Source: a virus. From it: 39,561 nt of DNA. This document shows positions 1 through 39,561 of the stretch, one piece after another (position 1 is the stretch's first letter; every line of letters begins with the position of its first letter). Where the stretch lies: positions 1 to 39,561 of IMG/VR virus record IMGVR_UViG_3300032004_000032; one strand, 5' to 3'. The notes beneath the pieces were generated by a model that ran no database searches, had not been told where the DNA came from, and saw only the letters and a list, made by a program, of their open reading frames with translations. Made by a program: the position numbers and the translations under genes.

Positions 1-65
1 CCCGGCATGAGGCCGGATCAGGCTGCCTTGCGATGGCCCAGGACTGTTTGGCGAGCCGCTTCGAA
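1..65. repeat. Terminal direct repeat; identical to 39497-39561 (circular closure or assembly overlap)
   Basis: Both ends read directly: cccggcatgaggccggatcaggctgccttgcgatggcccaggactgtttggcgagccgcttcgaa matches 65/65. Confidence 0.95.
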
Positions 66-578
66 CTCGCTGCCAAGGATCTCTGTAGCGCCTTCGATCC
101 TCTCGGAGCCATCCTCAAGACGGACGCTCAGGTTCAAATAGACCGCGCCATCCAGTTCGAAAAACACACCGCCGCCCAACCAAAGGGCGCCAGGGTTGAG
201 GCCAATAGTCTCCCACGCCTCATCCTGGTCAATGCTGGCGGGGCAATGCTCCTTCCAAAGTGCGCTCAGTCGATCATGCTCAGCGACCTGAGTAGCGCGG
301 TCTTCCTTGGATGTGCCTTTGGCCGGCTTGGCACTGGAGCGAAGCGCACGGTAACCGTATTGGTCAGGCCGGCACCAATGGACATCAAGGTCACGGCTTG
401 CGCTGAGCTTGACGCCACCGACATAGCTGCGACTCCCCGAACGCATGGGCGATGTGTCGCCGCCGAAAACTTCGCCCAGCTTGGCCCGCTGTGTATTCCA
501 GGCAGCGCGCTTGGCGTCCCAGGCAATGACTGCGCCCACGACGGAGGGCGCAGTCGTCTTGTAAAGGTAGGTGCTCAT
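18..578 (-). CDS. Hypothetical early-left protein (186 aa)
   Basis: ATG at 578 preceded by GGAGA; long ORF in operon orientation; no motif recognised. Confidence 0.6.
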   Translation of the reverse strand: MSTYLYKTTAPSVVGAVIAWDAKRAAWNTQRAKLGEVFGGDTSPMRSGSRSYVGGVKLSASRDLDVHWCRPDQYGYRALRSSAKPAKGTSKEDRATQVAEHDRLSALWKEHCPASIDQDEAWETIGLNPGALWLGGGVFFELDGAVYLNLSVRLEDGSERIEGATEILGSEFEAARQTVLGHRKAA

Positions 579-686
579 GAATTATCTCCAGTCAGGCGCC
601 GCCCTCCGTGACCGGTGGTGGCAATTTGGGTTGGGTTGGGGTATTACGGGTGACCGGCATGGGGCCGTGACTTTGGAGGCAAGGAT

Positions 687-932
687 ATGCGCTACAAAAT
701 CGGTGAGCATGGTGTTGGCGGGCGGAACGAATCTTGGTATTTCGTTGAGTACGAGCCTGAAACCGGGAAGGCGTTCTGGGTGCGCGAATGGGACAATGTC
801 GATTACAAGCTCAATCACAGCGCTGGCGAAAACAAGACCCCACTGGAAGAAGCTTCCGGGAAGAGCTTCTATGTTGAGGCCCTAGAAGTTATTCAGAAAA
901 ACCATCCAGAATGGCAGCCGCTCAAGGGCTGA
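687..932 (+). CDS. Hypothetical 81-aa protein, encoded opposite to the surrounding leftward operon
   Basis: ATG 687 with GGAGG 8 nt upstream; convergent with 922..1281(-). Confidence 0.55.
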   Translation: MRYKIGEHGVGGRNESWYFVEYEPETGKAFWVREWDNVDYKLNHSAGENKTPLEEASGKSFYVEALEVIQKNHPEWQPLKG

Positions 933-1281
933 TGATTTCGTCGTCAGGCTCTGGCGGATCGTCGGCGAGCGACTTCCGTCCGGCATCTTGGATAAGTCGC
1001 GACACCTTTTCAGTAACAACGAAAGGTGTCGTTTTGATGCGCAGCATTGCGGCCTGGGTTTCGAAGTCCGCCGCGATCAGGTTCATCAGCAGCCGCTGGT
1101 GAACGTCCTGCTGGTTGTCGATGCCGTGGGCTTTCATGACCCGCTGCAGGTCCGCCTTGAAGACCCCGGCCACCTCAACCGTAAACTTCTCGATGCCCAG
1201 GGCGGCAGCCTTCGCCGCTGCCTTCTCGCGCTTTCGGCGCTGCTTGAGTGCTTCCGCCGTCGGCTGGTCTTCCTCGGCCAT
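922..1281 (-). CDS. Hypothetical protein (119 aa), basic N-terminus
   Basis: ATG 1281 with AAGGAGA upstream. Confidence 0.6.
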   Translation of the reverse strand: MAEEDQPTAEALKQRRKREKAAAKAAALGIEKFTVEVAGVFKADLQRVMKAHGIDNQQDVHQRLLMNLIAADFETQAAMLRIKTTPFVVTEKVSRLIQDAGRKSLADDPPEPDDEIISP

Positions 1282-1362
1282 AGCCGTCTCCTTCGATTCC
1301 GCTGGCGGGGATGTCCAGCCATGTTTGTCTTCGGCGCTGGCGCACCTGGTTGTTGACCCGCT

Positions 1363-1677
1363 TCATGACGGCTCGGCGAACCGGAACCCGTTTTCTCTGC
1401 CGATCAGCTGAACGCGCTTTATGTGCATCTTCAGGGCGACGGCGATCTGGCTTACCGTCTTGCCGGCCTCGGCCAGCTCCCGCACCTGGGGCGCGATCCT
1501 GTCGCGCTGCGCACGGAGCTTGTTGTGGTGGACGGTGGTGCCGATGAAAGGGACTTCGGCGCTGACGCCGCTTTCGATCTGCTGGATGGTCTTCCCGCTG
1601 CCGAAGAACTGCTCCATCTTCTGGCTCAGGTCCTGGATGATTGCGTCCCGCGGGTTGGGCATTGGCTCGCCGATCAT
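1363..1677 (-). CDS. Putative helix-turn-helix DNA-binding protein (104 aa)
   Basis: Internal ATG 1677 overlaps the stop of the upstream gene (ATGA). C-terminal GKTVSQIAVALKMHIKRVQLIGRENGF looks like an HTH. Confidence 0.5.
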   Translation of the reverse strand: MIGEPMPNPRDAIIQDLSQKMEQFFGSGKTIQQIESGVSAEVPFIGTTVHHNKLRAQRDRIAPQVRELAEAGKTVSQIAVALKMHIKRVQLIGRENGFRFAEPS

Positions 1678-2036
1678 TGGTGCGCTCCGTAGTAGGCGAA
1701 GATCGCCAGAATCACGGACATACCGACCATCCACCGCAGCATCGATCTTGCGAAGTGCCGGCCAGCCAGGCGAACGGACTCGAAGTAGATCGCGTTGTCC
1801 TCGAGCTTTTGGGCGAACTGGCATGCGGTGTCGTGACCGGATCGGGCGCCGCGGGAAGTACCGGTAGCTCGCTCGACAACATCGAAGCTGTTGTTGCCGC
1901 GCGGCACTACGTTGAAGCGAGGCTGCCTGACGGGCTCGTCGCGGCCAATCTTCTGGTACATCTCCGATGTGGAAAGGGCAACGCGCTCCCGCATCACCTG
2001 CAGGAAAGCTTGTTTGTGGCGAATGGTTTGGTTCAT
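1674..2036 (-). CDS. Hypothetical protein with C-terminal transmembrane helix (120 aa)
   Basis: ATG 2036 with GAGGGA upstream; C-terminal MLRWMVGMSVILAIFAYY is hydrophobic. Confidence 0.55.
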   Translation of the reverse strand: MNQTIRHKQAFLQVMRERVALSTSEMYQKIGRDEPVRQPRFNVVPRGNNSFDVVERATGTSRGARSGHDTACQFAQKLEDNAIYFESVRLAGRHFARSMLRWMVGMSVILAIFAYYGAHQ

Positions 2037-2060
2037 GGCTGATCCCTCGGTGGTGCAGGC

Positions 2061-2088
2061 GTAAAAAAGCCCGATCGAGATCGGGCTT
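2061..2088 (-). terminator. Intrinsic terminator for leftward transcription (tL-like)
   Basis: Minus strand reads aagcccga-tctcga-tcgggctt followed by tttt. The plus-strand reading lacks a U-tract. Confidence 0.6.
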
Positions 2089-2090
2089 CG

Positions 2091-2667
2091 GTTGGCTTCA
2101 CAAACGCCTCCGTATGTGAGCGCTGGGTGCCTTCGTTGGAAGGGCTTGGGTCTGGGCTATTTCATGGCGTTGATCCTCCGTTGTTCGCTCACTGGGCAGG
2201 CAGTGGCCACCTTCGAAGCTGCATTGGAATGTCGGTCCTGACCAAGATGCCTAACTACGTCCGCCCGTTCGCATACAAACCGTTGGCCTGGATCAGCTTC
2301 TTTCATGGGGCGCCGACATTCCGATGTAGCCTCTTTCGAGGTGCTCGGGCTGGTGTCCTATGGCAAAACCAGCAATGCCCCAACTACGTCTCTAGTTGGC
2401 AGAAGTGATGCAGGGGGCCGCTTTCGCGGTGTGTTCTCGTCCGCATCGGAGAGTGATCGAAACACCAAGGCGCTACCCCTGCTTGTTTCCCGCCGCGTTT
2501 TTGGTATTGGCCGTCTTGCTCATACCGGCCCAGGACATTCACGGGGCTTTGCGATCCTAGCGCTGCAGCCCGCTTGGGCACGCTTCGATCACTCTCCGAT
2601 GCGGCCTGGTGCTGGGGAGTACCAGGTGCTCGGGCAGTTAACGACAGGCTGTCGTGGCGCTGGTTGT
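2091..2667 (-). other. ORF-poor 0.58-kb stretch between ORF 2668..2940 and the tL-like terminator; candidate structured RNA or long 3'UTR
   Basis: Only short, non-protein-like ORFs in all frames. Hairpins at 2380-2399 and 2605-2626. 21-bp long-range inverted repeat. 12-bp direct repeat aggtgctcgggc at 2339-2350 and 2624-2635. Confidence 0.35.
2441..2604. repeat. Perfect 21-bp inverted repeat (2441-2461 / 2584-2604) closing a 122-nt spacer
   Basis: ccgcatcggagagtgatcgaa versus ttcgatcactctccgatgcgg, exact reverse complements. Confidence 0.9.
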
Positions 2668-2940
2668 TCAGTCGTCGTCGCTGGCTTCGATCATCTTTTC
2701 AATGTCGGCGGCGACCGGCTTCTTCCAGTTCTTGATCTGCCCTGTCTCCAGATCGATGTTCAACATCAGGTAGTCGCCGTAGTGCTCGCCCGGGAAGAAA
2801 TCTGGAACGTAGCCTGTGTAGGCAGCCACCTCATCGCCCTGGGCGTCATGAAGAGTTGCGCATACCTGATCGCGGACTTTCATGTAGGTGCGCAGCTCAG
2901 TCACATCGACCTGAACCGTCTTCTGCTGATTGATTTGCAT
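2668..2940 (-). CDS. Small acidic phage protein (90 aa; alternative upstream ATG at 2994 gives 108 aa)
   Basis: ATG 2940 has GGAGA 6 nt upstream; ATG 2994 has no SD. High third-position GC. The upstream extension would add a basic SQKKRRQR stretch. Confidence 0.7.
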   Translation of the reverse strand: MQINQQKTVQVDVTELRTYMKVRDQVCATLHDAQGDEVAAYTGYVPDFFPGEHYGDYLMLNIDLETGQIKNWKKPVAADIEKMIEASDDD

Positions 2941-2994
2941 GCGTTGTCTCCGTTTCTTTTGGCTTTCAAATACCTCCCGGGGTGTGAGAGGCAT

Positions 2995-3535
2995 TTGTAA
3001 AGCCAGATGGCCGACCTGAAACAGCAGGGGGCCATCTGATATCCGGTCCCGCTACTGGCGTCAGACCGGAGCTACTTCGTCAGCGGTGAGTGCGCCGGTT
3101 GCCCGCTGCTGATTGCAGGGCTGGCTTTCGTTGGGTGGGCGTCGAGCTTCCTCCCCGTGGCGTCAATCAGCACCTGTTCGCCACGGATCAAAGGTCCTTA
3201 CAACATGCACGCTACAGCTCTGTGCGCCCGACTGAGTGGGGCAGGGTGCATGAGGTCCGGCGTTCCCAGCCGAGGCTATCGGGACCGCTAATTCGATTCG
3301 GTGTCTCTCCCTTCTGCCGCTGGGATTCGCGGGGCGCATTGCATGCCGGGTCGTTCACTCGGTTCTGGCGTTTCACCATCGAGCAGCCGTCCAGGTTGTT
3401 CCTGTCGTTGGCAGGCTTTCGGGCCTGTCTGCTCGCCGGTCGCCGGTAGAGGCAATGCGGTCTGTTGTTTGTTGCGCTGGTTGTTAAAGAGCGGCAGGCG
3501 TTGTGGCCCTGGCGCTTCGGTGTTTGCCGTTGCGA
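2995..3535 (-). other. About 540-nt untranslated leader of the PL transcript; candidate structured RNA
   Basis: Lies between the predicted PL start and the first well-supported ORF. Hairpins at 3004-3012/3030-3038, 3042-3048/3064-3070, 3155-3162/3179-3186 and 3412-3427. Confidence 0.4.
3481..3493 (-). promoter_or_regulatory. BoxA-like antitermination element (nutL-like)
   Basis: Minus strand reads CGCTCTTTAACAA, 12/13 to the rrn BoxA consensus TGCTCTTTAACAA, about 45 nt downstream of the predicted PL start. Confidence 0.55.
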
Positions 3536-3542
3536 TGGATTC

Positions 3543-3571
3543 AATTTAGAAAACTAAACAGAAGGCGTCAA
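3543..3571 (-). promoter_or_regulatory. PL-like early leftward promoter
   Basis: Minus strand TTGACG-17 nt-TAAATT; overlapped by an operator-like palindrome. Confidence 0.6.
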
Positions 3572-3592
3572 CATTTATTTTAGAAAACTTAA
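3545..3592. promoter_or_regulatory. Two OL operator-like sites (3545-3558 TTTAGAAAACTAAA; 3579-3592 TTTAGAAAACTTAA)
   Basis: TTTAG-N4-CTAAA dyad, the same motif as the three sites between cI and cro. Confidence 0.6.
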
Positions 3593-3637
3593 CAAGCCGG
3601 ACGAGACCAGCTGGATCGGGAAGATAAAAATCCAGGC

Positions 3638-3666
3638 TTACGGTTTATAAAAAGGTGAGGTATCCT
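3638..3666 (+). promoter_or_regulatory. Possible promoter for 3711..4028
   Basis: TTACGG-17 nt-TATCCT. Confidence 0.3.
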
Positions 3667-3710
3667 CGCCCTAAATGCTGTACATGCATACAGTCATCAA
3701 AGGGGGCGAT

Positions 3711-4028
3711 ATGGCGAACAAGAAGCAGGCTAAGCCGGCTGAAAGGAAGGAAATTAGCGGACTAGAACGTCTGGGGCTGCGGGTATCTTCAATGATCAAT
3801 CATCCGATCGCCCAGGAGCAGCGGTGGGTAACGATCCATCGCCTGGATACAGATGGGGACCGCGAGTGGGATCAGGTGATGGGCCTGCTTTCGGAGACGG
3901 ATGGCATAGAGATGACCTTCAACGACGACGGGTCGGTCACGCTGAGGTGGGAAGCATCATCCGAGGATGATCCACAGGTCGAAGCGTGTGAAGAATTGAT
4001 CACAATGGAGGAGCCAGCACCGTTTTAG
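3711..4028 (+). CDS. Hypothetical 105-aa acidic protein between OL and cI (immunity-region cargo)
   Basis: ATG 3711 with AAGGGGG upstream; followed by a hairpin terminator; convergent with cI. Confidence 0.6.
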   Translation: MANKKQAKPAERKEISGLERLGLRVSSMINHPIAQEQRWVTIHRLDTDGDREWDQVMGLLSETDGIEMTFNDDGSVTLRWEASSEDDPQVEACEELITMEEPAPF

Positions 4029-4036
4029 CACACAGC

Positions 4037-4063
4037 AAAAAGCCCGCGATTGGCGGGCTTTCG
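4037..4063. terminator. Hairpin terminator between convergent genes
   Basis: aaagcccgc-gattg-gcgggcttt, flanked by an A-run on the left and a T-run on the right. Confidence 0.6.
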
Positions 4064-4086
4064 AATACTGGTGTTCCTGACGAAAT

Positions 4087-4932
4087 TCAGACCTTGCGTG
4101 CATTCCATACAAGCAAAACCTTGGCATGGATTACGACGTCATCAATTCTTGCGGTCTGGTTCTCGTAATGCTGATTGTCTGAAATCAACCGGTAATGCTC
4201 TTCGTCCAAACGCATGACTCGCTTGATGTATAGCTCCTGGTGCCAAGTCAGAAGGTAGATGCCTTCCCCAATGAAATCTTTGATCCCCCTATCAACTACA
4301 ACCAAATCCTTGTCATTGATCGTGCTTTCCATCGACTGGCCCCAACCGGTGATCATCGCCAGGGACGTAGTAGAGGTATAAGTCACGCCTTTTTCACGCA
4401 GCATTTCCTCGCGGACTACCAGATTTCGCACCGCCTCGTTGTAGTCGGCTGGTACCTGACCATGGCCCATCGCACCGCGTACGTCATATTGAGGAATTAA
4501 AATTTCGTCTTGCTTGGGCCGAAGGTTCGAGTAATTCGCCGGCAAAAATGCATTATTCGCTGCGACTGGATCATCCGCTTCGGCAGCAGCTGCCAACATC
4601 GTTTCCCTGGCTTTCTCCGATAGCTTCTTGCCTGCCTTTGAAGCAAGCATCTGCGCGACCAGATCTGCGGTCGAAGCTACTGACTTCGTGTCCTCATCTG
4701 TTGCGATGCCCGGCTCTCCGGACCCATCCGACAGCCAATCAGGCGAACATTCCAAGACGCGGGCCAGGGTCAGGAGGTTTTTCCCCTTGGCCCCGTTGGT
4801 TCCGCTCACCCAAAAGCTGACCGTCGCTTTTGATACGCCAGTCAGCTTGCTGATGTCAGTCGCGGTGAGGTTCAGAGCCCTCATGCGCGCTGTTACTCGG
4901 TCTTTAAATTCCATATTTAGGATTCTAAACAT
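4087..4932 (-). CDS. cI: CI-type repressor: N-terminal XRE-family HTH plus C-terminal S24/LexA-like autopeptidase domain
   Basis: LTATDISKLTGVSKATVSFWVSG is an HTH. C-terminal GQSMESTI...VVVDR...LYIKRV resembles an S24 fold. Divergent from cro. ATG 4932 sits at the predicted PRM +1 (leaderless); alternative ATG at 4914. Confidence 0.8.
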   Translation of the reverse strand: MFRILNMEFKDRVTARMRALNLTATDISKLTGVSKATVSFWVSGTNGAKGKNLLTLARVLECSPDWLSDGSGEPGIATDEDTKSVASTADLVAQMLASKAGKKLSEKARETMLAAAAEADDPVAANNAFLPANYSNLRPKQDEILIPQYDVRGAMGHGQVPADYNEAVRNLVVREEMLREKGVTYTSTTSLAMITGWGQSMESTINDKDLVVVDRGIKDFIGEGIYLLTWHQELYIKRVMRLDEEHYRLISDNQHYENQTARIDDVVIHAKVLLVWNARKV

Positions 4933-4976
4933 TTCGATGTTTAGATAACTTGCCTTGTAGTGTTAAGAACTCTAAA
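4916..4976. promoter_or_regulatory. Three OR operator-like sites (4916-4929, 4940-4953, 4963-4976)
   Basis: TTTAGGATTCTAAA, TTTAGATAACTTGC (degenerate right half) and TTAAGAACTCTAAA. Confidence 0.6.
4938..4966 (-). promoter_or_regulatory. PRM-like promoter for cI
   Basis: Minus strand TTAACA-17 nt-TAAACA; the -10 ends 5 nt before ATG 4932. Confidence 0.45.
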
Positions 4977-4978
4977 CT
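4950..4978 (+). promoter_or_regulatory. PR-like early rightward promoter
   Basis: TTGCCT-17 nt-TAAACT, overlapped by operator 4963-4976. Confidence 0.55.
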
Positions 4979-5005
4979 CGCCGAAGACAATGGAGACTTA
5001 CCCCC

Positions 5006-5212
5006 ATGACCTACGACGAAGCCCTGAAACATTTCCGCACCGGCCGCGCCATCGGTGACGCACTCCGTGTTAGCGGAAGCCGCGTTTCCCAGTGCCGAGC
5101 GGCGGGCGGATTCTCGTACCCAATGCAATGCGTTCTTGAAAAAGAATCCGGCGGCACATTGGTCGCTAAACGTGACGATGACCCGGCCCAGGTGATGAAG
5201 CAAACCGCGTAG
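5006..5212 (+). CDS. cro: Cro-like small DNA-binding regulator (68 aa)
   Basis: First gene after PR, divergent from cI; GGAGA SD; small HTH-like protein. Confidence 0.7.
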   Translation: MTYDEALKHFRTGRAIGDALRVSGSRVSQCRAAGGFSYPMQCVLEKESGGTLVAKRDDDPAQVMKQTA

Positions 5213-5233
5213 GCCTTGGGAAACATTTTGCAA

Positions 5234-5249
5234 TGCGTGATGGCACGCA
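5234..5249 (+). promoter_or_regulatory. Small hairpin between cro and the cII-like gene (possible boxB-like element)
   Basis: tgcgtg-atgg-cacgca, 6-bp stem. Confidence 0.2.
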
Positions 5250-5278
5250 GCCACTGAAACAGAATCGAGGTTTTACGA

Positions 5279-5701
5279 ATGGACGAATTTCTGCGGGCTT
5301 GCCAAAGCGCGGTCCTGGACAACGAAGCAAAGGTTCTGGCTGGCCAGATGGGAGTTCCCCACGTCAGCCTCCTGCAACGTGCGAATCCGGACAACGACGC
5401 CCATCACCTGACCATCGAACACCTGTTCGGGATCCTGTTGCATACGGGCGACATGCGTCCGCTTGCAGCCCTGGCTGATCAGTTCGGTTTCGACCTGGTC
5501 AGGAAGGAAGCACCCGAGCCGAAAGCGCTAACCGCTTCGATGATGCACGTCGGCAAGGAAATCGCCGACCTGACCCTGGCGGTGCACAGCGCACTCTCTG
5601 ACGGTCGGGTGACCCAGATCGAGAAGCAAGCCATCCGCAAAGAAATCGATCACGTCCGTCACGAACTGAACGTGATGGAGCAGTCGGTGAAGGTTGCCTG
5701 A
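5279..5701 (+). CDS. CII-like phage regulatory protein (140 aa)
   Basis: Position after cro; resembles the phage regulatory CII (CP76-type) family from memory. Confidence 0.5.
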   Translation: MDEFLRACQSAVLDNEAKVLAGQMGVPHVSLLQRANPDNDAHHLTIEHLFGILLHTGDMRPLAALADQFGFDLVRKEAPEPKALTASMMHVGKEIADLTLAVHSALSDGRVTQIEKQAIRKEIDHVRHELNVMEQSVKVA

Positions 5702-5717
5702 ATAGCAGGCACAAAAA

Positions 5718-5747
5718 AGCCGGGTTGCAGCCCGGCTCTTTCAACAA
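5718..5747 (+). terminator. Hairpin (tR1-like) overlapping a BoxA-like sequence
   Basis: agccggg-ttgcag-cccggct followed by cttt. Bases 5735-5747 GCTCTTTCAACAA equal BoxA with one inserted C. Confidence 0.45.
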
Positions 5748-5771
5748 CTTGTAAAACACAGTGGGGCCATT

Positions 5772-6515
5772 ATGAACATCAACACCGCTCCCGGCAATAC
5801 CCGCCATGTCGCGACACTTTTGGGACCATCACAAAAGGTGTCGTGTCACACCATGTCGTCACGCGAGATCGCCGAACTCACCGGCAGCAGCCACGACAAC
5901 GTCCTAAAAACCATCCGGGCATACGTCGCGAAGGGTGTCGTTTCTTCAAACGACACCCCCTACGTCCACCCGCAGAACGGCCAGGTCTATCGTGAATTCC
6001 TGCTGACCCAGCGTGACACCCTGGTGGTGGTCTCGGGCTACAGCGTTGAGCTGCGCGCCAAGATCATCGACCGCTGGCAGGAACTGGAAGCGCAGGTCGG
6101 ACAGTTCCAGATCCCGGCGACCTACGCCGAGGCGCTGCAAGCTGCTGCGGATCAGGCCCGCGACAACCAGTCGTTGCGTCTGGTGATCCTGGACCAGGAA
6201 CCCAAGGTCGCAGCCATCAAGCGCCTTGCCGCCGCCGGCGGTGCGATCTGCATCACCGATACCGCGAAGCAGTTGCAAGTCCAGCCGGCGAAGCTATTCG
6301 CCTGGCTGGAACAGCACCGTTGGATCTACCGCCGCAAAGGCTCAAGGCGGTGGGTCGCTTATCAGCCTCGTATCACCTCCGGCTACATGGTCCACAAGGT
6401 CACCGCGTTGAAGCCAGACCGAGAGACCGGCATCGAGCGCGCCGCGTTCGACCCAATGATCACCCCCAAAGGCCTTGCCTACTTGGCCGAAAAGAATATC
6501 GGAGCCTCGCTGTGA
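5772..6515 (+). CDS. Rha-family / KilAC-domain antirepressor-like regulator
   Basis: SSREIAELTGSSHDNVLKTIR is Rha-like. The C-terminal half PKVAAIKRLAAAGGAICITDTAKQL...LFAWL is KilAC/ANT-like. Confidence 0.65.
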   Translation: MNINTAPGNTRHVATLLGPSQKVSCHTMSSREIAELTGSSHDNVLKTIRAYVAKGVVSSNDTPYVHPQNGQVYREFLLTQRDTLVVVSGYSVELRAKIIDRWQELEAQVGQFQIPATYAEALQAAADQARDNQSLRLVILDQEPKVAAIKRLAAAGGAICITDTAKQLQVQPAKLFAWLEQHRWIYRRKGSRRWVAYQPRITSGYMVHKVTALKPDRETGIERAAFDPMITPKGLAYLAEKNIGASL

Positions 6516-7312
6516 GCGTTCAAGCAATGTCATGGGCGCTGTCGTTGCCCGTTCAAACCCTGAAGGATTCCAGCGCGCGCCACGTGCTGCTGTGCCTTGC
6601 CAACTATGCCGGGTCCAACGGTTCCGGTGCCTTTCCATCGGCCACCACTCTGGCCCAGGACACTGGACTGTCCGAGCGCACCGTGCGTTACAAGCTGGAC
6701 GTTCTAGAAGAGTCGGGGTTGATCAAAAAGGGCAACCAGGCCATCGCCGCCGTTCACATTGATCGCCACGACCGCCGCCCAGTGGTTTACGACCTTCAGC
6801 TTATGCGGGGTGCAAATCCTGCACCCCGTGTAGAGCGGGGTGCAAATGACGCAACGGGGTGCAACTCACAACAGAACGGGGTGCAGCCTGAGACAGAACG
6901 GGGTGCAGAATCTGCACCCAATACGTCAATTAACCATCAAGTAACCGAAGAGCAGCAGCAGCGCGAGATTGATTCCGCTATCGCAAACCAAGATCAAGCT
7001 GCCGTCGACTCGCAAGACGCCCGTCAGCGCTTTGCCATGTTCACCACTTGGGTTCCGAACGAGAAGGCTCTTGCTGATCAACTCGCAATCGCTGGACTGC
7101 CCGGTGACTCGGTGACGCCCGAAGCACTGGCCGGTTTCAAAGGCTTCTTCGTCGCCAAGTCCGGAACCTTCGACAGCGCGGCAGGCTGGTGCTATCGGCT
7201 GGTCGCCTGGGTGAAGCGCGAACGCGTGAAGGCCGCTGGTTCTGCATCCACTGACGCCCCGGACGAGTTCGACGACGAAGACACCGCCTGGATGAAAGGA
7301 GCGTCGAAATGA
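6512..7312 (+). CDS. Replication initiator, O-like (wHTH N-terminus; iterons inside the gene)
   Basis: GTG 6512 has GGAG 7 nt upstream and a GTGA overlap with the upstream stop (alternative ATG 6527). MSWALSLPV...ARHVLLCLANYAG...LSERTVRYKLDVLEESGLI. Embedded iterons. Confidence 0.65.
   Translation: MSVQAMSWALSLPVQTLKDSSARHVLLCLANYAGSNGSGAFPSATTLAQDTGLSERTVRYKLDVLEESGLIKKGNQAIAAVHIDRHDRRPVVYDLQLMRGANPAPRVERGANDATGCNSQQNGVQPETERGAESAPNTSINHQVTEEQQQREIDSAIANQDQAAVDSQDARQRFAMFTTWVPNEKALADQLAIAGLPGDSVTPEALAGFKGFFVAKSGTFDSAAGWCYRLVAWVKRERVKAAGSASTDAPDEFDDEDTAWMKGASK
6806..6920. repeat. Putative ori: five direct CGGGGTGCA(A/G) iterons plus inverted copies
   Basis: Direct copies start at 6806, 6836, 6855, 6877 and 6899. 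Inverted copies tgcaccccg at 6821-6829 and tgcaccc at about 6913-6919. AT-richer DNA follows. Confidence 0.7.
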
Positions 7313-8007
7313 AATCTGTCTCCAGCGTTGCCGCTCAAGCTCTGAGGCAGGTTCGCCACGGTGAGTTCATCGAGGCGAACGCCGAATTGGCGGTGCAGGC
7401 CCAGCAGGATCAAGAGCGTGAAACAGGAAAAGTCATCAACCAGCTTTTTCGTCAGTTGAGGTCGATACGCACGGCATGGCGCCAGGCGTGGCCGGACAAG
7501 AAATCCTACATGGAATCTAAGGCCACATGGCTGAAGGCGTTCATCGAAAACGGGATTTGCACCCAGGAGCAAATCGATATCGGTCTTATTCGGTGTCGGG
7601 CCGAGCCCTCCGACTTCATTCCGAGCGTGGGCAAGTTCATCCAAGGGTGCGTGCCTTCGCCAGAAATGCTCAATCCGCCGCTGCCGAGCGTGGAGGCTGC
7701 CTACAAACAAGCACTGCGCAACTGCCATCCGACAATGCACGGGGTTGCTAAGTGGTATCACCCCGCCGTTTACCACGCCACTGCGGCCGCCGGATTTAAC
7801 AGTCTGCCGCTACTCAGTCGTGAATTGGGGCTGATCAGTTTCGAAAAGCGTTATCTGGAACAGGTCCGAAAGGTCTGGATGGGTGAGGTGTTGGGTGCTG
7901 TGCCTGTTGCTGAACTCGCACCTCCTTCGACGCGCACGCCAGAAATTGGAAACCAGGCTTTGGCCGATCTGCGGGCATTGCGAGCCAAAGGAGGTGCCCG
8001 TGGCTGA
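7309..8007 (+). CDS. Replication protein P-like (helicase-loader family)
   Basis: Follows the O-like gene with an ATGA overlap. W..AWP...W...I..G...IPSVGKFIQGC resembles the lambda P family. Confidence 0.6.
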   Translation: MKSVSSVAAQALRQVRHGEFIEANAELAVQAQQDQERETGKVINQLFRQLRSIRTAWRQAWPDKKSYMESKATWLKAFIENGICTQEQIDIGLIRCRAEPSDFIPSVGKFIQGCVPSPEMLNPPLPSVEAAYKQALRNCHPTMHGVAKWYHPAVYHATAAAGFNSLPLLSRELGLISFEKRYLEQVRKVWMGEVLGAVPVAELAPPSTRTPEIGNQALADLRALRAKGGARG

Positions 8008-8209
8008 TTCCCGTCTCGCTACCACGGACCCAGCGGATTATCGCTATGCGGTGCACTGCTGCGGCTACAAATGGGAGCTCTCCGACAAACCCGATCGCGC
8101 CGTGGCGCTGTTCGAACACTCGAGCGCCGCGCTGAAGTTCGGGCGGCTGATGTGGCCATCGACCTATGAGGTGATCGATCGCATCACCGGGGAGCAGGTA
8201 TGCGCGTGA
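8000..8209 (+). CDS. Hypothetical 69-aa protein
   Basis: GTG 8000 is 5 nt after AAGGAGG. Confidence 0.5.
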   Translation: MADSRLATTDPADYRYAVHCCGYKWELSDKPDRAVALFEHSSAALKFGRLMWPSTYEVIDRITGEQVCA

Positions 8210-8502
8210 CCTCGAAGAAACTGCGTGCTTCGGCGAACGGCCAGGATTGCACCGTGCGTATGCCGGGCGTTTGCAACCACAACCCAGAAACCACCGTCCT
8301 GGCGCATCTGCCGTGTGGACAGAAGGGCATGGGGATGAAGGGCTTCGACACCGTCGCGGTCTACGCCTGCAGCGCTTGCCACGATGTAATCGACGGCCGG
8401 GCCGCCGGCGCCGTTGAGTGGGCGGACATGCCCCGCGCCATTGCCGAAACCCACGAAGCGCTGATCAGCGCCGGGATTCTGACCGTCAAGGGGGCAGCAT
8501 GA
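8200..8502 (+). CDS. YbcO/DUF1364-like putative nuclease
   Basis: CTVRMPGVCNHNPETTVLAHLP...KG...ACSACHDVIDGR, Cys/His pattern of DUF1364. Confidence 0.6.
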   Translation: MRVTSKKLRASANGQDCTVRMPGVCNHNPETTVLAHLPCGQKGMGMKGFDTVAVYACSACHDVIDGRAAGAVEWADMPRAIAETHEALISAGILTVKGAA

Positions 8503-8915
8503 AGGCGTTTGGGTTGAAGCCAAAGCGCGCCAAGGCCATCGACCGCGAAGGCCTGGAGCAGGCCGCGCTGCTGAAGGAGGTCACCCTGCGTTACCCGGCG
8601 GCCGCGAAGCTGATCTACCACGTCCCGAACGGTGGGCACCGGCACAAGCTGGTGGCGATCAAACTGAAAGAGCAGGGCGTCAAGGCAGGCGTTCCGGACC
8701 TGGTCCTGCCCATGGCCCGCGGCGGGTATTTCGGGCTGTACATCGAATTCAAGGCCATGCCGCCGTTTGACGCCTCCGTCTCGGCCAGCCAGGACGCATA
8801 CATCCAAGCGCTGACCGAGCAAGGCTATCTCGCGATCGTCTGCCGCGGGCACATCGATGCGCTCGAAGCGATCCGGGCCTATCTACTTCAACCACCGACG
8901 AGGGTTGCGGCATGA
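8499..8915 (+). CDS. VRR-NUC domain nuclease
   Basis: HVPNGGHR...KLKEQGVKAGVPDLVLP...GLYIEFK, the PD-(D/E)xK VRR-NUC pattern; ATGA coupling at both ends. Confidence 0.7.
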   Translation: MKAFGLKPKRAKAIDREGLEQAALLKEVTLRYPAAAKLIYHVPNGGHRHKLVAIKLKEQGVKAGVPDLVLPMARGGYFGLYIEFKAMPPFDASVSASQDAYIQALTEQGYLAIVCRGHIDALEAIRAYLLQPPTRVAA

Positions 8916-10210
8916 GCAAGACCCGCGCAGTGAAGTTCAGCGATGCCGAGATCCGCCGCCAGGCTGCCGACCCGGCCGTGCATGACCTGCGCGACCCCCG
9001 TCACCCGGGCCTGTATCTGCGCTTCGGCCAGGACCGGCAACGGGGTTCCTGGTACCTGGTCAAGGGCAAGGCGTGGAAACAGATCGCACGGTTTCCTGAT
9101 TTGGGTGCGGCGGCGGTGTTGGCCGAGCTGCCCGCGTTGCGTCAGCGCCTGCTGCACGATCCATCGGCGACCGCTGCCCTGGGCGGCCTGTCCACTGTTG
9201 GCCAGTTGCTGGACTGGTACGGCGACCGAATGGCGCGCGATCGCTCGCTGTCGGCCAAGCGCAAGACCGGCGCTAAGTCGGCCATTGCCTGCCACCTGCG
9301 GCCGCGCCTGGCCAGCTTGCCCATCCGTGAAGTCTCGGCTCCGGTGCTGGACAAGCTGCTGATGTGGCCTGCTCAGGAGGTGCTGTCGCTGTCCTACGTG
9401 CGTCAGCTCTTCGGCCTGCTGGTGGTCGCGTTCCGCCAGGCGCACAAGTTGGGCCTGATCGACAGCAACCCGGTGGCCGGGCTGAAGTTCGTGGACTTCA
9501 CCAAGGCCAAGATCATGCCCAAGGCAGCCCGCCTGCGTGGTGTCCACCTGGTGGAGCTGGTACCGGCCCTGGCCGAACGATTCGAGGAGCAACCCGCCGA
9601 GGCGATGCTCGCGCTGATGATGCTGTGCCACGGGACCCGCGTTGGTGAGACTCGTATGGCGCGCTGGCCTGATATCTCCCTGGCCGATGGCGAGTGGTTC
9701 CTGCCGGCTGAGCACACCAAGACCCGCACCGAGCATCGCCTGCCACTGACGGCCCAGGCCAAGGCCCTGTTGACCCGGTACCGAGCCACCCAGATCGCCA
9801 CGGGCTATGAGGGCATCTATCTGTTCCCTTCGCGCCGTGGTCGGTCGCTGAGTGAGGGCCAGGCCAGTGCCGTGTTCACGCGTCTTGGCCAGGGTGAATG
9901 GACCAGCCACGACCTCCGCAAGGTGGCGCGCACCGCCTGGACAGACCTCGGGATCGACGGCCACATCGGCGAGATGCTGCTCAACCACTCGCTGGGCAAG
10001 ATCGCCTCGACCTACATCAACACCCAGGCCCGAGAGCAGCGGTTGAAGGCGCTGGAGAAGTGGCATGGTTGGTTAGATGAACGTGGCTTTCAGGCGATTC
10101 ACAACCTGACAGGCGCCCAATTTGAAGATTCGCATAACCCCGCGCAGGCCAGTAACGGCGCGGGCTGCACGGCTATTCCTGACATTGTTAATGGCGAGGT
10201 TTCAAGATGA
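8912..10210 (+). CDS. Second tyrosine recombinase, P4-type integrase (DUF4102-like N-terminus), apparently intact
   Basis: N-terminal LRDPRHPGLYLRFG...GSWYL. Catalytic-looking TRVGE (R), HDLRK (HxxR) and LLNHSLGKIASTY (H...Y). Start and stop both overlap neighbouring genes by ATGA. Confidence 0.8.
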   Translation: MSKTRAVKFSDAEIRRQAADPAVHDLRDPRHPGLYLRFGQDRQRGSWYLVKGKAWKQIARFPDLGAAAVLAELPALRQRLLHDPSATAALGGLSTVGQLLDWYGDRMARDRSLSAKRKTGAKSAIACHLRPRLASLPIREVSAPVLDKLLMWPAQEVLSLSYVRQLFGLLVVAFRQAHKLGLIDSNPVAGLKFVDFTKAKIMPKAARLRGVHLVELVPALAERFEEQPAEAMLALMMLCHGTRVGETRMARWPDISLADGEWFLPAEHTKTRTEHRLPLTAQAKALLTRYRATQIATGYEGIYLFPSRRGRSLSEGQASAVFTRLGQGEWTSHDLRKVARTAWTDLGIDGHIGEMLLNHSLGKIASTYINTQAREQRLKALEKWHGWLDERGFQAIHNLTGAQFEDSHNPAQASNGAGCTAIPDIVNGEVSR

Positions 10211-10524
10211 TCAAAAAGCAGCATGGCCCCGCCTTCCGTCGGGAGAAAAGGCAGTTGATGGCGTGCGGTCTGTGCCGTGGGGCTGGGCTGATCGCTGGTG
10301 TGTTTCATGACTTGGACTGCGAAATCTGCGACGGCACCGGCTGGGTTTGCGCCGTAACTGGACACCCAATTCCGCTCGCCGATCTTGTTCGACAGCTCAA
10401 CCAACGACTACGCGATGCAGTGGCTGATGCTGGACGGCTCCGCCATGAAGTGGGCGGCGCGCAGCAGCAGTATCTACAGAACAACCGCCGCGGCGCCGGC
10501 GGCACCAACTACACAGGGGATTAA
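10207..10524 (+). CDS. Small protein with two DnaJ-type CxxCxGxG zinc-finger repeats
   Basis: CGLCRGAG and CEICDGTG motifs. Confidence 0.55.
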   Translation: MIKKQHGPAFRREKRQLMACGLCRGAGLIAGVFHDLDCEICDGTGWVCAVTGHPIPLADLVRQLNQRLRDAVADAGRLRHEVGGAQQQYLQNNRRGAGGTNYTGD

Positions 10525-10527
10525 GCC

Positions 10528-10881
10528 ATGGCCTTCACACCTAGCTTTAAAGAACGCACCGCCGAAGATCTGCTGGAGCATTGGGGTCGCTGGGTCGTGC
10601 TGGGGTCAGGGGTGTCCTGCTGCGCATCCCGCGAAAATACGATCCTGTCTGCGATGATCACTGACGACGACGCCCTCCTGATTGATGGGTTGATGGGGAG
10701 ATTGCTCAAGCGGTACCCCGAATGTGGCCAAGTGCTGATGAAGTACTACACCAGCCGCGACACTTCACTGATGGAGGTGGGTAAGAAAATGAAGTTCGGC
10801 GAAGAGAAGACGCGCGGGCTTTGGAAGGCGGGTATTGCCTGGATTGATGGGGCTCTAGATATTCGTCGTCAGGCTGCTTGA
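10528..10881 (+). CDS. Q-like late-gene antiterminator
   Basis: Last gene before a strong promoter with tandem terminators. LLEHWGRW... resembles the phage antitermination Q family. Confidence 0.55.
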   Translation: MAFTPSFKERTAEDLLEHWGRWVVLGSGVSCCASRENTILSAMITDDDALLIDGLMGRLLKRYPECGQVLMKYYTSRDTSLMEVGKKMKFGEEKTRGLWKAGIAWIDGALDIRRQAA

Positions 10882-10906
10882 CAGGCCCGGGGCCAGTATA
10901 TAGATT
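10878..10906 (+). promoter_or_regulatory. PR'-like late promoter
   Basis: TTGACA-17 nt-TAGATT directly after the Q-like gene. Confidence 0.55.
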
Positions 10907-10934
10907 TCAGTTACTTTGCGGTTTTTCCGCGAGC

Positions 10935-10969
10935 AAAGCCCGACTCTGAAGTTGGGCTTTTTGCTTTCT
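10935..10969 (+). terminator. Intrinsic terminator 1 downstream of the late promoter
   Basis: aaagcccgac-tctgaa-gttgggcttt followed by ttgctttct. Confidence 0.65.
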
Positions 10970-10980
10970 ATCCTTTACAG

Positions 10981-11013
10981 AGCCTCGGCATTTGCCGGGG
11001 CTTTTTCGTTTTC
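10981..11013 (+). terminator. Intrinsic terminator 2 (tandem)
   Basis: agcctcggc-attt-gccggggct followed by ttttcgttttc. Confidence 0.65.
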
Positions 11014-11093
11014 GGCTCCACCACACCCATTGCTTCAAGCTGGGAGTGCTGTTGGAGCCGAACCAACACGGTCATGCAGTCGGAGTCGAGCGC

Positions 11094-11423
11094 ATGGATC
11101 TTCTGCATCGCGTGTTCGACAAAGCTGAATGGCTTTTGGCGGGCTTGATTGGCGCTATCGTCGCAAGCTGGTGGCACAAGGACGACCTCACCGATTGGCG
11201 TGCCTGGGCAATATTTTTGGTCACTGGTGTGGCCTGCTCGCTGTATCTGACCGGAATGGTCAGCGCATACCTCGGTGTAACTGAACCGAGCATCGTCGCC
11301 GGCATCGGTTTTCTCCTTGGAACTTTCGGCGGCTCTCTTCTGGCGGCAATTAATCGCGCCATCAAGGCCGCGGACCTTTGGGCGCTCATCCGTCAGCGGT
11401 TCGGCGGGGGTAATCCACCATGA
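11094..11423 (+). CDS. Putative holin (109 aa, about 3 TM helices)
   Basis: First late gene; ATG 11094 with GGAG upstream; three hydrophobic segments. Confidence 0.55.
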   Translation: MDLLHRVFDKAEWLLAGLIGAIVASWWHKDDLTDWRAWAIFLVTGVACSLYLTGMVSAYLGVTEPSIVAGIGFLLGTFGGSLLAAINRAIKAADLWALIRQRFGGGNPP

Positions 11424-11764
11424 ACTACGAGCTGATCAACTCCATTGCGTGTGGCCTTATCGCGCTATGGGCAACATGGTGCGTGCTGAGTGGTCGCGTT
11501 CGTGACGGCATTATAGGCAAGCTGATCTATTCGGCGATCGCCATCAGTGGATTTGTCGTGATGGCTCGCGACCAGACGCTTTTCTTCGGCCCGACCAATG
11601 CTGGACTGACGCTGCATGCGTCTCTGGCCTTGGCTGGCGTCCGACACATCTTCATGGTCACCTGGTGGCTCACGGTAAAAGCCTGGCTGTGTTGCGCTCT
11701 CAATTGCGAGCACTGCATGGGCTGCGATAAGAGCCATGCGCCTGATGATCGACCCAAAGGCTGA
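11420..11764 (+). CDS. Membrane protein (114 aa, 3-4 TM) with a Cys-rich C-terminus; possible second holin or lysis regulator
   Basis: ATGA coupling to the holin candidate; C-terminal CCALNCEHCMGC. Confidence 0.5.
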   Translation: MNYELINSIACGLIALWATWCVLSGRVRDGIIGKLIYSAIAISGFVVMARDQTLFFGPTNAGLTLHASLALAGVRHIFMVTWWLTVKAWLCCALNCEHCMGCDKSHAPDDRPKG

Positions 11765-11779
11765 TCGGCGAGGTTGGGC

Positions 11780-12523
11780 ATGGTAGGTATCAGTGCCAGC
11801 ACCACGGTGGAAGAGCTGTCAAAGGCGCTCCGTACATTGGGCGCCAAGCAGTTGCCTTTCGCATTCGCGCTGATGGCCACCCGGCTGGCTGTGTTGGTGA
11901 AGAAAGGCGAGCTATCGGTAATGCGGCAGCGCCTGGACCAGCCGACCAACACCACCATGAACAGCCTTTATGTGCAGGTCGCCAAGAAGGAAAAGCCCGA
12001 GGCGCGGACCTTTTTCAAGGATGCGTGGACCTCCGGCGTTCCCGCTGACACCTACCTTCAGCAGGCAGTGAAGGGTGGTCGCCGTCCACATAAGCGCTTC
12101 GAGAAAGCCTTGATCGCGAAAGGCCTCATGCAGCCAGGGCAGTATGCAATCCCGGCACCATCAGCACTCAACCAATTCGGCAACGTACCACGCGGCACGA
12201 TCATGAAGATCCTGTCAGGCCTGGGTGCTGCCGAGACAGTCAGTGGTGTGCAGGCGAATGCCACAGGCAGCAAACGCAGTAAGCGCAAGGGCAACGCTGA
12301 CAAGTATTTTGCCGGCAATGTCGATGGCACACAGGGTATCTGGGAGAAGAGGAAGACAGCCTTCGGTGATGCCGTCCGACCTGTCTTTGTCTTCAGTGAT
12401 AGCGAGCCTGGGTATCGAGTGATCATTCCGTTCTACAAGATCGCGGACAACATCGTGAAGGCGAACCGAGAGCGAGAGTTCGCAAGCGCGATGGATCAGG
12501 CGCTGTCGTCAGCCCGGGGCTGA
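11780..12523 (+). CDS. Hypothetical late protein (247 aa)
   Basis: ATG 11780 is 6 nt after GAGG (the track start at 11774 is TTG). Confidence 0.55.
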   Translation: MVGISASTTVEELSKALRTLGAKQLPFAFALMATRLAVLVKKGELSVMRQRLDQPTNTTMNSLYVQVAKKEKPEARTFFKDAWTSGVPADTYLQQAVKGGRRPHKRFEKALIAKGLMQPGQYAIPAPSALNQFGNVPRGTIMKILSGLGAAETVSGVQANATGSKRSKRKGNADKYFAGNVDGTQGIWEKRKTAFGDAVRPVFVFSDSEPGYRVIIPFYKIADNIVKANREREFASAMDQALSSARG

Positions 12524-12651
12524 CGGGCAGGGCAGGGGGGGCTACCCCCCCCCTTTGGGTCCTTCCCAGGCCCCCAGCCCCATGCGGGTAATTCGGGCCC
12601 CGCCCATCAAATATGTATGACCTTTTTTCAGGGGTTGGTTGTTGTTTAATC
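12524..12651. other. Candidate cos region upstream of the small terminase gene
   Basis: Non-coding. G7-cta-C9 dyad at 12535-12553 plus further G/C runs; adjacent to Nu1-like and gpA-like genes. Confidence 0.35.
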
Positions 12652-13197
12652 ATGGCCAAAAACGAAACAACCAAACAGCGCGGGTGGTTGAACAAATCCG
12701 AGATGGCTTCGAGCCTAGGGATTTCCCCGCAAGCCTTTGACAAATGGGGGGTTGCGCCTGTCGCACGCATTGGTCGAGAGGCGTTCTATACCGTGCAGAA
12801 CGTGGTCGAAAACCGCGTTGAACACTCGCAACGGAAACAACAACCCGCAGGTGAGGGAACCGAAGGCGTCGATCCGATGATCGAGTACAAGCTGCTCGAA
12901 GAACGTCGAGGTCTTACCGCCGCCCAGCGCATCGCCCAGGAGAAGAAGAACCTGGTGCTGGACAAGCAGTTGGTCCCGGTCCCTTTCGCCACATTTGCCC
13001 TTGCCAAAATCGCCGCACAGATCGGCTCGAAACTGGACACCGTCGGAAAGACCGTCACCCGTCGTCACCCTGAGGTTGACCCTCGAATCATCGAGTCGGT
13101 GGAGCGGGAGATCGCGCTCGCTCGAAATATTGCCGCCAGCTTTGGTGAGCAACTTCCGGAATTATTAGATGAGTACGTTGAGTCCATGGCTGAATGA
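12652..13197 (+). CDS. terS: Terminase small subunit (Nu1-like)
   Basis: N-terminal wHTH WLNKSEMASSLGISPQAFDKWG; position immediately upstream of the gpA-like gene. Confidence 0.7.
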   Translation: MAKNETTKQRGWLNKSEMASSLGISPQAFDKWGVAPVARIGREAFYTVQNVVENRVEHSQRKQQPAGEGTEGVDPMIEYKLLEERRGLTAAQRIAQEKKNLVLDKQLVPVPFATFALAKIAAQIGSKLDTVGKTVTRRHPEVDPRIIESVEREIALARNIAASFGEQLPELLDEYVESMAE

Positions 13198-15115
13198 TCT
13201 GCGCAAGTCGATCAAGCTTGGACTCCAGGCGCTCTACAAAGAGCCACCGCAAACCGCCGTCGAATGGGCGGACGCAAATTTCTACATGTCCGCCGAGTCT
13301 TCCTACAACGAGGGCAAGTGGACGACCGAGCCGTTTCAGGTTGCGATCCTGAACAGCATGGGCAACGACCTGATCAACGTCGTCAACTTCATCAAGTCGG
13401 CGCGGATCGGTTACACCAAGCTGTTGATGGCGAACATCGGCTACAAGATCCAGCACAAGCGCCGCAACGTCATGATGTGGAGCCCGACTGACCCGGACGC
13501 CGAGGACATCAGCAAGAGCCACGTCAACGGCATGATCCGTGACGTGCCGGTGCTGGGCGACTTGGCTCCCTGGTTCGGGCGCAAGCACAGCGACAACACG
13601 CTCGACCAGAAGATCTTCGCCAACCGGCGCACGCTGTGGATCCGGGGCGGCAAGGCCTCGCGCAACTATCGTGAGAAATCCGCTGACGAGGTGATCTACG
13701 ACGAGCTGTCGAACTTTGACGAAAGCGTTGAAGGCGAGGGCGCGCCGATTACCCTGGGCGACAAGCGACTCAACGGTGCGATCTATCCGAAGTCAATTCG
13801 CGGCTCAACACCGAAGCGAGCTGGCTCCTGCCAGATCACCAAGGCCGTCGAAGAATCGCCATACCTGCTCAAGTTTCACATCAACTGCCCGCACTGTCGG
13901 CAGGAGCAGACGCTGAAGTGGGGCGGAAAGGATTGTGAGTTCGGGCTGAAGTGGGAGAAGAACTCGCTCGGTGAAGCCGAGAAAGCCTGGTACGTGTGTG
14001 AGCATGCAGCCTGCGTGATCTGGCACAACGAAATGGTCGAGGCGTCAAAGTCCGGTCGGTGGATTTGCGAGCACACCGGTATATGGACGCGCGACGGCAT
14101 GGACTGGTTTGGCGTCGATGACGAAATCATCCGCACGCCTCGCTCGGTCAGCTTCAGCATCTGGGCGATCTACAGTACTTGGAGCACGTGGCTCAGCCTG
14201 GCTGAAGAATGGTTGAAGGTGAAAGGCGACGTCTCGAAGCTGATCACATTCATCAACACCACGCGCGGCGAAACGTGGGACGACGATCAGGGCGAGAAGC
14301 TCGACTCGGAAGTTCTGTACGGCCGCCGCGAGGTTTATCCGCAGGTCCCGGCCCTTGGCCTGATCCTGGTCGGTGGCATCGATACGCAGGATGACCGTTT
14401 CGAGGGTCGCGTCTGGGCCTTCGGTCCTGGTGAGGAAGCCTGGCTGGTTCATCGCTTCATTCTAATGGGCGACCCGGCCAGCGAGGAATTGCGCCGCAAG
14501 GTTGGACTCGAATTGCACCGGCAGTTCACCCGCGTGGACGGCACCATTATGAAGGTGGAGCGCTGGACTTGGGACGCAGGCGGCCACTATGCGGACGAGG
14601 TCTATGCCGAGAGCCGCAAGCACGGCGTGCACTGGGTTGTTCCAATCCGTGGCGCGACCATTTACGGCAAGCCGATCGCGAACTTCCCGCGCACCAAGAA
14701 CAAGGTGCACAAGGTCTTCCTCACCGAGGTCGGCACCGACAACGCCAAAGAGCTGCTCTACAGCCGGATGGGGCTCCCCGTAGACACGGCTGCATCCCAG
14801 GCGGGCGTGTCACAGCCTGGGGTGGTTCACCTGCCGGCCAACGACGCGATCTGCGACGAATCGGAAGTGAAGCAACTCACTTCCGAAAAGAAGAAAGCAG
14901 CCATATCCAAAGGCAGGCGCGTGATGCGCTGGGACAGCGGCGGCCGTCGAAACGAGGCGCTCGACTGCTTCGTGTATGCGCTCGCTGCGTTGCGTATCTG
15001 CCAGCAACGGTTCGGGCTTGATCTCGATCTTCTGGTGACAGCGGTCACTGGCGGCAACGAACCGGACGCTGAAGAGCGGCCGCGCAAGAAATCCTCACAC
15101 TGGAATAAAAACTGA
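13169..15115 (+). CDS. terL: Terminase large subunit (lambda gpA family)
   Basis: 648 aa. N-terminus EWADANFYMSAESSYNEGKWTTEPFQVAILNSM... is typical of gpA. Confidence 0.85.
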   Translation: MSTLSPWLNDLRKSIKLGLQALYKEPPQTAVEWADANFYMSAESSYNEGKWTTEPFQVAILNSMGNDLINVVNFIKSARIGYTKLLMANIGYKIQHKRRNVMMWSPTDPDAEDISKSHVNGMIRDVPVLGDLAPWFGRKHSDNTLDQKIFANRRTLWIRGGKASRNYREKSADEVIYDELSNFDESVEGEGAPITLGDKRLNGAIYPKSIRGSTPKRAGSCQITKAVEESPYLLKFHINCPHCRQEQTLKWGGKDCEFGLKWEKNSLGEAEKAWYVCEHAACVIWHNEMVEASKSGRWICEHTGIWTRDGMDWFGVDDEIIRTPRSVSFSIWAIYSTWSTWLSLAEEWLKVKGDVSKLITFINTTRGETWDDDQGEKLDSEVLYGRREVYPQVPALGLILVGGIDTQDDRFEGRVWAFGPGEEAWLVHRFILMGDPASEELRRKVGLELHRQFTRVDGTIMKVERWTWDAGGHYADEVYAESRKHGVHWVVPIRGATIYGKPIANFPRTKNKVHKVFLTEVGTDNAKELLYSRMGLPVDTAASQAGVSQPGVVHLPANDAICDESEVKQLTSEKKKAAISKGRRVMRWDSGGRRNEALDCFVYALAALRICQQRFGLDLDLLVTAVTGGNEPDAEERPRKKSSHWNKN

Positions 15116-15318
15116 TGGCCTACACGATCGAGCAATACAGCGCCCTGCAGGCGGCCATCGCCGAAGGGGCGTTGTCGGTCCGCTATGGCGACAAGAGCGT
15201 CACCTACCGGTCACTCGACGAGATGATGCGGATCCTCAAGCTGATGGCGACCGAGCTTGGACTGAATGCCTGCAACGAAGGCGGCCGCCGGTACGCTTCA
15301 TTTTCGAAGGGGTACTGA
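15115..15318 (+). CDS. Head-tail joining protein gpW-like
   Basis: 67 aa between terminase and portal; EQYSALQAAIAEGALSVRYGDKSVTYRSLDEMMRI matches the gpW pattern. Confidence 0.7.
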   Translation: MAYTIEQYSALQAAIAEGALSVRYGDKSVTYRSLDEMMRILKLMATELGLNACNEGGRRYASFSKGY

Positions 15319-15319
15319 C

Positions 15320-16840
15320 ATGGGGATGATTGACGATCTGTTCCCAGGGTACGCGGCCAAGCGTTCGGAGATGAGGCTGAAGAAAGCGCGCACGGACATG
15401 GCGCTTAAGATGATCGAGCGCCGCTTTGAGGGTGCTGCGGGCGGTCGCCGAAACGATGGCTGGCGCGCAACTGGCGCCGATGCCAACGTTGAAAACGCTC
15501 CGGCACTGGCCAAGCTTCGCAACCGGGCCCGCGATCAGCGCCGCAACAATCCGTTCGGTGAGCGCGGCATTACGGGGATCGCCGACAACGCTGTTGGCGC
15601 CGGCATCGTCCCACTGCCATTGGCAAAGCGCGACCGTGATGGTTTGCGACTGATGGACTTGTGGAGGGCCTGGGCCGAGACAACCGATTGCGATACCGAC
15701 GGATTGGATAATTTCTACGGCCTGCAGCACATGATCATGGAGGCAGTAGCCGAAAGTGGTGAGTGCTTGGTCCGTCGGCGCCGTCGCTTCAGTTCTGACG
15801 GTCTGCCCGTACCGGTGCAACTTCAGGTTTTGGAGGCCGACTTCCTCGACGAGTCGAAGGCGGATATCGTCGGACTCAACCGGATTATTCAAGGTGTTGA
15901 GTTCGACGCTCTTGGCCGCCGTGTTGCGTATTGGTTGTTCGATGAGCACCCAGGCGCAAACGCTGTCTGGGGTTCCCTGCAATCACGCAGGGTGCCGGCC
16001 GAGGATGTGATTCACGTCTTCCTTCGTAAACGACCAGGCCAGGCCCGCGGCTATAGCTGGTTGGCGCCGGTCATCCAGCGAATGCGCAACTTCGATGAGA
16101 TGGAAGACGCGGTAATGGAGCAGGCGAAGATCGCCTCGTGCTTCGCAGCGTTCGTCACGAAGGACGAAAACAGCGGTACGCATGGCGGTAAAAAGCCCGC
16201 GCTCATTGATCGCGTTGAGCCTGGAATCGTCCAGGAACTCGGGTTCGGCGAAAGCGTGAGCTTCGGCACACCGCCGACATTCAACGGTTACACGACGTAT
16301 TCCTGGCAACAACTGCACGCAATGGCAGTCGGCCTGGGCGTCCCGTATGAACTGCTTACCGGGGACCTCAAGGGTGTCAACTTTTCCAGTGGGCGAATGG
16401 GTTGGCTGAACTTCGCTCGTCGGGTGGACGTGTGGCAGTGGCGGATGTTGATTCCGCAATTGTGCGATCAGGTCTGGCGCTGGTTCATGGAAGCTCAGGT
16501 GCTCCTACCTGGCGGTGTGACCGATGACGTCAAAGCCTACTGGGTCCCGCCTCGTCGCGACATGGTCGACCCGAAAGCAGAAACAGAAAACGTCATCACC
16601 CGCGTGCGCAACGGCCTGACCACCTGGCCCGACGCCTTGCGCGAGCTCGGCATTACAGACCCGAAACGCCACGCCGAGCAAATCAAGAAAGCAAACGAAA
16701 TGATCGACGAGTACGGGTTGGTGCTGGATTGCGACCCGCGCCGAGTTGCAGCTGCCGGTTCCCCGAGCCAGCCATCAGCCACAGAAGAGAAAACAGACGA
16801 TGCCAACTCCGAACCAGGTGATGACACGCAAGACACATGA
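15320..16840 (+). CDS. Portal protein (lambda gpB family)
   Basis: ATG 15320 just after the gpW stop; about 506 aa; order gpA-gpW-portal. Confidence 0.8.
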   Translation: MGMIDDLFPGYAAKRSEMRLKKARTDMALKMIERRFEGAAGGRRNDGWRATGADANVENAPALAKLRNRARDQRRNNPFGERGITGIADNAVGAGIVPLPLAKRDRDGLRLMDLWRAWAETTDCDTDGLDNFYGLQHMIMEAVAESGECLVRRRRRFSSDGLPVPVQLQVLEADFLDESKADIVGLNRIIQGVEFDALGRRVAYWLFDEHPGANAVWGSLQSRRVPAEDVIHVFLRKRPGQARGYSWLAPVIQRMRNFDEMEDAVMEQAKIASCFAAFVTKDENSGTHGGKKPALIDRVEPGIVQELGFGESVSFGTPPTFNGYTTYSWQQLHAMAVGLGVPYELLTGDLKGVNFSSGRMGWLNFARRVDVWQWRMLIPQLCDQVWRWFMEAQVLLPGGVTDDVKAYWVPPRRDMVDPKAETENVITRVRNGLTTWPDALRELGITDPKRHAEQIKKANEMIDEYGLVLDCDPRRVAAAGSPSQPSATEEKTDDANSEPGDDTQDT

Positions 16841-18809
16841 GACGCCGATGCTCAGCCTGCGTGCTGCCGTGCGGCCTGGCTCGGTCGACATTGACGCGCG
16901 AACCGTTGAACTGACCTGGACAACCGGCGCTAAAGGCCGTCGCTGGTCATGGGACGTCGGCAGCTATATGGAAGAGCTTGATGTCAGCGAAGGCGCGGTT
17001 CGTCTTGATCGGCTCAACAACGGCGCGCCGCTGCTCGACACCCATAACCAGTACCAACTGAGTGCAGTACTGGCGGTTGTCGAGCGGGCATGGCTTGAGG
17101 GTGGCGAGGGCCACGCTCTGGTCCGGTTCAGCAAGCGTGATGATGCGGATGTGGTCTTCAAGGATGTCGTAGACGGCATCCTCCGAAACATCAGCGTCGG
17201 CTACGCCGTGCACCGTTACGAGGTGGTCGAGGAAGAAGACGACAAGCTCCCCACCTACCGCGCAGTCGATTGGGAGCCGCTGGAGCTCTCGCTCGTTCCG
17301 ATCGGCTTCGACGACGGCGCAAAGGTCCGTAGCGCCAAAACCCCGGCTGAGTACGAAGGCCAACGATTCAACACTATTTTTGAAGTTCGGTCGGCTCAAT
17401 CGTCGACCGTAGAACCGGCCGCCGTGCCTACTATCCAAGAGGAAGATGCAATGACCGAAGAAGAGAAGCGCGCGGCCGATGACAAGCTTCGCCGTGAAGC
17501 CGCTGACGCCGAGCGCCTGCGCAGCCTCACCATCCGCACAATGGCGCGCAAGGTGCAGCTCGATGACGAAGTGTTCGTGGAAGACCTGATTGCTCGCGGT
17601 GTTCCGGTAGCGGATGCGAGTGCAGCTCTGATCGACAAGCTGGCCGAGCGTCAAAACAAGGATCAGTCGGAAACTCGCAACAGTCAGCCGACCAATGTGA
17701 CTGGTGGCCTGGACGTTTCCGTCCTCAATGCCAAGCGCTCTGCCATGCAGAACGCGCTGCTGCATCGTTGCGACTCGAACATCAAGCTGGAAGAAACCGG
17801 CCGCGAGTTCCGCGGGATGCGCCTGGTCGACATGGCTCGCGAGTTCGTCGAGATGGCTGGAGGCAACGCTCGCGGCATGACCCCCCAGGAACTGGCCCGC
17901 GCGGCCTTGGGTTGCGACCGTCAAGCCGTTCGCGCGGCGGGCATGCACAGCACCAGCGATTTCCCGCTGCTCTTGGGCAGCACCGTCAATCGCACCCTGC
18001 GCGATGCCTACACCAACGCGCCACAGACCTGGCGTCCCTTGGGCCGTCAGACCACGGTGCCGGATTTCCGTGCCGTGACTCGCGCTGCCCTGGGCGACAT
18101 CGCTGCGTTGGAGCAGGTCAAGGAACACGGAGAATACAAATACGGCACGCTGTCCGAAGACGGTGCGCCGATCAAAGTCGCCAAGTTCGGTAAGATCATC
18201 GCCATCACCTGGGAAACCATCGTGAACGATGATCTGGGCGCCCTGACTCGCATCCCGGCAGCTCTGGGTAATGCGGCCGCTGCAACGGAGTCCAACGTGG
18301 TTTGGGCGCTGCTGCTGGGTAATCCTAACTTCACCGATGGCGTTCCGTTCTACCACGCTGACCATGGGAACCTTGCTGCCAGCGGTGGCGCAATCAACAC
18401 CACCACCTTGGCGGCCGCACGCGCTGCTATGCGCAAGCAGAAGTCGAAAGCCGGCGAGTTCCTCAACTTGTCGCCAGAGTTCCTGGTTGTCGGTCCGGAC
18501 AAAGAACTGGAAGCGTTCCAGTTCACCAGTTCGGTCTACGTGCCGGCGAAGAATGCAGACATCAACGATGTGCGCAACGCTTCTCTTACGGTAATCGTGG
18601 ACGCTCGTATCACCGGCAACCAGTGGTATCTGTTCTCGGCTCCGGGCTCCATCGATACCTTTGAATATGCCTACCTGGAAGGCGAGCAGGGCGTATTCAC
18701 CGAAACCCGCGAAGGCTTCGAAGTCGACGGCATGGAAATCAAAGCCCGCCTGGTGTTCGGCGCTGGCTGGATCGATTACCGCGGCGCTTACAAGAACCCG
18801 GGCGCGTAA
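16800..18809 (+). CDS. Prohead protease - scaffold-like linker - major capsid protein fusion
   Basis: N-terminal 200 aa are protease-like, followed by a charged coiled linker (EEDAMTEEEKRAADDKLRREAADAERL) and a C-terminal capsid-like domain of about 400 aa. No separate protease, scaffold or MCP gene. Confidence 0.7.
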   Translation: MPTPNQVMTRKTHETPMLSLRAAVRPGSVDIDARTVELTWTTGAKGRRWSWDVGSYMEELDVSEGAVRLDRLNNGAPLLDTHNQYQLSAVLAVVERAWLEGGEGHALVRFSKRDDADVVFKDVVDGILRNISVGYAVHRYEVVEEEDDKLPTYRAVDWEPLELSLVPIGFDDGAKVRSAKTPAEYEGQRFNTIFEVRSAQSSTVEPAAVPTIQEEDAMTEEEKRAADDKLRREAADAERLRSLTIRTMARKVQLDDEVFVEDLIARGVPVADASAALIDKLAERQNKDQSETRNSQPTNVTGGLDVSVLNAKRSAMQNALLHRCDSNIKLEETGREFRGMRLVDMAREFVEMAGGNARGMTPQELARAALGCDRQAVRAAGMHSTSDFPLLLGSTVNRTLRDAYTNAPQTWRPLGRQTTVPDFRAVTRAALGDIAALEQVKEHGEYKYGTLSEDGAPIKVAKFGKIIAITWETIVNDDLGALTRIPAALGNAAAATESNVVWALLLGNPNFTDGVPFYHADHGNLAASGGAINTTTLAAARAAMRKQKSKAGEFLNLSPEFLVVGPDKELEAFQFTSSVYVPAKNADINDVRNASLTVIVDARITGNQWYLFSAPGSIDTFEYAYLEGEQGVFTETREGFEVDGMEIKARLVFGAGWIDYRGAYKNPGA

Positions 18810-18832
18810 GCCTATCGTTCGAATTAAACCCA

Positions 18833-18864
18833 AAAGGGCGCCGCGTGGCGCCCTTTTCGTTTTC
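18833..18864 (+). terminator. Intrinsic terminator after the capsid gene
   Basis: aaagggcgcc-gcgt-ggcgcccttt followed by tcgttttcc. Confidence 0.75.
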
Positions 18865-18892
18865 CAGTTTCTGTCTCTAAAGGGGACCTTGC

Positions 18893-19246
18893 ATGAAGAC
18901 TTTCATCCAGCACGGCGACTGCCTTACTGTCATTGCACCGGCCGGCGGCACCGTCTCGGGCGAGCTCTACAAAGTAGGCGCGATTGTGGGCGTTGCCGCC
19001 ACTACCGAAGACGCTGGCGCCCAGGTGGTGCTCAAGCTCTGTGGCGTATTTGCGCTGACGAAAATCAGCGCGCAAGCCTGGGCTGTCGGCGAACTGATCT
19101 ACATGAACACCACCAGTCGCGCCCTGACTAACGTTTCGGCCACAGGCCTGGTGTTGGTCGGCGTTGCCACGGAGGTGGCTGCCAACCCATCTACTACCGG
19201 TATCTGCCGACTCAACGGCGTGTCCGCGCCGGCGGCGGTGGCATAA
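18893..19246 (+). CDS. DUF2190-like head decoration/cement protein
   Basis: 117 aa directly after the MCP; G/V/A-rich pattern typical of DUF2190. Confidence 0.55.
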   Translation: MKTFIQHGDCLTVIAPAGGTVSGELYKVGAIVGVAATTEDAGAQVVLKLCGVFALTKISAQAWAVGELIYMNTTSRALTNVSATGLVLVGVATEVAANPSTTGICRLNGVSAPAAVA

Positions 19247-19594
19247 ATGAGCTGGGCCTCAATGGCCCAGCGCATGCTTGGCGTGTCGATTCGTACCTTC
19301 AGCGAGCCTTCTGCCGCCATCGATCCTGATGGCGCCGTTTACTGGTTGACTGACGGAGTAGCGCCGGGCGTGGCGCTGGCCCAGGCGGTATTCGACAGCA
19401 CACACGTCACAGTTGATCCGGAGACTGGCGCGCCGGTATCGAGCCAGAACCCAATCCTCGGTGTCCGCCTGATCGATCTCCCGAACAAGCCAACAAACCG
19501 TGATCGCGTCCGCGCTCGTGGCGAGTTGTACCAGATCAGTGATGTCCAGCCAGATGGTGTGGCCGGCGTGACGATCATTTTACGGAAGGCATAG
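19247..19594 (+). CDS. Putative head-tail connector protein
   Basis: Position and size only. Confidence 0.45.
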   Translation: MSWASMAQRMLGVSIRTFSEPSAAIDPDGAVYWLTDGVAPGVALAQAVFDSTHVTVDPETGAPVSSQNPILGVRLIDLPNKPTNRDRVRARGELYQISDVQPDGVAGVTIILRKA

Positions 19595-19596
19595 CC

Positions 19597-20151
19597 ATGG
19601 CCCACCCGCGACAACTGATCCGCAAGCAGGCTGTTGCGGTGCTGCTGGGCGCCACCAACGCAGGTTCCAGTGTTTATGCCAGTCGAGTGAGGCCGCTGAT
19701 TTCCAATGGATGGCAGAGCGAACTCCCCGCGATCATCGTTTACACGATGGACGAGGTTGGTGAGATTTTTAACCAGGCGCCTCGGGAGTACCGGCGCCGG
19801 GTTGAGTTGGTGGTCGAGATCCATGCCGAGGGCAACGATGCGCTGGACGACACCCTTGATACGCTGGCTCGACAAGTCGAGCGCTTGCTGCTCATGGATG
19901 ACACCCTTGGCGACACCGTCAATGACCTGCGATACGTGCGTTCGCGCATGGTACTGCTCGATCAGTCGGAGCAATTGACTGGCGCCTGTCGCCTCATCTT
20001 CGAGGCCGAGTACTTCGACCGTCACCCCGACGACCTATTCAACGAAAGCCTGCCGGACCTGAACACGGTGGCGACTGAGTACAGCCTGAACAACGCGCAG
20101 CCGGATCCGGCTGACCGCGCCAAAACCATCATCGAGGACCTGAACCCATGA
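19597..20151 (+). CDS. Putative neck / tail-completion protein
   Basis: Position between the head and sheath genes. Confidence 0.4.
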   Translation: MAHPRQLIRKQAVAVLLGATNAGSSVYASRVRPLISNGWQSELPAIIVYTMDEVGEIFNQAPREYRRRVELVVEIHAEGNDALDDTLDTLARQVERLLLMDDTLGDTVNDLRYVRSRMVLLDQSEQLTGACRLIFEAEYFDRHPDDLFNESLPDLNTVATEYSLNNAQPDPADRAKTIIEDLNP

Positions 20152-20336
20152 CCACGCGTGTGCTCGTGAAGCCGGCCGAGGGCCGCCTGGTGCGACATCC
20201 AGACACCTATGAGCAGATCAAGCCGGAAGGCTTGCCTGTAGAACTGAACAGTTACTGGATCCGCAAGGAAAAGGCCGGTGACGTCGTTATCGAAAAGGCT
20301 GCAGTACAGGCCGAAACCAAGGGTGAAAAACAATGA
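20148..20336 (+). CDS. DUF2635-like small protein (Mu gp38-like)
   Basis: VLVKPAEGRLVRHPDT...ELNSYWIRKEKAGDVV pattern; immediately precedes the sheath gene. Confidence 0.55.
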   Translation: MTTRVLVKPAEGRLVRHPDTYEQIKPEGLPVELNSYWIRKEKAGDVVIEKAAVQAETKGEKQ

Positions 20337-21805
20337 CCATTGGAATGGATACGATCCCTGGCGCCGGCGCTCTTCGCAAGCCCGGTGTGTATAGCGAAAT
20401 CGACAACAGCAAGGCGGTACGCGGGCCTCAACCTGTCAGCTTTCGCCGATTGTTGATCGGTCAAAAGCTCGCCTCCGGCCCGGCCTCTGCCAACACCCTG
20501 ATTCGCATCACCAGCCCAGCCCAGGCCGATACGCAGTTCGGTAAAGGATCGATGCTGGCCGGTATGGTTCGCGCCGCGATGGCCATCGACACCTATACTG
20601 AGCTGCAAGTGCTGCCTGTGGTCGACAATGTTGCCGGCGCTGCGGCCACTGCCACCTTGGCATTCACCGGTCCTGCAACTGCTTCGGGCACCATTGAGCT
20701 GATGATTGCTGGTCGCCGTGTGTCCGTGGGTGTGATTAGCGGCGATGCCGCGACGGCCATCGCTACTGCCGTGGTCGCGGCTATCACTGCAGCTGATGAC
20801 ATGCCGGTCACCGCCACTGCCGCAACTGGCACCGTCACGCTTACCAGTCGACACAAAGGCGAGGCGGGCAATACTCTCAATGCCCGTGTGAATTACTACA
20901 CCGGGCAGACGCTCCCCGCGGGTGTCGCCGTGACCATTAGCGATTTCGCTGGCGGTTCCGGCAATCCGGATCTGGGCGCCGCGCTCGCCGCCCTGGGGGA
21001 TGAATGGTTCCAGGTCTGGGGCTTGCCGTATTCCGACGCAGCGACACTGGCCACTGTGAAGACCGAACTCAACAGCCGCTTCGCCTGGGATCGCGAAATC
21101 GAGGCGCATGCCTTCACTGCGGCGCGCGGTACGCAAGGTTCGCTGGGGGCGCTAGGTGATGCTCACAACAACCAGCATCTGGTCATCATGATGGCCAACG
21201 ATGAGCCCATGCCTGCGTATGAGAAGGCGGCCGAAACCATGGCCATTGCCGCTCTCTATGCTGCGATTGATCCTGCCCGCCCGATTCAGAACCTGCAATA
21301 CGCGTGGTGCCTGGCGCCGTCGGCTGCCGACAAGTTCACCAATCAAGAGCGCAACCTGCTGCTGTTCGATGGCATCGCCACGAGCAAGGTCAACAATGAC
21401 GGCACCATGGTCGTCGAACGGCTGATCACCACTTACAAAACCAACACCGCCGGCGCCTCTGACATCAGCTACCTGGACAGCGAAACCTTGTTCACCCTGA
21501 TGTACATCCGTCACGACTGGCGCGACTACATCCTGCGCAAGTACCCGCGTCACAAATTGGCGAACGACGGCACTCGCTATGGCATCGGCCAGCCGGTTGT
21601 CACCCCGGTGCTGATGAAGGCCGAAGCCGTATCGAAGTTCCGCGAGTGGGAGCGCTTGGGGTTGGTCGAAAACATGGCCGACTTTAAAGCCAACCTGATC
21701 GGCGAGCGAAACGAAAGCGACCCGAACCGCATGGACGTGCTGCTGCCGCCGGACCTGGTCAATCAACTGCGCATCGTCGCCAACAAAATTCAGTTCCGCC
21801 TGTAA
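20333..21805 (+). CDS. Contractile tail sheath protein
   Basis: 490 aa; position before the tube gene; sheath-like N-terminus. Confidence 0.8.
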   Translation: MTIGMDTIPGAGALRKPGVYSEIDNSKAVRGPQPVSFRRLLIGQKLASGPASANTLIRITSPAQADTQFGKGSMLAGMVRAAMAIDTYTELQVLPVVDNVAGAAATATLAFTGPATASGTIELMIAGRRVSVGVISGDAATAIATAVVAAITAADDMPVTATAATGTVTLTSRHKGEAGNTLNARVNYYTGQTLPAGVAVTISDFAGGSGNPDLGAALAALGDEWFQVWGLPYSDAATLATVKTELNSRFAWDREIEAHAFTAARGTQGSLGALGDAHNNQHLVIMMANDEPMPAYEKAAETMAIAALYAAIDPARPIQNLQYAWCLAPSAADKFTNQERNLLLFDGIATSKVNNDGTMVVERLITTYKTNTAGASDISYLDSETLFTLMYIRHDWRDYILRKYPRHKLANDGTRYGIGQPVVTPVLMKAEAVSKFREWERLGLVENMADFKANLIGERNESDPNRMDVLLPPDLVNQLRIVANKIQFRL

Positions 21806-21829
21806 CGGCGACCGCCAGGAGATAAACAC

Positions 21830-22198
21830 ATGGCAGGTAAAAACCGCATCGGCGGAATCATCGCCTTGAAGGTCAATGGCGACATCTATTTCGCCAAGGG
21901 CAACTTCACCTACAACCTCGGCAAACCCAAACGCGAAGGCGTTGTGGGTGCCGACACGGTCCATGGCTACAAGGAGACCCCTCAGGTTCCCTTCGTTGAA
22001 GGCGAGATCACCGATCGCAACGAGCTCAGCCTCGAAGATCTGGTCACGCTCGACGACGCCACAATCACGCTGGAGCTCTCCAACGGCAAGGTCATCTCCC
22101 TGAGTGAAGCCTGGTACGCGGGTGAGGGCACCGGCAACACCGAAGAAGGCAACATCGCTTGCCGATTTGAAGGCATGTCTGCCGAGGAAGTGAAGTAA
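21830..22198 (+). CDS. Tail tube protein
   Basis: 122 aa after the sheath gene. Confidence 0.75.
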   Translation: MAGKNRIGGIIALKVNGDIYFAKGNFTYNLGKPKREGVVGADTVHGYKETPQVPFVEGEITDRNELSLEDLVTLDDATITLELSNGKVISLSEAWYAGEGTGNTEEGNIACRFEGMSAEEVK

Positions 22199-22500
22199 TG
22201 GCAAAGGAAAAAGTTCTGCAACTGGCTGAGCAGGTCACCTTCGGTAAAGATTCTTTTACCGAGCTGACCGTCACCCGCAAGCTGAAATACCTTCGTGGTC
22301 ACGCGCTGCGTATCACTTCCGATGGCAAGGGCAACGGCGGAGCGGACATGGACTTTGCCACGCTGATTGACCTCGGCGCCAAGATGGTTGGCCATCCTCC
22401 TGCGTTGCTCGACGAGCTGAGCGAGGACGATCAGGCCGCCGTCATCGGCGAGGCCCGCGATTTTTTGCTGAAGCACCTCGGGGGTGGGAAGGAGGTGTAA
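22198..22500 (+). CDS. Tail assembly chaperone (G-like, short product)
   Basis: 100 aa between the tube and tape-measure genes. Confidence 0.7.
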   Translation: MAKEKVLQLAEQVTFGKDSFTELTVTRKLKYLRGHALRITSDGKGNGGADMDFATLIDLGAKMVGHPPALLDELSEDDQAAVIGEARDFLLKHLGGGKEV

Positions 22501-22625
22501 CAGTCGTCGTCAAGGTTATGAGCGTTCAGCCGTCGGAAGTCATGGAGATGGATTTCGACGAGCTGAACTGGTGGCTTGAGCGCACCGAGGAATGGGTTGA
22601 ATGGCAGACAAAGGATACTCCCTAA
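22198..22625 (+). CDS. Tail assembly chaperone, -1 frameshift-extended product (GT-like)
   Basis: Slippery heptamer T TTT TTG at 22461-22467 in the zero frame. The -1 frame is open from there to TAA 22623-22625, overlapping the tape-measure start. Confidence 0.55.
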
Positions 22626-24319
22626 GCTTAATTATCAAGGCCGTCGACCGGGTAACTGCCCCTTTGCGGGGAATCTTCGGCAAGGTCAAGGCAGCCAGCG
22701 CCGGCATTACCGGGGCGCTCGATCGGGTTGGTCTGCCGGTCTTCACCAATAGCCTGAAGAATGTTGGCGGCGCCATTGGCGGAGTCGGTCGCGCGGTCGC
22801 ATCAAGTACCCAAAGGCTACTTGGTTTGGGGGCGACCCTCGGGCTTACAACCGCGGCATTAAACCTGTTCTTCCAAGGCTTCGCGGATGCAACAGGTGCA
22901 ATAGGTGATACAGCGGAGCGGACCGGCATCAGCCGCGAGCGGTTCCAGGAGCTGAGCTTTGCGGCGAAGTTGACAGGGTCATCCGCAGAAACTCTCGGCG
23001 GCGCTTTGCAGAAAATGCAGATCAACGTCGGCGCTGCCACGGCAGGCTCGAAAGAACTCAAGGAGATGTTCAAAGGCCTGGGGATCAACATTAAGGATGC
23101 ATCCGGCAAGCTTAAGAGTTCGGACGCGCTCTTCGATACCTTCGTTGATCGTATCTCGAAGATCAAAGACCCATCACTCCAGGCCCAGGCTGCTGTGAAG
23201 ATCTTCGGAAAAAGCGCAACCGAACTGCTGCCGCTGATCCGTGGTGGCGGTGCAGGCATCAAGGAAATGGCAGACGAGGCTCGGCGCCTGGGTTTGGTGA
23301 TCTCCGATAGCGCGGTTCGTGAGGGCGAGAACTTTGGCGATACCCTGGATACCTTGCATGCTGCACTGAGTGGCGTGGGTAACACGATCGGAAGCGCTCT
23401 GGTTCCGCAGTTGAACAAGCTCGGCGGCAGGCTGATTGAAACCATCGTCAAATACCGGCCACAGATTGAAGCCTTTGCCACTGCGTTCGCTGAGAACCTG
23501 CCCGGCAATATCGAGAAGGTCACTGGCTTTCTGGGTGATCTGTATGACGGTGCGCAGCCGGTGATCAGGATTTTCGAATCGCTGTCCGACACGTTTGGCG
23601 CGGCGAACCTGGTCCTAACTGCGCTTGGCTTGTACATCGGGGGAGGGCTTGTCGTGAGCCTTTATAGCCTGGCCGTCGCGCTCAAGGGGGTCGGTGTTGC
23701 ATTGCTCACAACTCCAGTGGGCTGGTTTCTTTTAGCTGTGGCAGCGATCGCTGGTGCGGCCTATGTCGTTTACAAAAATTGGGACGCGATTGCGAAGTTC
23801 TTCGAAGAGAAATGGGGCCGTGTCAAAGCTGCATTCTCTGACGGGATCATCAACGGAATCGTCAAAGTCTGGCTCGAGTACAACCCTGTCCGGCTCATGA
23901 TGGAGGCCTTCAACGGTCTGATCAAATACCTGACGGGCTGGGACCTCGGCGCTATTTTGGGGGCGAAAATAAACGAGGCGGTTTCGGCCATCAAGAACGG
24001 ACTTCCCGATTGGGCCAAGGAATTGCTGGGGATCGATGGGGCGAGCGTAACCGTTGGGCAAGAAGGCACGTCGGCGACCGGTACTGGCAACCCTGACGGC
24101 GCTTTGTCGGCGCCCGGAACCGCTGCGGCAAACACAGACCTAGGCCGTCGGGCAGCGCAGATAGGCCGGGATGCCGCCCAGCAAATTGCACCACCACCGC
24201 AGGCGGTGAGGGTACAGGTCGACCTGAACAACGTGCCTGCGGGTTCCAAGGTTAAAACCGAGGGCAGCCAGGGCGCGACGTTCGATACCGATATTGGCTA
24301 TTCGATGATGGCCCCATAA
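22601..24319 (+). CDS. Tape measure protein
   Basis: 572 aa, A/G/L-rich with a TM-like segment; position. Confidence 0.8.
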
Positions 24320-24331
24320 CCGGAGCTCCCC

Positions 24332-25582
24332 ATGGCTTGGAGAGACAACTACCGCGCCGCGACTTTTCGCGGCGTGGGCTTTTTTGTGGCCACGGCAGAC
24401 AGCAGTCACGGCCGACGCCAGGCGGTTCACGAAACAGCGCAGCGCGATATCCCCTACACCGAAGACCTTGGACGCAAGTCTCGGGAGTTCGGCATCACCG
24501 GTTACCTGCTGGGCAAAGAGTACGATGTTGCCCGCGAAGAACTGATCAAGGTCTGCGAGCAGGCGGGGCCAGGTGTGCTCGTCCACCCGTATCGCGGCGA
24601 GTTGACCGTGGTTTGCCGTGGACTCAACGTCAGCGAGACGTCGGACGAGGGTGGCAAGTGCACCCTCACGATGACGTTCCTCGAAGCGGGCGAGGCGTCG
24701 TATCCCTCGGCAAAGGTCGACAACGTCAACGCCATCAGCGCGAAGGCGGGCGAAGTAACCGAGGTTGGAAAAGAAAATTTTGTCTCGGATTTCCTTACAA
24801 AGGGTTACCCGTCGTTCGTGGCTGATGCAGCGACATCGCAACTCCAGGGCTTGAGCGATTTTCTGAGCTCGCCCGAATTCATCGTTTCGAGTGACATCCA
24901 GGCGGTGTCCGACTATTACGGCAAGGTCAAAAGTATTGGCGCTGATGCATTCGATCTTATCCAGGCGCCGTTTCAGTTGGCTGCCCGCGTCGTCGACGCG
25001 ATCAGTAGCATCCGATCTGCCTTCGGAGGTAGCGCCTTCGGAATGTTGACGAGCCTGTACAGCCGATACTTCTCAAGCGATGACAGCGGATCCAGCACAA
25101 AGACACCGAGCCGTCAGCAGGTTGTGAAGAACAACAATGCCGTGGCCGGTCTGGTGCGTCAGGCGGCCATCTCACAGGCGGCGGTAGCAGCGGTGGTAAC
25201 GCAGACCACTGAGAACGTTTCAAACGGAGGCACAAAAACCACGTCCGCACCGACGAAATACGACAGCTACGAAGCTGCAATTGCCGTGCGGACCGAACTC
25301 GCGGACAGCCTGGATCAGGAGAGCGAGAGAACGATCAGTGACCCTGTCTACGTTGCAGTCACCGATTTGCGGACCGCCGTGGTACAGGCGGTACCGAATC
25401 CCGAGCAGGACCTGCCGCGTCTTGCGACGTATTCCCCACGGCAGACACTCCCCTCCTTGGTCGTGGCCTATCAGCTCTATGGCGATGCTAGCCGTGCCGA
25501 AGACATCGTCACGCGCAACGATCCGCGCCGCCCGGGCTTCCTGACGGGTGGGAAACAGCTTGAGGTTCTTGCAAATGGATGA
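24332..25582 (+). CDS. DNA circulation protein (Mu gpN-like)
   Basis: N-terminus WRDNYRAATFRGVGFFV...HGRR..VHE matches the DNA_circ_N pattern. Confidence 0.7.
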   Translation: MAWRDNYRAATFRGVGFFVATADSSHGRRQAVHETAQRDIPYTEDLGRKSREFGITGYLLGKEYDVAREELIKVCEQAGPGVLVHPYRGELTVVCRGLNVSETSDEGGKCTLTMTFLEAGEASYPSAKVDNVNAISAKAGEVTEVGKENFVSDFLTKGYPSFVADAATSQLQGLSDFLSSPEFIVSSDIQAVSDYYGKVKSIGADAFDLIQAPFQLAARVVDAISSIRSAFGGSAFGMLTSLYSRYFSSDDSGSSTKTPSRQQVVKNNNAVAGLVRQAAISQAAVAAVVTQTTENVSNGGTKTTSAPTKYDSYEAAIAVRTELADSLDQESERTISDPVYVAVTDLRTAVVQAVPNPEQDLPRLATYSPRQTLPSLVVAYQLYGDASRAEDIVTRNDPRRPGFLTGGKQLEVLANG

Positions 25583-26693
25583 CCTGGAGCTGCTGGTCAA
25601 CGGGATGAACTATGCGGGATGGACTCAGATAGGTGTCACGAGGGCGGTCGATGCTTCTTCAGGGGCGTTCACCGTAACGCTTACTGAGCGCTGGGAGGGA
25701 GAGGAAGGCGTGGCCGCTCAAACGGAGCCGTGGCCGATTATTCCGGGAGACCGGTGCGAGGTGAGGCTGGGCGGGATCGTGATGGTGATTGGTTATGTCG
25801 ATATCTTCAAACCGTCGTTCAGCGCCAATGACCACACCATCAACATTCAAGGCCGCGATCGGACCGCCGACTTGATTGATTGCAGCGCGGTCCACACCCC
25901 GGACGAGTGGAAGAATATAGATCTTCTGCGCTTCGCCCAAATCTTGGCCAAGCCGTTCGGCGTCGGCGTTTCGGCGGATGTGCCGCTGGGTGATGCGTTT
26001 TCGGTTTGCAAGTTGCAGCAGGGGGAGACGGCATTCGAGGCGATCGAGCGTTATGCCAGGCAGCGTCGGCTGTTGCTGATGCCTGATGGCGCCGGCGGCT
26101 TGCTGATCACCCGGGCCGGAAACAAACGGGCAACGGTTGGCCTGGTTCAGGGCGAAAACATTCTCAACGCATCGGGCAGCATCGATCACAGCCAGCGATT
26201 CAGTAATTACCTGGTCAAAGGGCAGGCCGCATACAGTCCTGACAGCGAAGGCGATACCGAGGCCCACATCGAAGGAGGCGCCAGTGACAGCGGAATCAGG
26301 CGCTACCGGCCCTTACTTGTAGTAGCCGAGTCCGGTGGCTCGAGCAGCAGCGCCCAGGAGCGCGCTACGTGGGAAGCTAACAGCCGCCTCGGCAAGTCGG
26401 CGTCTGCATCCATCACCGTCCAAGGTTGGCGCCAAAGCCCAGGCGGCCCCCTCTGGGAGGCTGGGATGCTGGTGCAGGTCAAGTCATCGTGGTTGCGTCT
26501 GGACGGGCAAATGATCATCCGCCAGGCCACCTACGAGCGTGGCGAAGGCGGCACCACAACGAAACTCGACATCGTCAGCCCACAGGCCTTTTCGCCTGAG
26601 CCCCCTGATTCCAAAAAAAGGAAAGCAGGAAAGAAGGGCGGGCGAAATATTTGGGCGGAAGCCATCGGGGAAGAGGACAAGAAAGATGGGTAA
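25575..26693 (+). CDS. Baseplate hub / late control D-like protein (Mu gpP-like)
   Basis: Order within the Mu-type baseplate module. Confidence 0.65.
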   Translation: MDDLELLVNGMNYAGWTQIGVTRAVDASSGAFTVTLTERWEGEEGVAAQTEPWPIIPGDRCEVRLGGIVMVIGYVDIFKPSFSANDHTINIQGRDRTADLIDCSAVHTPDEWKNIDLLRFAQILAKPFGVGVSADVPLGDAFSVCKLQQGETAFEAIERYARQRRLLLMPDGAGGLLITRAGNKRATVGLVQGENILNASGSIDHSQRFSNYLVKGQAAYSPDSEGDTEAHIEGGASDSGIRRYRPLLVVAESGGSSSSAQERATWEANSRLGKSASASITVQGWRQSPGGPLWEAGMLVQVKSSWLRLDGQMIIRQATYERGEGGTTTKLDIVSPQAFSPEPPDSKKRKAGKKGGRNIWAEAIGEEDKKDG

Positions 26694-27186
26694 CCCGATT
26701 CGCGATATCGGCAACCGCGTGATGATGATGTTCGCCCGGGGAGTGCTGCGCGACGTCAATGATGCAAACGGTCGGCAGCAATTGCAGGTTGAGTTGTTGA
26801 AGGGCGAGCTGCGTGATGGTGTCGAACGCATGCAAAACTACGGTTTCACCAGTCACCCGCTTGGCGGGGATGTTGCGTTTGCTGCCGTCGGTGGCAACCG
26901 GGAGCAGGGCATTGTGCTGGTCATCGATGATCGCCGGTACCGCATCCCAATGCTGGCTGGCGAGGTCGCAATGTACGACGACCTCGGCAACAAAATCGAG
27001 CTGCTGCGCGACATGGTAAAGGTCACTGCTGTGATCAAGGCACAGATTGTTGCCCCGGAAATCGAAATCATCGGCAATGTGAGAATCCAGGGGAACATCG
27101 AATCCAATGGGATGATCACGAACAATGGCAAGCGGGTTGACAGTACGCACACCCACTCGAATAGCGGCGCAGGAGTACCCAACTAA
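26686..27186 (+). CDS. Baseplate spike / assembly protein V (Mu gp45-like)
   Basis: MQNYGFTSHP...GNREQGIVLVIDD pattern. Confidence 0.7.
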   Translation: MGNPIRDIGNRVMMMFARGVLRDVNDANGRQQLQVELLKGELRDGVERMQNYGFTSHPLGGDVAFAAVGGNREQGIVLVIDDRRYRIPMLAGEVAMYDDLGNKIELLRDMVKVTAVIKAQIVAPEIEIIGNVRIQGNIESNGMITNNGKRVDSTHTHSNSGAGVPN

Positions 27187-27653
27187 TGGCCGATGCCGCA
27201 ATGGTTATGACCGAGTTCGGCGGCGATCTGGTGCTGTTTGGTTTCGACCTTGAACGTGATGATGGTTTGGAAACAGCCGTAATTATCAGCCTGTTCACCG
27301 ATCGCCGGGCGAGCGCCGATCAGATTCCGTCGGAGTACTCGCAGGATGACTTGCGTGGCTACTGGGGCGACATCAACAACGCGTCAGCCACCGATCAGAC
27401 CGGTTCATTGCTCTGGTTGCTGGCGCGTGAGAAGCAGTTGCCGCAGATCCTCAGTAGGGCTGAGCAGTACTGCCGCGAGGCTCTGGCCTGGATGATCGAC
27501 GACATGGTCGCCACAACCATCACCATCACCGCTTCGTTCTATTCGCTGGGCGTGATGCTGCTGGAGATCAACATCGACCGGCCAGCCGGCCCAGCGGTTC
27601 TCTACCGATATAACTATGAATGGTCGGCTCAGGCCGGCAAGAGGGCTGCCTGA
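27186..27653 (+). CDS. Baseplate protein (Mu gp46 / W-like)
   Basis: DDGLETAVIISLFTDRRA... GP46 pattern. Confidence 0.7.
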   Translation: MADAAMVMTEFGGDLVLFGFDLERDDGLETAVIISLFTDRRASADQIPSEYSQDDLRGYWGDINNASATDQTGSLLWLLAREKQLPQILSRAEQYCREALAWMIDDMVATTITITASFYSLGVMLLEINIDRPAGPAVLYRYNYEWSAQAGKRAA

Positions 27654-28711
27654 TGCCATTTGCTCGACCTACCTTACCGGAACTCATTGACCGGGTAATC
27701 ACTGATATCAGTGGACGCGTGACCGGCGTGCAGAGCGCGGTGCTGCGTCGTTCCCTGCTCGGCATAATCGGGCGATCCGAGGCTGGCGCCGTTCATATGC
27801 TGTACGGGTTCCTTGAATGGGCAGCCCGTCAGGCGATTATCGATACCGCCGAAAAAGAGTATCTCGAGCGGTGGGCGGCTATTTGGAAGGTGTTCCGAAA
27901 GGCGGCGGATTATTCCACCGGACCAGCACTGCTCAGCGGAGCGGTGGGGTCGACGATTCTCGCTGGAACGATCCTGCAGCGCCAGGACGGTGTCCAGTAT
28001 CGCGTTTTGGCTGACGGAGTTTTCACCGGGACCACGCTGCAGGTGACCGTTGTCGCTGTGGAGGCCGGAGCAGCTGGCGATTCACCGGCAGGTACGCCGC
28101 TGTTTCTTTTGTCACCGGTGGCTGGCGTGCAATCTACGGGATCGGCGCTCGCGGATATCGAAGGCGGCCTTGATGTTGAAACCGACCCTCAATTGCTCTC
28201 GCGCCTGTTACAGCGAATTCGCCAGCCCCCACATGGCGGATCGGCGGCCGATTACGAGTTGTGGGCGTTGGAGGTTCCCGGCGTAACGCGTGTTTGGGTA
28301 TATCCTCTGCAAATGGGCGCCGGCACGGTAACTGTGCTGTTTGTGTGCGACGGCGAGACCAACCTCATCCCGACGCCTGCGAAGGTTGCCGAGGTGCAGG
28401 CCAACATTGATGCCCGATGCCCGGTAACTGCCGAAGTATTCGTGGGCGCCCCCGTAGAAGACATGCTCAACATCACGGTAAAGCTGTCGCCAAATACGGC
28501 ATCTGTGCAGGCAGCAGTGAGAGCAGAGGTCGCCGATCTGATCGTGCGCGACTCGAAGCCCGGCGGGCCGATACTGATAAGCCGTCTGCGGGAGGCCGTA
28601 TCAATTGCCGCCGGCGAGTCCGACAACGCTATTACGTCGCCAACGGCAGACGTTGCGCACGCAACTGGCCACATGGCTGTTCCTGGAACAATCACCTTCT
28701 CCAGCTTGTAA
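27653..28711 (+). CDS. Baseplate J-like protein (Mu gp47-like)
   Basis: Size, order and the N-terminal PTLPELIDRV pattern. Confidence 0.7.
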   Translation: MPFARPTLPELIDRVITDISGRVTGVQSAVLRRSLLGIIGRSEAGAVHMLYGFLEWAARQAIIDTAEKEYLERWAAIWKVFRKAADYSTGPALLSGAVGSTILAGTILQRQDGVQYRVLADGVFTGTTLQVTVVAVEAGAAGDSPAGTPLFLLSPVAGVQSTGSALADIEGGLDVETDPQLLSRLLQRIRQPPHGGSAADYELWALEVPGVTRVWVYPLQMGAGTVTVLFVCDGETNLIPTPAKVAEVQANIDARCPVTAEVFVGAPVEDMLNITVKLSPNTASVQAAVRAEVADLIVRDSKPGGPILISRLREAVSIAAGESDNAITSPTADVAHATGHMAVPGTITFSSL

Positions 28712-28720
28712 GGAGGCGTA

Positions 28721-29311
28721 ATGCCGACAGCTGCCGACTACCTGGAGCAGCTGAAAACGCTGCTGCCTCCTGGTCAGGCATTCCCAAGGGAGGCCGGTAC
28801 CACGCTGCATGATCTTCTCGAAGGAATGTCTATCGAGCTTGCTCGTGTTGATGATCGCGGTGAAAGCCTACCGGTCGAGGCAATACCTGCGACCTCAAAT
28901 GAACTGCTCAGCGACTGGGAGCGAGTGGCGGGACTGCCCGATAAGTGCTCCGGCGTTCTAGAGGATACACTGCAGGGGCGCCGCAACGCTCTCCTAGCAA
29001 AGCTCGCCAGCACTGGCGGGCAGTCTTCCGCGTATTTCATCGAAATTGCCGCTGCGCTCGGTTACACCGTGACTATTGAAACATTTAAGCCGTTCCGCGC
29101 CGGTCTTTCTCGAGCAGGCGATGCGCTGACGAATGGGCCCTGGGCTTTCACTTGGCTCGTAAGGGCGCCAGAGGTCAGTGTCACGGCCTTCCGCGCCGGA
29201 CTTTCCGCCGCCGGCGAGCGGCTACGGACCTGGGGGAACGAGTCCCTCGAATGCAAAATAAATCAGTTGAAGCCAGCGCACACGATCGCGCTCTTCGCTT
29301 ATGGAGATTGA
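28721..29311 (+). CDS. Tail protein, Mu gp48-like (DUF2313)
   Basis: YLEQLKTLLPPGQAF...NELLSDWERVAGLP pattern. Confidence 0.7.
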   Translation: MPTAADYLEQLKTLLPPGQAFPREAGTTLHDLLEGMSIELARVDDRGESLPVEAIPATSNELLSDWERVAGLPDKCSGVLEDTLQGRRNALLAKLASTGGQSSAYFIEIAAALGYTVTIETFKPFRAGLSRAGDALTNGPWAFTWLVRAPEVSVTAFRAGLSAAGERLRTWGNESLECKINQLKPAHTIALFAYGD

Positions 29312-29314
29312 CGC

Positions 29315-29941
29315 ATGCACAGAATTGACGGGCCAGGCGCCACAGTCGATAACCATTTCACCGATGGTGATCCAGTTGGTGGCGTCCAAGCGACGGTTGT
29401 TACGGATGAATGGTTGAACGCCGTTCAAGAAGAAGTGATCGCCGTGATTGCCGATCCGGCAGTAACGCCTGCAATACCGCTAGACAAGGCGGCCAACAAT
29501 CAGCTCGTTACTGCGATCAAGCGACTTATTTCCTCTGGATACTCGCAGGCCACCGAGCTTCTCGCCGGTATTTCGAAAATTGCCACCCAGGCGCAGACCA
29601 ACGCCGGCACTGATGACGCGACTGTTGTAACTCCGAAGAAGCTGAAGAACGGTTTCCTGTTCAGCATCTCCACCAATGGTTACATCATCTTCCCTAGCTG
29701 GGCAGGTGGGTTTGGCGTGCAGTGGGGAGTGGTCGCCTCGCTGGCTTCAGGAGTGCCATTAACACAGGCGCTGCCTGTGTCCTTTGCGAACAACCTGCTT
29801 TGGTGCCTTGCAGCAGGATCAGACGCCGTAAACAACAACGCACTCGCCTGCAACGCTGCCCCCATCAGCACCTCCAGCATTCGATTGGCGCAGGCGTACG
29901 GTTCGGCCATGTCGGCTCGCTACGTGGCTATCGGCAACTAA
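29315..29941 (+). CDS. Short tail fibre protein (208 aa)
   Basis: N-terminal MHRIDGPGATVDNHFTDGDP, typical of tail fibres; followed by an assembly chaperone. Confidence 0.65.
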   Translation: MHRIDGPGATVDNHFTDGDPVGGVQATVVTDEWLNAVQEEVIAVIADPAVTPAIPLDKAANNQLVTAIKRLISSGYSQATELLAGISKIATQAQTNAGTDDATVVTPKKLKNGFLFSISTNGYIIFPSWAGGFGVQWGVVASLASGVPLTQALPVSFANNLLWCLAAGSDAVNNNALACNAAPISTSSIRLAQAYGSAMSARYVAIGN

Positions 29942-29955
29942 TCAAGGGATTAATC

Positions 29956-30357
29956 ATGCAGCGTCTTTATAGTCGCACCACCGGCAGCACCTATATCGTG
30001 GGCTACAACTCTGACATCCCTGATGACGCGGTTGAGATCACGGAGGACCGATATTACTCGGTGATCGCCAACCCTGATCCAGCAAAGATCAGGAGCCATA
30101 ACGATGAAGGCCTGCCGTTTCTGATCGACCCGCCTGCGCCAAGTGATGAAGAGGTGGCCGCGACGAACAAGCGGCAACAAGACGCTCTGCTCAGCCAAGC
30201 GTCTCAGGCTATGGCCCCGGTATTGGTCTCTCTGCAGCTTGGTGACGCCACGCCCTCAGAAACCGAGCTTGCGAAGAAGTGGCAGACCTATTACCGGGCG
30301 CTCCAGGCCGTCGACATTACCGTTTCTGCGCCCGACTGGCCCGCTTCGCCGGTCTGA
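29956..30357 (+). CDS. Tail fibre assembly protein
   Basis: 133 aa after the fibre gene; resembles the tail fibre assembly protein family. Confidence 0.55.
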   Translation: MQRLYSRTTGSTYIVGYNSDIPDDAVEITEDRYYSVIANPDPAKIRSHNDEGLPFLIDPPAPSDEEVAATNKRQQDALLSQASQAMAPVLVSLQLGDATPSETELAKKWQTYYRALQAVDITVSAPDWPASPV

Positions 30358-30370
30358 CTTGAGCTGTGAA

Positions 30371-30400
30371 GCCGCCCGCCAACAAGCGGGTATTTTTTTG
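30371..30400 (+). terminator. Weak hairpin plus T7 run after the tail module
   Basis: cccgc-caacaa-gcggg followed by tattttttt. Confidence 0.35.
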
Positions 30401-30413
30401 CCTGGAGAAACCT

Positions 30414-30839
30414 ATGCCTTCCACCGAAACCCGTGGGGTGCGCAACCGCAACCCTGGCAATATTGATTACAACCCGGCCAACCATTGGCAGGGGCAGCTC
30501 CAGCCCGATCCGGCTATCGAGAAGCGCTTTGCTCGGTTCGATACGCCGGAGAACGGGATCCGCGCGCTTAGCAAGCTGCTGTTGACCTATCAGCGCAAGC
30601 ACGGGCTCAAGACCGTGAAAGCGATCATCAGCCGCTGGGCGCCGGCGGCGGAGAACGACACGGCCGCCTACGTGCGCGCGGTGGAGGCGAACACCGGTAC
30701 CCGGCCTGGCGCCGAAGTGGATCTGAGTCAGCCGGCGGTTATGGCGGGTTTCGTCAAAGCGATCATCCATCACGAGAACGCAGGGTTTTCCTACCCGGAT
30801 GCGGTGCTGGCTGAAGGTGTGCGGCGGGCTCTCGCATGA
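30414..30839 (+). CDS. Putative endolysin (peptidoglycan hydrolase)
   Basis: ATG 30414 with GGAGA upstream; RNRNPGNI motif; directly precedes the spanins. Confidence 0.6.
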   Translation: MPSTETRGVRNRNPGNIDYNPANHWQGQLQPDPAIEKRFARFDTPENGIRALSKLLLTYQRKHGLKTVKAIISRWAPAAENDTAAYVRAVEANTGTRPGAEVDLSQPAVMAGFVKAIIHHENAGFSYPDAVLAEGVRRALA

Positions 30840-31357
30840 CTCCGGTGCAGAAGCTGGCAGGCCTGGTGGTGCTGGCCATAGCACTAATGGGCGGCACTGC
30901 GGGCGTGACCTGGCAGGTTCAGGAATGGCGGATGGGCAAGCAGCTAGCCGAGCAGGCCGGTCTTCACCAAGCCGACCTGGCCGAGATTAGTCGCGCAGCC
31001 GCGGCTCAGGCCCAGGCCGCCCAAGAGAAGCGCCTCGCCCTGGAGCAACAGCTGACCGCCAACGACCAAACCCACCACAAGGAACTGAGCGATGCTCAAA
31101 CAAACCAGGATCGCCTGCGCGATCGCCTTGCTACTGCTGATGTCCGGCTGTCAGTCCTCCTCGACGATTCAGCCAGTTGCAGCCCAGTGCTTGCCGCCTC
31201 CAGCGCCAGCGGCATGGTTCATGGAAGAACAAGAGCCCAACTTGACCCAGCGCATGCTCAAAGAATTATCGCCATCACCGACGCCGGCGACCGGGGGTTG
31301 ATCGCGCTGCGGGCGTGCCAGGCGTACGCGAACCAGATTAGCCGGGCCGCGGATTGA
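30836..31357 (+). CDS. Rz: i-spanin (Rz-like)
   Basis: N-terminal TM helix, coiled-coil, embedded lipoprotein ORF. Confidence 0.75.
   Translation: MTPVQKLAGLVVLAIALMGGTAGVTWQVQEWRMGKQLAEQAGLHQADLAEISRAAAAQAQAAQEKRLALEQQLTANDQTHHKELSDAQTNQDRLRDRLATADVRLSVLLDDSASCSPVLAASSASGMVHGRTRAQLDPAHAQRIIAITDAGDRGLIALRACQAYANQISRAAD
31092..31301 (+). CDS. Rz1: o-spanin (Rz1-like lipoprotein) nested in the +1 frame of Rz
   Basis: Signal peptide plus lipobox LLMSGC; proline-rich mature part; AAGGA SD. Confidence 0.7.
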   Translation: MLKQTRIACAIALLLLMSGCQSSSTIQPVAAQCLPPPAPAAWFMEEQEPNLTQRMLKELSPSPTPATGG

Positions 31358-31420
31358 GATGCGAGCGAGCATTTGAAGCTCTTTCGAAATAGTGCTTATT
31401 GATGATCAGGAGTTAAGCCA

Positions 31421-33070
31421 GTGACCGTAGTAGCTCCGGAATTCGACGCTGAAAACGTCAGCTATATTTTCCCTGACGGATCTGTCCACACACTTCAAGA
31501 TCTTTCGAACAAGATTATGGCGGATCTTGGGTTGAACGGGATTGGTTATCGGGGGCGGACCGCTGCCGAGGCGTTCCAAGGGATCGGCGTTTACCCTGAG
31601 GATTATGGCGCAATCAATCTCTTGGGCTCATCTTTTGACAGTACAGACTTTATCCATGCTGCTTTCGCCGCGGCCAAGGAGCTTGGCCGACCGTTGATTT
31701 GGCCTGGCAACTATAGCGCAACACACGTTGATTTCGACCAGCCTAACGGCATGACATTTGTATGTGGAGGCACACTTACAGGCCTGTCTACCGGTGATCC
31801 TAACGGCCAAGAATCAGTTATCTCATTCCGAAATTTCAACGACTTCAGGATGTACGGGCGCCTCGTTGTTAGTGCCAGATATAGGATTCACTACGCCGCA
31901 GCAGTTGCTATATACAGTGATAACGGAGCTGGCGCGAGTCAATGGAAGATTGATGGACTAACTACAGTTGCCGCTCAGCTTGGAACGCGAATCGGCCGAA
32001 GATCGGAACCCGACGCGCTGATCTCGGAGTGCACTCTTTCCGGTTGTGATTCGGTAAATTGCCCAACAGCTTTCGAAGTGATCGGGACTCAGACAGTTGT
32101 GAACCTAAGTTCGGTAAACGCAGTCAGCGGGGCAGGACACCCTCCCGCAGATGCAGCTTACGAATGGGGTAATCTCCCGCGCACCGGTATTCGAAACTTT
32201 GGCGCCAGCGTGAATATGAAAGGCGGTCAGGCGTTAATCACCGATGTCATCACTGGGCTTCTGTTCGACAACCGACCTATCGCCAGCCCGCTCGTTGGAA
32301 ACCGCTACGGGAAAATCGACGCCACCACGACCATTGAATCAGCGAGCCCCGTGTGCAGATTCTGGAATCCTGAGGGCATCGGGTCACTGGTTAGTGGTTC
32401 AGGTTCGGTAACGCTGCACAACTGTGACGGATACCACTCGCAGAACATTGCGCCGCTGATCCAGTGCGAGAATGATTTTACCGGTAAAATAACCGCAACT
32501 CATAACACCATGTACTTTACAGGTGTCCGGACTGTTCCTAATGTCCTGGTTGGCTCAGCCTCATGCGACATAGTCGTCGATGAGCACAGCTTCGGCAAAG
32601 GGCTTATGAAGGGCTTCGATTCGGTTATTGGTGGACGACTCTCATTCGGCTACCAAAAGATAGTGGATGTTTACGCACTATTCCAGTCCATTGCGTCCGG
32701 TGATTCAACTGCTCCTCTTGCATTTCAAATAAAGCCGAATACACCAGGTAACAACCGCTTCGCTGTAGGCTACAACACAATTACAGGGGTCTTCACTGTG
32801 CCTGATGGCGGACTTAAATCCGTACATGTCAGCCTGAGCTTGGACCAGGGCGCGCCCCGGCCAAACTCGAAGATTGTTGTAAACGTGGATGGCTACTCTC
32901 AGCATTTTGCTGGCGCGAATGGTGAGCGGTTTATTAATGCATCGTGGGACTTGGGCGACCTGGCCGCTGGATCGCAAATCCAGATTTACTATAAGGCTGG
33001 CATAGGAACGTCACAGTTTTATTTCAGCCCTAGCACTCAAGACAGGATGTCAATATCGGCGCGCGCGTGA
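31421..33070 (+). CDS. Beta-helix (pectate-lyase-like) receptor-binding or depolymerase-like protein with a C1q-like C-terminal domain; lower-GC cargo
   Basis: GTG 31421 after CAGGAG. GVYPEDYGA...FIHAAFAAAKELGRPLIWPGNY resembles the start of a Pectate_lyase_3 domain. Local GC is about 40-50% versus about 60% elsewhere. Confidence 0.55.
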   Translation: MTVVAPEFDAENVSYIFPDGSVHTLQDLSNKIMADLGLNGIGYRGRTAAEAFQGIGVYPEDYGAINLLGSSFDSTDFIHAAFAAAKELGRPLIWPGNYSATHVDFDQPNGMTFVCGGTLTGLSTGDPNGQESVISFRNFNDFRMYGRLVVSARYRIHYAAAVAIYSDNGAGASQWKIDGLTTVAAQLGTRIGRRSEPDALISECTLSGCDSVNCPTAFEVIGTQTVVNLSSVNAVSGAGHPPADAAYEWGNLPRTGIRNFGASVNMKGGQALITDVITGLLFDNRPIASPLVGNRYGKIDATTTIESASPVCRFWNPEGIGSLVSGSGSVTLHNCDGYHSQNIAPLIQCENDFTGKITATHNTMYFTGVRTVPNVLVGSASCDIVVDEHSFGKGLMKGFDSVIGGRLSFGYQKIVDVYALFQSIASGDSTAPLAFQIKPNTPGNNRFAVGYNTITGVFTVPDGGLKSVHVSLSLDQGAPRPNSKIVVNVDGYSQHFAGANGERFINASWDLGDLAAGSQIQIYYKAGIGTSQFYFSPSTQDRMSISARA

Positions 33071-33135
33071 TGATCAAAGACATCGCGCCTCATCAGATGC
33101 CATAATGAATTTTCCTATTTTTGTGGGTGAATCAC

Positions 33136-33282
33136 ATGGCAAATGTAAATCGTACGCACAAGCTCCGCGGTGATTCGAGCGGCTCGAAGTCCCTCACGCT
33201 GCTGTATGTCGCCGGCGCGCTTTTTGTTCTTGGAGCCGTGTTCGCTGGCGCTTTGGCGATTTACGCCGCCTTTTTCCATTGA
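33136..33282 (+). CDS. Candidate 48-aa single-TM peptide
   Basis: Read by hand: MANVNRTHKLRGDSSGSKSLTLLYVAGALFVLGAVFAGALAIYAAFFH. Below the ORF-track cutoff. Confidence 0.3.
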   Translation: MANVNRTHKLRGDSSGSKSLTLLYVAGALFVLGAVFAGALAIYAAFFH

Positions 33283-33547
33283 TGCATGGGATTGTGTTCG
33301 GTCGGCAGGACGCCTAGGGATGGCGCCGAGGTGTCTAATACCACCTCGGGCCTATTTGATTTCATTGGTCCAAATTGCGCGTAATTCGCCCTTGGATTTT
33401 AGACAGCCTAGAGCTACAGGCCGTGAAATTAGCGGCCTGTAGCCCGTCTCCGCTGATACTGCTGCATCATTGGGGTGTGGCTGGAAACGTCGGTATTCAA
33501 AGGCTTTGACTCTGCTTGTCTATTTGACACGGGGCAATTGTCTAATA
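33283..33547. other. Probable attP region next to int
   Basis: Non-coding. Hairpins ccgaggtg/cacctcgg (33331-33356) and gctacaggcc/ggcctgtagc (33412-33442). 10-bp direct repeat tgtctaatac at 33338-33347 and 33540-33549. Confidence 0.45.
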
Positions 33548-34525
33548 CTACAGGGATTTTTTCGGCATTGTTGGTGGCTCGGCGATGTCGATTTCACGCA
33601 GTCGCAGGTAGCGCGCCGTCATCTTCGGGTCAGTGTGGCCACCAAGCTTTTGGGCGTTGTTGCCTTGCTTGTCGGTGTCGGTGAGCGACTTCGCCCTGAG
33701 GTCGTGCAGCGTTGCGCCGACAACCCCAGCCGCCTTGCAGTTGCGCTTGAAAGCGTCTTTCACTGAGCTGTAATGGACTGGCTTTCCTCCTCGAGGAGAA
33801 CAGAAAAGCGTCATCCCTCGTATTGTTCGGGGCAGCGCCTTGATGCGCGACACCAATGCTTCAAGGTCCGGGCTCATCCGAACTATGAGCCGCGCGCCGG
33901 TCTTCTGTTGTTTGAACGCAATACCCTCCTCACTGATATCTGAAAGGTGGATGGACAGCACGTCGCTGATCCGTTGGCCGGTCAGGTAGCACATCTCATA
34001 GATGACCCGCATGTTCGGGCTCGCCTTCTCGCAGATCTTCGCGAACTCAGCATCGGTGATGTACCGATCGCGCCTTTTCTCTACGTGCCGCCGGATGCCT
34101 GTGCATGGATTCGAGTCCACCATCTGGTTTTCCAAGGCGTATGCAAAGACCATCCTCAAAAACGAGATAACCCGGTTCGACATGTTCGGCGTGTTAGCCA
34201 TGTGCATTTTCAGTGCGGCGACGTGCCGCGGCAGAACATCGCGCGGCTCGAAGTCGGCCAACGCTTCCTTAAGCCTGACGGCTGCAGCTTCGTATTGCTT
34301 GACTGTGTTGGGCGACAGTTTCGGGGCCATGTACGCCAGCGCGTCGTCGATCAGCCGTCCCATTCCGCCCTGATTACCCTTGTCGATGGCCTTGGCGTAC
34401 GCGACAAGCGAGTCCTGGAAGTCCGTGCCCAGCCGAACCCACTTGCCTTTGCGCACCAGGTAATAAGCCCCGTGCTTCTGGTACATGCACGCCGGCAGGT
34501 GCCGGTCTTTCTTACGAGGGCGCAT
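33548..34525 (-). CDS. int: Tyrosine integrase (lambda-type)
   Basis: TGQRISDV (R), HDLRAKSLTD (HxxR), GHTDPKMTARYLR (H...Y); AAGGAAG SD. Confidence 0.9.
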   Translation of the reverse strand: MRPRKKDRHLPACMYQKHGAYYLVRKGKWVRLGTDFQDSLVAYAKAIDKGNQGGMGRLIDDALAYMAPKLSPNTVKQYEAAAVRLKEALADFEPRDVLPRHVAALKMHMANTPNMSNRVISFLRMVFAYALENQMVDSNPCTGIRRHVEKRRDRYITDAEFAKICEKASPNMRVIYEMCYLTGQRISDVLSIHLSDISEEGIAFKQQKTGARLIVRMSPDLEALVSRIKALPRTIRGMTLFCSPRGGKPVHYSSVKDAFKRNCKAAGVVGATLHDLRAKSLTDTDKQGNNAQKLGGHTDPKMTARYLRLREIDIAEPPTMPKKSL

Positions 34526-34537
34526 TGTCTGTCTTCC

Positions 34538-34732
34538 TTAAGCCAGCCGGAGTTCCGGGCCTTTTTTCGATTGAATACCACCCAGGCGGCCGATGACAAC
34601 CTGGCGCAGCACCTTCGGCTTGCCATACCCATCGATGGCGAACCCGTATTTCTCGGCCTGTAGCCACTTGATCTGGGCGCCTGGCTTCGTGTAGCCGGTG
34701 AGTTCGGCCACTTCTTCAGCGGTCAAAAACAT
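34538..34732 (-). CDS. xis: Excisionase-like protein (DUF4224-type)
   Basis: MFLTAEEVAELTGYTKPGAQIKWL...; ATG 34732 with GGAG upstream; adjacent to int. Confidence 0.65.
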   Translation of the reverse strand: MFLTAEEVAELTGYTKPGAQIKWLQAEKYGFAIDGYGKPKVLRQVVIGRLGGIQSKKGPELRLA

Positions 34733-34775
34733 GTGTGTACTCCATGCCGCGCGTGGCGGCAGAAGGTGGTGGGGG

Positions 34776-35273
34776 TTATGCGCTGGCTTTTGCCAGCACC
34801 GCGTCGGCCACCGCCATGGCTGCTTGGGCGTCGTCGACATAGGCAGGATCGAACCCACCGGCCAAGTGGATGGTTGCTTGGCAGGCGCGCAGGTTCTCGC
34901 GGGTGAGCTTCAGTGCGGCGACCAGCTCTTCATGAAGTCCGCGCTCCTCTCGCCCGATATCCCAGAAGCGCTGGCCCCAATGCCCGTCTGGTGGCGGGTT
35001 GGAGTTTTGCGCGCCCATGGCCAGGGCACCGACAACGCAGTCCAGCAGGTCACGCTTGTAGGCGTTGTCCCCGTCAATGCTCAGGCCCTGGCGGCGCAGC
35101 GCGTCGAGGGCGTTGTTGAGGTTTGCCTCGGGCGATGGCAGCACCAGGTCGAAATCGGCCTTGCCGGGGCGGCACACCACCAGGAACATTTGGCAGTCGA
35201 GCGGCAGGCGCTGGGCGATATCGGAGATTGCATCGATCGCCACATCACGCAGCAAGGATTTTTCATCAGACAT
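34776..35273 (-). CDS. Hypothetical protein (165 aa)
   Basis: ATG 35273 with GAGGA upstream. Confidence 0.55.
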   Translation of the reverse strand: MSDEKSLLRDVAIDAISDIAQRLPLDCQMFLVVCRPGKADFDLVLPSPEANLNNALDALRRQGLSIDGDNAYKRDLLDCVVGALAMGAQNSNPPPDGHWGQRFWDIGREERGLHEELVAALKLTRENLRACQATIHLAGGFDPAYVDDAQAAMAVADAVLAKASA

Positions 35274-35321
35274 AGGAGTTCCTCGCCCGCCGTTCACCGG
35301 CAGGCTGTAGGTGGATTGGGG

Positions 35322-35732
35322 TTAGATAAGTTCGGCAGGGATGCTGATGACCATGCCGAGCTTGTCGGCGACGATGGCGCGGCAGATTGCAACCAGCGGC
35401 TCCTCGGCGGTGAGCCATTCGGTGGGCGCATTCGGACGGTGCGGGTGAGCTACCCATCCACTACGGACTGGGCCGAAGCCGATTTTGGTCTTCTCTATCA
35501 GGGGGCCGCACTGGTTCCAGTCGGCGGATGGCCGCCACTGGTCGCCATGGTGATATTCGCCGATGTTGGTCCACAGCGTGCCGTCATCCTCATTCATCGA
35601 GACGGTGCCTACAGGTGGGCACAGGCCGCCGTCGGGATAAACGAATACCTTGTCGTGCAGAGCAATGGCCACCGCCCAGTCCAGCGCAACCCCTTCAAGC
35701 TCTGCCGTCTTCACTTCGATCATGTCACTCAT
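35322..35732 (-). CDS. DUF2591-like phage protein
   Basis: N-terminus ...TAELEGVALDWAVAIAL pattern. Confidence 0.55.
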   Translation of the reverse strand: MSDMIEVKTAELEGVALDWAVAIALHDKVFVYPDGGLCPPVGTVSMNEDDGTLWTNIGEYHHGDQWRPSADWNQCGPLIEKTKIGFGPVRSGWVAHPHRPNAPTEWLTAEEPLVAICRAIVADKLGMVISIPAELI

Positions 35733-35781
35733 GGCCTCGTACCCCTGTATATCAGGTGGGCCATGTAGAGCGGGGGGAGGA

Positions 35782-36027
35782 TCATGGCTGCTCTCCTCGA
35801 TAGGCATTAATGGCGGCTGAAATCGTCTCGCCGAAGATCATCCAGATAAAACCGATCCCAAACAGCACCAGCCATGCCCAGTCGGGCAGGAATTGAAACA
35901 GCAGGATTATCGGTAAGGCGACCAACGCCACGACCAGCCCGAAGATCATCATTGCGATGAAGAGGCCTGCTTCGCGCTTGGCGGATGTGCGGGCAGCTAC
36001 CCATGCGGCTTTGAGTCGGTGATTCAT
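35782..36027 (-). CDS. Small membrane protein (81 aa, 2 TM)
   Basis: ATGA coupling with the upstream gene; two hydrophobic helices. Confidence 0.5.
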   Translation of the reverse strand: MNHRLKAAWVAARTSAKREAGLFIAMMIFGLVVALVALPIILLFQFLPDWAWLVLFGIGFIWMIFGETISAAINAYRGEQP

Positions 36028-36572
36028 GGCCGTGGCTCCTCGATCATGGCGCCGTCGATCGTGCTGTCCACGTTCTCCTTGCTGAACTTCACACCGGTAA
36101 ACCAAATCGGTGTGCTCAGGTAGAACTGATGGATGGACTCGCTACTATCGCGCAGCCACCGATACCGCTCGGCATCCTTGCGCAGCGCTGTCAGCTCGGC
36201 ATCCCAGTCGAAATTCGCAAGTTCAACTATTTGCGCTCTCCCAATCTGGGCGCGAAGCTCCTCGTTCTCGTCCCGGAGGCGGTCGATTTCTTTCTTCAGG
36301 CGCATCGCGCAGGCGTACTTCATGCCGTTGCGGGCTTCGTCTAAATCGTCCAGCAGGGTCTGGACAGCGGCGGGGCTTGCAGCCTCAATGAACGCCCGGT
36401 ACACCTCGGGGCATTGCACGCTGTCCTTATAGGCGCTGATTGCATCGCCGTCGGCGCCATGCCGGCCGCTGACCTCAGTTGTCAGGCGAAGGGTGGAGTT
36501 GCTGTCCCACCACTTCCATTCGACGCTACCGGCAGCCTCGGCCAGCCGCTTCAGTTTGGTGTGGTCGGTCAT
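36024..36572 (-). CDS. ead/Ea22-like protein
   Basis: MTDHTKLKRLAEAAGSVEWKWW... plus a coiled-coil. Confidence 0.5.
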   Translation of the reverse strand: MTDHTKLKRLAEAAGSVEWKWWDSNSTLRLTTEVSGRHGADGDAISAYKDSVQCPEVYRAFIEAASPAAVQTLLDDLDEARNGMKYACAMRLKKEIDRLRDENEELRAQIGRAQIVELANFDWDAELTALRKDAERYRWLRDSSESIHQFYLSTPIWFTGVKFSKENVDSTIDGAMIEEPRP

Positions 36573-37168
36573 GGCGTCACCTCGCATGCTGCCGCTCTGG
36601 CGGCGGTGACTTCATCGATGAGCGACTGCGGGAGCTGCGCGGCGTACTCGCCTTCCGACCACGAAAGGGGCTCGGACTGGCGGATCATTTCGTTCAGTAG
36701 CTCGAATGCCGCCAGTAACTGGTCGTCGCGGATCTCGCCGTCCTCTGGCAGGTCATCGCAGAAGTGGTCAGCCGGGTCAATTTCACTCGGATAGTTCGGC
36801 TCGCAAATACAGAGCTTCAGGTCAGCCAGATCGATGTCGCTGTCCACCAGGTAGTCGCGCAGACTGTCTTCGTCGAAGAAATACTGCTCGCCGTCGAAGA
36901 TCACCAGCGGCTCGCCGGACCATTCCTTGACTGGCATGGCTGCGAACTTCGCGCGGCGGCCTTCTTCGTAGCACTGGCGGCAGTAGCTCCGCACTTCGTA
37001 GATTGGATGCTCAGGGTTTTTCTCGCAGCGACGATGAGTGGCGCCGCACCAGCGAGCCATGTGCTCATCGTTACCCCAGAAGCGCCCGTCGGCGGCGACC
37101 CAACCAGTCAAGGTTTGAATGCTTGCGGCTTCCAGGGATTCGTACATCACGACTTTTTCTTCAGGCAT
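36569..37168 (-). CDS. Hypothetical Cys-rich acidic protein (199 aa)
   Basis: ATG 37168 with AAGGA upstream. Confidence 0.55.
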   Translation of the reverse strand: MPEEKVVMYESLEAASIQTLTGWVAADGRFWGNDEHMARWCGATHRRCEKNPEHPIYEVRSYCRQCYEEGRRAKFAAMPVKEWSGEPLVIFDGEQYFFDEDSLRDYLVDSDIDLADLKLCICEPNYPSEIDPADHFCDDLPEDGEIRDDQLLAAFELLNEMIRQSEPLSWSEGEYAAQLPQSLIDEVTAARAAACEVTP

Positions 37169-37214
37169 GACTTCGTCCTTGCCGCTATAGCGGCTGACTT
37201 TGAAGGGGGAGGGG

Positions 37215-37916
37215 TTACTGCTGGTTTGTATGGCGCGCGTACTGACGTGCAGCCTGCATTTCTGCATTGGTGGCCTTGCGCCCTGACACCCACATGCCAT
37301 CCGGATGCTTCTTGAATGTCCAGCCGTAGTGGGCGTTCGCCTCGTCGATCATGATGGCGTACTCGCCGCCGCGGGCTTCGATCATGCCCTTCATGGGCGC
37401 TTCTTCTGGGCGTTGGGGCGCGGACTGCACCAGGCGCATCTCATTGGGCGCCAGGGTCGGGTCGACCACAACGGGCAACCCGAACGCCGTGGCGGGCCGC
37501 TCAGTCCTGCACCAGAAGGCCAACACCTTTTCGCCGTCACCGCTGAACGGCGCAAGCCATTGGCCGTCAACACGTTCGTGAGAGAAGGAAAGGTGAACGG
37601 CGCGGGTTCGCTCTTTGCCGTCTTCGAACACATCGCCTGGCACGCGCAGCATCGACAGCGGGCGTAGCTCCTGGTCCAGTGTTTCGAGTTGTTGGATCAA
37701 CTGCCGAACTGTCTCCGGCGCACCCCATTCCACCGGCTCGGCCTTGCGCTGGGTCAGTTCATCAATCCGCTGATCCGCTGCGTTCAGGCGCAGCTGCAGG
37801 GAGTCACGCTCGGCGGTGACGCGGTCGAAGTCGGCGCCTGACACATAGCTGTCCCGCGCCTTGCCCCCCTCAGCCATGCCATCACTTACCCAAAAATAAC
37901 GCTTCACGCTTTCCAT
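37215..37916 (-). CDS. Hypothetical protein (233 aa)
   Basis: ATG 37916 with AGGAGG upstream. Confidence 0.6.
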   Translation of the reverse strand: MESVKRYFWVSDGMAEGGKARDSYVSGADFDRVTAERDSLQLRLNAADQRIDELTQRKAEPVEWGAPETVRQLIQQLETLDQELRPLSMLRVPGDVFEDGKERTRAVHLSFSHERVDGQWLAPFSGDGEKVLAFWCRTERPATAFGLPVVVDPTLAPNEMRLVQSAPQRPEEAPMKGMIEARGGEYAIMIDEANAHYGWTFKKHPDGMWVSGRKATNAEMQAARQYARHTNQQ

Positions 37917-38005
37917 ACACCCTCCTGGGGCTTAACGCTGAATTTGTAGGCGGCATAGGGAACTGCCGCGTTGATGACCAGCACCAAAACCAATAGCCAG
38001 ATCAT
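37904..38005 (-). CDS. Candidate 33-aa hydrophobic peptide
   Basis: Read by hand: MIWLLVLVLVINAAVPYAAYKFSVKPQEGVWKA; GGAGG 8 nt upstream of ATG 38005. Confidence 0.3.
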   Translation of the reverse strand: MIWLLVLVLVINAAVPYAAYKFSVKPQEGVWKA

Positions 38006-38176
38006 CACAGCCTCCGGCTCTTGTAGGCGGAATGCATAAACAGGAAATTGCCTCGATCATCCTGGATGACCGTCCACTGCTCGCTGGTCAGGCGGGCCAT
38101 GAGCTCGCTGAATCGGTATTGGCGGATCACGATGATTTGCCTTGCCGGGGCATGCCCGGGCGGTGGAGTGGGGGAG

Positions 38177-38983
38177 TTATGCGGCGTCAGTCGTCGCCGG
38201 TGAGAATGGAGAATGCTGTTGCTGCCACTCGCGGAACTTGTCCATTGCCAAGGGCTTTAATTCGGTCCAACCGGAAGGCCACCCCATCAGCCATTCGACC
38301 CACTCCGGGTTCAGTGGGCCACCTACGATTTGAGGCAGACACTCCCCCGATTTGCTCCCAGTCCTTTCCATTCGGCTCTTTCCTGGGTGCCGGTAATCGC
38401 GTCGAACCGGGGTTGGCCATAGCTTGACGGCTGCGCTCAGAACCCAGCCGGCGTTCTTGCTGCTGCCAGGCTGATTGTGATTGCCATGTACCGTTATCGT
38501 TGGCCACAAGCCAACACCGGTCGCGCTGATGGGGCGCTCCGCAGTCGGATGCTGAAACAATGCACCACTGCGCGTCATACCCCATTTCGGTAAGGTCACC
38601 GAGGACCACGGCAAGTCCTCTTCCCACAAGCAGAGGTGAGTTTTCCAAGTACGCTTTTTTGGGTCGTACCTCGCCGATGATTCGTGCCATTTCACGCCAG
38701 AGACCAGATCGTTCTCCATCGATGCCGGCGCCATTCCCGGCAGCTGATATGTCCTGACACGGGAATCCGCCAGAAACCACGTCAACAAGGCCTCGCCATG
38801 GTCTTCCGTCAAAACTGCACACGTCAGACCAAATCGGGAAAGCTGGGAGGGCTCCATCGTTCTGTCGTTGCGCCAGAACTTGTGCTGAGTAGGCATCACG
38901 CTCAACGGCGCAGACGGTGCGCCAGCCGAGGAGGTGGCCTCCGAGTATTCCGCCACCAGAGCCTGCAAACAGTGCAAGCTCAC
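38177..38983 (-). CDS. Alternative-frame ORF fully overlapping the methyltransferase (268 codons from GTG 38983; the frame is open from 39424)
   Basis: No stops. Motifs QALVAEYSE, HKFWRNDRTM, LSRFGLT, TLPKWGMTRSG, LWPTI, LWPTPVRRDY and LNPEWVEWLMGWPSGWT. Third-position GC is about 69% versus about 51% for the MTase frame (hand count, about 140 codons). Confidence 0.4.
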   Translation of the reverse strand: MSLHCLQALVAEYSEATSSAGAPSAPLSVMPTQHKFWRNDRTMEPSQLSRFGLTCAVLTEDHGEALLTWFLADSRVRTYQLPGMAPASMENDLVSGVKWHESSARYDPKKRTWKTHLCLWEEDLPWSSVTLPKWGMTRSGALFQHPTAERPISATGVGLWPTITVHGNHNQPGSSKNAGWVLSAAVKLWPTPVRRDYRHPGKSRMERTGSKSGECLPQIVGGPLNPEWVEWLMGWPSGWTELKPLAMDKFREWQQQHSPFSPATTDAA

Positions 38984-38987
38984 GCAT
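38187..38987 (-). CDS. DNA (cytosine-5) methyltransferase, short phage type
   Basis: Ordered motifs FAGSGGG (I), GGFPCQDIS (IV), LENSP (VI), APHQRDRCWLVA (VIII) and DRIKALGNGQVP (X). Confidence 0.85.
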   Translation of the reverse strand: MRELALFAGSGGGILGGHLLGWRTVCAVERDAYSAQVLAQRQNDGALPAFPIWSDVCSFDGRPWRGLVDVVSGGFPCQDISAAGNGAGIDGERSGLWREMARIIGEVRPKKAYLENSPLLVGRGLAVVLGDLTEMGYDAQWCIVSASDCGAPHQRDRCWLVANDNGTWQSQSAWQQQERRLGSERSRQAMANPGSTRLPAPRKEPNGKDWEQIGGVSASNRRWPTEPGVGRMADGVAFRLDRIKALGNGQVPRVAATAFSILTGDD

Positions 38988-39393
38988 ACTGCCCCCTTGA
39001 GTTCCGAAGCCGATTCTTTTGCGCCTCCAGCGCGTGAAGCTTTGAGTGTTCCGCGTGGCTCATCACTTCGAGATTTTCTATCCTGTTGTCCGTTTTGATC
39101 TCGTTTATGTGATGAACACATTCCAGATCCGTAATCGCTCGACCTATTTTCATTTCCATCAGCATCACATGAACCTGAATTTCCTTTCGCCCATTCGCGT
39201 AGGGATGCTTCCCGGCATACATCCGCAAATAACCGTCCTTGTCTGGACGACATTTGTATTGCTTCGACTGCGGCCCGGTCTTCTGGCCCTTGCGGCCCTT
39301 GGCATTGTTCGATTGCCGGCAGACTACTGAACAAAACTGCTGCTCTTTCCGCTTCGGCATAAATTCTTGATTGCAAAGAGGACAGATATTCAT
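38980..39393 (-). CDS. HNH endonuclease (free-standing, homing-type)
   Basis: N-terminal CPLC...C..C zinc motif plus VHHINEIKTDNRIENLEVMSHAEH (HNH). Lower GC than its flanks. Confidence 0.8.
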   Translation of the reverse strand: MNICPLCNQEFMPKRKEQQFCSVVCRQSNNAKGRKGQKTGPQSKQYKCRPDKDGYLRMYAGKHPYANGRKEIQVHVMLMEMKIGRAITDLECVHHINEIKTDNRIENLEVMSHAEHSKLHALEAQKNRLRNSRGQYA

Positions 39394-39428
39394 CGGTAAA
39401 TCTCCTCGAAAAGAGCCAGCTCATTCAT
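39390..39428 (-). CDS. 12-codon leader ORF duplicating the methyltransferase N-terminus (MNELALFEEIYR), coupled to the HNH start
   Basis: GGAGG at 39433-39437, ATG 39428, TGA overlapping the HNH ATG. ELALF is identical to MTase residues 3-7, with only synonymous differences. Confidence 0.4.
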   Translation of the reverse strand: MNELALFEEIYR

Positions 39429-39496
39429 TGATCCTCCGTGCAGCCACCGGCCTCGCCGGTTGGCGTGATTCGAGTTTGTGGGCTATTGGTTGATGG

Positions 39497-39561
39497 CCCG
39501 GCATGAGGCCGGATCAGGCTGCCTTGCGATGGCCCAGGACTGTTTGGCGAGCCGCTTCGAA
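39497..39561. repeat. Terminal direct repeat, copy 2 (identical to 1-65)
   Basis: Exact 65/65 identity. Confidence 0.95.

What the first reader, a model, noticed from the sequence alone, without database searches (positions are those of the whole stretch)
38177..38987. A complete C5-methyltransferase gene and a co-extensive 268-codon ORF in another frame of the same strand
Both ORFs are on the minus strand.

Frame A runs from ATG 38987 to TGA 38187 (266 aa). It has the full ordered C5-MTase motif set: FAGSGGG, GGFPCQDIS, LENSP, APHQRDRCWLVA and DRIKALGNGQVP.

Frame B has a GTG at 38983, 4 nt after the frame-A ATG, and ends at TAA 38177. It is stop-free over the same DNA. It reads MSLHCLQALVAEYSE..PTQHKFWRNDRTMEPSQLSRFGLT..TLPKWGMTRSGALF..GLWPTI..KLWPTPVRRDY..LNPEWVEWLMGWPSGWTELKPLAMDKFREWQQQ.

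The same nucleotides (38221-38340) give WPTEPGVGRMADGVAFRLDRIKALGNGQVP in frame A and LNPEWVEWLMGWPSGWTELKPLAMDKFR in frame B.

A hand count over about 140 codons gives third-position GC of about 69% for frame B and about 51% for frame A. So the frame with the MTase motifs lacks the GC3 excess of this genome, and the other frame has it.

From memory, the frame-B motifs resemble a recurrent prophage protein family with an MSWLFS-type N-terminus, WPTP repeats and an LNPxWVEWLMGWPxGWT C-terminus. I cannot verify that here.

A second stop-free frame of more than 260 codons at about 58% GC is unlikely by chance. Two explanations remain: a genuine overprinted gene pair, or two annotated protein families that are frame-shadows of one gene.
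Basis: partly seen in the sequence, partly recalled or inferred. Interest (0 to 1): 0.85.

Follow-up and report, generated by a model that had tools for sequence, protein, structure and literature searches.

The report
Two-frame phage cytosine methyltransferase gene
One stretch of phage DNA is read in two frames to make the two halves of a DNA cytosine methyltransferase. This design was previously documented in a single enzyme (M.EcoHK31I), but here it appears in thousands of phage and prophage genes where annotation records only one of the two proteins.

Summary
On the minus strand, frame A (38987-38187, 266 aa) is a C5-methyltransferase. Frame B is stop-free over the same DNA, and it in fact runs from ATG 39424 (415 aa, MSWLFS...).

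This is not chance. Frame B is open from 4 nt after the frame-A start to the gene's end in 80/80 homologous loci (gene GC 47-69%), where at least 36 stop-creating synonymous changes were expected.

Selection switches frame along the gene:
- Frame A is constrained over motifs I-VIII and motif X.
- Frame A evolves neutrally (dN/dS about 0.9) across a roughly 70-codon "filler".
- Frame B is near-neutral for its first ~100 codons.
- Frame B is constrained (dN/dS 0.2-0.5) from there through the variable region and an LNPEWVEWLMGWPSGWT block that aligns, weakly, with motif IX.

So frame A encodes the catalytic large domain and frame B the small domain. Each reads through the other's coding region as filler. 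The closest precedent is M.EcoHK31I, whose beta chain lies in another frame inside alpha.

In this window an HNH homing-endonuclease gene (39393-38980) is inserted after codon 7. It carries a recoded replacement 5' end and is itself stop-free in frame B (P about 1e-4).

No expression data exist, so translation of frame B is inferred.

The parts
38187..38987 (-). Frame A ORF ('alpha'), 266 aa plus TGA. It consists of the C5-MTase large domain, a filler, and motif X.
   Evidence: ORF list. PF00145 E=1e-30 over residues 2-179. Matches M.HhaI residues 13-170, E=2e-12. phrog_363, E=6e-64.
38177..39424 (-). Frame B ORF ('beta'), 415 aa from ATG 39424 (MSWLFS). The part co-extensive with alpha starts at GTG 38983 (268 aa).
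   Evidence: 2525 homologues. phrog_1008 at 2.7e-20 and phrog_26627 at 1.6e-15. Open in 80/80 loci.
38493..38987 (-). Alpha catalytic part (motifs I-VIII, A codons 1-165). Selection acts on frame A here, and frame B mostly reads it as filler.
   Evidence: Nucleotide diversity is highest at A position 3. A dN/dS is 0.10-0.22. B dN/dS is 0.75-0.78 over codons 3-110.
38528..38689 (-). Doubly constrained segment. Alpha motifs VI-VIII overlap beta residues ~99-152 (WHESS..WKTHLCLWEEDLPWSSVTLPKWGMTRSG..ERPI).
   Evidence: A dN/dS 0.19-0.24 and B dN/dS 0.48-0.55, with both confidence intervals below 1.
38283..38492 (-). Alpha filler (A codons 166-235), which is the beta variable region (LWPT..WPTP.. 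up to motif IX). Selection acts on frame B only.
   Evidence: Diversity is highest at B position 3. A dN/dS 0.87-0.91 with CI including 1; B dN/dS 0.32-0.33. Alpha model pLDDT is below 35 for residues 168-235. Frame A is nevertheless kept stop-free: 1 stop in 62 loci against 2.1 expected per locus.
38264..38314 (-). LNPEWVEWLMGWPSGWT in frame B, a motif IX-like block and the most conserved DNA of the gene.
   Evidence: Diversity 0.13/0.14/0.30. B dN/dS 0.19-0.22. The only hhalign local alignment to the M.HhaI family falls on motif IX (RKLHPRECARVMGYP), P=0.03.
38190..38267 (-). Alpha motif X region (DRIKALGNGQVPRVAATAF...), overlapping the beta C-terminal tail (ELKPLAMDKFREWQQQHS).
   Evidence: A dN/dS 0.26-0.32; B dN/dS 0.45-0.58, with both CIs below 1. 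The beta tail motif is kept in distant phages.
38980..39393 (-). HNH homing-endonuclease gene (137 aa), inserted after codon 7 of the methyltransferase gene.
   Evidence: PF13392 E=4e-11. phrog_7545. No insertion here in most of the 80 genome loci; a few carry other inserts or remnants. Present at the same site in L083-L085. Stop-free in frame B: 7.0 stops expected, P=1e-4.
39390..39428 (-). Old 5' end of alpha, now a 12-codon leader (MNELALFEEIYR*). Its TGA overlaps the HNH ATG (ATGA).
   Evidence: Sequence. The same layout occurs in L083/L084.
39433..39437 (-). Shine-Dalgarno GGAGG, 4 nt before the old alpha ATG (39428) and 8 nt before the beta ATG (39424).
   Evidence: Sequence. The same arrangement is seen in most of 77 loci.
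38980..38997 (-). 3' junction of the cassette: AGGGGG-cagt-ATGCGTGA. It holds an SD-like site, the new alpha ATG (38987), the in-frame-B GTG (38983) and the HNH TGA (38982-38980), followed by a recoded copy of codons 1-7 (MRELALF).
   Evidence: Sequence. The RELALF variant marks cassette-bearing or cassette-scarred loci.

Best explanation
The locus encodes a two-polypeptide DNA (cytosine-5) methyltransferase from one stretch of DNA read in two frames.

Frame A (alpha) supplies the catalytic large domain: motifs I-VIII at the N-terminus and motif X at the C-terminus. These are joined by a ~70-residue filler, which is simply the out-of-frame reading of the other gene.

Frame B (beta) normally starts at an ATG 4 nt downstream of the alpha start and uses the same ribosome-binding site. 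It first reads ~100 codons of filler, the out-of-frame reading of the catalytic domain. It then encodes the variable (target-recognition) region and a motif IX-like block, which in ordinary C5-MTases form the small domain.

Shown here: both frames are kept open, each is under purifying selection in complementary segments, and the beta ATG is conserved.

Inferred: alpha and beta associate to form the active enzyme, as was demonstrated for M.EcoHK31I.

In this window a free-standing HNH homing-endonuclease gene has invaded the very conserved 5' end. It is translated by coupling to a 12-codon remnant of alpha, hands ribosomes on to a recoded alpha start, and is kept free of stops in frame B. Beta can therefore still be made from the original ATG (415 aa) or from GTG 38983.
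For: (1) Openness. Frame B is open in 80/80 loci from +4 to the gene end, across Pseudomonas, Acinetobacter, enterics, Halomonas, beta-proteobacteria and MAGs. The third frame has 6-31 stops. At least 36 stop-creating synonymous events were expected in codons 2-160 and none was seen, P<=3e-16. Frame A is likewise kept open through the filler: 1 stop in 62 loci against 2.1 expected per locus.

(2) Frame-switching selection. Positional diversity peaks at A3 in the N-terminal part, at B3 in the middle, and at A3 again at the end. OLGenie-style dN/dS gives A 0.10-0.22 / B 0.75-0.78 for codons 3-110, A 0.22 / B 0.55 for 111-158, A 0.91 / B 0.33 for 159-222, A 0.84 / B 0.19 for the motif IX block, and A 0.26 / B 0.45 for motif X. 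Results are the same when the alignment is built on frame A.

(3) Start codons. A codon 2 is AAT in 70/77 loci and never AAC, which creates the beta ATG. Elsewhere in these genes Asn is AAC 159: AAT 58. The alpha start is ATG 35, GTG 28, TTG 4 and a non-start codon in 10.

(4) Depth. Both frames are open in distant phages, including Vibrio phage 1.236.O (GC 0.48) and Pseudomonas phages Shamal and phPA-G. In L091, a 420-aa WPTP-repeat protein overlies an open MTase frame. The beta C-terminal region has 13,223 cluster representatives at E<=1e-3. Of 10 long hits tested, none carries a full catalytic domain in frame; one has only a short PF00145 fragment.

(5) Domain logic. Alpha matches PF00145 and M.HhaI only up to motif VIII, and its filler is predicted disordered. 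In M.HhaI and M.HaeIII the small domain is the variable region plus motif IX (PMC3404938).

(6) Precedent. The M.EcoHK31I beta chain is encoded entirely in another frame of the alpha gene, carries motif IX, and is required for activity (PMC2836561, PMC3404938).

(7) HNH genes inserted in this gene stay open in the host's frame B: window P=1e-4, L083/L084 P=0.008, L085 open, and a different HNH in L082 P=1e-4.
Against: - There is no direct evidence of translation of frame B (no proteomics or ribosome profiling).
- Beta has no Pfam, NCBIfam or PDB sequence match.
- The AlphaFold model of beta is poor (mean pLDDT 45), so its fold could not be compared with a small domain.
- The link to motif IX is weak: hhalign P=0.03, probability 1.6%, and no signal against M.HhaI alone.
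- Constraint on the first ~100 beta codons is marginal (0.75-0.78; CI touches 1). The real beta start could therefore be internal, as the internal Met codons of the M.EcoHK31I beta allow.
- Three MAG loci have a stop in the alpha filler.
- The literature places the TRD of M.EcoHK31I in alpha, not beta.
- I could not obtain the M.EcoHK31I sequence to test homology.
- Loci are phylogenetically related, so the P values are approximate.
Confidence: 0.75

Rival explanations
1. Beta is a real, translated overprinted protein, but its function is unrelated to methylation (for example a regulator or an anti-defence factor). On this view alpha alone is the methyltransferase.
For: Beta has no detectable similarity to known domains and no confident fold. 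The motif IX link is weak. NCBI annotates alpha alone as the methyltransferase.
Against: Alpha lacks any conserved sequence between motifs VIII and X: dN/dS is about 0.9 and pLDDT is below 35. C5-MTases need a variable region and motif IX for DNA recognition (PMC3404938). The beta-constrained part sits exactly where that region should be. The M.EcoHK31I precedent also argues against this (PMC2836561).
Confidence: 0.13
2. A single-chain enzyme is made by two programmed ribosomal frameshifts: A to B (+1) after motif VIII, and B to A (-1) before motif X, for example at the conserved A_AAG in TTAAAG. On this view the full-length ORFs are incidental.
For: The mosaic of selection (A, then B, then A) is what such a product would need. 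An A_AAG tetranucleotide lies at the B-to-A switch; that this is a known -1 slippery motif is my own knowledge and was not tested.
Against: - Frameshifting does not require frame B to be open over the first 160 codons, nor a conserved beta ATG, nor frame A to be open through the filler. All three are under selection.
- Both frames are constrained on the same nucleotides in two segments.
- The beta tail after the putative shift site is conserved in distant phages.
- No conserved +1 site was seen at the first junction.
Confidence: 0.07
3. Frame B is a non-translated shadow ORF. The database 'family' would then exist only because gene callers pick the wrong frame of a conserved gene.
For: - The first ~100 residues of frame B behave almost like a shadow: amino-acid diversity is 0.48 against 0.51 for the non-coding third frame.
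- All frame-B entries are automatic 'hypothetical' calls.
- Several phage records annotate only frame B.
Against: - Stops are avoided at P<=3e-16.
- Frame B shows dN/dS of 0.2-0.5, with B3 the most variable position in the middle of the gene.
- The ATG is conserved against codon bias.
- Frame B stays open even through inserted HNH genes.
Confidence: 0.03

Closest known systems
M.EcoHK31I (E. coli HK31; recognises YGGCCR), a heterodimeric C5-methyltransferase (Lee, Kam & Shaw 1995, as described in PMC2836561 and PMC3404938)
   Same: - Alpha carries motifs I-VIII and X.
[quoted passage not shown]
- The N-terminal part of beta is dispensable. This parallels the near-neutral first ~100 codons of frame B here.
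   Different: - Here beta is co-extensive with alpha. It starts 4 nt after the alpha start on the same ribosome-binding site, and ends 10 nt after the alpha stop. The M.EcoHK31I beta is described as a smaller chain lying entirely inside alpha (PMC2836561; from memory, about 176 aa in a 309-aa alpha).
- Selection places the whole variable region in beta, whereas the literature assigns the TRD of M.EcoHK31I to alpha.
- This gene sits in a temperate phage with no restriction partner identified (neighbouring genes only partly examined).
- Sequence homology to M.EcoHK31I was not tested.
M.AquI (Agmenellum quadruplicatum), a two-subunit C5-methyltransferase
   Same: It is a natural split of a C5-MTase into two polypeptides within the variable region (PMC3404938).
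   Different: In M.AquI the alpha subunit has motifs I-VIII and the beta subunit has IX-X, as two separate subunits (PMC3404938). In the window, motif X is in the alpha frame and the two ORFs overlap completely. An AquI-like arrangement arises only in L081/L082, where an HNH insertion of length 1 mod 3 moves motif X into the beta frame.
Monomeric C5-methyltransferases (M.HhaI, M.HaeIII; Pfam PF00145)
   Same: The catalytic motifs are the same and in the same order. The domain logic is the same: the large domain is I-VIII plus X, and the small domain is the variable region plus IX.
   Different: Here the small domain is not in the same reading frame as the large domain. The stretch of frame A between motifs VIII and X is unconstrained filler.
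Free-standing HNH homing endonuclease genes of phages (intron-less homing)
   Same: The HNH ORF is inserted into a highly conserved target gene. It is flanked by a recoded duplicate of the target, and it is absent from most homologues.
   Different: The inserted gene is translationally coupled on both sides. It is also kept stop-free in an alternative frame, so that a host polypeptide can read through it. I know of no description of this.

Membership tests
C5 cytosine DNA methyltransferase (PF00145), monomeric type | Motifs I (FxGxG), IV (PCQ), VI (ENV), VIII (QxRxR) and X (GNxVP) occur in this order in one polypeptide. | tested here: met
   Frame A has FAGSGGG, GGFPCQDIS, LENSP, HQRDR and GNGQVP. 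PF00145 E=1e-30. M.HhaI match at 2e-12.
C5 cytosine DNA methyltransferase (PF00145), monomeric type | A conserved variable region (TRD) and motif IX lie between motifs VIII and X in the same polypeptide. | tested here: not met
   Frame A residues ~166-235 have dN/dS 0.87-0.91 and pLDDT below 35. The Pfam match stops at profile position 177 of 324.
M.EcoHK31I-type alpha/beta C5-methyltransferase | Alpha carries motifs I-VIII and X. | tested here: met
M.EcoHK31I-type alpha/beta C5-methyltransferase | Beta is encoded in an alternative reading frame of the alpha gene. | tested here: met
   Frame B ORF 38177-38983/39424. It is conserved in 80/80 loci. It is under its own purifying selection.
M.EcoHK31I-type alpha/beta C5-methyltransferase | Beta carries conserved motif IX. 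| tested here: inconclusive
   LNPEWVEWLMGWPSGW aligns with M.HhaI LHPRECARVMGYPDSY. This is the only hhalign local alignment, but it is weak (P=0.03, probability 1.6%). There is no hit with M.HhaI alone or with the PDB or Pfam searches.
M.EcoHK31I-type alpha/beta C5-methyltransferase | The TRD is located in alpha (as stated in PMC2836561 and PMC3404938). | tested here: not met
   The region between motifs VIII and IX is constrained in frame B and neutral in frame A.
M.EcoHK31I-type alpha/beta C5-methyltransferase | Both polypeptides are required for methylation. | not testable with these tools
   This needs frame-specific stop mutants and complementation.
M.EcoHK31I-type alpha/beta C5-methyltransferase | Sequence homology to M.EcoHK31I alpha and beta. 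| not tested
The original paper is not held, and the later paper has no supplement held.
M.AquI-type split methyltransferase | Motif X lies on the same polypeptide as motif IX, and alpha ends in the variable region. | tested here: not met
   In the window, motif X is in frame A and motif IX is in frame B. The feature is met only in L082, after an HNH insertion.
Programmed-frameshift gene | The zero frame closes soon after a conserved slippery site, and the alternative frame is not needed upstream of it. | tested here: not met
   Both frames are open end to end, and this is maintained by selection.
HNH homing endonuclease gene (free-standing) | It has an HNH catalytic motif. It is inserted in a conserved gene whose homologues lack it. 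The target sequence is duplicated or recoded at the junction. | tested here: met
   PF13392 at 4e-11. Absent from most of the 80 loci; a few carry other inserts or remnants at this site. Present in L083-L085. MNELALF is duplicated as MRELALF with synonymous recoding.
HNH homing endonuclease gene (free-standing) | It cleaves the uninterrupted allele and spreads by homing. | not testable with these tools

The most novel reading that the evidence does not exclude
A very large and almost entirely unannotated class of phage and prophage C5-methyltransferases is built as two completely overlapping genes.

- The DNA-recognition small domain (WPTP-repeat variable region plus motif IX) is a separate polypeptide, translated from the +1 frame.
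- In this clade, that polypeptide starts 4 nt after the start of the catalytic subunit.
- Each protein carries the other's coding region as a tolerated filler.

The widespread 'MSWLFS / DFPAS...WPTP...LNPxWVEWLMGWPxGWT hypothetical protein' families would then be the missing specificity subunits. Homing endonuclease genes that invade these genes would be selected to stay open in the host's second frame.
Probability: 0.55. Interest if true: 0.75.

Novelty: new variant of a known kind. Interest (0 to 1): 0.62.

Why it matters
- **Annotation.** Current pipelines call only one of the two frames. RefSeq calls alpha only, and several phage GenBank records call only beta, as 'hypothetical'. As a result, thousands of methyltransferases are recorded without their probable specificity subunit, and a large 'hypothetical protein' family has no assigned function.
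- **Generality of the design.** Heterodimeric C5-MTases are treated in the literature as two isolated exceptions (PMC3404938). These data suggest the overprinted design is a common phage solution.
- **A model for overlapping genes.** The locus is an unusually clean natural example. Functional and filler segments alternate between frames, with ~50 and ~20 codon stretches under double constraint.
- **Homing targets.** The doubly constrained, near-invariant DNA may explain why homing endonucleases target this gene at its 5' end and at the motif IX block.
- **Tool design.** It is relevant to split-methyltransferase tools for targeted methylation, which were built on M.EcoHK31I.

Tried and rejected
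- **AlphaFold of beta** (63-sequence alignment) gave mean pLDDT 45. This is too poor for a fold search, so no structural test of 'beta = small domain' was possible. The alpha model scored pLDDT 55 and was useful only for showing the disordered filler.
- **Profile search of beta against PDB sequences:** no hit at E<=10.
- **Pfam on 63 beta members and NCBIfam:** nothing relevant.
- **A hand-made A-B-A chimera** did not extend the PF00145 or M.HhaI match beyond motif VIII.
- **hhalign of the beta alignment against M.HhaI alone:** no signal.
- **P0115** (442 aa) first looked like a natural protein with beta and motif X in one frame. This was rejected: it results from an HNH gene of length 1 mod 3 inserted in the motif IX block.
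- **P0241** (167 aa) looked like a naturally short beta. This was rejected: the gene is cut by the contig end.
- **Group I/II intron as carrier of the HNH genes:** no Rfam match in the window or in L082/L083/L085.
- **The original M.EcoHK31I paper** (PMC306636) is not held, and no supplement is held for PMC2836561.
- **E. coli complete genomes:** only 4 of 5426 carry a close relative.
- **Within-gene synonymous permutation** gives only P about 0.06 per locus, because the codon pool is already depleted of stop-forming codons. The event-count test was used instead.
Full report
**1. What is in the sequence**

On the minus strand, frame A runs from ATG 38987 to TGA 38187 (266 aa). It carries C5-methyltransferase motifs I, IV, VI, VIII and X in order. 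It matches PF00145 (E=1e-30) and M.HhaI (2e-12), but only as far as motif VIII.

Frame B is offset by +1; its GTG 38983 lies 4 nt after the frame-A ATG. It has no stop down to TAA 38177.

However, the frame-B ORF actually begins at ATG 39424 (MSWLFS...) and is 415 codons long. Between 39393 and 38980, in the third frame, lies a 137-aa HNH endonuclease gene (PF13392, 4e-11).

The window is a temperate tailed phage, with terminase, head-protease, sheath, tape measure and two integrases.

Measured GC3 is 0.67 for frame B and 0.54 for frame A. But B position 3 is A position 1, so the GC3 argument is not decisive. Both frames have intermediate profiles, which is what two superimposed codes would give.

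**2. Both translations have large families**

- Frame B has 2525 database relatives, all unnamed or 'hypothetical', with no Pfam domain and starting MSWLFS.
- Frame A has more than 8000 relatives annotated as DNA cytosine methyltransferase.
- Where both come from the same contig, identity to the window is about the same in each frame: 69/68, 67/67, 64/57 and 57/65 %. A passive shadow frame would not behave this way.
- PHROGs holds frame B as phrog_1008 ('DNA methyltransferase') plus phrog_26627, and frame A as phrog_363.

**3. Frame B is kept open by selection**

I fetched 80 genomic loci: Pseudomonas, Acinetobacter, enterics, Halomonas, beta-proteobacteria and MAGs, with gene GC 0.47-0.69.

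- Frame B is open in 80/80, from the fifth nucleotide of the gene to within ~80 nt of the frame-A stop.
- The third frame has 6-31 stops.
- Frame A is broken in 4 loci.

In A codons 2-160, 6.6% of frame-A-synonymous single-base changes would create a frame-B stop. At least 542 synonymous codon changes are visible among 77 loci (2131 on a minimum spanning tree). So at least 36 stops were expected and none is present (P<=3e-16).

The reverse also holds. In the middle block, frame A has 1 stop in 62 loci, where permuting frame-B synonymous codons predicts 2.1 per locus.

**4. Selection switches frame along the gene**

On an alignment of 76 loci, nucleotide diversity peaks at different positions along the gene:

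| Region (frame-B codons) | Diversity pattern |
|---|---|
| 1-160 | Highest at A position 3 |
| ~177-224 | Highest at B position 3 |
| LNPEWVEWLMGWPSGWT block | Low at all three positions (0.13/0.14/0.30) |
| Tail | Highest at A position 3 again |

An OLGenie-style estimate (dNN/dSN for frame A, dNN/dNS for frame B) gives:

| Frame-B codons | Frame A dN/dS | Frame B dN/dS |
|---|---|---|
| 3-110 | 0.10-0.22 | 0.75-0.78 (CI reaches 1) |
| 111-158 | 0.22 | 0.55 [0.38-0.79] |
| 159-222 | 0.91 [0.67-1.20] | 0.33 [0.23-0.49] |
| Motif IX-like block | 0.84 | 0.19 |
| Motif X region | 0.26 | 0.45 [0.24-0.97] |

Sliding windows place the onset of frame-B constraint near codon 99. Rebuilding the alignment on frame-A proteins gives the same picture, so the result is not an alignment artefact.

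AlphaFold agrees for frame A. The catalytic part is folded, and residues 168-235 have pLDDT below 35.

**5. Translation starts**

A codon 2 is AAT in 70 of 77 loci and never AAC, which creates the frame-B ATG (NTGAATGAG). Elsewhere in the same genes Asn is AAC 159: AAT 58.

The frame-A start is ATG in 35 loci, GTG in 28, TTG in 4, and not a start codon at all in 10. A GGAGG-type Shine-Dalgarno sequence typically lies 4 nt before the A start and 8 nt before the B ATG.

Both proteins therefore appear to be initiated from one ribosome-binding site. This explains why frame B has to stay open across the catalytic domain even though that part is nearly neutral at the protein level.

**6. Interpretation**

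In M.HhaI and M.HaeIII the large domain comprises most motifs (I-VIII and X). The small domain comprises the variable region and motif IX (PMC3404938).

Here the large domain is in frame A, and the constrained part of frame B lies exactly where the small domain should be. LNPEWVEWLMGWPSGW resembles motif IX (M.HhaI LHPRECARVMGYPDSY). The only hhalign local alignment between a diverse frame-B profile and the M.HhaI family falls there, but weakly (P=0.03).

This is the architecture described for M.EcoHK31I. [quoted passage not shown] The N-terminal 42 residues of that beta are dispensable (PMC2836561). M.EcoHK31I and M.AquI are cited as the only two-polypeptide C5-MTases (PMC3404938).

The differences here are:
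- Beta is co-extensive with alpha and starts 4 nt after it.
- The variable region is read in the beta frame.
- The gene is a phage gene.

I could not obtain the M.EcoHK31I sequence, so homology is untested.

**7. Breadth**

Frame-B homologues occur in 36 phage genomes, including Salmonella, Pseudomonas, Acinetobacter, Vibrio, Ralstonia, Stenotrophomonas, Microcystis and Porphyromonas phages.

In Vibrio phage 1.236.O (GC 0.48) and in Pseudomonas phages Shamal and phPA-G, both frames are open. GenBank annotates frame B there as 'hypothetical protein'.

phmmer of frame-B codons 150-262 against 1.84 billion cluster representatives finds 13,223 clusters at E<=1e-3. Of ten long hits, none contains a full catalytic domain in frame.

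A 420-aa 'WPTP-repeat' protein (P0335) overlies a completely open MTase frame with a ~280-codon filler. Its N-terminal FQEDFPASHFP is the out-of-frame reading of motif IV, SGGFPCQPFS.

**8. The HNH insertion in this window**

Most homologues read ATGAATGAGCTGGCTCTTTTCGCAGG... without interruption. In the window the layout is as follows:

- The sequence after CTTTTC is followed by the HNH gene.
- The old start is left as a 12-codon leader (MNELALFEEIYR*), whose TGA overlaps the HNH ATG.
- The HNH TGA overlaps a new alpha start (ATGCGTGA), preceded by AGGGGG.
- Codons 1-7 are supplied again in recoded form (MRELALF).

The HNH gene has no stop in frame B, where synonymous permutation predicts 7.0 (P=1e-4). 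The same holds in L083/L084 (HNH 71-74% identical, P=0.008) and in L085 (48% identical; frame-B ORF 625 aa).

A different HNH gene, inserted in the motif IX block of L081/L082, is also open in the host frame (P=1e-4). Because its length is 1 mod 3, it moves motif X into the beta frame, giving an M.AquI-like split.

Both insertion sites are the most invariant DNA of the gene. No intron model matches.

**9. Rivals**

- **Double programmed frameshift making a single chain.** This fits the mosaic of selection. It does not explain the conserved beta ATG, the open frame B upstream, the open frame A in the filler, or the double constraint on the same nucleotides.
- **Non-translated shadow ORF.** This is contradicted by sections 3-5.
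- **Beta translated but with a function unrelated to methylation.** This cannot be excluded without experiments. It leaves alpha without any conserved recognition region.

**10. Limits**

- There are no expression data.
- The beta fold could not be predicted (pLDDT 45).
- The motif IX assignment is weak.
- The P values ignore phylogenetic structure beyond the event-count correction.
- The true beta start in this window (ATG 39424 or GTG 38983) is unresolved.

**Verdict.** It is best explained as an M.EcoHK31I-like two-polypeptide methyltransferase in a co-extensive, phage-borne and apparently very widespread variant. In this window it is additionally invaded by a homing endonuclease gene that respects the second frame.

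Noticed in passing
window 38980-39428 (-): An HNH homing-endonuclease cassette is inserted after codon 7 of the methyltransferase gene. It is translationally coupled on both sides (ATGA and ATGCGTGA overlaps). It carries a synonymously recoded copy of codons 1-7. It is stop-free in frame B, where 7 stops were expected (P=1e-4).
   Followed up: yes
L081 3001-4333 / L082 1129-2457 (HNH ORF at L082 1973-2362): A different 129-aa HNH gene is inserted inside the motif IX block of a homologous methyltransferase. It is also open in the host frame (P=1e-4). It shifts motif X into the beta frame, producing a 442-aa 'beta + motif X' protein (P0115) and an M.AquI-like split.
   Followed up: partly
L065 2420-3001; L052 2864-3001; L007 1167-1202: There are further invasions or scars at the same 5' site.
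- L065 has an Endo VII/HNH-type nuclease inserted after MNELALFAGAG, which brings its own MSWLIS start.
- L052 has a 137-nt remnant of an HNH cassette, with frame B still open.
- L007 has a 35-nt duplication.
The 'RELALF' 5' variant marks such loci.
   Followed up: partly
L035 130-900, L043 1442-2200, L065 3001-3800: Three MAG loci have a single in-frame stop in the frame-A filler. A Met codon follows soon after, and frame B is intact. These may be alpha split into two pieces, or decaying genes.
   Followed up: no
L091 2441-3800: A 420-aa WPTP-repeat 'hypothetical protein' overlies an uncalled, fully open C5-MTase frame with a ~280-codon filler. The gene caller reported only the beta frame.
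   Followed up: partly
L081 636-2359: A diversity-generating-retroelement-like pair (bAvd plus reverse transcriptase RVT_1) lies just upstream of the methyltransferase in that prophage.
   Followed up: no
L082 2586-2664 (+): There is an Rfam match to Proteo-phage-1 RNA (RF03044, 46.9 bits, E=6e-6) just downstream of the methyltransferase gene.
   Followed up: no
window 8912-10210 (+) and 33548-34525 (-): Two integrase-family ORFs (phrog_1, E about 1e-46 to 1e-48) occur in one 39.6-kb phage contig.
   Followed up: no
window 16746-18809 (+) / 16947-18833 (-): A 629-codon antisense ORF lies opposite the major head-protease gene. Its GC profile (0.71/0.44/0.66) mirrors the sense gene, so it is probably an ordinary high-GC shadow ORF.
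   Followed up: no
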